This document shows, piece by piece, positions 1 to 64,000 of a stretch of 64,000 nt of DNA; within the stretch, counting starts at the first letter, position 1; each line of letters begins with the position of its first letter. The notes under the pieces are model-generated. The model was given only the letters and a program-made list of their open reading frames with translations. It was not told the DNA's origin and searched no databases. The position numbers and the translations under genes are program-made. The DNA comes from Candidatus Poribacteria bacterium (GTDB lineage Bacteria > Poribacteria > WGA-4E > WGA-3G), in the NCBI GenBank assembly GCA_963665235.2, contig CAXXLX010000001.1, forward strand, positions 3,936,001 to 4,000,000. The letters run 5' to 3'.

Positions 1-2285
1 CCGCTTGAGCTTCGGCTGCCGTGATGCGGCACCTTCAGAATTTCCGCCCTTAAATCTTGCTGCGATGCAATTAACCGCGCCTCCGCCTTTGTCTCAATAT
101 CCCCAGTGAACAGGATGTCCACTTCACCGTAGCTGAGCTTCATCACGAGCGAATCATCGTTCTTATCCGTATCCGTAAGCACGGTAGATACTGCATCGAT
201 GGGGTGTAAAAGATTAACCGTTGCGGTCGGAGTCAAATCAATTTTTCCTGCGTATGGAAAAGCGTAGGGAATATTTCGCGACTTGGCAATACTGCGTAAA
301 CGTTCATAGTTTTTGGAAGCCAACGTCACGTCCGGAACTCCGATGAGTTGCTTCACCTTAAAGTTTTGGAGAATGTATGCAAGCCCACCCTCATGGTCTG
401 CGTCTGGGTGGGTGAGCATAACCGTGTCAAGAGCTCGAATGCCGTGCCTGTCCAAGTAAGGTTCAATAATGCGTTCCCCCACGTCATATTCAACCATCTT
501 CTGCCGCTCTGGATTGAAATACGAACTTTGGATGCCGCCATCAATCAACATCGCTCGGTTATCGGGAAATCTGATGACTGCCGCGTCCCCTTGACCGACA
601 TCAAGTGTAATCACCTCTAACAGACGACCTTTTTCATGGAGTGCACTGCTCCAAACCCAAATTGCCACGACCGATAACCCGATAAGACTCGCCACACGCC
701 ACTGTTTATACACATACCGCCAGTGGACAATACCGAGACATACCGCTATGTAAACAACGATGAGCCCTAACGTAGGCGGCGTCACCTTCATGATGCCCCA
801 CGCCTGTCCAAAAATGCCGATGAGTTTTAGAAAAATGAAGATAATCGCATGATTAACCATAGCGAGGAGTTTGGCAAGCGGAAGATAGATAAAACCTAAA
901 GAGACCGATACCATGCCTATACCAACGATTAATGAAACAAGGCCAACAGCAAACGGCCCCACAATTACGCCTAGCGGATATGCCCTGAAAAAATGGTAAG
1001 CGATAAGGGGGCCAGTACCGAGCTGTGCCGCGAAAGTGACGAGGTAGGATAGCACTAACCATTTCACGGCTCTGTCCTTAAATCTGAGCGGAATACTCGA
1101 ATCCGCAGCCTCCCCGGAATCCCACAACTTCTGTAAAGGTCTCTCCATTTTCGGAACAAAATAGACAATGGAAGCGACAGCGACAAACGACAACTGAAAA
1201 CCGACATCCCACACCTGTGTTGGGTTCAAAAGGAGTAAAACTAAGGCAGCAACAGCCAGAAGATTGAAGAGGTCCGCATCGCGGTCAATAATAGTGGCAA
1301 ATAGAAATAGAATTGCCATGAACGCGGCGCGAAATACAGAGGGACGGAAACCGACTAAAACGGCATAGATAAGCACTGCGCCAATTGTCAACAGACACAG
1401 CATCTTTCTATGAAGCCGAAACACGGACAACCCAAAATAACAAAACATTGCGATAAGTCCAACGTGCAACCCGGACACCGATAACACATGGAACGTGCCG
1501 CTGTTCCGAAAGATGTCCAAGGTCTCTGATGGCACATCACCCCGTTTTCCGAGGAGAATGCCTTTGAGCAGTTGTGCATGCAACGCATTGGTAGGAGGCG
1601 TTTCCAACCCTGATACATTGCCCGATATATTGGTAGAAAACGTTTGTAACCCCGTGTAAGTTGTATCAATTAGCTGCTCCGTCTGAATGCGGAGGGTTTC
1701 TATCCATTGTAGCGGTAGAAATCCTGCTTGTTCGCCTATCTGCGACGTGTCTTGCGGATAAATTATACCAGCAACATTTTGCCGTGCAAGATAGGCACGA
1801 TAGTCAAATCCGCCAGGGTTCCGCCGTGTTTGCGGTTGACGCAGGACACCTATTAGCCTTAGGCGGTTACCGTAACGGAGCGGCATCAGTTCTTGAAACC
1901 GTATCAAGAACTTTGCTTTCACCGTTTGTGTCGGTTCAGATAGGAGTTGAACCTGTCCGACAGCGTAACAGGCATCCCACGCTGTTCCGCGTTCCGGTTG
2001 ATAGACAGTTTTACCTGTAAAACTGACCCGCTGCTCATAAAAATCGGAGGGAATTGATGAGAGCGTTGAAATTTCTAGACGTAACATTCCGCCCGCAAAA
2101 ACAGCGATGTGAAGCAACAGGTAACACAGGTATTTTGCCCGGGATTTCGCCAGCATACTCCCAATAAGGCATATTAGGATAGATAACCAGAGCCACAGGA
2201 GCGGAATTGCTGTATATCTACCCGTTACAATGCCGAGCAAAAACGGAATAATGAAGTAGAGCGCAGGCCGTGGTTTGAATCTCAT
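1..2285 (-). CDS. comEC: DNA internalization competence protein ComEC/Rec2 (3' end runs off the window; alternative start 2297)
   Basis: Minus-strand translation begins MRFKPRPALYFIIPFLLG. It contains GTFHVLSVSGLHVG (competence domain), many hydrophobic helices, and LDVGQGDA and LTHPDADHEGG (metallo-beta-lactamase domain). Absent from the ORF track because the stop lies outside the window. Confidence 0.9.
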   Translation of the reverse strand, partial: MRFKPRPALYFIIPFLLGIVTGRYTAIPLLWLWLSILICLIGSMLAKSRAKYLCYLLLHIAVFAGGMLRLEISTLSSIPSDFYEQRVSFTGKTVYQPERGTAWDACYAVGQVQLLSEPTQTVKAKFLIRFQELMPLRYGNRLRLIGVLRQPQTRRNPGGFDYRAYLARQNVAGIIYPQDTSQIGEQAGFLPLQWIETLRIQTEQLIDTTYTGLQTFSTNISGNVSGLETPPTNALHAQLLKGILLGKRGDVPSETLDIFRNSGTFHVLSVSGLHVGLIAMFCYFGLSVFRLHRKMLCLLTIGAVLIYAVLVGFRPSVFRAAFMAILFLFATIIDRDADLFNLLAVAALVLLLLNPTQVWDVGFQLSFVAVASIVYFVPKMERPLQKLWDSGEAADSSIPLRFKDRAVKWLVLSYLVTFAAQLGTGPLIAYHFFRAYPLGVIVGPFAVGLVSLIVGIGMVSVSLGFIYLPLAKLLAMVNHAIIFIFLKLIGIFGQAWGIMKVTPPTLGLIVVYIAVCLGIVHWRYVYKQWRVASLIGLSVVAIWVWSSALHEKGRLLEVITLDVGQGDAAVIRFPDNRAMLIDGGIQSSYFNPERQKMVEYDVGERIIEPYLDRHGIRALDTVMLTHPDADHEGGLAYILQNFKVKQLIGVPDVTLASKNYERLRSIAKSRNIPYAFPYAGKIDLTPTATVNLLHPIDAVSTVLTDTDKNDDSLVMKLSYGEVDILFTGDIETKAEARLIASQQDLRAEILKVPHHGSRSSS

Positions 2286-2382
2286 TACAATTTGCATGGA
2301 ATTTGTGGTAGTATTCCATGCATTATAGCGTATCCTATGAAAATTATCAAGGGGGTGTAAAATTTTTGTCACAGAGATAGGT

Positions 2383-2420
2383 GGAAGGATGGAAGGATGG
2401 AAGGATGGAAGGATGGAAGA
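2383..2420. repeat. Short tandem octamer repeat (GGAAGGAT)n
   Basis: About 4-5 copies visible. Related octamers occur at about 4060-4095 and 54064-54156. Confidence 0.8.
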
Positions 2421-2461
2421 GGGGAAGCGGAAGAAGTTGGAGGCACGGTCTGCCGTGCTGT

Positions 2462-3883
2462 TTAATCAAACGTAAATTGCGTTCGAAATTCACCCCAAGC
2501 AGCAACCCCACCCCCATAAAATAGCATTGCCAACGGAATTAACACCCAAATAGATAGGTGCCCTTTCAGCAGGACCAAACCTGCTCCCATCACAGCGGAC
2601 AGAACAACCGCCTTGAAAATAAAACGGAGCTCTGTGAGTTTCACAATCTGTTTTGAAATATATCCAAACCCCACGACAAGCAGGTAGGCCTCACTTACAA
2701 CCATCGCAACTGCCGCCCCAACGTGGCTGAAACGCGGAATCAGCACTAAGTTCAAACCGATATTCAGAAGTGCTGTTGTCCCCATAAGTATTGAAAACGC
2801 GCGTCGTTTATCCGCCGCGCGAAGCACTGTCAAAACCACAGTTGTTAAAAAAATCAACCCGCCTGAAGCACTTAACCATTGCAACGCCACTGCGACCCTT
2901 TGCAACGTATCGGGTGTATAGGTAGGGAATAACGCGGCAGTGAGCTCATAGGCTAGCGTTGAAAGCCCGATTGCGAAAGGCATGCCGCTTAGCATCATCC
3001 ACCGCATACCGAACGTGTACGCCGCTGGCAACTTGTCAGGATTTTTTTCATAGAGACGGGATAGCACAGGAAACATTGCACCCATCATGAATGCCCCTGG
3101 CAGAATCGTCCAAGCGTTGACAATCGTATAGGCTAAGCCGTACCACGTGTTTGCATCCACACCGTACGGACTCAGTTTTGACAGCATAATTGCATCAATG
3201 CGGAAATAGAGTAGGTGGAACAGATTGCCAATTGCAAACGGCAATGCCTGCTGCATCAGCACCCTCACAATCTGTCGACTCGGCGTAAATCGGAGCGAGG
3301 TGAAACGGTATCGCGCGAACCCTACGCTCAACATCAGGTTAACACCGCTTGCTATCAGCATCACCTGACAGACGTTCACAAGTTGATAGCCGAGCAGAAT
3401 TGCCGCCCCCCCGGCTACGAAAAAGGTCACACGCTCAGCAACTACCGTCCATGCCTCATACTTCATCTGCTCGTGTGCGCGAAAGACGCATCTATAGAGC
3501 TGTGCGATGGAATTGACAATCTCCGCCAATCCCAGATAGACTATCATGAACACGATGATTGAGGCATAGCCGAGGTACACCCCGGTAACAATCATAAGGC
3601 TATACGCCACAACCGATAAAACGAGGCGGACGAGCAGCGCATTGCCGAGGTAATGCCGCGTTTGCTGCAGCTGTAACGTCATCTCCCGAACCAACGGGTT
3701 ATGCATGCCGAGTTCTGTCAGGCTTGCAATGAGGTTCGTCAAAGCGATTGCAACAAAATAACCGCCTAACGCATTCTCCGTAAAATAACGAGGCATCAGC
3801 CAAATCGTTATGACGAGCGAGCCAAGGCGGCCTATAAGGTGTGCACTAAATAGCGCAGACGTGTTTTTAAAAATACGATTCAT
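2462..3883 (-). CDS. Wzx-like polysaccharide flippase (MOP superfamily)
   Basis: 473 aa polytopic membrane protein with N-terminal RIFKNTSALF and the motifs YFRIDAIML and LNLVLIPRFSHVGAAVA. Confidence 0.85.
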   Translation of the reverse strand: MNRIFKNTSALFSAHLIGRLGSLVITIWLMPRYFTENALGGYFVAIALTNLIASLTELGMHNPLVREMTLQLQQTRHYLGNALLVRLVLSVVAYSLMIVTGVYLGYASIIVFMIVYLGLAEIVNSIAQLYRCVFRAHEQMKYEAWTVVAERVTFFVAGGAAILLGYQLVNVCQVMLIASGVNLMLSVGFARYRFTSLRFTPSRQIVRVLMQQALPFAIGNLFHLLYFRIDAIMLSKLSPYGVDANTWYGLAYTIVNAWTILPGAFMMGAMFPVLSRLYEKNPDKLPAAYTFGMRWMMLSGMPFAIGLSTLAYELTAALFPTYTPDTLQRVAVALQWLSASGGLIFLTTVVLTVLRAADKRRAFSILMGTTALLNIGLNLVLIPRFSHVGAAVAMVVSEAYLLVVGFGYISKQIVKLTELRFIFKAVVLSAVMGAGLVLLKGHLSIWVLIPLAMLFYGGGVAAWGEFRTQFTFD

Positions 3884-3969
3884 CTATGTCCTTGGCGATG
3901 GACTATACAATAGCAATTAGCGGATTGCCAATTGCGATATGTTTATAGATTTTAGCCAAACCCCTCTTC

Positions 3970-4045
3970 TTTCCGCGTTCTCTGTGTCCTCTGTGTTTTC
4001 CGCGATTTGCGGCGTACTCGCCCAAATGCGACGTGCATTCAGACA
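3970..4045 (-). repeat. Dispersed intergenic repeat (TCTGAAT...CGCGGA family)
   Basis: Reverse complement matches about 26023-26097, 46781-46850 and 47134-47190. Confidence 0.8.
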
Positions 4046-4149
4046 AAAAACGCGAAAGCCACTCTTCCACTCTTCCACTCTTCCAGCCTTCCACCTATTC
4101 CTGTGACAAGAACGTTATCCACACCTAAAATTGTCCAAAGTTTAGTACA

Positions 4150-4875
4150 TTAATACAATCCAATCCTAACATAATTCGGCACCAAGGTCCAATAGCTGTC
4201 GCTATCGTCCCGCTTCAGCCGTAGTGCACCGAGTTTAGCAATTGTCGCCCCGCGCGGCACATTGAAAATAGCGTCCGCAAAGGGAACTGCCGCTTCTCCT
4301 ACAGGAGCAGTTTGTGCCCCGGATATTATCCTCAACTGTCCCAATTTCTCGCGAATTGTATCCCCGTACGTTACAAGTCCATCCCCCACGAAAATGAGCA
4401 TAGAATCTTGTGAGATATGCCCCTCAAGTTCATCTAAGAACGTCTCAATCGGTAAACAGAGGTCATCGCTGAGACGTTCCCAGGGTGTGCCGCCGTGGAA
4501 GATAGCCCCATAGATTTCGCTCCGCCGTGCATCAAGAATCGGGCAGACAATCCCATCTGTCCAACGCAGATTATATGCAATCGCCTCTAAAGTTGACACA
4601 CCAACAATCGGTTTATCAACGGCGTAACAGAGCGATTTCGCAGTCGCCACGCCGATGCGAATGCCTGTAAACGACCCGGGGCCAATACCCACAGCACACC
4701 CATCTAGGTCATTTGGCGTAATGTTCCCCCATTTCAGAACAGTGTCAATTGCGGGCATTAGCCTAGAGGAGTGCGTTTGGACGATATTCAGTGTATGTTC
4801 AGCGACTATGGCATCGTCATCTATGAGGGCAACACTGCCGATAGGGGTTGAGGTGTCAATACCTAAGATTTTCAT
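4150..4875 (-). CDS. tsaB: tRNA threonylcarbamoyladenosine biosynthesis protein TsaB
   Basis: Motifs ILGIDTS, GPGSFTGIRIG, LDARRSEIY and C-terminal LVPNYVR. Confidence 0.95.
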   Translation of the reverse strand: MKILGIDTSTPIGSVALIDDDAIVAEHTLNIVQTHSSRLMPAIDTVLKWGNITPNDLDGCAVGIGPGSFTGIRIGVATAKSLCYAVDKPIVGVSTLEAIAYNLRWTDGIVCPILDARRSEIYGAIFHGGTPWERLSDDLCLPIETFLDELEGHISQDSMLIFVGDGLVTYGDTIREKLGQLRIISGAQTAPVGEAAVPFADAIFNVPRGATIAKLGALRLKRDDSDSYWTLVPNYVRIGLY

Positions 4876-4987
4876 TTTGCTTCAAGTTCCTGGAGCGGGA
4901 TATTACCCGTAATTTAAAAAAATTGCAATTTTATTTGCTTTTTATACGAAGATGTGGTATCATTAAAATAGAGTGTTCAAATCATTA

Positions 4988-5060
4988 GGGGGATTAGCTC
5001 AGTTGGGAGAGCACTTGCATGGCATGCAAGGGGTCACCAGTTCAAATCTGGTATCCTCCA
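4988..5060 (+). tRNA. tRNA-Ala(GGC), CCA not encoded
   Basis: Acceptor stem GGGGGAT/ATCCTCC with G3:U70, anticodon arm CTTGC-AT-GGC-AT-GCAAG, T-loop GTTCAAATC. Confidence 0.97.
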
Positions 5061-5096
5061 TTATTTTTAACTTCGGTAAGTTGCCCTGAAGACATA

Positions 5097-5275
5097 GTGC
5101 TGCTGTCCACTTATTACAACGTTTCTAATTTCACAGTTCTCTTCCGATAATGACAATGCCTACCGTAACCACTTGCACTTTTGCATCGGCATATCGTCAT
5201 CCAATTATAGGGTAGGCAGCTATCTTAGGAAGAGAACCCCTCAATTTGGGTTAGTTAGTTGGCAAGGGGCCCTCT
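5097..5275 (-). ncRNA. Candidate structured non-coding RNA (long rod-like hairpin)
   Basis: Nested inverted repeats GTTCTCTTCC/GGAAGAGAAC and TGCCTACC/GGTAGGCA. A minus-strand promoter TTGCCT...TGGTATAAT lies just upstream. No ORF. Confidence 0.35.
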
Positions 5276-5339
5276 ATAAATATTATACCACTTTTCTGTA
5301 AAATAGGCAACTTTTTTGAGCATAAATGCAAAAAAAGTC

Positions 5340-5368
5340 TTGACACAACTTTAATTTTCGGTTAAAAT
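5340..5368 (+). promoter_or_regulatory. Sigma70-type promoter upstream of bioD
   Basis: TTGACA-17 nt-TAAAAT. Confidence 0.6.
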
Positions 5369-5442
5369 AATAAAAAATGACGTTATATCGCAATCGGGTG
5401 GCAGTTCCAACGTCAAAAACCGAGTAGAATCTTCAAATATAA

Positions 5443-6180
<738 letters not shown>

Positions 6181-6279
6181 CTTTCATGCGTTATAGATTG
6201 TCTGAAAATGAAGTAGCTTTTCGTAACCGTTCCACTTAATTTGCGTAATTTGATTAAGAAGAGTAAAAAGAAGGAAATA

Positions 6280-6666
6280 TTAACTTCCCAAGAGTTCTTT
6301 GAGAAGCTTTGTGAGTTCATCGTTTCCCGAGGCAAGTTCCAATACGCGTTTGATTTTATCCTCACGGGAGAGCTCGGATTCGGAAGTCCCCTCAGGAGAC
6401 CACAGTACCTCTAGCTCTTTGGGATTCAACCGGTCGTAGGTCACTTTGACAAGTGTGAGCGAATAGTTTTCAGGAATAAGAACAATCCAGTCAATGGTTT
6501 CGCCACGGGCTGAGTATTCTCTATCGACAGTCAGTTTTGATTCCTGATGCGGTACGTTCTTTTTAATCCACTGTTTGCGTCCGAGTGTGTCAGTTTCAAA
6601 GAAACCGACCTCTAGCCAACTTCGACCTGCACCGTTCGGTTTTGTAATGACTTCAATGCGTTGCAT
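6280..6666 (-). CDS. Hypothetical protein
   Basis: 128 aa ORF with a GGAG RBS-like site and an upstream TTGACT promoter-like element. No recognised motif. Confidence 0.6.
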   Translation of the reverse strand: MQRIEVITKPNGAGRSWLEVGFFETDTLGRKQWIKKNVPHQESKLTVDREYSARGETIDWIVLIPENYSLTLVKVTYDRLNPKELEVLWSPEGTSESELSREDKIKRVLELASGNDELTKLLKELLGS

Positions 6667-7079
6667 ATCTGTTCAATGCTCCGTTTAGAATTTAGATTTT
6701 TGCCGTAACCCATTTCGGGACATGCTGGCGACTAAGTATGAACAGTTTAGCATGCAGCGAGAAAAAAGTCAAGGAGTTTCTAAAATAAAGTATCCCTATT
6801 TTTTTTGTGAGTGTTCATGGGTAGGTTAGTTGTTGTTTGGTAACCAAAGGTTAGTGCCTAGAAATTTAGGCTTGACATTTTTTGTAACCTTTGGTACCCT
6901 TTCATTGTCGATTGATTAGAGTGGTGGATGGTAAAGTGGGTTTCCATCCACTACTCCCCTCTCGTGACTTGGTCGTGACTTGGTAAAAACCCACACTATA
7001 CGAAATCACTTAGGTAGGTAAAAGGGTAATGCCCACAAGACGTTCATTTTTTTCGGTTCCAAGTTAGGGGATTCAGTCC

Positions 7080-8357
7080 ATGCAAGTCGATATGAGATAC
7101 GGCACCGGGACGGTAGCGATAGACATTCCCGCCAAAAATATTGCGGGAATTCTAGAAACTTCGCAAAGCGTTCCGCTAACCGATGCGGACGAAGCCATTC
7201 GGCAGGCAATTTTGCACCCTATCGGCTCAGCACCCTTAGCTGAAATGGCGAAGGGACGCGCCTCCGCGTGCATTGTAATCTCCGATATAACGCGTCCAGT
7301 GCCGAATCAGATAATTCTGCCCCCCATATTGGAAACACTCGAACAAGAAGGCATTCCACGCCAAGCAATTACTATCCTAATTGCGACAGGCATTCACCGA
7401 CCCAACGAAGGTGAAGAACTCGTTGAACTGGTCGGACGGTACATTATGAACACGTACCGTATCGTCAATCATTTCTCACAAAAACCAGAAATGCACACAT
7501 ACCTGGGTGAAACACGGACAGGGACACCTGTTTATATTGACAAAACGTATCTTGAAGCGGATTTGAAGATTACGACCGGCCTCATTGAACCGCATCTGAT
7601 GGCAGGGTATTCAGGCGGCCGGAAAGCAATTTGTCCAGGACTCGCCTCTGTAGAAACGATGAAAGTGATGCACGGGCCCGAGCTAATGGAGCATCCGAAT
7701 TCTGCTGTCGGTATTCTAGAAGGAAATCCATTTCACAGAGAAGCCACCGAAATCGCGCGAATGGCAGGAGTCGATTTTAACCTCAACGTTGCAATTGATA
7801 AGCAACGACAAATAACGGGGGTTTTTGCGGGAGATTTAGTCGAATCTCATCTAGTCGGCACCCAATTCGTGGAAAAGCATGCGAAGGCTACCCTGCCCGC
7901 GCCTGTAGATGCAGTTGTGGTCTCTAGTGCAGGCTACCCCTTAGATACAACGTTCTATCAGGCCATCAAAGGTTTACTTACGGCTGTTGAAATTGTCAAG
8001 CAGGGGGGCAGTATCCTGCTAGTAGCCGCTTGTAGTGAAGGCATCGGAAGCAAGCCTTTTACAGACCTGCTTTTCAAAACCGATGACCTAACCGCGTTTG
8101 TAGAAGGCCTTTATAATCCTGCCAACTTCGTCATCGATCAGTGGCAATTAGAGGAATTGGCGAAAGTTGCACGGAAAGCGGATATTTACTTTTACACAGA
8201 TGGGATTCCGTATCACCAACGTGCGAAACTGTTTGTGAACCCATTGAAAAGTCCACAAGCGGGCATTGAACAATTTTTAGTCCAATATGGCGAAGATGTC
8301 CAAATCGCGGCAATCCCTGAGGGGCCGTACGTCTTAGCCAAAATAGAAAACGTTTAA
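7080..8357 (+). CDS. larA: Nickel-pincer-dependent lactate racemase family protein (LarA homolog)
   Basis: Motifs SDITRPVP, ATGIHR, PHLMAGYSGGRK and YQAIKGL. Substrate cannot be determined. Confidence 0.85.
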   Translation: MQVDMRYGTGTVAIDIPAKNIAGILETSQSVPLTDADEAIRQAILHPIGSAPLAEMAKGRASACIVISDITRPVPNQIILPPILETLEQEGIPRQAITILIATGIHRPNEGEELVELVGRYIMNTYRIVNHFSQKPEMHTYLGETRTGTPVYIDKTYLEADLKITTGLIEPHLMAGYSGGRKAICPGLASVETMKVMHGPELMEHPNSAVGILEGNPFHREATEIARMAGVDFNLNVAIDKQRQITGVFAGDLVESHLVGTQFVEKHAKATLPAPVDAVVVSSAGYPLDTTFYQAIKGLLTAVEIVKQGGSILLVAACSEGIGSKPFTDLLFKTDDLTAFVEGLYNPANFVIDQWQLEELAKVARKADIYFYTDGIPYHQRAKLFVNPLKSPQAGIEQFLVQYGEDVQIAAIPEGPYVLAKIENV

Positions 8358-8434
8358 CAGACAGCGACTCTTGTCAACGCATTCATTTTGCACGCACAAG
8401 ATTTCGCACCACACTATAGTTCAGCGTGATGAAA

Positions 8435-9106
8435 ATGGCAAATTCTATTGTAGAACTCAGAGGATATAAAGATGGGTTGCATCTGATTATCAAACCGAAA
8501 GTGTCTATAAATGAAGTTGAATCAGCAATTCAGAAACTGCTGACCGGCATGAAGCAACCTTTAGATGGAACTTTAGTTCATATTGATATAAAAGCACCCA
8601 CCTTGACACCCGATGAACTGGAATTTTTAACAGGACGCCTCGAGCGAAATTACAACTTGGACATCGGGAATGTCAAGCTGTCTGAGGAAACAGAAGAGGC
8701 TCCGATTTTGGCTGCACCAGCGACCCACAGTATTTCGCGGGGGCTGCCAACCGAGACTCGTGAGAATTTTGAGCAATCACAAGTCGTCCGACAGACAATT
8801 CGATCCGGGCAGACACAACGTTTCTTATCAGGAAGCATAATTATCTATGGCGATGTTAACCCTGGCGGAGAAGTCATTGCTGCGGGGGATGTCGTCGTGC
8901 TAGGGGCACTGCGCGGAAGTGCACATGCAGGGGTGCACGGAAAACTTTCCGCCGTAATTATCGCAATGGAATTAGTCCCCTTGCAGCTTCAAATCGGGTC
9001 GTATGTGAATCGCAACCCCGTGGGACAAAAACCCCGGGGATATCCCGAAATCGCCCGCGTAGGTGCTGAGGATATTATCATCGTTGAGGAATTTATTAAG
9101 TTTTAA
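8435..9106 (+). CDS. minC: Septum site-determining protein MinC
   Basis: TIRSGQ...GDVNPGGEVIAAGDVVVLGALRGSAHAG; lies upstream of minD and minE. Confidence 0.93.
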   Translation: MANSIVELRGYKDGLHLIIKPKVSINEVESAIQKLLTGMKQPLDGTLVHIDIKAPTLTPDELEFLTGRLERNYNLDIGNVKLSEETEEAPILAAPATHSISRGLPTETRENFEQSQVVRQTIRSGQTQRFLSGSIIIYGDVNPGGEVIAAGDVVVLGALRGSAHAGVHGKLSAVIIAMELVPLQLQIGSYVNRNPVGQKPRGYPEIARVGAEDIIIVEEFIKF

Positions 9107-9118
9107 AAGGAGGGAACC

Positions 9119-9919
9119 TTGACTATGGGCAAAGTTATAGTAATCACCTCAGGGAAGGGGGGCGTCGGTAAGACGACATCCACCGCAAACATCGGAACTG
9201 CCCTGGCTATGCTTGGAAAAACAGTGGCGATGGTAGATGCTGATGTCGGTTTGCGAAATCTCGATGTTGTCATGGGCCTAGAAAGCCGCGTCGTTTACAC
9301 CTCTATGGATGTCATTGAAAAACGATGTGCCCTTGAGAAAGCCCTTGTCAAAGACCGACGTGTTGAGAATTTGATGCTACTCGCTGCATCACAGCGAAAC
9401 AAGAAAGACGACATCAAACCGGAGGAAATGAACAATATCTGCGAAAGACTCAAGGAACTCTACGATTTTGTACTCGTAGACTCACCCGCAGGAATCGAGC
9501 AAGGGTTTCACAACGCTACCTCCGGCGCAGATGAAGCACTTATCATCACAACACCTGATGTCTCCGCACTGCGAGATGCCGACCGGATTATCGGACTCTT
9601 GCAACACCAAGATATCGAACCTATCAATCTCGTATTGAATAGATTTTCACCAACCCTCGTCAGAAAAGGGAATATGATCAGCAAAAATGATGTCTTAGAC
9701 CTCCTTGACATTGACCTGCTTGGTATTGTACCAGAAGACTCCGGGGTTATCGCCTCTACCAATCGCGGGGTCCCGCTCGTTCACGTCCCAAACTCCGCTG
9801 GCGCTGAGGCATACATGCGAATCGCACGACGCTTGATAGGGCAAAACGTCCCAATCCCTGAATTACGTGACAAAAATTTGTTCTCCAGCATACGAAACTG
9901 GTTCGCAAGAAGTAGATAA
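9119..9919 (+). CDS. minD: Septum site-determining ATPase MinD
   Basis: Motifs SGKGGVGKTT, DVGLRNLD and DSPAGIEQGF, plus a C-terminal amphipathic helix. Confidence 0.96.
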   Translation: MTMGKVIVITSGKGGVGKTTSTANIGTALAMLGKTVAMVDADVGLRNLDVVMGLESRVVYTSMDVIEKRCALEKALVKDRRVENLMLLAASQRNKKDDIKPEEMNNICERLKELYDFVLVDSPAGIEQGFHNATSGADEALIITTPDVSALRDADRIIGLLQHQDIEPINLVLNRFSPTLVRKGNMISKNDVLDLLDIDLLGIVPEDSGVIASTNRGVPLVHVPNSAGAEAYMRIARRLIGQNVPIPELRDKNLFSSIRNWFARSR

Positions 9920-9928
9920 GAGGTAACC

Positions 9929-10192
9929 ATGGATATCAAAAGCTTATTCAAGCGCAAAACGAAAACAAGCCATATCGCTAAGCAACGTTTGAAGTTGGTT
10001 ATCACACAAGATAGGTTTGATATTAACGAAGAATCGATGAAAAAACTTCAATTTGAATTGACAGAGGTCTTGGCGAGATACTTTGAATTCACTATGAACT
10101 CCGTTCGGATGTCTCTCAAACAGGAAGGCAATTCCTACGTGTTGGTGGCAGATTTTCCGTACAACAAAAAGTTTAATAAATTCACCGCGTAG
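9929..10192 (+). CDS. minE: Cell division topological specificity factor MinE
   Basis: AKQRLKLVITQDR motif and operon position. Confidence 0.93.
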   Translation: MDIKSLFKRKTKTSHIAKQRLKLVITQDRFDINEESMKKLQFELTEVLARYFEFTMNSVRMSLKQEGNSYVLVADFPYNKKFNKFTA

Positions 10193-10214
10193 CTCGGCTA
10201 GCTGTGATAATGAA

Positions 10215-11015
10215 TCAAAGAATTAAGTCCCAAATCGCTTTAGCAACGCCGTTCTCGTCATTCGTTGTCGTTACATAATCCGCACAACTTCTGATCGGAG
10301 CAACAGCGTTACCCATCGCTACACCGAACCCTGCCGTTGTAAGCAGGCTTTCATCGTTGTAACTATCGCCAAAAGCGATTACCCTGTCTAAAGGGATATT
10401 CAACCGATTCACAAGAGCTGTCAGGGCTCGCCCTTTGCTGACCATTGGATTCATCAATTCAATGTACTCTGCTTGCGTCTGTGTCACATAAAGCCTCTCC
10501 GCGTAGTTCGTCTTGAACTGACTTAGAAGTGGAGACAATTCCTCAGGCGTGTGTATGATAAGGAGCTTTGTCGGGGTTTCGCCTGCTAACTTCCGCAAAT
10601 CGCCGATAGCTGTAGCCGGTATACCTGTCCGGATTTCGTAGAGGTCGCTCCATGCATTCCGCTCCGCAACGTACAGCTCGTCGTTTAAGCAGAAATTCAC
10701 ATGTAAATTCTGTGCAAGGCAGTCGTTAACTACCGCCATTGCATAGTGAGCTGGAACCGGCGTATGCTCGTAAACTTCCCCCGTCGTAGCATGTTTCACC
10801 ATTCCCCCATTATATGAAATAATTGGGTTTACCAAACCTATTGCAGCACTAATCGGTGCCATCGACCGATGCATCCTTCCCGATACCAACACAACACGAA
10901 TTTCATTCGCCTCAAGCTGCTGAAGCGCGCGCAAGTTCTCTGCTGACAATTTGTGGTCACTGTTTAAAAGAGTGCCATCTAAGTCAAAAGCTGCCAAACG
11001 ACACGGTATTTTCAT
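10215..11015 (-). CDS. Cof-type HAD-IIB family hydrolase
   Basis: Motifs DLDGTLL, SGR and GDSYNDESL. Confidence 0.92.
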   Translation of the reverse strand: MKIPCRLAAFDLDGTLLNSDHKLSAENLRALQQLEANEIRVVLVSGRMHRSMAPISAAIGLVNPIISYNGGMVKHATTGEVYEHTPVPAHYAMAVVNDCLAQNLHVNFCLNDELYVAERNAWSDLYEIRTGIPATAIGDLRKLAGETPTKLLIIHTPEELSPLLSQFKTNYAERLYVTQTQAEYIELMNPMVSKGRALTALVNRLNIPLDRVIAFGDSYNDESLLTTAGFGVAMGNAVAPIRSCADYVTTTNDENGVAKAIWDLIL

Positions 11016-11027
11016 AACTGTTCCTTT

Positions 11028-12146
11028 CTAAAAAATCGCCTGCCCCGTTTCTTTGTCAAATAGATGCATCTCTGCCTCTTCAAAATCTAACCAAATTCTA
11101 TCCTCTACCGCAATCGAAAATGTCGGATGGATTCTGACCCGAATCAGGATAGGCTCTTGCGTTTCCTGCACCGTCCCCAGCCGCAAATCAAGAATATTAA
11201 CCGCCCCAAGCGGTTCAATTAGATGCACATCGGCAGCAATTTTTCGTCCCACCGGGTCTCTATATACTTTTATATGTTCAGGACGGATACCGAAAACTAA
11301 ACTATCGCTCTGAACAGTCGTCCCTAAGCTCGGCTGTTTTTGTGGCGAAAGTTCCAACCAAACATCCGTATGATTCAGATGTAACGCGGGCTGCCCTTCA
11401 TAAGCGGCGAGCTTCGCCTCAAGTAGATTCATCGTCGGCATCCCCATAAATCCAGCAACAAAAAGATTTTCCGGTCTGTTATAGACCTGATAGGGTGTGC
11501 CAATTTGCTGTAGAACCCCTTGATGAATAACTGCAATCCGATCGGCTAGAGACATCGCTTCTACCTGGTCGTGCGTTACGAAAATAGTGGTTGCACCAAT
11601 ATCGTGTTGCAGCCGTTTAATTTCGGCACGCGTGTCAATGCGGAGTTTCGCATCTAAATTCGCCATCGGTTCATCAAGAAGATAAACCTTCGGCTGCCGG
11701 ACCATTGCACGGCCCAGCGCAACGCGCTGCATCTCACCACCACTTAGCACGCTCGGTTTTCTATTCAGTATATCGGTGAGTTGTAAAATCCCTGCAACCT
11801 TTTTGACCCGTTCCTCAATTTCCGATTTTGCAACCTTTACCGCTTTAAGCGGAAACGCAATATTATCGTATACACTCAAGTGCGGATAGAGCGCATAGAA
11901 CTGAAACACAAACGCGATATCCCGGTCTGCCGGGGACAAATCGTTTACGCGCTGCCCATCAATTAGAATATCGCCCTCTTCGGGGTGTTCCAATCCTGCG
12001 ATTAACCGAAGCGTTGTCGTTTTTCCGCACCCGGACGGTCCAAGAAATACGACAAACTCCTTCTCCTCAATTTCAAGGTTGAAATCTCTGACAGCGACGA
12101 CATCACCAAACCGCTTTACAATGTTTTCTAACTTGATATGTGCCAT
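11028..12146 (-). CDS. MalK-like sugar ABC transporter ATP-binding protein
   Basis: Motifs GPSGCGKTT, LSGGEMQRVALGR and LLDEP, with a C-terminal TOBE-like region. Confidence 0.93.
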   Translation of the reverse strand: MAHIKLENIVKRFGDVVAVRDFNLEIEEKEFVVFLGPSGCGKTTTLRLIAGLEHPEEGDILIDGQRVNDLSPADRDIAFVFQFYALYPHLSVYDNIAFPLKAVKVAKSEIEERVKKVAGILQLTDILNRKPSVLSGGEMQRVALGRAMVRQPKVYLLDEPMANLDAKLRIDTRAEIKRLQHDIGATTIFVTHDQVEAMSLADRIAVIHQGVLQQIGTPYQVYNRPENLFVAGFMGMPTMNLLEAKLAAYEGQPALHLNHTDVWLELSPQKQPSLGTTVQSDSLVFGIRPEHIKVYRDPVGRKIAADVHLIEPLGAVNILDLRLGTVQETQEPILIRVRIHPTFSIAVEDRIWLDFEEAEMHLFDKETGQAIF

Positions 12147-12166
12147 AACTTTCCTTCATGTGAATG

Positions 12167-12975
12167 TCACGGACGATGATTCGTATTCACCGGTGCTTCC
12201 TCATTACCGACAAAACGTTCAATCGTGTTGCGCGTAGCCGGGCTTGTGCGAAAATCGGCAATCCACGGTTCACGAAAGTATGCCAGCTTTTCCCTCGGAA
12301 GGGACGCCAGCACTTCAGGGGGCACACGAAGCCGATGCCAGTGCGTCGCCAGATGTGAGTATGCATTCAGCACAGCGACGCGCGGGGTGTCCCGCTGCCA
12401 CACAGGGCCAGCATGACACAAGTTTTCCGTAAAGAAAATAGCACTCCCCGCTGGACATTCATACGTCATCAGGAAAGGACTCCGTTTTCCTTCCTCTAAA
12501 GACATGTGCTCCGGATGCATCGGAAAGTTTGCCTTATGACTACCAACGATAAAATGCGTCCCGCCATCGTTCTTAGAAACATCTGTCAGCTCAAAAACAA
12601 CCCGCACCATGCCAGCATGAATCCTACCGTTATTGACACGATACCCGAAAATCGGATCGGCTTGCTGCGGCCCCCACCGTGGAGTCCCCCATGTTCCTGC
12701 CCCTTTTCACGCCACACATAAAAACAACTCTCTAATCGAATCTCAGGGCCGATAAGTTGGTGTAAAACTTCAATCACTTTCGGATGGTCAATCAGGACAC
12801 TCGCGGGCCCACCGGGAACGGCTCTATGCTCCGGCGGGAGGGTATCAGGATTGTGTCGCATCCTATCGAGTTGGTCAACAATCGCATCCACTTCGTCCTT
12901 GCTAAGAATCGCCGGACGCACCAAGAAGCCGGTTAAGTCAAAACGAAATTTTTCTTCATCAGTCATTTTTTGCAA
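12167..12975 (-). pseudogene. Phytanoyl-CoA dioxygenase (PhyH) family protein, split by a frameshift
   Basis: Adding one base in the C5 run at 12671-12675 joins the two ORFs (LHGGG-PQQADPIFGYRVNNGRIHAG-MVRVVFELTDV). GSHK and FTENLCH motifs follow. Confidence 0.75.
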
Positions 12976-13015
12976 TCTCCTTGCTGAATAGCAAAATGCT
13001 TTTCTCTACAGTTAG

Positions 13016-13843
13016 CTACAACCGTATTTTTTTGAAAGCCTCGATCTGTGCCGTAATTGCTCGCTCGGTTGGAAGACGTTCAGCACTTGACGCGCCGTAA
13101 AATCCAACAACCCCCGTGGTATTTTCCAGAACGTACGCTGCGTCCTCCGGCTCCGCAATGGGGCCGCCGTGGCAAATAACGAGAATCTCTGGGTTGACAC
13201 CTTTCGCAGCATCGTGAATGGTTTGCACCTGTTTCGCTGCGTCCTCAAGTGTGAACGCGGTTTTCGCACCGATGGAGCCCTTCGTCGTCAAACCCATGTG
13301 AGCAACGAGAATATCTGCCCCCGCATCCGCCATCTGCTCCGCTTCTATTTCGTTAAACGCATACGGCGTAGTGAGCAGATTCATCTCATGTGCAGTCCGA
13401 ATCATCTCCACCTCCGGCCCGTATCCCATATCTGTCTCTTCAAGCAGTTGACGAAATGTCCCATCAATTAACCCTACCGTAGGGAAGTTCTGCACACCGG
13501 AAAACCCGATTGCATCTATCTGTTTTAAGAAAACATCCATCAACCGGAACGGGTCTGTGCCGCAAACCCCTGCAAGGACAGGGGTATTTTTGACGACAGG
13601 CAGCACTTCACTTGCCATCTCAACGACAATCTGGTTCGCATCGCCGTAGGGCATCATACCTGCAAGCGAGCCTCTGCCAGCCATACGAAATCTGCCGGAG
13701 TTATAGATGATGATAAGATTTACGCCGCCTGCCGCTTCACATTTGGCGGAAATGCCTGTCCCTGCACCTGCACCGATAATCGGTTTACCGGCATCAATAT
13801 TGGCACGTAATTGGTCTAAAATTTCTTCGCGTCTGAATTTCAT
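13016..13843 (-). CDS. Phosphoenolpyruvate hydrolase-like TIM-barrel protein
   Basis: Signature [11 protein letters not shown]...[17 protein letters not shown]...[13 protein letters not shown]. Confidence 0.85.
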
Positions 13844-13927
13844 ATCCTACATCCTTTTTTAAGTTTTGCTAGAAGCGCGTGTTGAAATTATACCAAAATT
13901 TTGGGTTTTGTGTCATCTAATTTTTCG

Positions 13928-13956
13928 TTGACAATTTGGGTTTGATATGGTATATT
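13928..13956 (+). promoter_or_regulatory. Sigma70-type promoter for the tandem ATPase genes
   Basis: TTGACA-17 nt-TATATT with an extended -10 TG. Confidence 0.65.
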
Positions 13957-14032
13957 AGTTTAAGTAGATTGTTACCTTTTCAAAGACGCGTCTGTTTTAG
14001 AGCACCGATAGCACGTGATACGGAGAAAAAAA

Positions 14033-15679
14033 ATGAGAAGTTTTGGCACCGAGGGACGTGTATATCCTGATGAACATTATGTTGTGCCGCGCACATCAGA
14101 AATCGCTGATTTCATTCAGCGCGTCAAAGCTGGTAAGTATATTGTGCTGTTTGCACCACGCCAGACAGGCAAAACCACCTTTTTCCAATTTGCACTATCC
14201 GCGCTTGTCGCAGAAGACCCAACCTATTTCCCGATACAGTTGGATTTTCAAGACCTCCGCAATGTCTCACCTGCCACGTTTTACGAGGAGCTCTACTACA
14301 TGATTCGCGAGCAAATAGAGGTTGTTTTCGAACAGCGGGAGGGCCTTCCTTCTGAGGCATTAGCACGATTTTTGGAAAACACCCAGCTAACCAATCATCG
14401 TTCAATGACGCGATTCTTTAAACAATTGCAGCACCTATTTCAAACACCTATTGTGAGCGCGAATTTACTAGAAAGTGATTCCCATGAACAAGTGATGACT
14501 TTCAAGCGGGTTGTGTTGTTGATTGACGAGTTTGATGGCATCCCGCCAACTGTCGTGAGCGATTTCCTTTATGCCCTCCGCCGAATTTACCTTTCCGGCA
14601 AACCCCGTTGTCCGCACAGTGTGGGCATTGTCGGGGTTAAGAACATCACACAACTGGATTATGATTCCTCTGTCTCACCTTTCAATATCCAAAATGAGTT
14701 CAAATTGCCGAACTTCACAGTTGAGCAGGTCCGTGAGCTGTTTTCACAGTATACCGATGAAACCGGGCAAACGGTCGCACCGGAGGTCCTTCACACACTA
14801 CACAAACAGACTGCCGGGCAACCCTTCCTTGTCAACCGAATAGCACAAATACTCACTGAAGAATTGGGCATTCCCAAAACAGAGAAACTGACACAGGAAC
14901 ACTTTGCCCAAGCACACCAGCGACTCCTACGAGAAGGAAACACCAATATCGATCATTTGAGAACTAATGTCCGCAGAGATAGAGGTTTTGAAAAAATACT
15001 GATGCGTATCGCCTCTTACGACAGAGGTTTGCCTTTTAATCCAGAGGATGAGCTCATGAATAAGTTGGTCACTTATGGGGTCATCGCAGAAGGCTCAGAC
15101 GGTATGTGTGAGATAGTGAACCCGATTTATCAGCATCGCATCCTACTGATGTTCAAACCGACCTTTAACGGACTTGAGGACACCTACTTCCCCAAGGACA
15201 CCGGTGTAGATTTTATTGATTATCTGACCCCGGCCGGTCAGTTGGAAATGAGAGGATTGCTTGATAACTTCAAGGATTTCATCGCCCGCGCAGGATTTCG
15301 TATCCTGTTAGTCCCGGATACACCTCGGGAGTATGTCGGTCAACACCTACTTTACGCATATTTGGATAACTTTGTGCGCGTCGTCGGGGCGGATATGTTT
15401 CTTGAGGTGCAAACCGGACGCGGCAGAATCGACCTGCTTATCCTCCATAACGGAAAAAAATACATCATTGAAACAAAGATATGGGATGGGAACAAGTCCT
15501 ATATCGCAGGCAAAAAACAGCTATCCGCGTATCTTAAATTGGAGAATGCAGTGGAAGGGTATTATATCGTGTTCGATCATCGGGAAACCCCGATGCCGCT
15601 TGTGGAAACAGAAACGATTGATGGGGTGCCCATACGGAGTTATGTCATTCCTGTGGTCCAGGAAAAACCCTCATCATAA
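14033..15679 (+). CDS. AAA-like P-loop ATPase with C-terminal PD-(D/E)XK nuclease-like domain (copy 1)
   Basis: Walker A APRQTGKTT, Walker B LLIDEFD, SPFNI and GQPFLV motifs, C-terminal GRIDLLI...YIIETK. Confidence 0.85.
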   Translation: MRSFGTEGRVYPDEHYVVPRTSEIADFIQRVKAGKYIVLFAPRQTGKTTFFQFALSALVAEDPTYFPIQLDFQDLRNVSPATFYEELYYMIREQIEVVFEQREGLPSEALARFLENTQLTNHRSMTRFFKQLQHLFQTPIVSANLLESDSHEQVMTFKRVVLLIDEFDGIPPTVVSDFLYALRRIYLSGKPRCPHSVGIVGVKNITQLDYDSSVSPFNIQNEFKLPNFTVEQVRELFSQYTDETGQTVAPEVLHTLHKQTAGQPFLVNRIAQILTEELGIPKTEKLTQEHFAQAHQRLLREGNTNIDHLRTNVRRDRGFEKILMRIASYDRGLPFNPEDELMNKLVTYGVIAEGSDGMCEIVNPIYQHRILLMFKPTFNGLEDTYFPKDTGVDFIDYLTPAGQLEMRGLLDNFKDFIARAGFRILLVPDTPREYVGQHLLYAYLDNFVRVVGADMFLEVQTGRGRIDLLILHNGKKYIIETKIWDGNKSYIAGKKQLSAYLKLENAVEGYYIVFDHRETPMPLVETETIDGVPIRSYVIPVVQEKPSS

Positions 15680-15689
15680 GGAGGAAAAA

Positions 15690-17339
15690 ATGAGAAGTTT
15701 TGGCACCGAGGGACGTGTATACCCTCATAAGCATTATGTTGTGCCGCGCACATCAGAAATCGCTGATTTCATTCAGCGCGTCAAAGCTGGTAAGTATATT
15801 GTGCTGTTTGCACCACGCCAGACAGGCAAAACAACCTTCTTCCGATTCGCACTCTCCGCGCTTGTCGCAGAAGAACCGTCCTATTTTCCAATACAGCTGG
15901 ACTTTCAAGACCTGCGTGATGTTTCACCTGCCACGTTTTACGAGGAGCTCTACTACATGATTCGCGAGCAAATAGAGGTTGTTTTCGAACAGCGGGAGGG
16001 CCTTCCTTCTGAGGCATTAGCACGATTTTTGGAAAACACCCAGCTAACCAATCATCGTTCAATGACGCGATTCTTTAAACAATTGCAGCACCTATTGCAA
16101 GCACCTATTGCAAGCGCGAATTTACTAGAAAGTGATTCCCATGAACAAGTGATGACTTTCAAGCGGGTTGTGTTGTTGATTGACGAGTTTGATGGCATCC
16201 CGCCAACTGTCGTGAGCAGCTTTCTTTATGCCCTCCGCCGAATTTACCTTTCCGATGAGATGCCCTGTCCATACAGTGTCGGTATTGTCGGGGTTAAGAA
16301 CATCACACAATTAGACTACGACTCCTCTGTCTCACCTTTCAATATCCAAAATGAGTTCAAATTGCCGAACTTTACACTCGAAGAGGTGCGCGAACTATTC
16401 GGACAGTATACGGCAGAAGTCGGACAACCCTTCGCACCGGAGGTCATCGACTCCATTCATAAACAGACTTCCGGGCAACCCTTCCTTGTCAATCGGTTCG
16501 GGCAAATACTCACGGAAGAATTAGAGATTCCGAAAACAGAGACGATTACTCCCGAACACTTTGCGAAAGCACATGCACTACTCCTTAAGGAAAACAACGT
16601 CAACCTCAGGCATTTGTCCACAAATATCCGCAGAAACCGACGTTTTGAAACCTTCCTCATGCGTATTATGGCGAAAGATGAAGGCATAGAATTCAACTTA
16701 TACGATGACGTTATCAGCGAGTTAGCCACTTACGGGGTCATTACAAAAGGAGAGGATGATACGTGTGAGATTGTGAACCCCATTTATCTGTATTGTATTC
16801 TAAAAACATTCAAACCTGCCGTGAACGGACTAGAAGATGAATACTTCACCGAAGACACGCCTAGCGGTTTTCTACACTACCTCACGCCTACGGGAGAGAT
16901 TGCGTTAGAGGCATTATTGGACAACTTTCGGGATTTCATTGTGCGTGCGGGTTTCGGGATTCTACAGGTGCCGGATACACCCCGGGAGTCTGTCGGGAGA
17001 TTGCTGCTACTATCCTATCTTGACCAGTTTGTGAAACTTGTCGGCGGGGTGATGCACATAGAGGTGCCAACGGGCCGGGGTCGGATGGATTTGCTGATTA
17101 CGCACAAGCAAAAGAAATATATCGTTGAAACCAAGGTATGGCGCGGGGCGGTATATTATGAGGCGGGCAAGAAGCAGCTGGCCGCGTATATGAAAACAGA
17201 GGGGGCAGTGGAAGGGTATTATATCGTGTTCGATCATCGTGAAACCCCGATGCCGCTTGTGGAAACAGAAACGATTGATGGGGTGCCCATACGGAGTTAT
17301 GTCATTCCTGTGGTCCAGGAACAGCCTTCGTCTGTTTGA
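15690..17339 (+). CDS. AAA-like P-loop ATPase with C-terminal PD-(D/E)XK nuclease-like domain (copy 2)
   Basis: Paralog of 14033-15679. ATG at 15690 follows AAGGAGG; C-terminal GRMDLLI...YIVETK. Confidence 0.85.
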   Translation: MRSFGTEGRVYPHKHYVVPRTSEIADFIQRVKAGKYIVLFAPRQTGKTTFFRFALSALVAEEPSYFPIQLDFQDLRDVSPATFYEELYYMIREQIEVVFEQREGLPSEALARFLENTQLTNHRSMTRFFKQLQHLLQAPIASANLLESDSHEQVMTFKRVVLLIDEFDGIPPTVVSSFLYALRRIYLSDEMPCPYSVGIVGVKNITQLDYDSSVSPFNIQNEFKLPNFTLEEVRELFGQYTAEVGQPFAPEVIDSIHKQTSGQPFLVNRFGQILTEELEIPKTETITPEHFAKAHALLLKENNVNLRHLSTNIRRNRRFETFLMRIMAKDEGIEFNLYDDVISELATYGVITKGEDDTCEIVNPIYLYCILKTFKPAVNGLEDEYFTEDTPSGFLHYLTPTGEIALEALLDNFRDFIVRAGFGILQVPDTPRESVGRLLLLSYLDQFVKLVGGVMHIEVPTGRGRMDLLITHKQKKYIVETKVWRGAVYYEAGKKQLAAYMKTEGAVEGYYIVFDHRETPMPLVETETIDGVPIRSYVIPVVQEQPSSV

Positions 17340-17383
17340 AGTTACGGAAACCCATCAGCGCGTGCCTGCTACAAAGACGCACC

Positions 17384-18799
17384 TCAAATCAATTTGCGCA
17401 GCGTCCGAATTAACGTGCTTTCCGAAAACCATTTCCCCGCTACACGCGATATACTGCTTGAGAAGGTTGGATATACGTGAATCATCCGGCTTAGCTTCCG
17501 CAACGGAACGCCTTCCTGCATCGCCAAAACATATTCATGGATGACCTCCCCCGCATTTGAGCCGACCAGATGAACCCCTAATATCCTCCCACGCCACTTA
17601 CTTGCAATAACTTTGGTAAATCCCCGCGTTTCGCCTTCAGCGACCGCTCTATCAACATCTGCCTGTTCAAGTCTGAAAATGTCCACATCCCCATGTTTTT
17701 CGCGTGCCTCTGCTTCTGTCAACCCACATCGGGCAACCTCCGGGTCACAGAACGTCGTCCACGGCACCACCGAATAGTTAATCCTTTTGGAGGCGGGAAA
17801 AAAGATATTTCGTAGGAGCAATTGTGCTTGAAAAGCAGCGACATGTGTGAAGAGGTAATGCCCGATAACATCGCCTGCAGCATAGATGTTTTTGACGCTC
17901 GTCTGGAGCTTGCTATCGACTTCAATCCCGCGTTCACCGATTTTTATACCGATTTCGGCGAGTCCTAAACCTTCAACATTTGGGGCGCGCCCCGTAGCAA
18001 TCAGAATCTTGTCAAAGGTTTGCACCTGTTCAGCCGCTGAAAACTTCACACGGATGCCTTTCGGACATTTCACGATGTTGTCTATAGTCGTATTAAGTCT
18101 GAAAGTGAGCCCTTCCGCGCGGAGATAATCCAGCAGCCTTTCAGAAACCTCGGTATCCTCTTTTGTCAAGGGACGGCCGCTCCGTTGTACTATCGTGACA
18201 TCTGCACCGAGGCGATGAAATGCCTGCCCGAGTTCAACCCCAATCGGGCCGGCACCGACAACGAGCAGCCGTTCAGGTAAAGTCTTCAATTCCCAAACTG
18301 TTTCACTGTCTAGGTAATCACACGTTTCCAAACCTGGCAGTGACGGTGTAACAGGACGCGACCCAGTGCTGATGACAAACTTTTTGCTTTTGAGGGTTCG
18401 GGTTTGACCACTCTCAATATCCTCAACAACGAATGTGTTCGGGGAGTCAAAACTGCCATTTCCGAAGATAACCTCAACCCCGATGTTGCGGAACCGTTCG
18501 GGGTTGTCGTGTTCCGCCTCTATAGCACGTTGTGTGCTTTGTACATACGCCATCACCTGGGAGAATTCAGGTCTCGCTTCAGGTGCTGCAATGCCGTAGT
18601 TGTCAGCGTTCCTGACATAATTTGCAACCTTCGCCGCTTTGAGTAGTGCTTTGGAGGGGACACATCCTGTCCAGAGACAATCGCCACCGATGCGGTGTTT
18701 TTCTACGAGTGCGGTCTTTTTTCCAAGTTTCGCGCCCGCTACCGCGAGGATGAGCCCGGCACTCCCTCCGCCTATAATTGTTAAATCATACGGTTCCAC
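17384..18799 (-). CDS. Class I pyridine nucleotide-disulfide oxidoreductase (LpdA/MerA-like family)
   Basis: Motifs GGGSAG, redox GGDCLWTGCVPSK, GAGPIG and HVYPT. Confidence 0.88.
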   Translation of the reverse strand: MEPYDLTIIGGGSAGLILAVAGAKLGKKTALVEKHRIGGDCLWTGCVPSKALLKAAKVANYVRNADNYGIAAPEARPEFSQVMAYVQSTQRAIEAEHDNPERFRNIGVEVIFGNGSFDSPNTFVVEDIESGQTRTLKSKKFVISTGSRPVTPSLPGLETCDYLDSETVWELKTLPERLLVVGAGPIGVELGQAFHRLGADVTIVQRSGRPLTKEDTEVSERLLDYLRAEGLTFRLNTTIDNIVKCPKGIRVKFSAAEQVQTFDKILIATGRAPNVEGLGLAEIGIKIGERGIEVDSKLQTSVKNIYAAGDVIGHYLFTHVAAFQAQLLLRNIFFPASKRINYSVVPWTTFCDPEVARCGLTEAEAREKHGDVDIFRLEQADVDRAVAEGETRGFTKVIASKWRGRILGVHLVGSNAGEVIHEYVLAMQEGVPLRKLSRMIHVYPTFSSSISRVAGKWFSESTLIRTLRKLI

Positions 18800-18816
18800 A
18801 CGTTTTCCCCCATCGC

Positions 18817-18886
18817 AGCGGACGAGGAGACCTTGCCCCTACGATTTGTAATCTATAGAGCGGACGAGGAGACCTCGCCCCTACGA
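18817..18886 (-). repeat. Two tandem GTAG-type REP-like palindromes
   Basis: GCGGACGAGGAGACCT(T/C)GCCCCTACGA occurs twice; the reverse strand reads GTAGGGGC... Confidence 0.7.
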
Positions 18887-20428
18887 CTGCCGACGCAGCA
18901 CCCTTCCCGGCAAATGTCCTGTTACATTTCCATCCTCAACTACCGACACACCGTTTACTAACACCCAATCCACACCGATAGGCGGTTGCACCGGATCAAA
19001 CCATGTGGAACGGTCAGCGACAGTGTCCGGGTTGAAAACGACGATATCCGCAGCAAGTCCACGCGCAATTCTGCCCCGGTCCGATAGTCTAAACCGTTCT
19101 GCTGGAAAACCGCTCATCTTATAGATGGCCTCTTTCAACGAAATCAGTTGACGTTCCCGCACGAACTTGCCGAGATATTGCACAAAACACCCGTAGCTCC
19201 GGGGATGTGGATGCGGAATGTTGTAAACGCCATCACTTGCAATCATCATGCGGGGATGGTTCGCAGTGCGGTTCAAAATACGTTCGTTCTCTTCGGGGGG
19301 TGTGCCCCACGGCATCACAAACGTCTCAATCGCGGCTTCTTCACAAATGAGATCAAAGGCGAATTCTTCATGAGATTTCCCTTCACTTTGTGCTGCTTCA
19401 GCGAGCGTCATCCCGATAAATCTGCCGGAGCGGTTGTAACCCACAATCTGATTACCCTCACTTAATTTTCCTTGCAGGTGTGCAAGCGATTTTTCACGGA
19501 CATCCGGATTTTCTAAGTTTTCTAACATGTCATCGGGTGCGCCGGTCTGAAATTCCATCGGAAGCATCATCGCAAGGTGCGTCATACCTGCTGGATAAAG
19601 GTAGGATTCAAACGTCAGGTCTATCTGTTCTCTCTCCACGCGTTCAAGCAGGTCTAATGCTTCATCGTCAACGCGTTCATGTGAAATATGCACCGGAATT
19701 TCGGCACGTTGGGCAATTTCAATTGTCTCCTCCCACGCCCGCTTTCTACCGATGAGCTGGTAGCGAACATGTGCTGCGTAGATGGCATCGTAAGCCGCCG
19801 CAATTTTTGAAAGAGCGACCAACTCGCGCAAATTGGCATTGGCTGAGGGTTGATAGTCAAGCCCTAAGCATAAACAGCACGCGCCTGCTTCCAACCATTC
19901 GCGTGTCGTGCGTTCCATCGCTCTCAGTTCATCGTTAGTGGCGGGACGTGCAGCCCATCCCATCGCCCCGAGGCGGACAGCGCAATGTGGCACTTGCGGA
20001 TAGAGATTGGCAGGAATTTGCCCATGAAAAATATCGAGATATGCGTCCGGTGTTTCCCAATTCAGTGAGAGTTCGGCATCGCCATAAGCAAATTGTGTGT
20101 AGTGCCACAACTCCCGCGCCAATTTTGGGGATAACGGTGCCCAGCCAAATCCATCAGGCGCAGCGAGATGTGTTGTTACCCCTTGGCTAACAGCCGCAAA
20201 TTGGTCTCTACCGCCGAGCAGGGCAATTTCGGAATGGACGTGAACGTCAATGAAGCCGGGGCAAACGATTTTGTCTTTTGCAGAAATCCGATGCGGTGTT
20301 TCCGCCTTTGCAAGGTCACCGATAGCGGTGATGCTATCGTCCTGAATGCCGATATCCGCTACGAACGGTTCTCGTTTCCCGGTACCATCAATGACGTTTC
20401 CGCCGGCAATAATAACATCAAATATCAC
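18881..20428 (-). CDS. N-acyl-D-amino-acid deacylase family amidohydrolase
   Basis: Motifs PGFIDVHVH, HISH, SDG...PHPRSYG and DRGRIARGLAADIVVF. Confidence 0.9.
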   Translation of the reverse strand: MIFDVIIAGGNVIDGTGKREPFVADIGIQDDSITAIGDLAKAETPHRISAKDKIVCPGFIDVHVHSEIALLGGRDQFAAVSQGVTTHLAAPDGFGWAPLSPKLARELWHYTQFAYGDAELSLNWETPDAYLDIFHGQIPANLYPQVPHCAVRLGAMGWAARPATNDELRAMERTTREWLEAGACCLCLGLDYQPSANANLRELVALSKIAAAYDAIYAAHVRYQLIGRKRAWEETIEIAQRAEIPVHISHERVDDEALDLLERVEREQIDLTFESYLYPAGMTHLAMMLPMEFQTGAPDDMLENLENPDVREKSLAHLQGKLSEGNQIVGYNRSGRFIGMTLAEAAQSEGKSHEEFAFDLICEEAAIETFVMPWGTPPEENERILNRTANHPRMMIASDGVYNIPHPHPRSYGCFVQYLGKFVRERQLISLKEAIYKMSGFPAERFRLSDRGRIARGLAADIVVFNPDTVADRSTWFDPVQPPIGVDWVLVNGVSVVEDGNVTGHLPGRVLRRQS

Positions 20429-20468
20429 AAATTTCTCCTTTGATTTTCCACCTGCTGATAGTCGTTTG

Positions 20469-20861
20469 TTACAAAACCCATGATTCTATGGTGTCAGCAA
20501 TTGCTTCGATATCGCTCATGGAGCCATCGGCAATCTTAAAACCGAGTTCAATGATTGAATCGTCAATGTCAAGCCGCAGAGTGCAACCGTTAAATTCTAA
20601 AAACAGGAGCGCACAGTTCATGCCGATACGTTTATTTCCATCCAAAAATATGTGACCAGCAATAATCTGATGGGCATACACAGCAGCTTTTTGGGGCAAA
20701 GTCGGATACAGTTCCCCGTCACCAAATTTTGCACACACAACTTCGACTAAATAGTCCAACTGGTCTTTGTGCAAAAACTGATAATTACCGACATGTTTCT
20801 CGGCAGCCTCCAGAATTTCCGCGATTGTCAAATATCTGATATGTTGCCTAAGGTTGTCCAT
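20469..20861 (-). CDS. Death-on-curing (Doc/Fic) family toxin
   Basis: Fic motif HIFLDGNKRIG and LYPTLPQKAA. Confidence 0.9.
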   Translation of the reverse strand: MDNLRQHIRYLTIAEILEAAEKHVGNYQFLHKDQLDYLVEVVCAKFGDGELYPTLPQKAAVYAHQIIAGHIFLDGNKRIGMNCALLFLEFNGCTLRLDIDDSIIELGFKIADGSMSDIEAIADTIESWVL

Positions 20862-21235
20862 GCGCGCTCGTAGTCTCGCAGCATTTCGTCTAAAGCGGTG
20901 CTGCTGTTTATCCCGATGTTGCTAGCGGTTTGCATGTCTGCTTTCGCTTTGTCTATCTTTCCAAGGCGTAACCAAGCCTTGCTGCGACAGTAATAAGCAT
21001 CAGCATAATCGGGTTTGATTTCTATCGCCGCGGTATAGTCCGCAACGGCTTTGTCAAGTTCGCCATTTTTAGCGTAAGCACGCCCGCGCTGATAGGATGC
21101 CTCGGCAAACTCCGGATTCAGTTCTATCGCCCTGGTGTAGTCTTTAATAGCAAGTTCAACCTCGCCTTTTTCGCTAGACGCTACACCGCACGTGTAATAT
21201 TTATTGGCAAGTTCTTGATTTCGTTTTTGCATCAT
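20828..21235 (-). CDS. Three-TPR protein with C-terminal putative Doc-antitoxin helix
   Basis: Three TPR motifs followed by STALDEMLRDYERAWTTLG. Overlaps the doc start. Confidence 0.75.
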   Translation of the reverse strand: MMQKRNQELANKYYTCGVASSEKGEVELAIKDYTRAIELNPEFAEASYQRGRAYAKNGELDKAVADYTAAIEIKPDYADAYYCRSKAWLRLGKIDKAKADMQTASNIGINSSTALDEMLRDYERAWTTLGNISDI

Positions 21236-21729
21236 TTATTCTCTGCTTCACCTGCGTCTTGCAGGGCATTGTTGATGACCGATTCGCTCAGGTGCATTCC
21301 GTTTTTCTTCAACTGAATTAGAAGTGGCTTGATGACATCAATCAAACCTTCTTGCTTTGCCTCAAGCAGGATGCCTACTGTGCCTTTAACCGTTAATCCG
21401 ATTTCCTCTGCTCGCCGCCTTCCCCTCTTTTCATCAAGAAGAATAAGGCTGGCCTCATGTTCAACTGCAAGAGCCAGAGCTTCTGCTTCTCCAGGATCGA
21501 CACCTCGATAATCTGTAGCACCTTGCGGATTCGTCAGATCGACAACTTTAATCCACGGGGCACTGTTGAGGGCTTCCCGACGGACTCTCGGATCCTTTTT
21601 GAGAAACTCTTTTTCAACTTCTCTTGGAATCCACACCTCTGTATAAAGATCACGCAACAGAGAAAGAAGGTTGAGCATGAAGAGTCCAACAAGCGGACTG
21701 TTATTGCTAATAACTATCTGTATTGGCAT
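21232..21729 (-). CDS. DUF3368 PIN-like domain protein (copy A)
   Basis: Motifs VISNNSPL, VWIPREVEKE, DPGEAEALALA, LLDEKRGRR and GTVGILLEAK. Confidence 0.88.
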   Translation of the reverse strand: MPIQIVISNNSPLVGLFMLNLLSLLRDLYTEVWIPREVEKEFLKKDPRVRREALNSAPWIKVVDLTNPQGATDYRGVDPGEAEALALAVEHEASLILLDEKRGRRRAEEIGLTVKGTVGILLEAKQEGLIDVIKPLLIQLKKNGMHLSESVINNALQDAGEAENK

Positions 21730-21731
21730 TC

Positions 21732-23192
21732 TTAAAATCCGCTATTGATAAGCTCCTCCTCATCAACATAAAAAGGAGAGAGCCCATAATCTGCCATCAG
21801 GTACCAGAATTCTTCGCGCGAGACACCTGCAAGCTTCGAGGCAAGCCCGCTGCTGAGTTCACCGCTCCCGTAATACTTCATGCCCAACGCAATCCGCGCG
21901 TCCTGCTCCATCTCAAACGGTCCTGTTAGCGGTGTTAGCAGTGCCACAATTTCTTTCGGTAACTGAACCTTCATTTTCTGTTCAAAAGCAGTAATGCTCT
22001 GATGTGTGTCCTGAAACGCTGCGGCGACATCTACGTCTTGTAGGAGTGCGGCTGTCAGGTCGGTCTCCGCTTCTTCCCAACCTTTGGCAAGCAACCACGC
22101 CTCACCGCGTCTGTAATAGAATTCGGGAAGCTTCGGTCTGCGCGTTAAAGCCTCAGTATAATCCGCAATTGCGCTATCTAACTCGGCGTTGTCACGATGG
22201 GCGTTGCCACGATGTGTGTATGCCGCCACAAGTTCCGGATTGAGTTGTATCGCTTCATCGTAATCCGCAATTGCCTTGTCCAATTCGTTTTTGGCATAGT
22301 AAGCCTGACCCCGATTGAGGTATGCTTCGGCTAACGCCGGGTTGCAAGCGATGGCTTTGTTGTGTTCTTCAATTGCCTTGTCTACCTCACCCTGTTCGTT
22401 GTAGATGAGACCGCGGCAGGTATAGGGCTCAGCAAATTCCGGGTTGACTTCTATTGCTTTGTTGTAATCCGCAATAGCTGTGTCTATCTCGCCTTTATCA
22501 CGATAAGCTTGACCGCGCGCTGTCCAAGCCTCCGCAAATTCTGCATCCAGTGCTATCGCAGCGTTATAGTTCTCAATAGCAAGGTCTATATCCCCTTTGC
22601 AATGGTAAGTAAAACCGCGCTGGGTGTATGCAGCAGCAGCCGTATCGGGTTCGAGACGTATCGCGGTGCTGAAGTCCTGGATGGCCTTCTCAAAAGCAAA
22701 GAGGTTCCGGTAAGCCACGCCACGTGCCAAATAGGCAAAAGAATCGTCAGGTGTGAAGCTTAGGACTTTGCTAAGGTCACGAACGACGAGGAAAAACTTG
22801 CCCTCTGCATAGTAAGCCGAACTACGCCCCTTATAGGCAAGGACAATAGGCTCAAAATTCAGCTCTATGGCTTTGCTGAAGTCTTCAATAGCTTGATTGT
22901 GCTCACCTTTTTTGTAGTAAGCAGTGGCACGATTGTAATACGCCTCGGCAAAATGCGGCTCCAGTTTTATCGCCTTGCTGAAGGCTGCGATTGCGCGTGT
23001 GTGCTCACCCTTTTTACTGTAAGCGATGCCTTGGGTGTTATGTCGTGTTGCAGCGTCTTCTCTTTTTCTGTCGACACAATCGCTGTTGTAATAGGTATCC
23101 ATAGCACCTTGGATCCGTTCCTGTATGATTGACGTTCCCCATGTAGAACGCGCTATCACCGTATCTAGAGCACTTTGGAACAGTTCTTGCAT
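21732..23192 (-). CDS. About 10-TPR protein with C-terminal UPF0175 domain (copy A)
   Basis: About 34 aa TPR periodicity. The tail RIALGMKYYGSGELSSGLASKLAGVSREEFWYLMADYGL matches the UPF0175 pattern. Confidence 0.85.
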   Translation of the reverse strand: MQELFQSALDTVIARSTWGTSIIQERIQGAMDTYYNSDCVDRKREDAATRHNTQGIAYSKKGEHTRAIAAFSKAIKLEPHFAEAYYNRATAYYKKGEHNQAIEDFSKAIELNFEPIVLAYKGRSSAYYAEGKFFLVVRDLSKVLSFTPDDSFAYLARGVAYRNLFAFEKAIQDFSTAIRLEPDTAAAAYTQRGFTYHCKGDIDLAIENYNAAIALDAEFAEAWTARGQAYRDKGEIDTAIADYNKAIEVNPEFAEPYTCRGLIYNEQGEVDKAIEEHNKAIACNPALAEAYLNRGQAYYAKNELDKAIADYDEAIQLNPELVAAYTHRGNAHRDNAELDSAIADYTEALTRRPKLPEFYYRRGEAWLLAKGWEEAETDLTAALLQDVDVAAAFQDTHQSITAFEQKMKVQLPKEIVALLTPLTGPFEMEQDARIALGMKYYGSGELSSGLASKLAGVSREEFWYLMADYGLSPFYVDEEELINSGF

Positions 23193-23312
23193 AACTTTTC
23201 TCCTTTACAAGATAGGTTTTTCTTGAGGATAATTATAACGGACAATACCCCCCGATTTCAACGGAATGTAGGAGCTGACCGCCCTACTTAAAAAAGCGAA
23301 CACTGTCTGTTT

Positions 23313-23425
23313 TCATGTCCCTATTTCAGCACCTTGTTCTATCAATTCGCTCGGATGAATGGATAGATACGCTCTCACTTCCAGATTCATCCGCTCGATT
23401 TCGGCAAGAAACCTCCTGCCGATTT
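23313..23425 (-). pseudogene. 3' remnant of a small protein gene
   Basis: Reads ...RRFLAEIERMNLEVRAYLSIHPSELIEQGAEIGT-stop with no clear start of its own. Lies at the junction of the tandem duplication. Confidence 0.4.
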
Positions 23426-23428
23426 CCC

Positions 23429-23926
23429 TCAGATATTCTCTGCCTCACCTGCGTCTCGCAAGGCGTTATTGATGAGCGATTCGCTTAGGTGTATTCCGTT
23501 TTTCTGCAACTGAATTAGAAGTGGCTTGATGACATCAATCAAGCCTTCTTGCTTTGCCTCAAGCAGAATGCCAACTATCCCCTTAACCGTTAATCTGCTT
23601 TCCTCTGCTCGCCGCCTTCCCCTCTTTTCATCAAGAAGAATAAGGCTGGCCTCATGTTCAACTGCAAGAGCCAGAGCTTCTGCTTCTCCAGGATCGACAC
23701 CTTGATAATTTGCGGCACTTTGCGGATCTGTCAGATCGACAACTTTAATCCACGGGGCACTGTTGAGGGCTTCCCGACGGACTCTCGGATTCTTTTTGAG
23801 AAACTCTTTTTCAACTTCTCTTGGAATCCACACCTCTATATAAAGATCACGCAACAGAGAAAGAAGGTTGAGCCCAAAGAGGCCAACAAGCGGACTGTTA
23901 TTGCTGATAACTATCTGTACTGCCAT
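23429..23926 (-). CDS. DUF3368 PIN-like domain protein (copy B)
   Basis: Near-identical paralog of 21232-21729. Confidence 0.88.
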   Translation of the reverse strand: MAVQIVISNNSPLVGLFGLNLLSLLRDLYIEVWIPREVEKEFLKKNPRVRREALNSAPWIKVVDLTDPQSAANYQGVDPGEAEALALAVEHEASLILLDEKRGRRRAEESRLTVKGIVGILLEAKQEGLIDVIKPLLIQLQKNGIHLSESLINNALRDAGEAENI

Positions 23927-23928
23927 TC

Positions 23929-25389
23929 TTAATATCCGCTATTGATAAGCTCTTCTTCATCAACGTATAACGGAGAGAGCCCATAATCCGCCATCAGGTA
24001 CCAGAATTCTTCGCGCGAGACACCTGCAAGCTTCGAGGCAAGCCCGCTGCTGAGTTCACCGCTCCCGTAATACTTCATGCCCAACGCAATCCGCGCGTCT
24101 TGGTCAATCTCAAAGGGGCCTGTTAGCGGTGTTAGCAGTGCCACAATCTCTTTCGGTAGCTGAACCCCTATTTTCTGTTCAAAAGCAGTAATGCTCTGAT
24201 GTGTGTTCTGAAACGCTGCGGCGACATCTACGCCTTGTAGGAGTGCGGCTGTCAGGTCGGTCTCCGCTTCTTCCCAACCTTTGGCAAGCAACCACGCCTC
24301 ACCGCGTCTGTAATAGAATTCGGGAAGCTTCGGTCTGCGTGTTAAAGCCTCAGTATAATCCGCAATTGCGTTATCTAACTCAGGTTTGTCGCGATGGGCG
24401 TTGCCCCGATGTGTGTATGCCGCCACAAGTTCCGGATTGAGTTGTATGGCTTCGTCGTAATCCGCAATTGCTTTGTCCAATTCGCTTTTGGCATAGTAAG
24501 CCTGACCCCGATTGAGGTATGCTTCGGCTAACGCCGGGTTGTGAGCGATAGCTTTGTTGTGCTCTTCAATTGCTTTGTCAACCTCACCCTGTTCGTTGTA
24601 GATGAGACCGCGGCAGGTATAGGGCTCAGCAAGTTCTGGGTTGACTTCACTTGCCTTGTTGTAATCCGCAATTGCTGTGTTTATCTCACCTTTATCACGA
24701 TAAGCTTGACCGCGCGCTGTCCAAGCCCCCGCAAACTTCGGCTTCAGTGCTATCGCAGCGTTATAGTCCGCAATAGCAAGGTCTATATCCTCTTTGCAAT
24801 GGTAGGTTATACCGCGCTGGACGTATATATCAGCAACCGCATCGGGTTTGAGACGTATTGCCGCGCTGAAGTCCTGGATGGCTTTCTCAAAAACAAGGAG
24901 GTTACGGTAAGCCACGCCACGGGCCAAATAGGCAAAAGAATCTTCAGGTGTGAGGCTTAGGACTTTGCTAAAGTTATCAACGACGCGGTAAAACTTGTCT
25001 ACTGCATAGTAAGCCAAGCCGCGCCCTCTATAGGCAAGGACAACAGGCTCAAAATTCAGCTCTATGGCTTTGCTGAAGTCTTCAATAGCTTGATTGTGCT
25101 CACCTTTTTTGTAGTAAGCAGTGGCACGATTGTAATACGCCTCGGCAAAATGCGGCTCCAGTTTTACCGCCTTGCTGAAGGCTGCGATTGCATGTGCATG
25201 CTCACCCTTTTTACTGTAAGCGATGCCTTGGGTGTTATGTCGTGTTGCAGCGTCTTCTCTTTTTCCGTCGATACAATCGCTGTTGTAGTAGGTATCCATA
25301 GCCTCTTGGATCCGTTCTTGTATGATTGACGTTCCCCATGTAGAACGCGCTATTACCGTATCCAGAGCACTTTGGAACAGTTCTTGCAT
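23929..25389 (-). CDS. About 10-TPR protein with C-terminal UPF0175 domain (copy B)
   Basis: Same length (486 aa) and colinear with 21732-23192. Confidence 0.85.
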   Translation of the reverse strand: MQELFQSALDTVIARSTWGTSIIQERIQEAMDTYYNSDCIDGKREDAATRHNTQGIAYSKKGEHAHAIAAFSKAVKLEPHFAEAYYNRATAYYKKGEHNQAIEDFSKAIELNFEPVVLAYRGRGLAYYAVDKFYRVVDNFSKVLSLTPEDSFAYLARGVAYRNLLVFEKAIQDFSAAIRLKPDAVADIYVQRGITYHCKEDIDLAIADYNAAIALKPKFAGAWTARGQAYRDKGEINTAIADYNKASEVNPELAEPYTCRGLIYNEQGEVDKAIEEHNKAIAHNPALAEAYLNRGQAYYAKSELDKAIADYDEAIQLNPELVAAYTHRGNAHRDKPELDNAIADYTEALTRRPKLPEFYYRRGEAWLLAKGWEEAETDLTAALLQGVDVAAAFQNTHQSITAFEQKIGVQLPKEIVALLTPLTGPFEIDQDARIALGMKYYGSGELSSGLASKLAGVSREEFWYLMADYGLSPLYVDEEELINSGY

Positions 25390-25478
25390 AACTACTTTTC
25401 TCCTTTACAAGATGGGTTTTTCTTAAGGATAATGATAACGTACAATACCCCCCGATTTCAACAGAATGTAGGAGCGAT

Positions 25479-26765
25479 AGGTGTGTGAAGTTTTTGTACA
25501 AAACCGGTGTAAATGTTACACTTTTGACACAAAGTGTAACATTCAGGTCTCGGTGCTGCATTGGCACAAACCCACGCCACGTCTATGTTTGTAAGCGGTT
25601 TGCACCTGCCTTGGACGATTTCGAAAAAAGTGAAATGTCACACTTTCGCTATCGGAGGATAAGCAGGTGAGTTGCAAAACGCACCGCTTTCCTCCGAAAA
25701 ATGGTTCGGTTTTCTGTTATGTTAGTTGCTAACATGTTTGCATTTTTCTTCACAAAAAATATTGTGTTGTTTTGGGTGAAGTATTACCCCTCTTAAGAAA
25801 CGCACCCGTTTTTTCTCTAGCTTCTATAAATATATCGTCCCGATGGGACTAAGAAGGGTGGTAGAAACCGCTGCTTTCCTCCGAAAAAAGTTTTGGTTTT
25901 CTGTTATGTTAGTTGCGAACTGTTTGATTTTTCTTCATAAAAAATATTATTGGCTCATTGGCAATTGGTGAAGGTTTACTAAAGTTTGGACAATTTTATG
26001 AGTTTGCATTGATTTCCGTGTCGTCTGAATGCACGTCGCATTTGGGCGAGTACGCCGCAAATCGCGGATTACACGGAGAACACGGAGAACGCGGAAAGGA
26101 GGTGCGTAACACTCCAAGTTTTGGGATTATAGGTTAGGGTATTGTGTATTCTATAAACATTCCGCCCCTCTGGGGCTAGGTTGTGGAGGCGTTGCGTATT
26201 CTATAAATATACCGCCCCTACGGGGCTGCGTTTTCACAGGAGAAGCGGGGAACCGTTTGCCCGAATACTGGGACTAAGAATCGGGGCGGAAACGACTTTC
26301 TATAAATATATCGTCCCTACAGGACTAATACCAAATTAACAGGATTCATATTGTTTTTCCATTTTGCAAATCCACTAAATTCGCGATAGTTTCCAAAAAT
26401 GATAATATAGAATTCCTTATTGTCAAAAATAGGCAAAAATGATAATATAGTCCTGAAGATTATTTTTTTAAATTCGGTATAAGCGGGCAGAAACGGCTGC
26501 TTCTATAAATATATCGTCCCTACGGGACTAAGAATCGGGGCGGAAATGGTTTTCTATAAATATATCGTCCCTACGGGACTAAGAGGCGGGCAGAAACCCA
26601 GATGCCTATAAACATATCGTCCCTAAGAAGCCGACTTATCGCCCAGTATTCGGGCAACCAGCCCGCTCCTCATACTAGGGGAAAACTTTTCAAACTCACG
26701 TTATACGACACGACGGGCGATGAATCGCCCTACTACGAACGGGGGTCCAAAAACTTTACACACCC
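25479..26765. mobile_element. Non-coding composite repeat element bounded by inverted repeats, carrying about 7 REP-like palindromes
   Basis: Left end AGGTGTGTGAAGTTTTTG, right end CAAAAACTTTACACACCC. Internal units of the form TTCTATAAATATATCGTCCCTACGGGACTA and related GCCCC...GGGGC variants. Confidence 0.55.
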
Positions 26766-26943
26766 AGGTGTGAGCCCCCATTCAGGTGTGAACCCCCATT
26801 AATTTCAGCATCACATACCGCTCCGCTGGAGCATAATCCGCGAAATCCGTGTAATCCGCGTCAATCCGCGATTCAGACAATTTGTCACGTTGCTTAAAAT
26901 TAATGATACCACATCCCTCACCCAGATGTCAACCAAAAATTTC

Positions 26944-27888
26944 CTATTTCCCCTTCAAACTTTTCGCCTTCCGCAGCCGTGCCTCCACAAGATTAACAAC
27001 CGCTTCATACACCGCATCCCGTTCGCCTTGTGTGAGACCGAGAGCATCAAAGATAATCGCGTCAAGTGCGCGGCGGTCAGGTTGATTAATCTCATCAAAG
27101 ATTGACAAAACGGGTCGCTGTTTCATTGAGGCAAAGGCGCGTTGCAAACTCTCACCGCTTTGAGCATGAATCCAATCTGGGGAGATGAAATCAAAACTCA
27201 AAATGTCAGGGCCATAAGTTGTTAGCAACCCGTCTCCCAAATTGACTCTACCGTATATTTCAGAAACAAACACCGCTAAAGTAGAATTGGCAACTGCGTT
27301 TGCAGATTGAAGTGTCTCCCGATTATGAAGCGTTGCAGTGAACACAACATCACCAGCTAATAAAGAAGATATTTCGTTAATCGGAGTCCAATTTCTCTTA
27401 TCACGGAATCTCAAAATAAACCAATCAAAAGGTGGTTGTTCACCTAAATCCCACCAGCGTGGCCTGCCTCTGCAGCTCGGCCGCTGATGATACCCCTGTT
27501 TCTCACCCCACTCGATATACTCCAACGCAGCAGTTCCCGCCAACGCTGCCTTGTCCGCATGACACATAAACAGCTTGAACTTCAACTGACTCGGGTCTAC
27601 ACGGATACTCTTACACTCACGTGGGCTCTTAATGACAGGTTTCAAATATTCAGCCTCAATGCCCCATTCCTGAATTCGCTCGGTGTCAAGATAGAAGAAC
27701 TTGTTTGCACCCGTTTTGATGCCAAACCGCACCTCCGCAATGTTTCCGAGGCGCACCAGTTTATCTTTCCCCTTCTCTAAGAGCGTCCAATAGATATCCG
27801 GGGCGCGGAGATATTTCCCACCCCACTTGTCCCCAGCATACCTGTTTTCACGCGTGCCTGCTTGTGCCAGCTCGGTATTTGAAAACAT
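26944..27888 (-). pseudogene. Isolated C-terminal (specificity) part of a Type IIG/Eco57I-like restriction-modification enzyme
   Basis: KWGGKYLRAPDIY...LGNIAEVRFGIKTGANKFFY...YLKPVIKSPRE...RRALDAIIFDALGLT. No NPPY or SAM-binding motif and no clear RBS. Confidence 0.65.
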
Positions 27889-27966
27889 CGTAAACTTTTA
27901 ATATACTGTTTACGTTAAAGACAGAAAAAAAGACAGCAAATTTAAAAAGATAGAAGGAGCACTTTC

Positions 27967-28443
27967 ATGCGTCGAACGTCCATCTCAATTTTAAGCATAA
28001 TTCTACTTGTCCTATCCATCGGTTTGAGCGGTTGTGAGGAAACCCGTTCTGGCGGCCACGGTGCAACCGACCTCAGCCGGGGTGAGCCGAGTATTGTTGA
28101 CTCTGTCCTAGCAATTGCAGTCCATGAAGACCGTCCAGATGGTATCACTGACGTTTTTAGTTCAGGGGTAAATGACCAGGTGTTTTTATGGATTCTATGG
28201 AAAAACATTGAGGAAACGCACACGGTGGAGGTTTCCTGGTATGCTCCCGGGGATGATCTGGACAATCCGTATCGGTCAGATAAGCGCACTATCTCTTCAA
28301 CGACAGGCGAGAAGATCACGTGGTTTTACATTGATGCCCCTAAGGTTCAATCGCTCAATGTCGATTTTGAACAAGGCGAGTGGCTTGTAGAGATCTACTT
28401 GGATGGCCTCTTTGAACGGAGTCATCTATTCTTTATGGAATAG
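27967..28443 (+). CDS. Lipoprotein with a probable beta-sandwich domain
   Basis: AGGAG RBS, signal peptide with lipobox LSGC, C-terminal GEWLVEIYLDG. Confidence 0.8.
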   Translation: MRRTSISILSIILLVLSIGLSGCEETRSGGHGATDLSRGEPSIVDSVLAIAVHEDRPDGITDVFSSGVNDQVFLWILWKNIEETHTVEVSWYAPGDDLDNPYRSDKRTISSTTGEKITWFYIDAPKVQSLNVDFEQGEWLVEIYLDGLFERSHLFFME

Positions 28444-28519
28444 TGCCACGGTTTCCGCCCCCCTAACCCCTACAGTATGAGGAGCGGGGGGGAGGGCACC
28501 AAAAGCCAAGAACCAAGAA

Positions 28520-29422
28520 TTACAGAGCAGGCAGCTCTTCGCCAACGATAAGCCGGTACGCCTCTCGATATTTCTCGCTCGTTTTGGTGATAACGGTGTT
28601 AGGCAATTCAGGTGCTGGGGGTTCTTTGTTCCATCCGATTTCGGAGAGATAATCCCGCACGAATTGTTTGTCAAAGCTCTGCTGCGATTTGCCGGGTTCG
28701 TACTGGTCAGCAGGCCAAAAGCGTGAAGAGTCAGGTGTGAAGACTTCATCAATAAGAATGATGTCCCCGTTGCGCAACCCAAATTCGAACTTGGTGTCAC
28801 AGAGGATGATGCCTGCCTCTTCGGCATGTTGACTGGCAGCGTTGAAGAGCGCGAAACTGATCTCAATCAATTGGTCGGTGAGTGCGGCACCGATTTGGTC
28901 ACGCATTTCGTCAATAGACATGGGTTCGTCATGTTCCCCGTGTTCCGCTTTGGTTGTTGGGGTGAACAGCAGTTCCGGAAGTTTTTCGGATTCGCGGAGG
29001 CCGGCGGGTAATCCCTGTCCACAGATTTCTCCCGTTTTCTGATAGGAAGCCCATCCGGAGCCAGCGAGATACCCGCGGACGACACACTCAACGTCAACGC
29101 GCTCCGCTTTGCGAACGAGCATGGAGCGTCCCTCCAATATCTCCGCATCGACGTGTAAATTTTCGGGATAGTCTTCGATTTCTGTTGTGATAAGGTGATT
29201 GGTTACGACAGATTGGGTGTAGTTGAACCAGAATTTGGAAAGCCCGGTTAAAACTCTACCTTTGTCAGGGATGCCGTTCGGCAAAACGACATCAAAGGCG
29301 GAAAGCCGATCGGTTGATATTATCAACAGCTGATCGCCGAAGTCGTAAAGGTCACGGACTTTGCCCCGGTGTGCAGGCGTTACGTGGGTTAAATTTGTTG
29401 CTGTGAGAACGTTTTCGGACAT
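28520..29422 (-). CDS. purC: SAICAR synthase
   Basis: Motifs GKVRDLY, TDRLSAFD, ECVVRGYLAGSGW, DTKFEFG and DEVFTPDSSRFW. Confidence 0.97.
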   Translation of the reverse strand: MSENVLTATNLTHVTPAHRGKVRDLYDFGDQLLIISTDRLSAFDVVLPNGIPDKGRVLTGLSKFWFNYTQSVVTNHLITTEIEDYPENLHVDAEILEGRSMLVRKAERVDVECVVRGYLAGSGWASYQKTGEICGQGLPAGLRESEKLPELLFTPTTKAEHGEHDEPMSIDEMRDQIGAALTDQLIEISFALFNAASQHAEEAGIILCDTKFEFGLRNGDIILIDEVFTPDSSRFWPADQYEPGKSQQSFDKQFVRDYLSEIGWNKEPPAPELPNTVITKTSEKYREAYRLIVGEELPAL

Positions 29423-29475
29423 CTATTCCTCCTTGCAAATTTGTTAATCTAAGCGTCTCGTAGTAAGAGCTAACG

Positions 29476-30063
29476 TTATTCCTCTAGCAGTTTTTGAAGG
29501 ACAAGGGCAGTTTTATTCTCTGAATCAATTTCAAGTGCCTTGTCAAGTGCTTGCGATGCATTTCCGTTTTCGCCGAGGTAGTAGTAGCATGCTGCTGTGA
29601 GTGTATGAAGTTCGGCATTAGAGTCGTAATCGTGTCGAAAGAGGTATTGCGTATCCGCTTGCAGTGCGTTATCAATTGCGCGGATAGCCGACCTAAAATC
29701 GGAGGCATCTTTGTAACGTAAGTAGAGCACATTCGCGAGCCCGACCCATGCATCAGCATTAGAATCGTCAAGCCGAACGGCGTTTTGAAACGCCTCCTGT
29801 GCAAGCGGGAGGGTTAAGGAGAGGCTCAGATGGCTCCAGCCGACCCCGTTGTGTGCATCCGCAAATCCCGTATCGGTGTTGAGGGCACGTTCAAAATTGA
29901 GCAGTGCTTGTGTGTAGTCGCCTGAATTGTAGGCACGCCACCCCGCTTCTGTGTGCATGAGTGCAGTTGCCCTATCCGTTTCTGAACGGTCGGAACAACC
30001 GCTCAGCGTCAAAAGCGTGAAGCCGAATATAAACAGGGCCGGTATTATGAAAACAGTCCGCAT
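29476..30063 (-). CDS. TPR-repeat lipoprotein
   Basis: Lipobox LSGC and TPR motifs. ATG at 30063 follows GGAGG. Confidence 0.8.
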   Translation of the reverse strand: MRTVFIIPALFIFGFTLLTLSGCSDRSETDRATALMHTEAGWRAYNSGDYTQALLNFERALNTDTGFADAHNGVGWSHLSLSLTLPLAQEAFQNAVRLDDSNADAWVGLANVLYLRYKDASDFRSAIRAIDNALQADTQYLFRHDYDSNAELHTLTAACYYYLGENGNASQALDKALEIDSENKTALVLQKLLEE

Positions 30064-30102
30064 CTTGCCTCCTTCTAATACCATTTCTAATTAAAAACGT
30101 CT

Positions 30103-30389
30103 CTTTCTTGTAGCATAAACTTCCAGTTTGTGCACTTTCTTGTAGCATAAACTTCCAGTTTGTGCTCTTTCTTGTAGCATAAACTTCCAGTTTGTGTGCT
30201 TTCTTGTAGCATAAACTTCCAGTTTGTGCACTTTCTTGTAGCATAAACTTCCAGTTTGTGCACTTTCTTGTAGCATAAACTTCCAGTTTGTGCACTTTAT
30301 TGTAGCATAAACTTCCAGTTTGTGCACTTTCTTGTAGCATAAACTTCCAGTTTGTGCACTTTCTTGTAGCATAAACTTCCAGTTTGTGC
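30103..30389 (+). repeat. Nine tandem copies of a 32-bp GTAG-type REP-like palindrome
   Basis: Unit CTTTCTTGTAGCATAAACTTCCAGTTTGTGCA with stem GCATAAACT/AGTTTGTGC. Confidence 0.92.
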
Positions 30390-30397
30390 CTTGCTTG

Positions 30398-33300
30398 CTA
30401 TTCCGATTTCAGGGTTGATAAGAGTGGCCCTCGGAGTGCCACCGCAACCGCAATTACGTTTGCAATTATACCAAAGATAAAGATAGAAAGCAAGGTAATT
30501 GTGAGCGAAACCCATGGGAAAAGTGGAAGGTGTCCCTGAAAAACGATTATTGAAACGAGTCCGGCGACAGTTCCAATAAGCATCCCGACTGTGAGTAGAA
30601 AACTGTTTTCAATAAATAACGTTCGCGAGAGAAGTTTGCGGCGGAAGCCGAAGGCGCGAAGGGTTGCCAATTCACCGCGCCGCTCAATCACATTTCTGAA
30701 CAGCACAAGTGCCAGTCCGATGGTGCCCAGCAGCACACCTAACCCCCCGAGGCTTTGGAAAGTAGAAATATAGGTATTTTCAACCGCGCGATAGCTTGCC
30801 AATTGTGTGGTTGCCAATGTAACATCAAATCCGTAATCGCTTAATGTTTTTTCTAACGTTTGCTCTGTCGCTGCTATCAGTTCAGGCGGTGTTTTGATAA
30901 GAAAATACTGATACCCGCTCTGACTCGGAAAGGACTGTGTGAAATCCGATTCTGAGATAATCAGCTGGCTTTGGAAAAGACTGTTCTCAAACGTGTGAAG
31001 GGCAATATTAAGGGGTTTTCCAAATTCATCTTGGATAACAAAATCATCGGCGGGGTTATGGTGCAAAATCCACTGGAGCGATTTTGCATCTCCGATGCCT
31101 ATAATCGTGTTGCTACGGAACGTCTCTAATTGTAGAACATCCCAAGGCTCATCTTTCAGGGCCGCGTCGGAGACCCCTAAAATTTGCGGAGTCTGCGGTT
31201 GATAAAGATTGAGGCAACTCACATCCTCTCCGGGCAGCACGCGAAACGGCACGACCTCTGATGCGCTGAGTAGTTGCGCGGCTTCTTCCGAAAAACCGAG
31301 TTCAAATTTCCCATCTGCTGTTTCAAGGCTGTGATATAAAGGGAGTGCCGATTCTGCGACAAACGTGTATGCCGTTTCAGGCGGGGCATCATGCCGATTC
31401 GCACCTACCGCAACTATGATACAGCATGCCAGGCTCATCGTCACGACACAGGTTTTACTACGACTCGGGTGCCGGGCGGTGTTTTTCATCGCAAATCTGA
31501 ACCGACTCAAGCGGTGCGGCACCGTTTGCAAATCTAACCAAGAATCAAACACGGTCCAGCCGATAGCCAGAATAGTGACCGTGGTGCCCAGCAGTTTAAA
31601 AATCGGATGTTCTAACACCATTGCAAGTCTCTTAATAAAAACCGAGTCTCCAATACCTGTGAAACCTACGAGGATGCCGATAATGAGTCCGAGCCCAACC
31701 TTCCAAACGACTAATGAATGCGGGTTTCGGCGTTTAGGTCTCGGCAGAGCGGGCTCCGCTTCGAAAATTGATTTTATTGACCGCTTTCCAAGTCTACGAT
31801 AGGTGGCGATGAAGACGGTCGCGAGTAGCAGGAGAGATATGATTAGTGAGGGTATCAAAGCACTTCGAGTATCCTGCTGGAGATAATACCCTATTATTAC
31901 ACCGAACAGAAGACCGATACAGAGGTACACTGCCCATCCGATTAATGGATTTACACGTTGTATCTTGAATTTTTGGGGGGATTCAGCAAAATCGCTCTGT
32001 CCAGCGAGCAGCGCAGCGGTCGAGGTTTTCCCTAATTTGCGAACCATGAGCCAAATAGAAACCGTAACGACCGCTAGGGTAACAAGTACTCCGATAAGTA
32101 GACTCCGGCTGTGTATATGAAATTCTAGAAACGGCGTGCCGATAGCGGGCAACCACCACGTCTGCAAACCTACAAGCATGAGCTGCGCGTACGCAAACGC
32201 GAATAGGCATCCGAGAAGACTCCCTAGACTGGCGATGCTAATCCCCTCATAGAGAAAACGGCGGCGGATTTTGGCGAGTGGATAGCCAACCGCTTGTAGA
32301 ATGCCTATTTCCCGGGAACGTTGTTCAACACCGATACGGAAAAGCATTGCGACTAACACGGCTACCGCGATAATAATGAACCCGCTCAGGCTGCCAAACA
32401 GCATGCCGAAGTCTGTCGCGCCTTTTGACGCTTGAAGTCCATCGGCTCGAAGGGGCACAAACTGAAACCCCACCTGTTCCGGCTGAATTTTTTTGAGAAG
32501 TTCGGTTTCGAACAGCGCGCGGGTCTTCTGGATATCGCTCCCTGGCGCGATGCCTATCCGAATAGCGGTGATGTCGCCAAAACGGTTTCGCCAGAGCCGT
32601 CTACCGGTTTCCAGGGCGATAAATGCCTTCGGCGTTGCCGCATAGTCGTCCCAATATGTCTCGTCCTGCTCGCGAATCAGCGTATAATCAAGAGGGAAGG
32701 GGGGATTCCAATCGAATATATCGGTTGTGTCGTGGATACCCGGAAATTCGGGGATAAGGTCTCTGTCCGCAGCGATGCCTTGGATAGGTGTCCTGTGTTT
32801 CAGACGAAACTGTCGCGTTTCGGTGATATATTGCTCCTTTGCGTCAACACGGTAGTAGGTGATACCGATGTTATCTCCGATTTTTACGCCGAGCTCATCT
32901 GCTGTCCACGTATTTAGGATAATTTCATCGGTCGCGAGGGTAACGCCAAATTCGTTTTTATCAATCGGCAGTGCCATAATTGTAGAATACGGTACCGTCT
33001 TGTCGTTAGCCGTTATAGTATTTGCAAGGTAGGTCAGAGTTGGCATGGCAGCGATACGGTTTTCAGCGGCAACCTCCCACGCCTGTTTTGCCAACTGCGG
33101 TTTGAGAAGATAGTTGCGGCTTTGCACATCGAAGTGATTTTCCTGCTCCAGAATTTTTAATCCGAGCGCTTCTAGCGTGAGTGTCAGCATGTCCGATGAG
33201 ATTGGGGTTGTATCCGGTGTGAAAAGGACATTGACTTTGCCAGCCTGTCCGATTGCCTTTTGCAAAATAGGGAGTTCGATGTACGCGTTCAGCGGAACGT

Positions 33301-33889
33301 TTTGATGTGGACGCAGGCTGAATCTGCCTGCATTCCGTGTCGGAATAATATCACTGACGATTAAACGGAGTTCTTGGATGACCTCAGATGCCTCACGTTG
33401 CCCTAGCAGGAATTCAGGGTGTATATCAACCGCCTGTGGAAAATTAACCACAATTTGTGCGCCAACCGCAACGTTCAGTTCATTTTGGAGTGCCTCGTTA
33501 ATGACAATAGCGTTGAAGGGCTGGTCCGGGGGTTTATTAAAATTGGGGGTGGGCTCCGTTTCCCAGAGGCTGAAGAAGCTATCAGCTACGCCATAGATGT
33601 TAACCTTTGTCGCGCGGGTTTGCGTTGTCGGTGCGACAGCTGTTCCACTAATCAGAATAGCTGGCACCAGGTTTTCTCCATTTAGCAGCTCCGGCTGAAA
33701 AAAGTGGTCCGCGATGAGTGCATGTTGAATTGTGCCGAGTCGCTCTAACGTCAGGTTACGGAGACTTCCGCGTAACGAATCGCCAACGAGCAGGGCACCA
33801 GCGAGCACGCCGGTTGCGACTGCTGTGCAAAGGGCAACAGTGAGATGAATTTGCCAAAAATGTTTGTAGGATGCCCAAAATCTGCGCAT
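30398..33889 (-). CDS. FtsX/MacB-family ABC transporter permease (duplicated architecture)
   Basis: EQRSREIGILQAVGY and ERRGELATLRAFGF motifs; multiple TM helices with two periplasmic domains. Confidence 0.9.
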   Translation of the reverse strand: MRRFWASYKHFWQIHLTVALCTAVATGVLAGALLVGDSLRGSLRNLTLERLGTIQHALIADHFFQPELLNGENLVPAILISGTAVAPTTQTRATKVNIYGVADSFFSLWETEPTPNFNKPPDQPFNAIVINEALQNELNVAVGAQIVVNFPQAVDIHPEFLLGQREASEVIQELRLIVSDIIPTRNAGRFSLRPHQNVPLNAYIELPILQKAIGQAGKVNVLFTPDTTPISSDMLTLTLEALGLKILEQENHFDVQSRNYLLKPQLAKQAWEVAAENRIAAMPTLTYLANTITANDKTVPYSTIMALPIDKNEFGVTLATDEIILNTWTADELGVKIGDNIGITYYRVDAKEQYITETRQFRLKHRTPIQGIAADRDLIPEFPGIHDTTDIFDWNPPFPLDYTLIREQDETYWDDYAATPKAFIALETGRRLWRNRFGDITAIRIGIAPGSDIQKTRALFETELLKKIQPEQVGFQFVPLRADGLQASKGATDFGMLFGSLSGFIIIAVAVLVAMLFRIGVEQRSREIGILQAVGYPLAKIRRRFLYEGISIASLGSLLGCLFAFAYAQLMLVGLQTWWLPAIGTPFLEFHIHSRSLLIGVLVTLAVVTVSIWLMVRKLGKTSTAALLAGQSDFAESPQKFKIQRVNPLIGWAVYLCIGLLFGVIIGYYLQQDTRSALIPSLIISLLLLATVFIATYRRLGKRSIKSIFEAEPALPRPKRRNPHSLVVWKVGLGLIIGILVGFTGIGDSVFIKRLAMVLEHPIFKLLGTTVTILAIGWTVFDSWLDLQTVPHRLSRFRFAMKNTARHPSRSKTCVVTMSLACCIIVAVGANRHDAPPETAYTFVAESALPLYHSLETADGKFELGFSEEAAQLLSASEVVPFRVLPGEDVSCLNLYQPQTPQILGVSDAALKDEPWDVLQLETFRSNTIIGIGDAKSLQWILHHNPADDFVIQDEFGKPLNIALHTFENSLFQSQLIISESDFTQSFPSQSGYQYFLIKTPPELIAATEQTLEKTLSDYGFDVTLATTQLASYRAVENTYISTFQSLGGLGVLLGTIGLALVLFRNVIERRGELATLRAFGFRRKLLSRTLFIENSFLLTVGMLIGTVAGLVSIIVFQGHLPLFPWVSLTITLLSIFIFGIIANVIAVAVALRGPLLSTLKSE

Positions 33890-33902
33890 AATTGTTGTGT
33901 AG

Positions 33903-34607
33903 CTACGCCTTTAAAATCCCATCGGCGAGTTTAAGATGATTCTGAAACCGCGCGGCAAGTTCAAGATTGTGGGTCACGACGATTAAGATATTCTGTTCCG
34001 TGCTGTGGAGGTCAAAGAGCAGATTAGTAATTGTGTCAGCGGTAACGGTATCTAGATTGCCGGTGGGTTCATCACAGAGCAGAATGCTGGGGTGATTGAT
34101 TAGCGCGCGTGCAATAGCAACCCGCTGTCGCTCGCCGCCGGAGAGTTCTGCAGGTCGATGCGACATGCGGTCGGTTAACCCAACCCGTTGGAGAAGTTCA
34201 CGTGCCCGTTGTGTCGGATTTGTAGGGAGGGGTGTCCGCGTCCCGGTCGGTGCAGGTTTTTTAAAGGCGAGTGTCGGAATTAGCACATTTTCCAGCACGG
34301 AATACTGTGGCAGTAGATAGTGCTCCTGAAACACAAATCCGAGCACGGCGTTCCTATACCGGGCAAGTTCCGGTTCCGATAGCACAAACGGGTCGGTATT
34401 GTTAATTTCAACGTGTCCGCGGGAGGGTGCCTCTAAGGTGCCGATGATATGGAGAAGTGTGCTTTTTCCCGAACCGGAGGGGCCGGTAATGGCTACGGAC
34501 GCGCCTGCGTTGAACGTGAACGAGACATTTTTCAACACCTGGATTGCACCGAAATCCTTGTAAACATTAGAGACTTTCAGTTGAAGAGCGTCACTATTTT
34601 TTTGCAT
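33903..34607 (-). CDS. LolD/MacB-like ABC transporter ATP-binding protein
   Basis: Motifs GPSGSGKST, LSGGERQRVAIARAL and DEPTGNLD. Confidence 0.93.
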   Translation of the reverse strand: MQKNSDALQLKVSNVYKDFGAIQVLKNVSFTFNAGASVAITGPSGSGKSTLLHIIGTLEAPSRGHVEINNTDPFVLSEPELARYRNAVLGFVFQEHYLLPQYSVLENVLIPTLAFKKPAPTGTRTPLPTNPTQRARELLQRVGLTDRMSHRPAELSGGERQRVAIARALINHPSILLCDEPTGNLDTVTADTITNLLFDLHSTEQNILIVVTHNLELAARFQNHLKLADGILKA

Positions 34608-34622
34608 GAGCGCGAAATGAGT

Positions 34623-35036
34623 TTACTCGGCAGAGATTTGATTGGCAATAAAATCGGGGATAGGGATAGCGCGTATCTTTTCACAAGGGTTGACGATGCA
34701 ACAGACCGTTGTGATTTCGCCACGCGCTATCTCCTCTCCCTGATGTGTAAAATGAAACTGATAGGTAAGCGACTTCGTCCCTTTTTTAGAGACAGACAGG
34801 TGGATATCCACCTCATCTTCAAACCGTAGTGGGTGTAGATATTCACACGAAGCGGCAATGCGGGGCCATCCGATTTTGTCACCGTTCCATTCGGTGGCCA
34901 CGCTGGTGCCGAGGCTTCGTAAAAATTCATGCTCGGCTGTTTCCATAAAGACGAAAAATCGGCTAAAATGGACAATACCCGCCATATCGGTATCCACGAA
35001 CTCAATTTTTCGTTTAGTTCGGTATTCAGTGTGCAT
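34623..35036 (-). CDS. Acyl-CoA thioesterase (4HBT/YbgC-like)
   Basis: FVDTDMAGIVHFSRFF motif. Confidence 0.88.
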   Translation of the reverse strand: MHTEYRTKRKIEFVDTDMAGIVHFSRFFVFMETAEHEFLRSLGTSVATEWNGDKIGWPRIAASCEYLHPLRFEDEVDIHLSVSKKGTKSLTYQFHFTHQGEEIARGEITTVCCIVNPCEKIRAIPIPDFIANQISAE

Positions 35037-35114
35037 GCCTGTTAGCCGCCTTTAGGAACAACCAAAATTCCGTATTAAGTTAATGAATACACGCGTTGTT
35101 TCCCGCGGGCAGTG

Positions 35115-36542
35115 CTACATTCTTGGATAGTCTGGGACATCCTCGTAGCGTTGCCATGTTTCGGAAAAGATTCGCCAGTAACCATCCGCGGGGTCAATCA
35201 TTAACATGAGTTTTTTCGTGCCGATGTCGTTGTAAGCGGGCCGAGTTCCGGATGCAGGTGTTCCTTTGAAGGTCTGTATGAATTCCGCATCTGCGACGGC
35301 AGTATCGCCGTTAATCTGCAAGTTGGAAATTGTTACATCAATTTTTCCGTAGACGTTATTCAGTTTCTGCATCTTTGCTCGGAGCTGCTTCTTTGTAAGA
35401 TTGACAGAGCTTTGCTTCTTTCCGTCGCGCACGTTGACCCGTGTCACTTGAGCACGGTCTGCGTATATGGACATATAGGTTTCGAGTTCCTTATCTTCCC
35501 AGGCGCGGCGCCATTTCTCCAAAATCTGTCTGACCTTGAGTTGTGTATCAATAGGGGCGTTGCCATCGAAGGTGCCAGCGGAAGATTCACCGGAGACTGT
35601 ATCAGCTCCGGGCTGTTCATCTTGTGGGACATTTTGCAGCTGCGATATAGACGTTCCGAGCTCGTCGTTAATCAGTTTCCAGTTGCGTCTGAAAAACCCT
35701 TTCTTTTCAATGGTAAGGGTGCGGGTGTGGCTATCAATGACCATTCCATCGCTAGACAACGTTACGTTGATATTATCAACGGTGTATCTATTTTTTGAGC
35801 GTGGTACTTTGCTATAGATAGCTTGTGTTAGGTCAACCTGTGCTTCCTGTGATACTTGAGCGAGGGCGAGTTGGAAATTACTTTTCTGTTTTTTCCGGGC
35901 GGATTTATCCCAGAGGTCGGTATACCTCTTCTCGTCTTGTGCTTCAAGTGCCTTTTTCCATTCTAGGACGAGCGGTGCGACTGGACTGTCCGGTTGTGAA
36001 ACATCAGCAGTTTGCGTTTCCGTTGGTGTTTCCGACTCGAAGGTGGTCCCCGGTGGTGCAAGCTCTTCGCTAACTACCTCATCTCTGAGTAGTTTCCACC
36101 GCTGCTGAATGAGTCCTTTCTTTTGAATGGTGAGGTTCCGGGACTGGAGTCTTGGTTCCCCGGGTATGTATACAAGGGTCGGGATTCCTTCAATTTGTAG
36201 CTGGTTAGGGTCCCGAAAGTTTTTGCGAATGTTGTCTTCAGCGTACCGGATATCGACTTCGATGCGGTATTTGTCTTGGAGGAGCTGCGCTGTTGGCGTG
36301 TATCCTGCATCTGCTTGTTTTCGTGCGCTGCCAATCCAAAGTGCCTTATATTTTTTGAGTTCGCCGGACTCAAGTGCGCTTTTCCATTTAGACAAAAACG
36401 CGACAGGTTTTTCACTAGAGCTCATAAGCATGAGGCCACAGATGATTAAGATGACGATTACCGCTGCGAGTCCGCCCCATTTTAGTGCAGGTGGCAAAGC
36501 GGTTAGAAAGTTTCGCTGTGGCATGTTTTGAGGATTGTTCAT
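35115..36542 (-). CDS. Membrane-anchored protein with three NTF2/SnoaL-like repeats
   Basis: N-terminal TM helix; three units begin with W-(K/R)-x-A-(L/W)-E and end with WKL or WRI. Confidence 0.7.
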   Translation of the reverse strand: MNNPQNMPQRNFLTALPPALKWGGLAAVIVILIICGLMLMSSSEKPVAFLSKWKSALESGELKKYKALWIGSARKQADAGYTPTAQLLQDKYRIEVDIRYAEDNIRKNFRDPNQLQIEGIPTLVYIPGEPRLQSRNLTIQKKGLIQQRWKLLRDEVVSEELAPPGTTFESETPTETQTADVSQPDSPVAPLVLEWKKALEAQDEKRYTDLWDKSARKKQKSNFQLALAQVSQEAQVDLTQAIYSKVPRSKNRYTVDNINVTLSSDGMVIDSHTRTLTIEKKGFFRRNWKLINDELGTSISQLQNVPQDEQPGADTVSGESSAGTFDGNAPIDTQLKVRQILEKWRRAWEDKELETYMSIYADRAQVTRVNVRDGKKQSSVNLTKKQLRAKMQKLNNVYGKIDVTISNLQINGDTAVADAEFIQTFKGTPASGTRPAYNDIGTKKLMLMIDPADGYWRIFSETWQRYEDVPDYPRM

Positions 36543-36554
36543 CAGCTTACCTCC

Positions 36555-37919
36555 TTAAAAATCTGGAACATTTTCGTAGATTTGCCAGATTTCGCGATAG
36601 ATTTTCCATTTTCCCTGAACTTGATGCGCCCAGATTTCGCGAATCCAAATGTTGTATAAATCGGTTTCGTCTTCGGTTTCAGCAGCAGCAGCGAGTCGGC
36701 TGAACCTGTATCGTCCGATAACACTTTCCTGTTCAACTTCGGAGTCAGCCCGTGTTTTCCGCCAGGGGTGCGCGTTCATTGTGCGTATGGCAGATTCGAG
36801 CTGGTTCCGGTCGAGCGTGCTACGATTCTCCTTACTCTCACGGGTCAAAATTTTTGTGGTAGTGACATTTGGGGCATAGTATGCGAGATGCGCGTTAAGA
36901 TTCTTGGCATTCCATGCCTTCTCCCATCCGCTAAGTGCTGCTTTGCCAGCAGTGATTTGTGCGGTGGAGAGGGATGTTCTGCCAGTGCGTTTTGGCTTAT
37001 AATTTTCTTGACTTTTTACGAATGCGCGGGCTTCTTCCGCTGATTTCTTGATAAATTCATCATGTTCCGCGGAGGTGCTGCGCTTGTTCGCCTGTGCAAG
37101 TTTAGCCGTATAGATTTTCGCCTGATCTTGCATCTGCTTTTCCTTATCACGTACCTGCTGTTTGAAAACTTCAGCTTCAGCGATAGCGACACGTTTCTGT
37201 CGGCTTTCCGCTTTTACCATGGATTCGGCAACTTCAAGTTTTTGGGCGAGCTGCTTTATTTCAACGCCGTAGGTGCGGAGCTCGGCTTCAGCCTTTTTGC
37301 TTTGGGCTTGAAGGGCTTCTACAGTGTTATTGAGTGCTGCCACCTTTTCGCCGTAAGCTTTTCGGGTATCGCTCAGTTCAAGCTTCTCCTTTTCAAGCGT
37401 ACGCATATTTTCTCGGAGAGCTCTTTCGCTATCTTGGAGGTTTTGAACCTGCTTTTCGAGGGCGGTATATACTGTTTGCTTCTCTTTAAGGCTTTCGCGG
37501 AGTTCGCTGACCCGTTCATCCTTTTCGAGAAGTTTTGCGTTGAGTTCAGCATTCAGGGCGTTGTGCTCAGCTTTTCGCTGTGCAATTTTTGCTTGCGTAA
37601 GGGCTTGGTAAGCAAACAGCATTGCGTCATTACCGTTTTTCTCTGCTAACGCGGCTTTTGCTTTTTCAAGCTCCGCTTCGGCTTGCTCAAATTCTTCAAA
37701 AGCAAGTGAGGGGGCGTTAGCGGTACGAGCCGAGGCTATTGCCGCCTCCGCCTCTATCATGACTGTGTCGACTGTTTGGGGTTCAACTTTACCGAGTTTT
37801 CCACTACACGCAGCAAGAAACATCGGCAGAAGCAATAAACCAGCAAGAACAACTTTGTGAGAAAGTTGATTGAACTTGACAAAGACTTTTCGGTGTATGG
37901 GGATGCAGACTTGTTTCAT
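36555..37919 (-). CDS. Lipoprotein with DUF4398-like helices, long coiled coil and C-terminal NTF2-like domain
   Basis: Lipobox LAAC, AEAAIASARTANAP...AEAELEKAKAAL, heptad-rich middle, then WEKAWNAKNLNAHLAYY...WKIYRE. Confidence 0.7.
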   Translation of the reverse strand: MKQVCIPIHRKVFVKFNQLSHKVVLAGLLLLPMFLAACSGKLGKVEPQTVDTVMIEAEAAIASARTANAPSLAFEEFEQAEAELEKAKAALAEKNGNDAMLFAYQALTQAKIAQRKAEHNALNAELNAKLLEKDERVSELRESLKEKQTVYTALEKQVQNLQDSERALRENMRTLEKEKLELSDTRKAYGEKVAALNNTVEALQAQSKKAEAELRTYGVEIKQLAQKLEVAESMVKAESRQKRVAIAEAEVFKQQVRDKEKQMQDQAKIYTAKLAQANKRSTSAEHDEFIKKSAEEARAFVKSQENYKPKRTGRTSLSTAQITAGKAALSGWEKAWNAKNLNAHLAYYAPNVTTTKILTRESKENRSTLDRNQLESAIRTMNAHPWRKTRADSEVEQESVIGRYRFSRLAAAAETEDETDLYNIWIREIWAHQVQGKWKIYREIWQIYENVPDF

Positions 37920-38215
37920 TTTTAGGCTCCTTTATTTTAATTTAGCGCGTTGGCGAATAGCAATTTGCCAATTAGCAGTTAGCAAGAGGTCAGATTACAG
38001 ATAGGTTTCTAATGCGCTTCACATACCTCTTTCTCTTGCTAACGATTTCCAAAAGCCATTACCGGATTTCACTTCGTTTAACCCGGTCTACAAGGACAGC
38101 TAAGTAGCAACTTGATTTACAATATATGTTCGTTGAATTGAAAGTTAGTTTTTAAACCCAATTTGTAGGGATGCTTAGAGCTCGCTTTGACATCCTGCGT
38201 CAGCGCGAGCATAGT

Positions 38216-38689
38216 CTAATTCGCTCCGGAGATAAGGAGCGGAAGTTCTCGGAAAAGGTAACGTTGATTTCTCATATATAGGGTGAGTGTATTGCGACTT
38301 TGGGACACGGCAAGCACGATGTGTCCTGTCTCTTTAGCAAACTTATCTGCCGTCCGGTGGCGTAAACCTGTCTCTTTAGAGAAAATAGATGGATTCACCC
38401 GTAACGTGACATTAGCTCGTGCAATCCGTTTCATATCAGCAGAAAGGATAATCGCACCATCCATTTTTGCCAATTCCGCCAATCGCATCGGCGTATATTG
38501 ACAATTTATCTGGAAGCCGCCCTCTGTCAAATCTAGGATATCCGGTGTATCCCCAACCACTATTAAGCCGCCCGTGTTACCTTGGATAATGTAATCAATC
38601 CCTTCTCTGAGAGAAGTGCCTGGTGATAGCAGTTGCAAAGTTGCAACGAGTTCCCGTTCCTTCTGATTTTCTGTAGGGATTCTTTGCAT
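38216..38689 (-). pseudogene. disA: Truncated DisA: diadenylate cyclase domain only
   Basis: PGTSLREG, ELAKMDGAIIL and ETGLRHRTA are present. It stops at LISGAN-TAG where DisA continues ANQ...; the linker and HhH domains are absent. Confidence 0.8.
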
Positions 38690-39398
38690 TATCCTCACCT
38701 CCCTTGTATATAGTATACCATGTCTAACGTGCGGTGTCAAGGTTAATTTTCATGAACGCCGTGTCGTTCAACCCGCTCCATGGTTTTCACAATTTTCCAA
38801 CACGTCTCGGACGTATCAGATGAAATTTCTAAAATTCGTTTGACTTTACACCCAAATAAGGGTATAATATATAGAGCAATTAGCGATTGGCGATTGGCAA
38901 TTAGCAAGAAATATAAGAAAGAGAACACTTCCTCTTCTCTTTGTTTCTTCCTCTTGCTATTGGTTTCCAATAGTTTCCATAAGTTTCCAATGGCCAGCGA
39001 AGCCATAGGTTTCCAACAGCTATTGTCGGATTGGACTTCGTTCAACCCGACGGACAAGGACAGCTAAGTAGCAACTTGAGTTAATATAGTTAGCTGATTA
39101 ACCCGCCTGCCCTCTTATCAGGGGGGAGCCGGGGCGTTTTCATCGGTAATTTCAAATTTCGGTAAAAGTCTTCAGTTCAGTACTGTAACGCTTGAAAACC
39201 GATTAAAGAAACAATTAATTGAATTTTATCAAGTATACGTCTTGGCGGAGGGTGTGTAAAGTTTTTGTACTATGATAGAGGGAAGGGTGGAAGCGTGAAT
39301 TTCGGGTGTGTTGTCTGAATCGCGGATTTATCGGATTTCGCGGATTTTAAGATGCGTAGCAATAGAAGGTTTGTGATTATGAGCTAGGGTGTTGTGTT

Positions 39399-39636
39399 TT
39401 CTATAAATATACCGCCCCGCTGGGGCTAGATTGTCTGGCACTCGTGCTTCTATAAACATACCGCCCCGCTGGGGCTAGATTGTGTTGTGTTGTTGTGTTT
39501 TCTATAAATATACCGCCCCGCTGGGGCTAGATTGTCTGGCACTCGTGCTTCTATAAACATACCGCCCCGCTGGGGCTAGATTGTGTTGTGTTGTTGTGTT
39601 TTCTATAAATATACCGCCCCGCTGGGGCTAGATTGT
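39399..39636 (+). repeat. Five REP-like units with two alternating linkers
   Basis: TTCTATAAA(T/C)ATACCGCCCCGCTGGGGCTAGATTGT repeated five times. Confidence 0.9.
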
Positions 39637-39672
39637 CTGGCGTTCACATTAAACATGTCGCCCCGATACCGC

Positions 39673-40336
39673 TAGTCCCGTAGGGACGATATATTTATAG
39701 AAGCAGATGTTTCAACAACCCATAGTCCCGTAGGGACGATATATTTATAGAAGCAGATGTTTCAACAACCCATAGTCCCGTAGGGACGATAGATTTATAG
39801 AAGGCACATAGTCCCGTGACGATTCTTTATAAAGCATACCCATAGTCCCGTAGGGACGATATATTTATAGAAGCAGATGTTTCTACAACCCATAGTCCCG
39901 TAGGGACGATATCTTTATAGAAGCAGATGTTTCCATAACCCCTTCCCGTAGGGACGATATCTTTATAGAAGCAGATGTTTCCATACCCCTAGTCCCGTAG
40001 GGACGATATATTTATAGAAGCAGATGTTTCAACAACCCATAGTCCCGTAGGGACGATATATTTATAGAAGCAGATGTTTCAACAACCCATAGTCCCGTAG
40101 GGACGATATATTTATAGAAGCAGATGTTTCAACAACCCATAGTCCCGTAGGGACGATATATTTATAGAAGCAGATCAACAACCCATTTAGGAATTTCGAC
40201 AACCCCATAGTCCCGTAGGGACGATATATTTATAGAAGCAGATGTTTCAACAACCCATAGTCCCGTAGGGACGATATATTTATAGAAGCAGATGTTTCAA
40301 CAACCCATAGTCCCGTAGGGACGATATATTTATAGA
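39673..40336 (-). repeat. About 14 tandem 50-bp REP-like units
   Basis: Unit TAGTCCCGTAGGGACGATATATTTATAGAAGCAGATGTTTCAACAACCCA, with some degenerate copies. Confidence 0.92.
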
Positions 40337-40500
40337 GATTAGTGAAAACGGACATTTATTTTCAAACTCACGTTTAAGTACAAAAATTTTACACACCCTA
40401 TACGTCAGTTATATTTGACTTAATAAGGTGAACTTTGGTATAATAAATTGCAATACACCAGACCAAACTTATTTGCTATTTGTAAAGGTGACAACTATGA

Positions 40501-40914
40501 AAAATACAGTGGCGGCGTGCCATCACCTATATCAGTTTGCTGATTTTACATCGGCGACCGCATGAAGAACACGATGACTTGAATACATTGGTTGAAGATC
40601 AGATACGAGATGAATCTCGTAAAAAGGAGGCAAGCGAAATGTCACAATCCATGGCGGAAAAGACCTTCCAACAAGGCGAAGCACGCGGTGAAAGACGCGG
40701 TGAGAAACGCGGTATAGAAATCGGTGAAAAACGCGGTGAGCTGCGTGCGAAACGCCAAGCTACGCTAACCTTACTCCAACTGCGTTTTGACAACGTTCCT
40801 GACACACTCATCCGAAAAATTAACGCAATGCGCAGCATGGCACGTCTCGACGCACTTTATGAAAAAGCCGCCCTTGCAACAACCCTCGAAGATATCGATT
40901 GGGAAAATCTCTAA
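40501..40914 (+). pseudogene. C-terminal fragment of an Rpn/YhgA-like protein; internal ORF 40639-40914 (91 aa) has its own RBS
   Basis: Frame reads QWRRAITYISLLILHRRP...; AAGGAGG precedes MSQSMAE; G-E-x-R-G repeats and LLQLRFDNVP follow. Confidence 0.7.
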
Positions 40915-41018
40915 GACAGAAGTTCAATAGCCGGGGGGAGAATGCGTTCTGTCCTAGAGAGGTTAAACACCGCAGATTTTTATTATTCACTAATACATAC
41001 TTAGAGAGGTCATTCAAC

Positions 41019-42074
41019 ATGGAAGAATGGAAACGTCTTGTTAGAGATACTGTCAATACGCCAGAAAAATTGGCAGCTGTGTTCGATGTAGATGTAGAAG
41101 AATTGCGCCGCATTCACAAAGAATTTCCGATACGGATTAATCCGTATTATCTCAGTCTAATAGAAAAACCTGGGGACCCCATCTGGAAACAGGTTGTCCC
41201 CGACACACGCGAATTGATAAGCACCGGTGTAGAAGACCCCCTTCACGAAGAAGACGATAGTGAAGTGCCAAATGTCACGCACCGATACCCGGACCGGGCC
41301 CTTTTTTATGTTAACTATATGTGCCCCATCTACTGCCGTTTCTGCACACGCAAACGGAAAGTCGGGGACCCGTACTCAATCGCTGATGACAATATTGAGA
41401 CAGGCATCGCCTATATTCAGGCACACCCCGAAATACGGGATGTCATTATATCGGGCGGAGACCCGCTCATGTTGACAGATAAAAAAATTGATGATGTCGT
41501 CGGAAAGTTGCGAGCGATAGAACATCTAGAAATTATCCGAATCGGGTCTCGGGTACCGGTGACGCTGCCGCAACGGATTACCCCTGAATTGTGTGCAATT
41601 TTGAAGCAGTATCATCCCTTTTACATTAACACACACTTTAATCATCCGCGGGAGATTACGCCTGAAACAGAAAAGGCATGCGGCATGTTAGCCGATGCTG
41701 GGATACCCCTCGGCAACCAGACAGTCCTGCTCAAAGGTGTGAACGATGACCCGAAAGTCATGGTAGAACTGATGAAAGGGTTGCTCCGAATCCGGGTTAA
41801 ACCTTACTATATCTATCAGGCAGACCTTGTCGTTGGGACTGACCATTTCCGGACAGCGGTGGAGACAGGTTTAGAAATTGTTGCGGCATTGCGTGGACAT
41901 ATCTCCGGGCTTGGCGTGCCGCATTATGTCGTCGATGCCCCAGGCGGCGGTGGCAAAATCGCGCTAATTCCAGATCCGGTTGTCACATTCGATGACGATG
42001 AAATTCAACTCCGCAACTACGAGGGAAATGTCTACAGCTACCCAAGCACGCCTTTCTACGATGAGGATTGGTAG
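41019..42074 (+). CDS. KamA-family radical SAM enzyme (lysine 2,3-aminomutase-like)
   Basis: Motifs HRYPDR, CPIYCRFCTRKR, SGGDPL, NQTVLLKGVND and DAPGGGGK. Confidence 0.92.
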   Translation: MEEWKRLVRDTVNTPEKLAAVFDVDVEELRRIHKEFPIRINPYYLSLIEKPGDPIWKQVVPDTRELISTGVEDPLHEEDDSEVPNVTHRYPDRALFYVNYMCPIYCRFCTRKRKVGDPYSIADDNIETGIAYIQAHPEIRDVIISGGDPLMLTDKKIDDVVGKLRAIEHLEIIRIGSRVPVTLPQRITPELCAILKQYHPFYINTHFNHPREITPETEKACGMLADAGIPLGNQTVLLKGVNDDPKVMVELMKGLLRIRVKPYYIYQADLVVGTDHFRTAVETGLEIVAALRGHISGLGVPHYVVDAPGGGGKIALIPDPVVTFDDDEIQLRNYEGNVYSYPSTPFYDEDW

Positions 42075-42090
42075 AGAAACCTTTTTTTCT

Positions 42091-42885
42091 CTACCATTTC
42101 TCTGTATCGTCCTGTTCCTGTTCCGCTTTTGCCATGTTCAGGAACGGTTTGAGCAAATCGATGGGAATTGGAAAGACAACGGTTGAGTTTTTCTCCGCGC
42201 TGACCTCTACCAAAGCTTGTAGGAATCGGAGTTGCACAGCGGTCGGGGTTTTACTGAGAATTCCGGCTGCATCGCTTAAAGCTTCTGCGGACTCAAATTC
42301 GCCTTCGGCATGTATGACCTTAGCACGGCGTTCCCGTTCTGCTTCTGCCTCTTTCGCCATGGCACGCTGCATTTCGATAGGCAGGTCAACATGTTTGATT
42401 TCCATCGCCTGTACCTCAACACCCCACGGTTCACAATGCTCCTTGACGATGTTCTTGAGGTCTTCATTTAGCTTCTCTCGTTCTGAGAGCAGGTCATCCA
42501 AGTCAGCACGGCCTAACGCACTGCGGAGCGTGGTCTGTGCAATTTGGGAGATTGCAAACCCGAACTCTTCCACCTCAATCACCGCCTTCTCCGGCTCAGT
42601 GACTCGGAACATTAGCACGGCGTTAACGCTTACAGAGACGTTGTCCTTGGTAATCACATCTTGTGGGGTAACATCGTTGACGGCGACGCGCAGACTTACA
42701 CGCTGCATCCGCTCTATCCAGAACGGTATCATCAGGACAAGCCCGGGGCCACGGGTACTCGTGAACCGCCCCAACCGAAAGATGACAGCGCGTTCATACT
42801 CTTTGAGAATCCGAACGCTTGTAGCAAACATAATGATAACACCAATTGCAATTGCAAAATGGTACGGTTCAATTTGTGGGAGCAT
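42091..42885 (-). CDS. SPFH/stomatin-like (slipin) protein
   Basis: Motifs [21 protein letters not shown] and [12 protein letters not shown]. Confidence 0.93.
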
Positions 42886-42900
42886 TTTCAGTATTCCTTT

Positions 42901-43920
42901 CTATGGGGTATATCCCGTGATGTCACGAATTTTTTGAAAAAAGGCGCGTTTTCGCGGCGTATTGATTTGCCACTGTACCGGAACGGATTGATACCCGTTA
43001 CAATAGTCGTTTTCCCCAGGGTCGAAATAACCCCAAGATGCATATTGACTGACAGCAGCGATGCAGTTGTTAAAGGGTTTATCAAAATCGAAATGGTCAT
43101 CTTCATTGAAAAGAATCGGCATCGGTCGGTATCCCGGTACTTCACGCGTCTGTTGCACCATCTCGACGATACGGTTTGGGTCGCTGACTCCGTTGCCGTG
43201 AACCAGCAGAAAATCGGAAGCACGAACGACATTTTCAAACGGCACCCTGCCACCCCCATAACTGGTTCCGACGAGAAATCTTCTGCCAGCATGTGTAGTC
43301 GCTTTCACCCGTTCAATGAGTTCATGAACCCTTTCCGGTTGTAAAATCTCATGGGAATACCTAACGTTGCATTCGTTGTTTACCTCAACGATAACGTTGG
43401 TATACCCCTGCTCAAAGAGCCAGCCGGTTGCATTGTCCGTTGCGCGTTTAACAGCCGTTTCATCTGTGAGTCGATGGTCTTGCCCGAAGTAGAAGTAGCC
43501 GAGGATAACTACCATGCCGAGTTCATCCGCAAAATCGATGGTCCGTTTGAGACGGGAGAGGTAATCTGCGTTGAGCGTTCCATCGCTTTCTATGCCGGAA
43601 TTGTGCCACGGTTGTGCTTTAGAATACCCTTCTGGACTTCCGCCTTGCAGATTAATAGTGAATGCCAGGACACCGTGTGCACGCCAGGTTGGCATTGCTG
43701 CTAAAAATTCGCGGGTGTTACGTTCCGCATCCCATTTGCCTGTGTCCGGATACGCCCATTGATGGATAGTTTCAGGGTTTCTATCATCGAAGATGCCCTG
43801 TACCATACGGGTGTTGAGCAATAAACCTTCAATCTTATTGTCTTCGTAAAAACGCCCCGGATAGGTGATCTCCCCGTTAATATAAAATGCATCGTCTACG
43901 ATGCTGACTGCCGTTTTCAT
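42901..43920 (-). CDS. Conserved hypothetical protein, possibly a glycoside-hydrolase-like TIM barrel
   Basis: ATG at 43920 after GGAG; motifs EVNNEC and ILFNEDDH. The ORF-track extension to 44193 runs into the IS. Confidence 0.65.
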   Translation of the reverse strand: MKTAVSIVDDAFYINGEITYPGRFYEDNKIEGLLLNTRMVQGIFDDRNPETIHQWAYPDTGKWDAERNTREFLAAMPTWRAHGVLAFTINLQGGSPEGYSKAQPWHNSGIESDGTLNADYLSRLKRTIDFADELGMVVILGYFYFGQDHRLTDETAVKRATDNATGWLFEQGYTNVIVEVNNECNVRYSHEILQPERVHELIERVKATTHAGRRFLVGTSYGGGRVPFENVVRASDFLLVHGNGVSDPNRIVEMVQQTREVPGYRPMPILFNEDDHFDFDKPFNNCIAAVSQYASWGYFDPGENDYCNGYQSVPVQWQINTPRKRAFFQKIRDITGYTP

Positions 43921-44002
43921 TAAAGCTCCCAAAAATATGTTACAGATTTTCAATATTTTAGCATATTTGAGAGAATATGGCAAGGGGGTGTAAAGTTTCG
44001 CC

Positions 44003-45162
44003 ATAAGTCGTTTTGGACTTGGGAATTTCCATTTTTTCAGATTTCTCACGTCATACTTTGGGTGAGCACCTTCCAAAAGATGTTTGTTTCTCGTGCGTTG
44101 TATTTGTAGCACGCCTCTGCGAGATACAAGGGGGTATACCTCGTTGAGTAATGATGGTGCTGTCCATACCACGCACGCTTGACCAAAGACCAAAAACCTT
44201 CAATCGTATTGGTATGAATCTCACCGGGTTCCCACGTTTCGCTCCGATTGAGCGTCTCCTGTTTCATTTCTGTTCCCTCTCTTATTATACCCGCTATATT
44301 GGTCGGTAATGAGTTCGGACTCTTCAGTTTTGACAAACTTCTTGATAAACTCAAGGATCGTCTGTCCGGTAACATCAGGCACAAGTTGTGCGACGACTTG
44401 CCCATCCCGCTGGACTGCGCCTAAGACCGCATCTTTTGCGGTGCCACGCCCACGCTTACGCGGTTCACCCGCCGCACGGTCGTAGTCTTTGCGGTGTTTG
44501 CCACCGATATAAGTCTCGTCTGCTTCTACAACGCCTTGTAAAAGCACGTTTTCCTTGGCCATCTCCGCACGTATCTTCATCATAGACCAAGTCGCCTTCT
44601 GGTTTAGCCCCAAATCGCGGGCGAGTTGATGACTCGATAGACTTTTCTTCGCATTTGCCATCAGTGAGATTGCTATAAACCACTTCTGTAGCGGGAGTTT
44701 TGTGCCTTGAAACATAGTGCCTTGTGTTACCTTGAACGTTGACCGGCAGTCGTGGCAATTCCAGCGGCCTATACGCCCAAGTGCTGTCTCTTTACGCTTT
44801 TTGACGCGTAGCCCCTCACAATGCGGACATTCAGGAGAACCCGCCCATCTCAGACGCTCCAAATACTCTATACAATCCGTTTGTGTTGGAAACGTCTCCA
44901 TCACTTTCACTAAATCCATCAGAAAATGCTCCTACTTTTAATCTTTAGGAGTTGCTTTTTTCTAATGAGTTCTGATACAATACTAGGTAAGCGTGAATCT
45001 GAAAAAAGCAACTCGCTTTTTAGGTTCAAATAGGGGGTAATTGCCCCCTATTTACTTTACCTGATATTATATCAATCTTGGGCACTTTGGACAAGTAAAA
45101 ACCTAATAAACACAAGCGTTTAAGGCGATTTAACAAATTTTCTCAAGTCCAAAACGACTTAT
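44003..45162 (-). mobile_element. IS1595-family insertion sequence
   Basis: Terminal inverted repeats ATAAGTCGTTTTGGACTTG(G/A)GAA at both ends enclose a transposase gene. Confidence 0.85.
44046..44919 (-). pseudogene. IS1595-family DDE transposase, frameshifted near 44280
   Basis: Zn ribbon CPHC...CHDC, VEADETYIGG and ITDQYSGY in one frame; HTNTIEGFWSLVKR continues in another. Confidence 0.85.
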
Positions 45163-45225
45163 TCCAAAAAAAAATAGGCAGGCAACACATTGGTTACCTG
45201 CCTGATTTCGGTTTCAGATGTATTG

Positions 45226-45684
45226 TTACCACGGAATTTCGGCTTCTGACGTATTCTTACCACCAGTAATAAAGCCATACCCCTCTAAGTCATCTATAGT
45301 AGGAGGTGGCATTATTTGGTTAGCAGATGTAGATGAAATTCTACCATCATACCAAGGGCCCCTAAATTGACCTGTAAATGCCACCGGGAGAATTGCTTTT
45401 GCTTTAACCTCGTAGCTTCCTTCTACGCTTAGGGGAGCATTACTCCCAATGTAACCGCCAGCGACTAAATACCAACGTAAATTCTGATTCTGATTACGAT
45501 ATATTGCGGTTTGGGCCGAAGACCATAACTTACCATCTGCATCAGAAGCAACTCGGTAGGTGCCGATAAGTCCAGCCCCATCGATAACACCTTGTTTTTG
45601 AACCCGATTATTTTTAGCCATTACACTAACAATACATAGTATGGAAATGCTAATGATAATTGCCAATACTGGTTTTACTTTCAT
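45226..45684 (-). CDS. Hypothetical exported protein
   Basis: 152 aa ORF with a signal-peptide-like N-terminus, in AT-richer DNA. Confidence 0.65.
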   Translation of the reverse strand: MKVKPVLAIIISISILCIVSVMAKNNRVQKQGVIDGAGLIGTYRVASDADGKLWSSAQTAIYRNQNQNLRWYLVAGGYIGSNAPLSVEGSYEVKAKAILPVAFTGQFRGPWYDGRISSTSANQIMPPPTIDDLEGYGFITGGKNTSEAEIPW

Positions 45685-45722
45685 GAAATTATTCCCCTTG
45701 GCCCTAATGATAATTGAGGAAA

Positions 45723-46496
45723 TTATTCCCCTTTGAGGCCAAGAAATTCGTAAGGATCAATCCCCCCATCATTATGGGAAATGACTCGTATTTCCTTGGG
45801 AACTGTATTCTCAGTAATAAGATTTAAGAAAGGTTCATCCTTATTGTTGGAAGCGCGATCACGGATAACTTGTACTGTCCGTGGAGCACCTGAAATCCTC
45901 CCAGCATGACGTAATATGGAGCCATCGGGTTGCAGGGTTTCAATCCACTCAATATAAACGACCCCCGGAATACTTGGATAAATCATTCCAGTACTATCAT
46001 CCCTCGCTGCCCCAATTACATTTACACCTTGTGCTAAGAGTTTTATCATAACACGACTGATTAATTCATGGTTAGCAGACGAAGCCGGAAACGTATCAAC
46101 CGGCCACCCATCGGGCAATTCAGGATATGGCCCGAAACCGTAAGGAGAAACACTCACCATTTTAGCGTTTTCATTCTCCTCCGTTTGTTCTGTCGAGTTT
46201 ATAGGGATTTCACTGGTTTCAGTGTCTTCCTCCACGTAATCGTTCGTTTTGTTAATAGGTGTCTCTGCGATTGGCGTTATGCTTTCAGCAATGGCATTGG
46301 TGGTCGGTTCCGCCTCGGTATCAGTGTCCACTTTTGGGGGCACTGCCACTTGGCGGCGGAGTGCTGCATTTGCGGCTTCCTCTCTTTGGATTTTTGCTTG
46401 TTCATGTTCATACCAGACATAGCAGCCAAGTGCAAAAACAATCAGGAAACAAAACCCGCCTAGAATCCACCGGTTTGTGAAATATTCACGTAGCAT
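45723..46496 (-). CDS. Hypothetical membrane-anchored protein
   Basis: GGAGG RBS, N-terminal TM helix, T/E-rich linker, then a VSPYGFGPYPELP...GGIDPYEFL domain. Confidence 0.75.
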   Translation of the reverse strand: MLREYFTNRWILGGFCFLIVFALGCYVWYEHEQAKIQREEAANAALRRQVAVPPKVDTDTEAEPTTNAIAESITPIAETPINKTNDYVEEDTETSEIPINSTEQTEENENAKMVSVSPYGFGPYPELPDGWPVDTFPASSANHELISRVMIKLLAQGVNVIGAARDDSTGMIYPSIPGVVYIEWIETLQPDGSILRHAGRISGAPRTVQVIRDRASNNKDEPFLNLITENTVPKEIRVISHNDGGIDPYEFLGLKGE

Positions 46497-46856
46497 TCCG
46501 TCGATACCTCCAAAATCTGTTATGACCTATCTGTGATACAAAGTTCTAGACACTATTTGTGTTGCAAGCAGTGCCTTCAGATATTATAACCTATGAAAAA
46601 TTAAAAGTTAAAGCTAATATGTAAAAATCGCCGCTTTCGAAAGTTTACGTCATTAATTACACACGATAAAAAAGCATTTGTCAAGTTAAAATTCGGAAAA
46701 AAACGTTTTTTTTTGAATTTTTAGGATTTTAAAAATTTAGCACTTTTTCTCAAATTTTAAAAAGTTTTTAGAAAAGGATTGTCTGAATGCACGTTGCATT
46801 TGGACGAGTACGCCGCAAATCCCGGATTATCGCGGAGGACACAGATTTCGCGAATT

Positions 46857-47001
46857 TTAATTTGAATCAACTGCTTCTCGGAAAGCTTTGATATGTGCAG
46901 GCGTTGTGCCACAACATCCGCCTATTAAGTAAGCCCCGGCTTCTATCAGAGCCGGAATATAATTTGCCATCTCAACCGGTGTTTGTGTATAGACAGTCTC
47001 A
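46857..47001 (-). repeat. Exact duplicate of the last 145 bp of the homocysteine methyltransferase gene
   Basis: Identical by eye to 47193-47337. Confidence 0.9.
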
Positions 47002-47192
47002 GTTTCGTTAGTCTCTAACAAAGCTAATCTTTTTCAAAAACTTATCAGTGTTGAGCAGGTCTGTGAAAAACTAGGCATTCATTGGTATAAACCTAAGAAA
47101 CTCACACAAGGATCAAGCAGAATATTTTAGGCATCTGAATGCACGTTGCATTTGGCAAATCCCGGATTATCGCGGAGGACACAGATTTCGCT

Positions 47193-48206
47193 TTAATTTG
47201 AATCAACTGCTTCTCGGAAAGCTTTGATATGTGCAGGCGTTGTGCCACAACATCCGCCTATTAAGTAAGCCCCGGCTTCTATCAGAGCCGGAATATAATT
47301 TGCCATCTCAACCGGTGTTTGTGTATAGACAGTCTCATAGTTTTCATCAAGTTTAGGCATGCCCGCGTTCGGGTATGCCATCATCCGTTTACCGTCAGCC
47401 TCTCTTTCCGTTAGTGCGGTGTGGAGTTGTGCTGTCCCGGTAATAGCGTAGGGCATTCCGGTATGTTCAGTCCGTTTCGATTCAGCCCCACAGTTTAAAC
47501 CGATGATATCGACATAATCTAGGAGGGAGTCTCCATGTGAGAACTCGCCGCTTTCAAGGATTTCTAGGAGGTCTAAAGCGGAATGCCCCCAGTCGGTTTT
47601 ATATATGATATTGCCGGTGCGTCTATCTTTTGTCCATTTATATGTCATATTTACAGCAATAGGGAGCTGTGTTTCCCGTGCGATATCGACGGCGATTGCG
47701 GCTTCCTTCGCTGAGAACATAGTCTCAATGCAGAGAAAATCCACGTCCTCATCAGCGAGCGTGTGGATTACCAATTTATGCGCTTCCCTGACATCAGCAT
47801 TTGCGATGCCGAACGTGGTGTCGCCGCTATCCGCCTCAATTGCCCCCGGGGAGGGGCCCACAGAGCCAGCGATGTAGACCTTTCTGTCCACCTGTCCGCT
47901 TGCGGTTTTTGCATGCTGCACAGCAAGTCGTGTGAGCCGCTCCGCATCGGTTTTATCATGTCCTGCCATTTGTAGATGAAGTGGGGATACCACAAATGTA
48001 TTTGTTCCAATCGCTTCCGCGCCTGCTGCAATATAATCTGAATGGATGCTGACGACATCGGTGGGGTGCATTTCATTAGCAAATGCACTGTTGGCGAGTT
48101 CTATATCGCGTGCAAAGAGTTGTGACCCAAATCCGCCATCGTAAACAATCGGTTCGTCAGATTTTAACCGTTCTCGAAAAGTTATCACGTGCTGCTGTGT
48201 CCTCAA
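47193..48206 (-). CDS. Homocysteine S-methyltransferase family protein (stand-alone Hcy-binding domain)
   Basis: Motifs DGGFGSQL, ETMFS, GLNCG, YPNAGMP and IGGCCGTTP. Confidence 0.9.
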   Translation of the reverse strand: MRTQQHVITFRERLKSDEPIVYDGGFGSQLFARDIELANSAFANEMHPTDVVSIHSDYIAAGAEAIGTNTFVVSPLHLQMAGHDKTDAERLTRLAVQHAKTASGQVDRKVYIAGSVGPSPGAIEADSGDTTFGIANADVREAHKLVIHTLADEDVDFLCIETMFSAKEAAIAVDIARETQLPIAVNMTYKWTKDRRTGNIIYKTDWGHSALDLLEILESGEFSHGDSLLDYVDIIGLNCGAESKRTEHTGMPYAITGTAQLHTALTEREADGKRMMAYPNAGMPKLDENYETVYTQTPVEMANYIPALIEAGAYLIGGCCGTTPAHIKAFREAVDSN

Positions 48207-48210
48207 TTTA

Positions 48211-48320
48211 TTTGGCGATTAGCAATTGGCAAGATGTTGTGATTCTAAACAAGTTGCTGACGCGCGTCAGAGCCCTCTTCCTCTTGCTATTAGCCATTAG
48301 CCAACAGCCATTAGCCAACA
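48211..48320. repeat. Dispersed element with heptamer-repeat ends (TTAGCAA/TTGGCAA)
   Basis: Reverse-complement homolog at about 63740-63830; relatives near 37950, 38875 and 59310. Confidence 0.75.
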
Positions 48321-50215
48321 GCCATCGGTTTGAATTGACACCCCTCCACGAATATTTCGAAAAAATCGGGGGTGGTTTCAAGTTCAATGTGTTCAATGTT
48401 TTTGACAAATGCCTCAATATCTGCTCGCTTCTTTTTAGAAAGCAGGACAGCCTTCGCGCCGGCGACTGCTGCGTTTCCGATTTTGACAATACGCTCTTCG
48501 GGTACCGGTGCAAGAAAACCGATGTCAACGGCATCCTGGACGTTAACGTAGTTCGCGAAACCGCCCGCTAAAAAGAGTTTGGTTATAGCGTGTGGGGTGC
48601 AGCCGAAGTGTCGCAGCACAATATATTGTCCACAGTAGTTCGCCGCCTTTGCTTGTGCGAGATTGCTTGCGTCGTCACGTGAGAAGGTAATTCCGCGTTC
48701 AGGTAAAATCGGGAGTATCCGTTGTTTTTTATCTGCGAAAACCCCCTTCGGGTTCATCTGATTGTGTCGTCGCAGCTCAGCAAGCAGGGAGATAAGTCCC
48801 GACCCGCAGAATCCCTCTGCCTCTTTGTCGTCAATCGTTTCGTAATCAATTTCACCGTCGCGCCACTTGACCGCTTCAATAGCACCGGGGTAGGCAGGCA
48901 TACCGTATTCAATGCCCCCACCTTCAAAGGCTGGCCCGGCAGGGCAGGATGCAGCGACCATCCGCTCCGCATTGCCAACGACCACCTCCGTGTTTGTGCC
49001 GACATCCACCAACATAACCACTTCATCGTGTGATTGAATATCAATGGCGACTAGGTCCGCGGCGACATCCGCACCGACGTGGCTGGCAATCAACGGGAGG
49101 CTGTAAACCATCGCCTTCGGATTAGCACGGAGCCCTAAACGCCGCGTTTTTTCGGTCAGCGAAGTTGTTGAACGCTCCCCCTCGCGATATTCATGCTCAA
49201 TCATAGATTTATACGGTTTTTGGCCGATGCTTTGGACATCCTGTCTAAAGAGGATGTCACGCATTGTTGTATTCCCGGCGACAACGATTTCATAAATTTC
49301 CTGCCGGACGAAGCCGTGTCGGTCGCACATTGCCATGATTTCGCTGTTGAGTGCCGCAATAAGGGATTTACGTAGCTCCCCCTCAAATTCGCCATCATAG
49401 GAGATGCGGTGCATGATGTCGCTTCCGCCGAAACGTTGGGGGTTTTCAAAAGCACTGACCGAAACGGTCTCCCCGTTCTCCAAATCCACGAGGTTCGCTA
49501 CGACGGTTGTTGTGCCGATATCGAGGGCGAGTCCGTAGATGTGCCCGCGGAATCGGTCGATGGGTTCGTTATTGTAGTAGACGACTCCATCGCGGTGTTC
49601 GACCAGCGGTGCAAGGGAAGCGGTTGCATCATCTGTACTTGTGCCGACATGTGTTAAGATGCGGGGTGTGCGCCGTAGCGGTGCAAATTCAATATCTGCG
49701 TCTATATCAAGCACAACGGCTTGGCAGGCGAGGCGATAGTTGTTGTCTTGCAGGAACGTTTCCGCCGCGTTGGGTGGCCGGAGGCTGTCCATTCCCTTCT
49801 TGATTTCAACGATACATTCGTGGCACTGCCCGGTTCGGAAACAGGAGGTCGGTACTTGCACAGCTAGGTCGTCAGCATAGTCGAACACAGTTTTTCCGGG
49901 GGTGAGTTGATACACCTTGCTATCGCATGTGATGGTGCCGTTTGCTGTTTTCTGGTGTTGTGCTGTTTCGTCAGGAGCGTCTATCTCCCATGCACTGCGA
50001 TAATCTAATTTATCGTCTCCGACACAGAGTCGTCCTGTGCCTTCATCAATTTTCTGCTGGTTTCGGCATCCGAATTTTGCTGTGCAGTGGTCAAACCGGT
50101 TTTTATAAGGGCAGCGGTAAGTCGCCTGTTCGTCAGCATGTACGACCAATTCTTCGAAGATTTGTGTAATTTTATTGAGCCGCTTTTCATATTCCGTTTT
50201 GTCTATCTTTTTCAT
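48311..50215 (-). CDS. ASKHA-domain reductive activator of corrinoid enzymes (RACE/DUF4445) with Fe-S domain
   Basis: Motifs CFRTGQCHEC, RLACQ, DIGTTTV, DVGTNTE, AGPAFEG and CGSGLI. Confidence 0.88.
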   Translation of the reverse strand: MKKIDKTEYEKRLNKITQIFEELVVHADEQATYRCPYKNRFDHCTAKFGCRNQQKIDEGTGRLCVGDDKLDYRSAWEIDAPDETAQHQKTANGTITCDSKVYQLTPGKTVFDYADDLAVQVPTSCFRTGQCHECIVEIKKGMDSLRPPNAAETFLQDNNYRLACQAVVLDIDADIEFAPLRRTPRILTHVGTSTDDATASLAPLVEHRDGVVYYNNEPIDRFRGHIYGLALDIGTTTVVANLVDLENGETVSVSAFENPQRFGGSDIMHRISYDGEFEGELRKSLIAALNSEIMAMCDRHGFVRQEIYEIVVAGNTTMRDILFRQDVQSIGQKPYKSMIEHEYREGERSTTSLTEKTRRLGLRANPKAMVYSLPLIASHVGADVAADLVAIDIQSHDEVVMLVDVGTNTEVVVGNAERMVAASCPAGPAFEGGGIEYGMPAYPGAIEAVKWRDGEIDYETIDDKEAEGFCGSGLISLLAELRRHNQMNPKGVFADKKQRILPILPERGITFSRDDASNLAQAKAANYCGQYIVLRHFGCTPHAITKLFLAGGFANYVNVQDAVDIGFLAPVPEERIVKIGNAAVAGAKAVLLSKKKRADIEAFVKNIEHIELETTPDFFEIFVEGCQFKPMAVG

Positions 50216-50242
50216 GGATAACCACATTGTGTGTGTGAGGGT

Positions 50243-51001
50243 TTACCAGTCGTCGTCTGTTTTCTCGAGGAACTGTTTGGCGAGGGCAACACATGCGAGG
50301 GCATCTTTACCGTAACCATCAGCTCCCATATCATCGGCGAATGTCTGTGTGACAGGGGCACCCCCTACCATAATTTTTACCTCTTCGCGCATATCTTCGT
50401 CAATAAAAGCGTCAATTGTTTTCCCCATGTTCGGCATTGTAGTGGTTAGCAGAGCGGACATGCCGAGGATGGGTGCCTCGTATTCTTCCACCGCTTCAAT
50501 GAATTCATCTTCGGAGGTGTCAACGCCGAGGTCGTGAACGACGAAGCCTGCCCCGCGCAGCATCATAATGCATAGGTTTTTACCGATATCGTGCAAGTCG
50601 CCTTTGACGGTCCCCATAATAACAGTACCGACGGGTTCAATCCCGGAATCGGAGAGGATTGGTTCGATATGTGCCATGCCTGCCTTCATTGCGCGTGCAC
50701 ATGCAAGAACTTCCGGCACAAAGATAAAGTTCTCCCGAAATTTTATGCCAACGATACCCATTCCTGCGATGAGCCCATCATCCATAATTTCCAACGCTTC
50801 TATGCCTGCTGCAAGTGATTCCTCTGTGAGTTCATCGACGGTATGATGGTCTCCATCGATGAGAGCAGCAGCAATATCCTGCATTGCTGGCCGTGCTTGG
50901 GTAAACATTTCAATGAAAATTTCTATCTCATCGGGCCGTTCAAGGTATTCTTCAATTTCTTCTCTGATAAATTCGTTTGCTATGTTATCAATAGATGCCA
51001 C
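50243..51001 (-). CDS. Corrinoid (B12-binding) methyltransferase protein
   Basis: Cap domain FVPEVL, motifs GTVKGDLHDIGKN, SALLTTTM and VGGAPV. GTG start downstream of AGGAGG. Confidence 0.9.
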   Translation of the reverse strand: MASIDNIANEFIREEIEEYLERPDEIEIFIEMFTQARPAMQDIAAALIDGDHHTVDELTEESLAAGIEALEIMDDGLIAGMGIVGIKFRENFIFVPEVLACARAMKAGMAHIEPILSDSGIEPVGTVIMGTVKGDLHDIGKNLCIMMLRGAGFVVHDLGVDTSEDEFIEAVEEYEAPILGMSALLTTTMPNMGKTIDAFIDEDMREEVKIMVGGAPVTQTFADDMGADGYGKDALACVALAKQFLEKTDDDW

Positions 51002-51087
51002 CGGTTTCGCATACCTCCTTCTGAATATAGAATACCACATCCGCGAAAAAATAGCAAAGATTTTTGAGAAGAAGCCGATTCTCTCGT

Positions 51088-52488
51088 TCAAAATTTTTTG
51101 AGAAAAATATCCCCGCTGTCCCGGTGATTGTTGCTCCACACAACGACTTTCTGCCCATTTCCGATGGATACGACACATGGCGGAAAATGTTCCCCCTTGC
51201 TTGCAGAAACAACTACACCGTTTTCTTCTAGCGATAACGTTCCCGATACATCGATTTGCTGTCCGTAGATTGCATTTGTGCTCTGTTCTGCGAAGTCATC
51301 TCGGTAATCTAACCATGTGACGAAAAATCGCTCTTTTTGGGTTTGGACAATAAAAGGTTTATCCTGATGCCCCCCGGCGACGCAAAGCGGTATGCCATCT
51401 TTTTCCCAGGCGGGTGTGCCGTTAGCACGGATGCGCTGGGCGTAGAGGTCGGAATAGATGTCGCGTTCGTCTCGCCAGACAGCGATGAATCCGCCAGTGC
51501 CATCGTTGACGATAGCTGCGTGTTTCTGAATGCCCGATGCGGTACATAACGGGACACCCTCTTCCTGCCACATCGGTGTGCCGTCGGGGTTTATCCGTTG
51601 TGTATAGAGTTGGTCGTTAATGAAGTCTTCATAAATTTGCCATACGACAATAAGTCCGCCTTTGCTATCAGCAACAGCGCGGGGTTCACCCTGCATGCCT
51701 ACGGCTGGCGAGACAAGCCGTGGTGCGTCCCACAACGGTTCTCCCGATAGACTAAGTCTATATACCATGATGTGCCATTCGGTATATCCGATAACGTCCC
51801 ACCAAACGATGTAGAATCCGCCTACGCCATCGGAAACGAGAATTGGGGTGCTCTGCAACGTTTCTGAAGGAAAGACAGGAACACCGTCCGGTTCCCACAT
51901 AGGTTTCCCTTCGGCATTGATTCGTTGCATATAGAGGTCTTGGAATTTACTGCTTCGGCGTTCATCCTCCCAAACAATGAGCGCGCCCCCTACGCCATCG
52001 CTTAGGATAGCCTGTACGGATTGGTGAGCGGGGTTCGTGCAGATAGGAATTCCATCCGCTTCCCAAAGGATTTCACCTTTGAGGTTTACGGCTTGGGCGT
52101 AGACATCCCAGTTAGTTATAGCGCGTCTGTCGTCCCAAACCACAATCGCGTGTGTCCCGTGCCGCATCATCCGCACCCGTCTTTGATTCCCAGCGGCTGT
52201 AGATATTGGCAACCCATCCGCTTCCCACTTAATTTCCCCGGTGTTATCAACGTGTTGTGCATAAACGTCCCAATCCTTCCCCGTGCGATAGTCTGACCAC
52301 ATCACGATAACGCCGCCTTCGCCATCAGCCACACACACTGGAAAGAGCTGTCCATCCGCAGCGGTAGAGACAGCGATTTCTGCGGCGGCGGTCGCGCCTT
52401 GCAGCAGTACGACTGTGCAGACAAGGACGAGAAGGAGTGATGTTTGCAACAACCGCCTTAGTCGGTAAAAAGTGTTTTGGGTGTCCAT
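51088..52488 (-). CDS. Secreted repeat protein, probable beta-propeller
   Basis: Signal peptide followed by about 7 repeats of DGxGG-hhhW-xDxR...DhYxQRh...GxxxW. Confidence 0.8.
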   Translation of the reverse strand: MDTQNTFYRLRRLLQTSLLLVLVCTVVLLQGATAAAEIAVSTAADGQLFPVCVADGEGGVIVMWSDYRTGKDWDVYAQHVDNTGEIKWEADGLPISTAAGNQRRVRMMRHGTHAIVVWDDRRAITNWDVYAQAVNLKGEILWEADGIPICTNPAHQSVQAILSDGVGGALIVWEDERRSSKFQDLYMQRINAEGKPMWEPDGVPVFPSETLQSTPILVSDGVGGFYIVWWDVIGYTEWHIMVYRLSLSGEPLWDAPRLVSPAVGMQGEPRAVADSKGGLIVVWQIYEDFINDQLYTQRINPDGTPMWQEEGVPLCTASGIQKHAAIVNDGTGGFIAVWRDERDIYSDLYAQRIRANGTPAWEKDGIPLCVAGGHQDKPFIVQTQKERFFVTWLDYRDDFAEQSTNAIYGQQIDVSGTLSLEENGVVVSASKGEHFPPCVVSIGNGQKVVVWSNNHRDSGDIFLKKF

Positions 52489-52958
52489 AAATTGACTAAT
52501 TTTCCTTCTGTATATATCGGATGGAGCATTTCCCACTGTTGGATAGGGAGTTCAATATGGGCAAGTGCTGCTGTCGGCATCCGTTCGCGCTGTTTTGCCA
52601 TAAAACGCACCAGGTTTTCCATCGTGGGGTTATGCCCAACTACCATGACGCGCTGATAGGTGTCCGGCAATGCCCTCAATTTGTGAACATAGTCGGATGG
52701 GCTTGCGCCATAAAAGCTCTCTAGTTTTTCTATTTCTCCTGTGTAACCGCAAGCCTTTGCAACCTTGCTCGCGGTTTTTCTTGCACGCTTCGCTGCAGAG
52801 GTGAGAATAAGCTCCGGAATTAACCCCTGTTGCTTCAGATGTTTGCCCATGCGGGGTGCATCTCGTTTACCGCGTTTATTGAGGGGCCGGTCGTAGTCGA
52901 AAAGTTCGGGATGGTCCCAGCTAGATTTAGCGTGGCGCAAAACGAGAACCGTTTTCAT
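52458..52958 (-). CDS. sixA: SixA-like histidine phosphatase
   Basis: Motifs LRHAKS, DRPLNKRG and VGHNP. Confidence 0.85.
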   Translation of the reverse strand: MKTVLVLRHAKSSWDHPELFDYDRPLNKRGKRDAPRMGKHLKQQGLIPELILTSAAKRARKTASKVAKACGYTGEIEKLESFYGASPSDYVHKLRALPDTYQRVMVVGHNPTMENLVRFMAKQRERMPTAALAHIELPIQQWEMLHPIYTEGKLVNLWTPKTLFTD

Positions 52959-52969
52959 TTAATTCCCTC

Positions 52970-53980
52970 CTAAAGTTGTGTCCAATCCATGATAACGCCT
53001 AAGTATTTATCCTTCTGGTCGGTCAAACCGTCGTAAGCCGTCTGTGCATCTTCGGGATTTATGACGTGCGTTAGCAATTCCTGAACCCTGAATTTGCCAT
53101 CCTTGATGAGGGAATAGACTATCTGTGAGTTCCGTTCGAGGGAATGTTTGGATTCACCGGTGTGCATTGTCGGATAGACCCATTCGTGCGCGCTTCGGAG
53201 TGTAATCGCGCCTAAACCTATGAGGTGGCTGTAGTTCAAAAGTGCAGTGGCATTCGTGATATACTCCCCGCGCGGCGACCCAAGCAGGATAACTTCCCCT
53301 TTGGTACGTGTCAACTGATACGCCATTTCAACGAGACGCGGGTTGCCGATGGCTTCAACGGTGACCTCCGCTTTCTGTCCGTTTGTTAGGGCTTTCACAC
53401 GTTCCAGGACATCCTCCTCATCAGGATTAATCAGATGTTGAATGCCGCACTGCCGTGCAATTTCTAACCGTTCGGGTACCCGTTCAACGCTAATGACCTT
53501 CATGCCTGCAAGGTTGAAAAGCTGCGATGCTGAGTTGCCGACTAATCCGAGACCGATGATGACGGCGGTATCCCCAAATTCTGCCGAGGATACACGCAAG
53601 GAGGTCATTGCGACCGTTGCCATCCGGACGAACGGTATCAGTTTCGCATCTATTTCCAACGGCGGTTTGAACGCAAGCATCACTGCGGCGGTTTTGATGA
53701 CAGAGGCGTGGGAACTATAGCAGAATGCGAAATCCCCTACAGCGCATTTGGTGACCTGCTCCCCCACTTTGAGCACTTCACCGATAGCTGTATAACCGGA
53801 ACCGTGCGGAAACCGAGCCCCGCTGTCCAAACCGGTATATCCTGCCCCTTCGGTACCGGGACTGATTAGACTGTAATGCGTTTTGAGTAAAATTTGGTTG
53901 GGTGCCAACGTTTCGTCAAGTTCAAAATCCTCAAGCACTGCTGAACGTTTGGCTGGCATGATAATCTGTTTTGCCTTCAT
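52970..53980 (-). CDS. Medium-chain dehydrogenase/reductase (zinc-binding ADH family)
   Basis: SLISPGTE and the Rossmann motif GLGLVG. Confidence 0.85.
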   Translation of the reverse strand: MKAKQIIMPAKRSAVLEDFELDETLAPNQILLKTHYSLISPGTEGAGYTGLDSGARFPHGSGYTAIGEVLKVGEQVTKCAVGDFAFCYSSHASVIKTAAVMLAFKPPLEIDAKLIPFVRMATVAMTSLRVSSAEFGDTAVIIGLGLVGNSASQLFNLAGMKVISVERVPERLEIARQCGIQHLINPDEEDVLERVKALTNGQKAEVTVEAIGNPRLVEMAYQLTRTKGEVILLGSPRGEYITNATALLNYSHLIGLGAITLRSAHEWVYPTMHTGESKHSLERNSQIVYSLIKDGKFRVQELLTHVINPEDAQTAYDGLTDQKDKYLGVIMDWTQL

Positions 53981-54063
53981 TAGGGTTGCTCCTTTTTGTA
54001 ATGCTGCTTTTCATGATAGCACATTTCAAAAATTGAAGCAAGGGAAAATTGGATGTGTAAAGT

Positions 54064-54156
54064 TTCCAATCTTCCACCCTTCCACCCTTCCAATCTTCCA
54101 CCCTTCCACCCTTCCACCCTTCCAATCTTCCACCCTTCCACCCTTCCACCCTTCCA
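54064..54156. repeat. Tandem octamer repeat (CTTCCACC/CTTCCAAT), about 11 copies
   Basis: Directly visible between divergent promoters. Confidence 0.9.
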
Positions 54157-54173
54157 TTTTATTTCTTTTTTTC

Positions 54174-54202
54174 TTGACATTTTTTCCTAGGCATGTTATA
54201 AT
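54174..54202 (+). promoter_or_regulatory. Consensus sigma70 promoter of the R-M operon
   Basis: TTGACA-17 nt-TATAAT with an extended -10 TG. Confidence 0.75.
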
Positions 54203-54302
54203 TTTCACGCTAACGCAGCATAAGGGTTGATGAAGAGTCTAATCAAACGTAAACTTTAAATTGGAGACCACTAGACAAACTCCATTTCCGAGGCAACTTT
54301 TG

Positions 54303-57011
54303 ATGAAACACCTGTTCGAAAAACTACGTGACGACACACTAAACTGGCGGAAAGCGGGATATCCCTGTCCAGATTATCCCCTCATCGGTGAGGTGCTGCG
54401 TTATCAGTTTGAAGGTGAAGCAAATGAACGTCTCCATCTCAAATATCTCCGCGAACCGCAATTCCAATCGCTGGAACTCTATTGGTTTTTGAGGCTGGTG
54501 CTGAAAACACCGCACATTGTCGACCTCTACAAATACTACTACGATACCGGCGATATCCGAGATTTCTGCGAGGCATTTGGCATCCCAATCTCTCCTGACG
54601 AACTGATATTTATTAAGGATGTTGACACGATTATTGATTCGGTAGAAAATAATTCGGAATTCGTCAAACGGAAACGGCTCGACCCGGTTCACGAGGCTGT
54701 AACGCTCCCGTACCCTAGCTACATCTTCGCACTTGCGATGGGCACCGGCAAAACTGTTCTCATCGGCATCATTATTGCCACCGAATTCGCCATGGCACTC
54801 CGATATCCCGAAGGCAACTTCATGAAAAACGCCCTCGTCTTCGCCCCCGGTACGACCATTATCGAGAGTCTACGTGAAATCAGTGAAATCCCTTTCGAGC
54901 AGGTGCTACCGCCGAGTTTACACCGCGATTTCCTTGCTAATCTCAAGCTAACCTATCCACAGAGCGGGTCAAAAGACATTCAGGTCCAGCGAGGCAGCGC
55001 GTACAATGTCATTGTGACGAACACGGAGAAAATTAGTCTCCGCGCTAACGTAAGGCGGCGGAAAAATCAAGCACAGATGGAGTTTGAGGAGAAGCGGGAG
55101 CAAGCAGAATTAGAGGCGAATCTGCGTCTCCAAAAGATTACGAGCCTGCCGAATTTGGGGGTCTTTTCAGACGAGGCACACCATACCTACGGAAATAGAA
55201 TGGACAGAGAACTCAAGCGGGTGCGGGAAACGGTCAACTATATCAATAAGGAAACTGAACTTGTTGCTGTTATCAATACCACCGGTACCCCGTATTACAA
55301 ACGGCAGATGCTCCGAGAAGTTGTCGCATGGTATAGCCTCGGTGAGGGGATTAAGGACAACATTCTCAAAAGTCTTAAAAACGGCATTGTGCAGTACCCT
55401 ATCGGAACGATTCCTGATGAAGACGTAATGTGTAACGTTATCAACGATTTTTTTGAGCACTACGGGGATGTATCACTGCCGGATGGTGCCAAAGCGAAAA
55501 TCGCCTTCTATTTTAAGACACAAGAACATTTGGATACCTCCCATCAGCACATTCAAAGCGCATTGGCAGAAATCGGAGAGAGCCCTACCCAAATACTAGT
55601 CAATACCCAGAAATCAAGCACACACGAAATCGATGAATTTAAACGACTTAACAATCCTGACAGCCAGAAACGTGTTATTCTGCTCATCGGTAAAGGGACA
55701 GAGGGATGGAATTGTCCAAGTCTATTCGCTTGCGCGCTTATCAAGGAGCAGACAACGAGTAGTAATTTCATCTTGCAAGCCTCAACGCGATGCTTGCGTC
55801 AAGTAGCAGGCAATACGCATCCCGCCAGAATCTTTCTGGACACAAAGAACAGCAACATTTTAGATAAGGAATTACAGGAAAACTTCGGGACGACACTCGG
55901 TGAACTCCGTACACAAGATACGGAAACGGTGGATGTTGTGATTCGCATCCGCAAGACAGAGCTGCCTAAACTTGGGATTTCTCGGTTAGTCCGCAGAGTC
56001 ATCTGGGCAGAAAAAACAATTACCAATCTTCAGTTAACCCTGCCTGTTGATGAGATAGAAACCTCCAGGGTTTTCCGTAGCATCCTGACCCCCGATTTCA
56101 CACGAAAAGGGACAACCTCTCCACTTACGGGTGTCGGAGAGATGGACGAAGTAGAAATTATTAATCGGACTACCGATTGCTATACCTTAGCAAAGCGGCT
56201 TGCCCGAAACTATCATCTCCCGTTTCTGGACACGATTAAAACCCTAAAACGCCTCTATCCAGAAGGCGAAGTTCCGAACAAACACCTCACGCCATTATAT
56301 CAACAGGTGGACGAACAGTTGAAAAACTATACGGAGATTGAAGAACAGGTGACAGAGGCGCTCGCGCTTATTCACGTCCACGATGACGAAGGCAACCCGC
56401 TTTTTGAAAAAGATGACGATGGGCACTACATTCACCAATTGCGGGTGCTCAAGCGGACTGCTGAACGTATGAGGGACCATCAGCTGTTCTTTGGTGAGGA
56501 GAACTTGGAAGACACGCGCGATATCAGTTTTCACTACGCCCCCTATAACTTCGACACCAGGCCCGAACGGGAGTTTTTTGAGCGGATTTTGGCGACACTC
56601 AATATGTCTGTGGACGACATAGAGATATTTCTATTTACCGGCGGCTTGACGGACCCTAAGAAAACGGATTTTCACTTTGAGTATAAGGGTGTTGATGGAA
56701 ACTATCACCGCTATTTCCCAGACTTTGTGATTGTCAAGAAAACAGGGGAATTCTACATCGTCGAAATAAAATCTGAGGGAGAACGCACAGACCCGACGGT
56801 TGAGGCCAAACGAAAAGCAGTAGAACATTTGAAGCAGTTGCAACCCGACGCTCGCTTTGACTATAACGTTATCTATAGCACGGATGCGCCCCTCCAAGAG
56901 AATGCTGATCTGAACGCTGTCGTCGCATGGATTCGCAAAGATGGGACCTTACAAACCAAAATCTATGAAAGTCCCTTACGAGAGGAAGATAATGAAAATA
57001 ACGCCAGTTAA
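54303..57011 (+). CDS. Type III restriction endonuclease Res subunit
   Basis: Helicase motifs MGTGKT, DEAHH, TGTP and EGWNCP; C-terminal nuclease YFPDF...VEIK. Confidence 0.88.
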
Positions 57012-58722
57012 AGGGAGACCGATGCTGCATTGGGTCGGCAAACACCCGATTGACCACGTTGACTATTATCCCGCACAGTTGGTGGAAAGTTGTAACGTAG
57101 AAAATCCCGCACCTGAACCGACATATCAGGATTTTAAGTCCGGCCCAAACCTCCTTTTTCAGGGGGACAACAAAGAGATTCTCTCTACACTGTTAGTGAA
57201 GGGGTTCCGAGGTAAGGTAGACCTCATCTACATCGACCCGCCATTTGCCAGCGGTGCAGATTATGTACGGAAAGTCGCATTACGCGGTAAAAAAGAGAAA
57301 CTTGAGGCGGAAGGCCACTCTGTTATAGAACAGACACAATATACGGACATCTGGGCAAATGATACCTACCTCCAATTCATGTATGAACGACTTATTTTAA
57401 TGCGGGAACTGCTGTCAAATGAGGGTTCTATCTACCTCCACTGCGATCCAACTATGAGTCATTATTTGAAGTTAGTTATGGATGAGGTGTTCGGAGTGAG
57501 TCAGTTTAGAAATGAGTTAATTTGGGGGTACAAAGCGAGTAATAGTCCGATAAAAAACATGTTTCCGCGTAAACATGACGTGCTTTTGTTCTATTCTGGA
57601 ACTGACGCAGTTTTTAATCCACAGTACACCCCACTTTCAGAAGAAAGCCTTAAAAATGCTTATCGTTATACAGACAAAGATGGTAGGTTATACCGTAAAC
57701 ATTCAGATAGAGCCGATGGTTCCGAACGCCGAATATACTTGGATGAAGCTAAAGGTGTACCTGTCCTTTCGTGGTGGACAGACATAATAGGATTCGGTAC
57801 CGCAACACAATCTAAAGAACGTGTAGGCTTTCCAACCCAAAAACCTGAGGCTCTTGTAGAACGTATCCTCAAAGCCTCAAGCAACGAAGATTCTATCGTC
57901 CTCGACTGCTTTGCGGGAAGCGGGACCACTGCTGTTGTCGCCGAAAAACTCGGCAGACGTTGGATTGCTGCCGATATTAACAAAGGCGCAATTCAGACAA
58001 CAATAAAACGAATACAGACGAGCATTGACGAACCGCGTGGTGTTGCACACTACCGCGTCAATAACTACGATGCCAATACCGATTTGGAGTTCAGACCGAT
58101 TGTCATCAAAAAATACGGCGTGCAAACCGATAGAAAAGACCTTTTCTTTGATGGCACTCTCGACGGGACGCTTGTTAAAATCGTCGATTTATCGAAACCC
58201 TTCACCCGTCTGGATGTCCAACTCATTAGGGACGAACTTGACAGCCGACCGGATGAGGAGCGCGATATCACCGTCCTGTGCAACGGGAGTGAAGTGGGCA
58301 TTCAGGAAGAACTCCAAGCAGAAAACCGTCGGCATCTGATTAACAAAATCAGAGTGCATGATGTCCATGCGGAAGGGGTTGCTACCTTTGAACCTGCCCA
58401 AGCAGAGGTTGACTTCAAAAGAGAGGGGGACACCGTCAAGATTACCATCACCGAGTATATCAGCCCCACCATCTTGTATCGGTTGGACATAGAACGCACT
58501 ATGTTTGACGAGCATATTGAGGATTTTCGCGCACAAATCGATTGTGTCCTGATTGATACCGACTATACAAGCGAACATTTCACAATCGTTGAGAGCGATG
58601 TGCCAGAGAAAAAAACCGATTTCATTGCGGGAGAATACACAGTCTCGCTACCGCACCTGAATGCCCGCGTGGCCGTGAAGATTATTGACATGCTCGGGGA
58701 GGAAACCGTTGTTACGGGATAA
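56992..58722 (+). CDS. Type III Mod subunit, beta-class amino DNA methyltransferase
   Basis: Motifs [14 protein letters not shown] and [10 protein letters not shown]. Overlaps the res stop. Confidence 0.9.
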
Positions 58723-58848
58723 TGCTAATAGGACTTATAGGCATGAATGCTGCACAGAGAGTCCTGCAAAAGATTGACTTTTTGTCAAAAGTACCTTATA
58801 CTTAAAAACACTAATGTTAGGACAACTCACACAAAAAGGAGCAAGGAT

Positions 58849-59152
58849 ATGGCAGTTGTTAAGATTCTTGAACATGGACAGATAACCCTACCTAAGCAAA
58901 TCCGAGAGAGCTTAGGCCTCAGGAAGGGGGATGTCGTGGATGCACGGCTGGAGGGGTGATTGTGTCATGATCACGCCCAGGAAATCAGTGACATCCGAGG
59001 ACTGGGAGAAACTTTTGCAGGTCATGAATAGCGTCCACGAACAAAATAGAGGTATTAGCGAAGAAGAAATCTATCAAGATGTTGAACGCGCAGTTGCCGA
59101 ACTTCGACAGGCGGAATATGACAAACAGAAGAAAACTGCATGTTGTACTTGA
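58849..59152 (+). pseudogene. AbrB/MazE-family antitoxin, frameshifted at the G4 run 58953-58956
   Basis: GQITLPKQIRESLGLRKGD; removing one G gives ...LEGDCVMITP... through to 59152. Confidence 0.75.
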
Positions 59153-59192
59153 CAGTGTTGTTGCCGTGAGTGCTTTTTTGACGGGTGTGTAA
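59118..59192 (+). pseudogene. 5' stub of a PIN-domain toxin
   Basis: MTNRRKLHVVLDSVVAVSAFLT matches the PIN N-terminal VVLDTNVLVSA pattern, then is cut by GGGTGTGTAAAGTTTTTG. Confidence 0.7.
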
Positions 59193-59380
59193 AGTTTTTG
59201 CCCCCCCACTCAGCAAAAAAGTTTGCCAAATTTTGTCAAATTGTGTTACACTAATTGAACAGAGTAAAATCCGACAATGGCCGTTGACTATTGGAAACCG
59301 TTGATAAGAGAAAGAGGCCTCTGACGCACTTCAGATATGTGCTTAGAAGCACAACCCTCTTGCTAATTGCTAATCGCCAA

Positions 59381-60283
59381 TTAGGTATAAGCGCGGCTTA
59401 GCGGTCCCATAGCAGATACAGCTTCTTCGCCAAGCTGTGCAATGAGCCAACCGCGTAAGGGAACGTCCTTGTCGGTGGGAACATAGCGTCCATTGTTTTT
59501 CACAGCATCCCCGAGCAGTTGTCGTCGAATAGGGTCGCAACGTTCATAGAGGGGTTCAACGGTCATATCGTCCTTCGGTCGAATCCATCGGTATCCGTAT
59601 CCGTAAAAGAGGGCTTTCCGTGTCAGTTGAGAGGTGTTGGGACTGCGAGAGTGCCAGAGTCGTCTGTCGAAGAGCACAGCAGTGCCGGGGGGTACGCAGA
59701 CCGGCATTGCATCTTTGGGAATATTTTTGTCAGTTTTTTCGCGTGGGTCACGGCTAATTTCCGCTTCAGGAAGGAGCACGTCCGAGAGGTGGCTGCCGGG
59801 GCGAATGTAAAAGTTGCCGCGATCCGGTTCGGAGACATCTGTGAGGAAGTATGCCACCTTCAAAGAGAGGCGCGGGCGTGGATGTGTTTCCATCTCAATA
59901 TTGACACGGCCGCTGTCTTGATGCCATTCCAGCCATCCATCTCCATCTTCTGCTTCTGGCGGCGCGGGCGGTTTGATGTGCAAGTGTGCATGGTAGAGAT
60001 AGATATTCCATCCGAGGATTCCCCAGACTTTAGGCAGTGTAGTGGAAAGATCAACGAGGTTTAAGAACACATCGTCGGTGCCTAAGAAATTCGACCATCC
60101 CCAATGATTCCCAGGCGTTGCTCTACCCTTAGCGAGTGCGTTATTGTAAATTGCATCTACGGCGGCAGTTAAACGTTCCCGTTTTTCGTCGGATAAAGCG
60201 TTCGGGACATAAAGATACCCCTGCTTTTCGAAATGGTTTCGTTCTTCATCTGTTATGAGGTGTTCAAGAGCTTCAGTGTTCAT
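59381..60283 (-). CDS. Phytanoyl-CoA dioxygenase (PhyH) family protein
   Basis: Motifs WHQD, PGSH and FDRRLWH. Confidence 0.9.
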   Translation of the reverse strand: MNTEALEHLITDEERNHFEKQGYLYVPNALSDEKRERLTAAVDAIYNNALAKGRATPGNHWGWSNFLGTDDVFLNLVDLSTTLPKVWGILGWNIYLYHAHLHIKPPAPPEAEDGDGWLEWHQDSGRVNIEMETHPRPRLSLKVAYFLTDVSEPDRGNFYIRPGSHLSDVLLPEAEISRDPREKTDKNIPKDAMPVCVPPGTAVLFDRRLWHSRSPNTSQLTRKALFYGYGYRWIRPKDDMTVEPLYERCDPIRRQLLGDAVKNNGRYVPTDKDVPLRGWLIAQLGEEAVSAMGPLSRAYT

Positions 60284-60285
60284 CG

Positions 60286-61122
60286 CTATGTCCTCGGCTC
60301 GTTTTTTGTGGTGCGGTCCGGTGGACTAAACCCGATGCCGCGTTTAGAGGCTTCAATAAATTGGAGTAGATATTCGACTTCGGGGTCATGCGGTAATTCT
60401 TCCCGGACCTTTTTGACAGCATGCCGTAGGGGTATGCCAGAGCGGAACAGCATTCGGAAGGCTCTCTTAAGTGCTGCAAGTGTTTCAGGTGAAAGCTGTG
60501 AAAGCGGGTTGATTTGTGAGCGATGGATACCGATTCGGTTGAGACTTCGGACACGTGCGGGTTGCCCAGCCGAAAGTGCAAACGGAGGTATATCCTGAAC
60601 GATTTTAGAGCAGCCGCCCCCCATCGCCATTTTGCCAACCCGTACAAATTGATGAAGGGCAGCATAAGCACCGAGGCGGACATCGTCTTCAATGACGACG
60701 TGTCCTGCAAGCGAGGCAAAATTCGCCATAATTGTTCTGTTACCGACAACCGTGTCATGAGCGATGTTGACCCAATTCATGAATAGGTTATCATCACCGA
60801 TGATGGTTTCCCCATCCTGATAAGTTGAGCGGGAGATGGAGACATACTCGCGGAGGGTATTTCGGTTTCCAATTCGGACGTAACTCCGTTCTCCACCGTA
60901 TTTGAGGTCTTTTGAAGGGTTTCCGAGGGAAGCCCCGAAATAGATTTGGCAGTCTTCACCAATCGTTGTCCATTTTTCAATTTGCACGTGGGGGCCAATG
61001 ACGGTATTTGCCCCGATTTGGACGTAATCTCCCACCAGAGTATAGGGCCCAATCTGAACGCCTTCCGCTATTTCGGCTTTAGGTGAGATAATTGCTGTTG
61101 GATGAATATTTGTCGTCTTCAC
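60286..61122 (-). CDS. lpxA: UDP-N-acetylglucosamine acyltransferase
   Basis: IHPTAII, hexapeptide repeats, IAHD, LAGHV and HQFVRVG; adjacent to lpxC-fabZ. Confidence 0.95.
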   Translation of the reverse strand: MKTTNIHPTAIISPKAEIAEGVQIGPYTLVGDYVQIGANTVIGPHVQIEKWTTIGEDCQIYFGASLGNPSKDLKYGGERSYVRIGNRNTLREYVSISRSTYQDGETIIGDDNLFMNWVNIAHDTVVGNRTIMANFASLAGHVVIEDDVRLGAYAALHQFVRVGKMAMGGGCSKIVQDIPPFALSAGQPARVRSLNRIGIHRSQINPLSQLSPETLAALKRAFRMLFRSGIPLRHAVKKVREELPHDPEVEYLLQFIEASKRGIGFSPPDRTTKNEPRT

Positions 61123-61186
61123 GAGTGTGCCTCTACTTTCTGAATGTATTCAGCGGGTTTAGAAGTGTTTTTCCGAGTTGTTGAAT

Positions 61187-62497
61187 TTATCCGGTTTCTG
61201 TCGGAGAAAGGGCAATAGACAATTCAGCTTCAGTTGTAAGTGCGCCATCTACGTAGACCTGTCCGCTGATTCGCGCCAAAGTACTACGCCGCTGAACGAT
61301 TTCAACTTCCAATCGGAGCTGGTCTCCTGGAATGACAGTTTTCCGAAAAGTCGCTTTGTTGATAGAACGAAAATAACCGAGTTGTTCCTTCTTTCCAATT
61401 TCCTGGAGCAACAACCATGCTCCGAGTTGTGCAAGTGCTTCGACCTGGAGCACCCCCGGCATTACAGGTTTTATGGGAAAATGTCCCTCAAACACAGGTT
61501 CATTATACGTCAAGTTTTTAATACCGACAGCCCGTTTACCATTTTCATATTCAATGACCCTATCAAGTAAGCACATCGGGTGCCGATGTGGGAGGATTTT
61601 GTAAATATCTTCAGCCTCAACTGTCTGCTCTACTTGGGATTCCAATGCGGGGGATAGCTGAAGATACCCCTTCTCTTTCAGGGCCCGGACGAATTGTGCG
61701 TGAAATTTATGCCCCGTACGCATAGCAACGACCTGCGCTTTTGGAAGATGCCCGGCGAGGTAAAGGTCACCGATGAGGTCAAGGATTTTATGTCGGACAA
61801 ATTCGTCTTTAAAGCGGGGAGGCGTGCTGGTTTGTCCATCCGCTTTGACGACTACAACGTTCTCGTAGCTCGCACCTTTTCCTATGCCCATCTTTTGTAG
61901 TGCCTCAATTTCGGCTTCAAAACAGAAGCTTCGGGCTGGTGCGATTTCGTTGAGATAGGTTTCTGGTGTTAATTCCCACGTCGAAATTTGCGGGGTGGTG
62001 TTGGGGTGGTCATAGACGAATGTAATTTCAAAATTTGTAGCAGGTAGGAAAATGAGCTGTTTGTTATCCTCACAAAGCGCAAAGGGTTGGGCAAGTTCGA
62101 TAAAGCGGCGCGGTGCGTCCTGCTGCACGATGCCCACGTTCTGGATTTCCGTGGCGTACGGCAGCGCGCTGCCATCAAGTCCGGGGGGCTCCTGTGCGTT
62201 GAGTTCAATTCTTGCATTGTCTATGCCGAGTCCCCCTAATGCGGATAGCAGATGTTCAACGCTGCTAATCGTTGTCCCGTTCTGCTGTAAGCTGGTGCAT
62301 CGCGGTAGTACCTCTATCCAATTCTCTGGACAGACTTTAACCGCCGAGGTATCGGGTTGGTCAGTCCGTTGAAAAACGATGCCGGAGTCTACCGGTGCAG
62401 GTTTGATAGTGAGTACCACCGGTTCTCCCAGCATCAATCCCTTCCCGGAAATTGTAATGTCGCTTTGAATTGTTTGCTGTGAATCAAGCTTTCCCAT
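61187..62497 (-). CDS. lpxC: Bifunctional LpxC deacetylase / FabZ dehydratase
   Basis: VEHLLSAL and RHKILDLIGD (LpxC); LPHRHP and GHFPIKPVMPGVLQVEALAQ (FabZ). Confidence 0.95.
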   Translation of the reverse strand: MGKLDSQQTIQSDITISGKGLMLGEPVVLTIKPAPVDSGIVFQRTDQPDTSAVKVCPENWIEVLPRCTSLQQNGTTISSVEHLLSALGGLGIDNARIELNAQEPPGLDGSALPYATEIQNVGIVQQDAPRRFIELAQPFALCEDNKQLIFLPATNFEITFVYDHPNTTPQISTWELTPETYLNEIAPARSFCFEAEIEALQKMGIGKGASYENVVVVKADGQTSTPPRFKDEFVRHKILDLIGDLYLAGHLPKAQVVAMRTGHKFHAQFVRALKEKGYLQLSPALESQVEQTVEAEDIYKILPHRHPMCLLDRVIEYENGKRAVGIKNLTYNEPVFEGHFPIKPVMPGVLQVEALAQLGAWLLLQEIGKKEQLGYFRSINKATFRKTVIPGDQLRLEVEIVQRRSTLARISGQVYVDGALTTEAELSIALSPTETG

Positions 62498-62563
62498 ATT
62501 TTCCTTTCGTCTGCGTTAGCAGTGTGTACTTCTGTGCCTCTCCGCGCCGTACCTGCTGTTCCG

Positions 62564-63589
62564 TTAGCGGTTTCGCGAGGCCGTTCTTTCGCGTTTAATT
62601 CGACGAATCGTTCGAGTGTGTTCAGCAAGTGTTTTTGAGAAATGGTGTTGTCCATTGTCAATTGCCACGAAATAGAAATAATCAGTTTTTTCGGGTCGAA
62701 TCGCGCCTAAGATAGAGGCCATTCCTGGGTTAGCAATCGGCCCAGGGGGTAAACCTTTATGCTGGTATGTATTGTAAGGCGATTCGACTTTGAGGTCAGC
62801 CCGTGTCAAAAGACGTTTCGGGTTGCCTAAAGCATAGAGCACGGTCGGATCGGCTTGTAGCCGCCAGTTGCGTTTGAGCCGATTGTGAAAGACACTCCCA
62901 ATCCGCACACACTCCGCTTCAGTTCCCGCCTCCTTCTCAATAATAGAAGCGAGCGTTATAAGTTCATGCCGTGTCAGACCGAGGTCACAGGTTTCCTCAT
63001 CCAAGGTTTGGTCCCATCTCTTATCGAATTCAGCAAGCATCATCTCCACAACAGTAGCGGCTGTTGTGCCTTTAGCGAATTTATAGGTATCTGGAAAGAG
63101 GTAACCTTCGAGCGTATCTGCTTGAATGCGGTATCTTTCGAATAGGCTCGGCTCATTCATCGCCTTGCGAAAAGCTTCCGCTGTGCCGAACCCTGCAGCC
63201 TCCCAAAGTTCAGCAACATCAGTTGCTGTAACCCCCTCCGGTACCGTAAACGTCTGTAATTCAATCTGCCCGTTTTGCAGTTCTTGAAGAATATGCGTGA
63301 GCGGCATGTTCCGTCTGAGTTGATAGGTGCCAGCCCGTAGCTTATGACTGACTCCTTGATGCCGGGCAGCCAATTGGAACGCAAGCGGGCTGCGGATTAA
63401 TTTTTTTGTCGCGAGGTGTTTTGCGATTGTGTGCGAACTAGTCCCGGGGGCAATAGTAACAGAGACTATCTCCGCTGACGAATCCGGTGGTGATAGATAG
63501 AAAACCACCGTTAATGCTGCAAAACACCCGACAATTCCGAGCCCGCAGAGTATATAAACTATAGATTGTGCAAGTCGTTTCCAAATCAA
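62564..63589 (-). CDS. mltG: Endolytic transglycosylase MltG
   Basis: Motifs LEGYLFPDTY, LASIIEKE, LQADPTV and SPYNTY...GLPPGPI. Confidence 0.96.
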   Translation of the reverse strand: MIWKRLAQSIVYILCGLGIVGCFAALTVVFYLSPPDSSAEIVSVTIAPGTSSHTIAKHLATKKLIRSPLAFQLAARHQGVSHKLRAGTYQLRRNMPLTHILQELQNGQIELQTFTVPEGVTATDVAELWEAAGFGTAEAFRKAMNEPSLFERYRIQADTLEGYLFPDTYKFAKGTTAATVVEMMLAEFDKRWDQTLDEETCDLGLTRHELITLASIIEKEAGTEAECVRIGSVFHNRLKRNWRLQADPTVLYALGNPKRLLTRADLKVESPYNTYQHKGLPPGPIANPGMASILGAIRPEKTDYFYFVAIDNGQHHFSKTLAEHTRTIRRIKRERTASRNR

Positions 63590-63816
63590 TATTGCCCCCT
63601 TTGGCTATTGGCTTCGCTGGCTTATGGCTGTTGGCTATTGGCAAGAGGAAAAGGGTTTTGACGCGCTTCAAAAAACTGTGCACCTTCACAGCGTCCCTTG
63701 CTAATTGCTATTGGCCATTCGCTAATTGCTATTTTGGCTATTGGCAAGAGGGCTCTGATGCGCGTCAGAGACCTTTTTAGAATCACAACATCTTGCTAAT
63801 TGCTAATTGCCAATTG

Positions 63817-64000
63817 CTAATTGCCAATCGCCATATACTCTTCTAGGATAAGCACCGCAGCAACCTGATCGATAATGTCTTTCTGCTTTTTAGAGTCTTT
63901 GTTGACCTTACGCAAAATGTCTTCCGCCTCCGCCGTCGTGAACCGCTCATCCGCGAATTCAACAGGGATATCCAGCCGCTGTGAAAGCCGAGCACCGAAT
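63817..64000 (-). CDS. ruvX: RuvX/YqgF (5' part outside the window)
   Basis: Reads ...DIPVEFADERFTTAEAE...IDQVAAVLILEEY; lies upstream of mltG. Confidence 0.88.
   Translation of the reverse strand, partial: FGARLSQRLDIPVEFADERFTTAEAEDILRKVNKDSKKQKDIIDQVAAVLILEEYMAIGN

Follow-up and report, generated by a model that had tools for sequence, protein, structure and literature searches.

TPR arrays bearing predicted C-terminal toxin-docking modules in two kinds of toxin–antitoxin-like operon of Candidatus Poribacteria

The segment 20469-25389 of the analysed window, a 64,000-nt stretch of a sponge-symbiont genome (Candidatus Poribacteria contig CAXXLX010000001.1) in which all coordinates given here are positions, carries six ORFs on the minus strand, arranged as three toxin–antitoxin (TA)-like pairs with the antitoxin-like gene first in each (Table 1). 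Our main reading, to which we give a probability of about 0.6, is that they constitute two kinds of type II TA-like operon in which a cytoplasmic TPR solenoid carries the neutralising element at its C-terminus and binding of the toxin is controlled by a ligand or a scaffold, with a role in conflict or defence. The proposal of the first-pass annotation that two unrelated toxin classes, PIN and Doc, share one design, a TPR array with a C-terminal toxin-docking piece, is upheld. In the first kind, present twice through tandem duplication, ten TPRs and a cap would be followed by a UPF0175 HTH with a conserved acidic end, which would dock the DUF3368 PIN encoded downstream. In the second, three TPRs would precede a helical tail which, together with the last TPR helix, would cover the catalytic loop of Doc, so that A3 would keep the kinase inactive as the Phd-C helices do. 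We infer that T1, T2 and T3 are toxic and are neutralised by their partners. The TPR array would be an accessory module, whose most probable role is to bind a ligand, protein or peptide, or to act as scaffold for a larger assembly; its ligand or scaffold state would control whether the toxin remains bound, a sensing and release step through which both modules would then be put to use.

Table 1. Features of the TPR-antitoxin locus (positions in the 64,000-nt window)
Feature	Description	Position	Strand	Basis
A1	486 aa; 10 TPRs, cap motif and C-terminal UPF0175 (HTH-type antitoxin)	23929..25389	-	ORF and Pfam
T1	165 aa; DUF3368 (COG2405-type) PIN-like, predicted toxin	23429..23926	-	Pfam, PADLOC
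A2	486 aa; TPR(10)-cap-UPF0175, paralogue of A1	21732..23192	-	ORF, Pfam, AF2 model
T2	165 aa; DUF3368 PIN-like	21232..21729	-	Pfam, database clusters
A3	135 aa; 3 TPRs and conserved C-terminal tail, predicted Doc antitoxin	20828..21235	-	Pfam, tail conservation, complex model
T3	130 aa; Doc (Fic-fold kinase), predicted toxin	20469..20861	-	Pfam, NCBIfam, PDB matches
Promoter-like site upstream of A1	TTGAAA-18-TATCAT, inside the duplicated 85-nt leader	25432..25461	-	Consensus match only, 10/12
Promoter-like site upstream of A2	TTGAAA-18-TATAAT	23232..23261	-	Consensus match only, 11/12
Small-ORF remnant	43 open codons, no start codon at its head	23313..23444	-	Stop-to-stop frame

Scans with Pfam and NCBIfam profiles matched TPR, UPF0175, DUF3368 and Fic/Doc families, in agreement with the domain identities first assigned to the six genes. 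Tight coupling had been noted for five of them; the coupling is confirmed, and the ORF spacing extends it to all six, in two runs. The A1-T1 and A2-T2 gaps are of 2 nt, T2 and A3 overlap by 4 nt, A3 and T3 by 34 nt, and a 236-nt gap separates T1 from A2. Because the TPR-UPF0175>PIN and TPR>Doc architectures recur in many other genomes, chance juxtaposition is excluded. A1 and A2 are 89% identical and T1 and T2 90% identical; judged by these sequences, the two large pairs arose by a single, recent tandem duplication, so that what had been read as three designs amounts to two independent ones.

Both A1 and A2 matched many TPR families and, at residues 424-481, UPF0175 (Pfam; 48.1 and 50.2 bits, respectively, for a cut-off of 27.9), which bears out the initial assignment of their C-terminal tails. 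The AlphaFold2 model of A2 (mean pLDDT 81.9) displays 10 helix pairs over residues 47-384, in line with the estimate of about 10 TPRs per protein; past the repeats, three short helices make up the cap, and the chain then runs through a linker modelled at low confidence (423-428) into a domain of three helices (430-468), to finish in a disordered acidic stretch. The Pfam listings of A1 and A2 include no NTPase family, and neither do those of eight long relatives, which show for each protein the 25 best of up to 31 families; A1, A2 and A3 gave no Pfam match to Panacea (DUF4065), their accessory part being TPR. UPF0175 proteins are normally small, as the first-pass annotation stated: just 9 of 129 library representatives have at least 200 aa (8 of these 9 being within the 25 best matches), most library relatives measure 66-150 aa, and the stand-alone forms of the sister families 88-128 aa. 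At 486 aa with 10 TPRs, A1 and A2 are not the small single-domain proteins expected of antitoxins in UPF0175-DUF3368 pairs. Elsewhere, the same genome encodes a canonical stand-alone UPF0175 pair (109 aa, with a 125-aa PIN-like protein) as well as about 13 more cap-bearing TPR paralogues devoid of UPF0175.

The T1 and T2 proteins matched DUF3368 at 53.1 and 57.7 bits (Pfam; cut-off 27.3), and the PADLOC models of PDC-S70, a defence candidate, matched the PIN over its full length (E 1.3e-44). With T2, 422 database clusters were retrieved at E ≤ 1e-5; among the 120 matches listed identity ranged from 71 to 100%, and the five source-named clusters are all "DUF3368 domain-containing protein" of Candidatus Poribacteria. 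Published work (PMC5499597, PMC2701414) predicts UPF0175/COG2886 to be an antitoxin of the HTH type, which occurs next to COG2405/DUF3368 PIN genes and nowhere else. One PDC-S70 member is reported to protect E. coli against T4, T5 and T7 (preprint 10.1101/2024.09.26.614923). The locus shares with this TA system both domains, the antitoxin-first order and the tight coupling (2-nt gap). It differs from it by the size of the antitoxin (486 aa, and 172-1346 aa in relatives), by the at least 10 TPRs that precede UPF0175, by the TIR or FRG domains added in some relatives, and by what is apparently an Asn in place of the first catalytic Asp of the PIN. The active site of PIN proteins is described as an Asp after strand 1, an Asp/Glu at the start of helix 4 and an Asp/Glu after strand 4, with 2-5 active-site residues listed for COG2405 (PMC5499597). 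The almost invariant Asp after strand 1 reads Asn (N9/N10) in 15 of 16 aligned relatives, P0215 having D, if the strand is assigned from a low-confidence model (pLDDT 57); Asn also occupies this position in the stand-alone pairs of sister families. Residues E81 (GEAE) and D99/E100 (LLDE) are conserved in the alignment of relatives. Given the apparent Asn at the first catalytic position, the DUF3368 PIN may be a weak or non-canonical nuclease.

The TPR-UPF0175 fusion is present in related genomes; with the tails matching UPF0175, two of the outcomes that the first-pass annotation named as refuting it did not occur. The UPF0175 tail, used as query, matched in 28 of the 36 other genomes searched from this family, and every match there at E ≤ 1e-10 lay in an open frame of 214-1087 aa; in the sister families, 8 of 10 tail matches fall in frames of 91-162 aa. 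The 34 loci found in reference genomes are all from Candidatus Poribacteria (one of them under the record title 'uncultured bacterium'), with TPR-UPF0175 frames of 172-1346 aa, three of which are broken. In the UPF0175 tree the main fused clade is a single branch (support 92/98), and the TPR-antitoxin lineage appears restricted to Poribacteria, as far as searched. In 22 of the 34 loci an intact PIN lies directly downstream, starting 2-4 nt past the stop of the fusion or slightly overlapping it; in 12 the PIN is truncated or none was detectable. Since 9 of these 12 retain an intact-looking TPR-UPF0175 gene, the fusion protein may have a function of its own. The 128 flanking ORFs are mostly of the housekeeping type (NDK, TauE, GNAT, oxidoreductases), with few defence-like neighbours among them (AAA_15, 5; Eco57I, 2; FRG, 2), a point against the main reading.

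For A3, Pfam gave TPR alone, as three TPR_2 stretches; searches of Pfam and NCBIfam at E ≤ 0.01 returned TPR families and no Phd/YefM. Its C-terminal tail ends ...GINSSTALDEMLRDYERAWTTLGNISDI, and a word-based search with this tail brought up just three matches, TPR proteins. T3 matched Fic (Pfam; 35.9 bits for a cut-off of 24) and is a DOC_P1 by NCBIfam (55.4 bits for a cut-off of 38.65). Its Doc motif is intact (HIFLDGNKR, residues 70-78, which fits HxFx(D/N)(A/G)NKR), and the Doc chains of the PDB that it matched, with E from 2e-7 to 7e-5, were 9vzc, 3k33, 3dd7 and 3kh2, P1 Doc included. Of 111 other genomes of the family, 84 encode a Doc homologue; all 29 Doc loci examined have, upstream, a TPR gene with the same tail (100-488 aa), overlapping Doc by 4, 25 or 34 nt. 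Structure prediction of a tail-toxin complex, one of the checks proposed at the outset, was run for A3-Doc and gave a score of 0.91 in three runs (best control 0.02), at least 96% of contacts agreeing between runs and the partner pLDDT being at least 92. Of 80 solved complexes 58 attained this mark, as did 2 of 110 mismatched pairs, counts that are rough since custom alignments were used, and part of the A3-Doc score possibly comes from likeness to known structures, Doc-Phd complexes being solved. The modelled interface involves residues 74-75 and 77-78 of Doc, in the DGNKR loop, and residues 82-134 of A3. The short helical tail had been put forward as the Doc-docking piece: the model agrees as to the tail, but not to the tail acting alone, since the last TPR helix is also part of the interface.

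In the Phd-Doc systems of phage P1 and Salmonella, a kinked helical C-terminal segment of Phd is reported to neutralise the Doc kinase (PMC9207808). The A3-T3 pair is similar in having an intact HxFxDGNKR motif, an antitoxin gene that comes first and overlaps, and a predicted neutralising element, C-terminal and helical, that the model places on the catalytic loop; unlike Phd, A3 is devoid of Phd/YefM, its N-terminal part is made of TPRs instead of a DNA-binding fold, and its last TPR helix belongs to the modelled interface. A parallel to the general arrangement is provided by Panacea (PanA), which with Phd-C neutralises Doc, Phd-C fused to SUMO being sufficient; a sensory role of Panacea was hypothesised by the authors (Ernits et al. 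2023, PMC10440598). There too, from what that source reports, a globular accessory domain that does not neutralise is combined with a linear C-terminal neutraliser, and one accessory domain serves several toxin classes. Because this combination is already published, the TPR architecture is a variant and not a design without precedent. The first-pass annotation knew of no described system with such an architecture: this stands for the TPR form, neither 'TPR' nor 'UPF0175' occurring in the text of PMC10440598, but not for the design principle. The accessory domain itself is different, a TPR solenoid of variable length and not Panacea/DUF4065.

TPRs are familiar from several other systems: Avs/STAND NTPases are TPR-based immune sensors, RRNPP and AimR proteins are TPR-HTH peptide sensors, and FICD/HYPE is an AMPylase with TPR and Fic in one chain, where a helix controls the active site. 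With Avs/STAND, RRNPP and AimR the locus would share a TPR protein- or peptide-binding module coupled to an effector or HTH, and TIR-TPR proteins exist among its relatives. Unlike Avs/STAND, A1 and A2 have no NTPase domain among the listed Pfam matches and the effectors are separate TA toxins; unlike RRNPP/AimR, the HTH is C-terminal and comes from an antitoxin family. As in FICD, a TPR module would be associated with a Fic-fold enzyme and, in the model, with a helix that would control its active site; here, however, two separate chains are encoded in a prokaryotic operon and the enzyme, unlike the AMPylase FICD, is a kinase of the Doc type. Across the family and for two unrelated toxins, TPR, a classical protein-binding fold, takes the place of the part of the antitoxin that is otherwise small or binds DNA; this bears on how type II TA modules are triggered and on the role of accessory domains in modular antitoxins. 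Some of the TPR 'eukaryote-like proteins' of sponge symbionts may serve in conflict systems and not in interaction with the host.

The TPR part is variable and the docking part constant. Arrays of very different length bear near-identical tails, and nonsynonymous change between the paralogues is concentrated in TPRs 3-5: residues 113-219 hold 33.5 of the 59.5 nonsynonymous changes between A1 and A2 (dN/dS 0.78; Fisher p 0.005), for a dN/dS of 0.13 in UPF0175 and of 0.17 in residues 220-372. Among eight long fusions scanned, two carry an N-terminal TIR and one an FRG, the latter domain being also found on P0006 and on a 641-aa Doc partner. That the array is a sensor of a phage or host protein is plausible, and through the family-wide design a scaffold that senses proteins may be coupled to enzymes that arrest growth. 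TPR arrays are abundant in this genome, and their length variation may be due to general repeat instability and not to sensor diversification. A bolder and rather doubtful extension is that one TPR-plus-cap solenoid serves as a modular, NTPase-free platform for immunity or symbiosis, with TIR or FRG at the N-terminus, interchangeable docking modules at the C-terminus (UPF0175-PIN, Phd-C-like helix-Doc) and a ligand that, bound in the fast-evolving middle repeats, frees or activates the effectors. If true, this would be a sensor-gated multi-effector TA system, triggered by a phage or sponge-host protein, and it would connect growth control with the 'eukaryote-like' repeat proteins that sponge symbionts possess.

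It is hardly credible that the fusions or the duplication are artefacts of annotation or assembly, i.e. a frameshift joining a TPR gene to a small antitoxin gene, or strain variants collapsed into a false tandem duplication. The fused frame is uninterrupted in 31 of the 34 independent reference loci and is found in 28 of 36 family genomes; tandem pairs exist in other genomes (L033 and G009), and the copies present in the window, with a dS of 0.15, differ at synonymous and nonsynonymous positions as diverged paralogues do. What speaks for an artefact comes from the short contigs of public runs, none of which spans the whole 20469-25389 stretch: in two runs of a single study, a contig of low depth, one per run, passes straight from 21237 to 23442/23444 and thereby omits one duplication unit, so that a single-copy form might co-exist with the tandem form. 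An ordinary TA system with a bulky antitoxin has to be taken more seriously, though we consider it unlikely. The TPR part would then merely stabilise the antitoxin, oligomerise it, localise it or slow its proteolysis, nothing would be sensed, and the pairs would be selfish addiction elements. This would account for genomic contexts that differ between genomes for both modules, as for mobile addiction cassettes (the amidohydrolase that flanks the locus in the window adjoins Doc in none of 29 other loci), and for a PIN decay, in 12 of 34 loci, typical of TA turnover; a neutral stabilising domain was, moreover, reported to be enough in the SUMO-Phd-C experiment (PMC10440598). It leaves unexplained, however, the retention of arrays of up to about 1300 aa, the clustering of nonsynonymous change in TPRs 3-5 and the addition of TIR or FRG at the far end. 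The fusions are also longer beside an intact PIN than beside a decayed one (medians of 688 aa for 22 loci versus 384 aa for 12), which is a hint only, as the relatives are not independent.

A different function, improbable in our judgement, is that of a ligand-responsive transcription regulator: TPR-UPF0175 would be RRNPP/AimR-like in reversed order, the PIN being accessory or decaying, and the small TPR protein would be a targeting or regulatory subunit of Doc, as in FICD, and not its inhibitor. UPF0175 is indeed, by prediction, a DNA-binding domain of the HTH type (PMC2701414), the fusion gene looks intact in 9 loci where the PIN is decayed or missing, and the PIN has no first catalytic Asp by the strand assignment of the pLDDT 57 model. 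Furthermore, each copy has a promoter-like site of its own, a consensus match only, in the conserved 85-nt leader, which stands upstream of A1 and, as a duplicate, upstream of A2. On the other hand, the PIN is intact and directly adjacent in 22 of 34 loci, at 66-79% identity to T2, and T1/T2 show purifying selection (dN/dS 0.36). No operator was recognised: such inverted repeats as were found belong either to the small-ORF remnant or to a dispersed repeat. The A3 tail, as modelled in the complex, lies over the catalytic-loop residues of Doc, which fits inhibition better than targeting.

The remnant itself derives from a conserved small ORF of about 73 aa that in other genomes precedes TPR-antitoxin genes. 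It matched no Pfam family. At the DNA level it is 79-92% identical to 10 other loci, with a variation that is codon-wise and largely synonymous, and the ORF is found at full length, with 73-76 aa, in L048, L033 and L072.

As listed in the table below, six ORFs occupy positions 20469-25389, all on the minus strand: two TPR-UPF0175 fusion genes (A1 and A2, predicted antitoxins), each followed by a PIN-like partner (T1 and T2, predicted toxins), then a small TPR gene (A3, predicted Doc antitoxin) and the Doc gene (T3). The genes are separated by 2 nt (A1 to T1), 236 nt (T1 to A2) and 2 nt (A2 to T2), or overlap by 4 nt (T2 and A3) and 34 nt (A3 and T3). In Pfam searches, A1 and A2 matched many TPR families and, over the curated cut-off, UPF0175 at residues 424-481; T1 and T2 were DUF3368, A3 matched TPR families only, and T3 matched Fic. 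T3 also scored 55.4 bits with the NCBIfam Doc model (cut-off 38.65), carries the motif HIFLDGNKR and is matched by solved Doc chains. The order proposed in the first-pass annotation, i.e. TPR-UPF0175 > DUF3368 PIN (twice) > small TPR > Doc, with the UPF0175 module at the C-terminus of the two large TPR proteins, is therefore borne out by ORF positions and family matches. The AlphaFold2 model of A2 (pLDDT 81.9) shows ten TPR helix pairs at residues 47-384 and three helices capping them (the cap); a low-confidence linker leads on to a domain of three helices (430-468), after which the acidic end of the protein is disordered. We conclude that the locus is a real, conserved variant of predicted modular type II toxin-antitoxin (TA) systems, the TPR array being a candidate sensor only.

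Coordinates of the genes of the locus and of associated features in the window and in related loci (L0xx)
Feature	Position	Strand	Description
A1	23929-25389	-	ORF, 486 aa
T1	23429-23926	-	ORF, 165 aa
A2	21732-23192	-	ORF, 486 aa
T2	21232-21729	-	ORF, 165 aa
A3	20828-21235	-	ORF, 135 aa
T3	20469-20861	-	ORF, 130 aa
Type II DNA methyltransferase fragment	26944-27888	-	314-aa ORF, profile positions 247-538 of 539
Small ORF remnant (C-terminal 43 codons), window	23313-23444	-	without family assignment
Small ORF (~73 aa), related loci	L048:2897-3118; L033:2640-2864; L072:802-1020		without family assignment
ATPase gene (~480 aa), AAA_15/AAA_23/SMC_N type	L033:1179-2615; L045:1241-2668; L031:1724-3160; L050:1416-2885		just 5' of small ORF and TPR-UPF0175 gene

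Three TA-like pairs had been counted at first. Three gene pairs do exist, but the two large ones are duplicates (89% identity between A1 and A2, 90% between T1 and T2), so that there are two designs and not three. The repeat unit begins about 85 nt 5' of each start codon and has a promoter-like site inside (TTGAAA-18-TATAAT and TTGAAA-18-TATCAT, with 11/12 and 10/12 consensus matches). Between the copies, dS is about 0.15 and the overall dN/dS of 0.36 is the same for both genes, which indicates that both copies are maintained. Nonsynonymous change between A1 and A2 was unevenly distributed (Fisher p 0.005, from small numbers and simple counts): 33.5 of the 59.5 changes fell within residues 113-219 (TPRs 3-5), where dN/dS was 0.78, against 0.17 for residues 220-372 and 0.13 for the UPF0175 domain. 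Two public sequencing runs from one study (X1 and X2) each contain one low-depth contig that joins 21237 to 23442/23444 and leaves out about 2.2 kb, equivalent to a single duplication unit; the population sampled may include a single-copy A-T-A3-Doc form beside the duplicated one. The contigs of the four public runs were short fragments, none of which crossed the whole stretch.

The fusion proved to be widespread in related genomes. When reference genomes were scanned with patterns from the tail (UPF0175) alignment, which are biased toward close relatives, 34 loci were obtained, 33 of them titled Candidatus Poribacteria MAGs and one 'uncultured bacterium'. All 34 contain a TPR frame of 172-1346 aa with a terminal tail, broken or cut in three cases (L026, L030 and L050). 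In a whole-genome search, the tail was present in 28 of the 36 further genomes from the window genome's own family, every match at E<=1e-10 falling in an open frame 214-1087 aa long. Tail matches in two sister families numbered ten, eight of them within frames of 91-162 aa; the stand-alone UPF0175 genes there are 88-128 aa long and several have a PIN gene downstream. No tail match was obtained in the seven genomes of a fourth family. Among the 129 tail matches in a representative library of 1.8 billion proteins, nine were at least 200 aa long, eight of these being in the best 25. In a domain tree of 80 columns, with many forks unresolved and fused forms outside the main set unplaced, the main fused set forms a single branch (support 92/98); the three short rows within it are pieces of broken fusions, and some rows, grouped as a separate long branch, are mis-cut internal cap-like segments.

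Proteins of a paralogous TPR family naturally end with the segment that leads from the last TPR up to '...LPxxIVxLLT'; about 13 further copies in the window's genome match it at E<1e-11. C-termini were inspected in 10 loci: they show this cap segment, and eight stop just past the motif, without UPF0175. Stand-alone UPF0175 proteins open with a similar 'QYPxEILxAL' stretch, so that the fusion point coincides with a brief stretch of likeness shared by both families. Of eight long fusions scanned for N-terminal domains, two have TIR (L022 and L024) and one FRG (L023); the relative protein P0006 is likewise FRG-TPR-UPF0175, and cap-bearing paralogues in the window's genome carry either FRG plus a weak SUKH-1 match or TaqI_C. 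This genome has one additional canonical pair (a 109-aa UPF0175 protein and a 125-aa PIN-like protein); this sole stand-alone pair, at G000:C1:2569895-2573774 (L003, L099, L103), has, at a distance of about 2 kb, a cap-bearing TPR protein of 718 aa that includes an FRG domain and matches SUKH-1 weakly. A further small TPR protein (202 aa, 29476-30084, minus strand) adjoins the SAICAR synthetase gene and is, as far as examined, unrelated to the TA modules.

A full-length PIN gene (at least 161 aa) was found directly downstream of the fusion in 22 of the 34 loci, mostly starting 2-4 nt past the fusion stop, or overlapping the fusion end (L024 and the second pair of L033). PIN was truncated in nine loci and not found beside the fusion in three. 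Such PIN decay is frequent beside intact-looking fusion genes and is a caveat to the proposed mechanism. The median fusion gene is 688 aa beside intact PIN (22 loci) versus 384 aa beside decayed PIN (12 loci); as the loci compared are related and non-independent, the difference gives no more than a hint of coupling between array length and toxin. A PDB sequence search gave no match for T2 at E<=1, and the UPF0175 tail profile found 5mec only, at chance level (E 0.89). The AlphaFold2 model of T2 (17-row alignment) reached a pLDDT of only 57, and with it Foldseek returned nothing at E<=0.001, Nob1 and VapC entries appearing at E>1 only; the PIN fold is thus without structural confirmation. As a second caveat to the mechanism, the first catalytic position of PIN appears to be occupied by Asn, a placement that relies partly on the same model. 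In VapC, an Asp-to-Asn change (D7N) is inactivating. The Foldseek entries listed for T2 include 5ed0, the structure of an engineered D7N VapC.

Of 111 other genomes of the family, 84 have a Doc homologue (E<=1e-10), in most cases a single one. In all of the 29 best-scoring loci examined, an upstream TPR gene overlaps Doc by 4, 25 or 34 nt and ends with the near-invariant tail ...GINSxTALDExLRNYDRAWKTLGN. These TPR genes are 100-488 aa long, the longer ones possibly being cut by the 1.5-kb flank; in L028 the partner has 641 aa and an N-terminal FRG. The window's complete A-T-A3-Doc order was seen in three other genomes (L014/L062, L065 and L018). Structural prediction favours the expected tail-toxin complex: the A3-Doc model scored 0.91 in three runs (best control 0.02), a mark that 58 of the 80 solved complexes and two of the 110 mismatched pairs also attained, this calibration being rough and made with own alignments. 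Contact agreement between runs was at least 96% and partner pLDDT at least 92, the predicted interface comprising Doc residues 74-75 and 77-78 (the DGNKR loop) and 81-108, and A3 residues 82-134. Since Phd-Doc structures are solved, likeness to them may have inflated the score. Against this, A3 has no Phd domain, and a word-based search with its tail (residues 90-135) matched three proteins, each of them a TPR protein, and did not connect it with any known Doc antitoxin. The published Phd neutraliser is a kinked C-terminal helix of 22 residues, sufficient alone (PMC9207808).

The claim that no such system had been described holds in part. The UPF0175-DUF3368 domain pair is already known (PMC5499597 and PMC2701414). 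The PIN family corresponds to the PADLOC candidate PDC-S70, for which an archaeal origin was proposed (PMC12988326) and one member of which is reported, in a preprint, to be antiviral in E. coli (10.1101/2024.09.26.614923). The logic of an accessory domain plus a linear neutraliser is published for Panacea-Phd-C:Doc (PMC10440598); here, the accessory part is instead a TPR solenoid. A TPR-antitoxin fusion was not found in the literature searched, although supplementary domain-architecture tables could list such fusions. What is apparently new, within that literature, is the TPR solenoid as accessory part for two classes of toxin, found across the family and including variants with TIR or FRG.

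The window neighbours are amidohydrolase, oxidoreductase, SAICAR synthetase and ABC transporter genes, and the commonest families among 128 flanking ORFs are housekeeping; a defence-island context was tested and was weak. The amidohydrolase adjoins Doc in none of the 29 Doc loci, which suggests that the modules move between contexts. The methyltransferase ORF matches only the C-terminal part of its profile and is thus apparently truncated; between it and A1 are about 1.5 kb of low-GC DNA devoid of long ORFs, and homologues of it lie 5' of fusion genes in 4 of the 34 loci. In four loci, a TaqI_C protein and/or the ATPase gene, then the small ORF, stand upstream of the fusion (TaqI_C ahead of the ATPase gene in L033 and L045); the ATPase gene is absent from the window. 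In other genomes, the small ORF (MIQNNQELE...EIDRMNLEVREYLSIHPSELIEQ...) stands 5' of both kinds of TPR-antitoxin gene, and it is a candidate third component of the modules. All that is left of it in the window is a C-terminal part of 43 codons, which abuts the T1 stop. A role of the T1-A2 spacer as regulatory RNA or as operator had been considered and was rejected, the spacer being a remnant of this conserved ORF. An Rfam scan of 20000-27500 gave no match, and a tandem-repeat scan of 25300-27000 two trivial arrays only. Lastly, a dispersed repeat of about 120-220 bp lies at 25480-25700, 5' of A1, with a perfect 13-nt inverted repeat at 25512-25543. The window's genome contains 105 matches to this dispersed repeat, often arrayed at a spacing of about 215-250 bp. 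In each of the four public runs examined, contig depth over its bin exceeded that of the bins beside it about 20-30 times.
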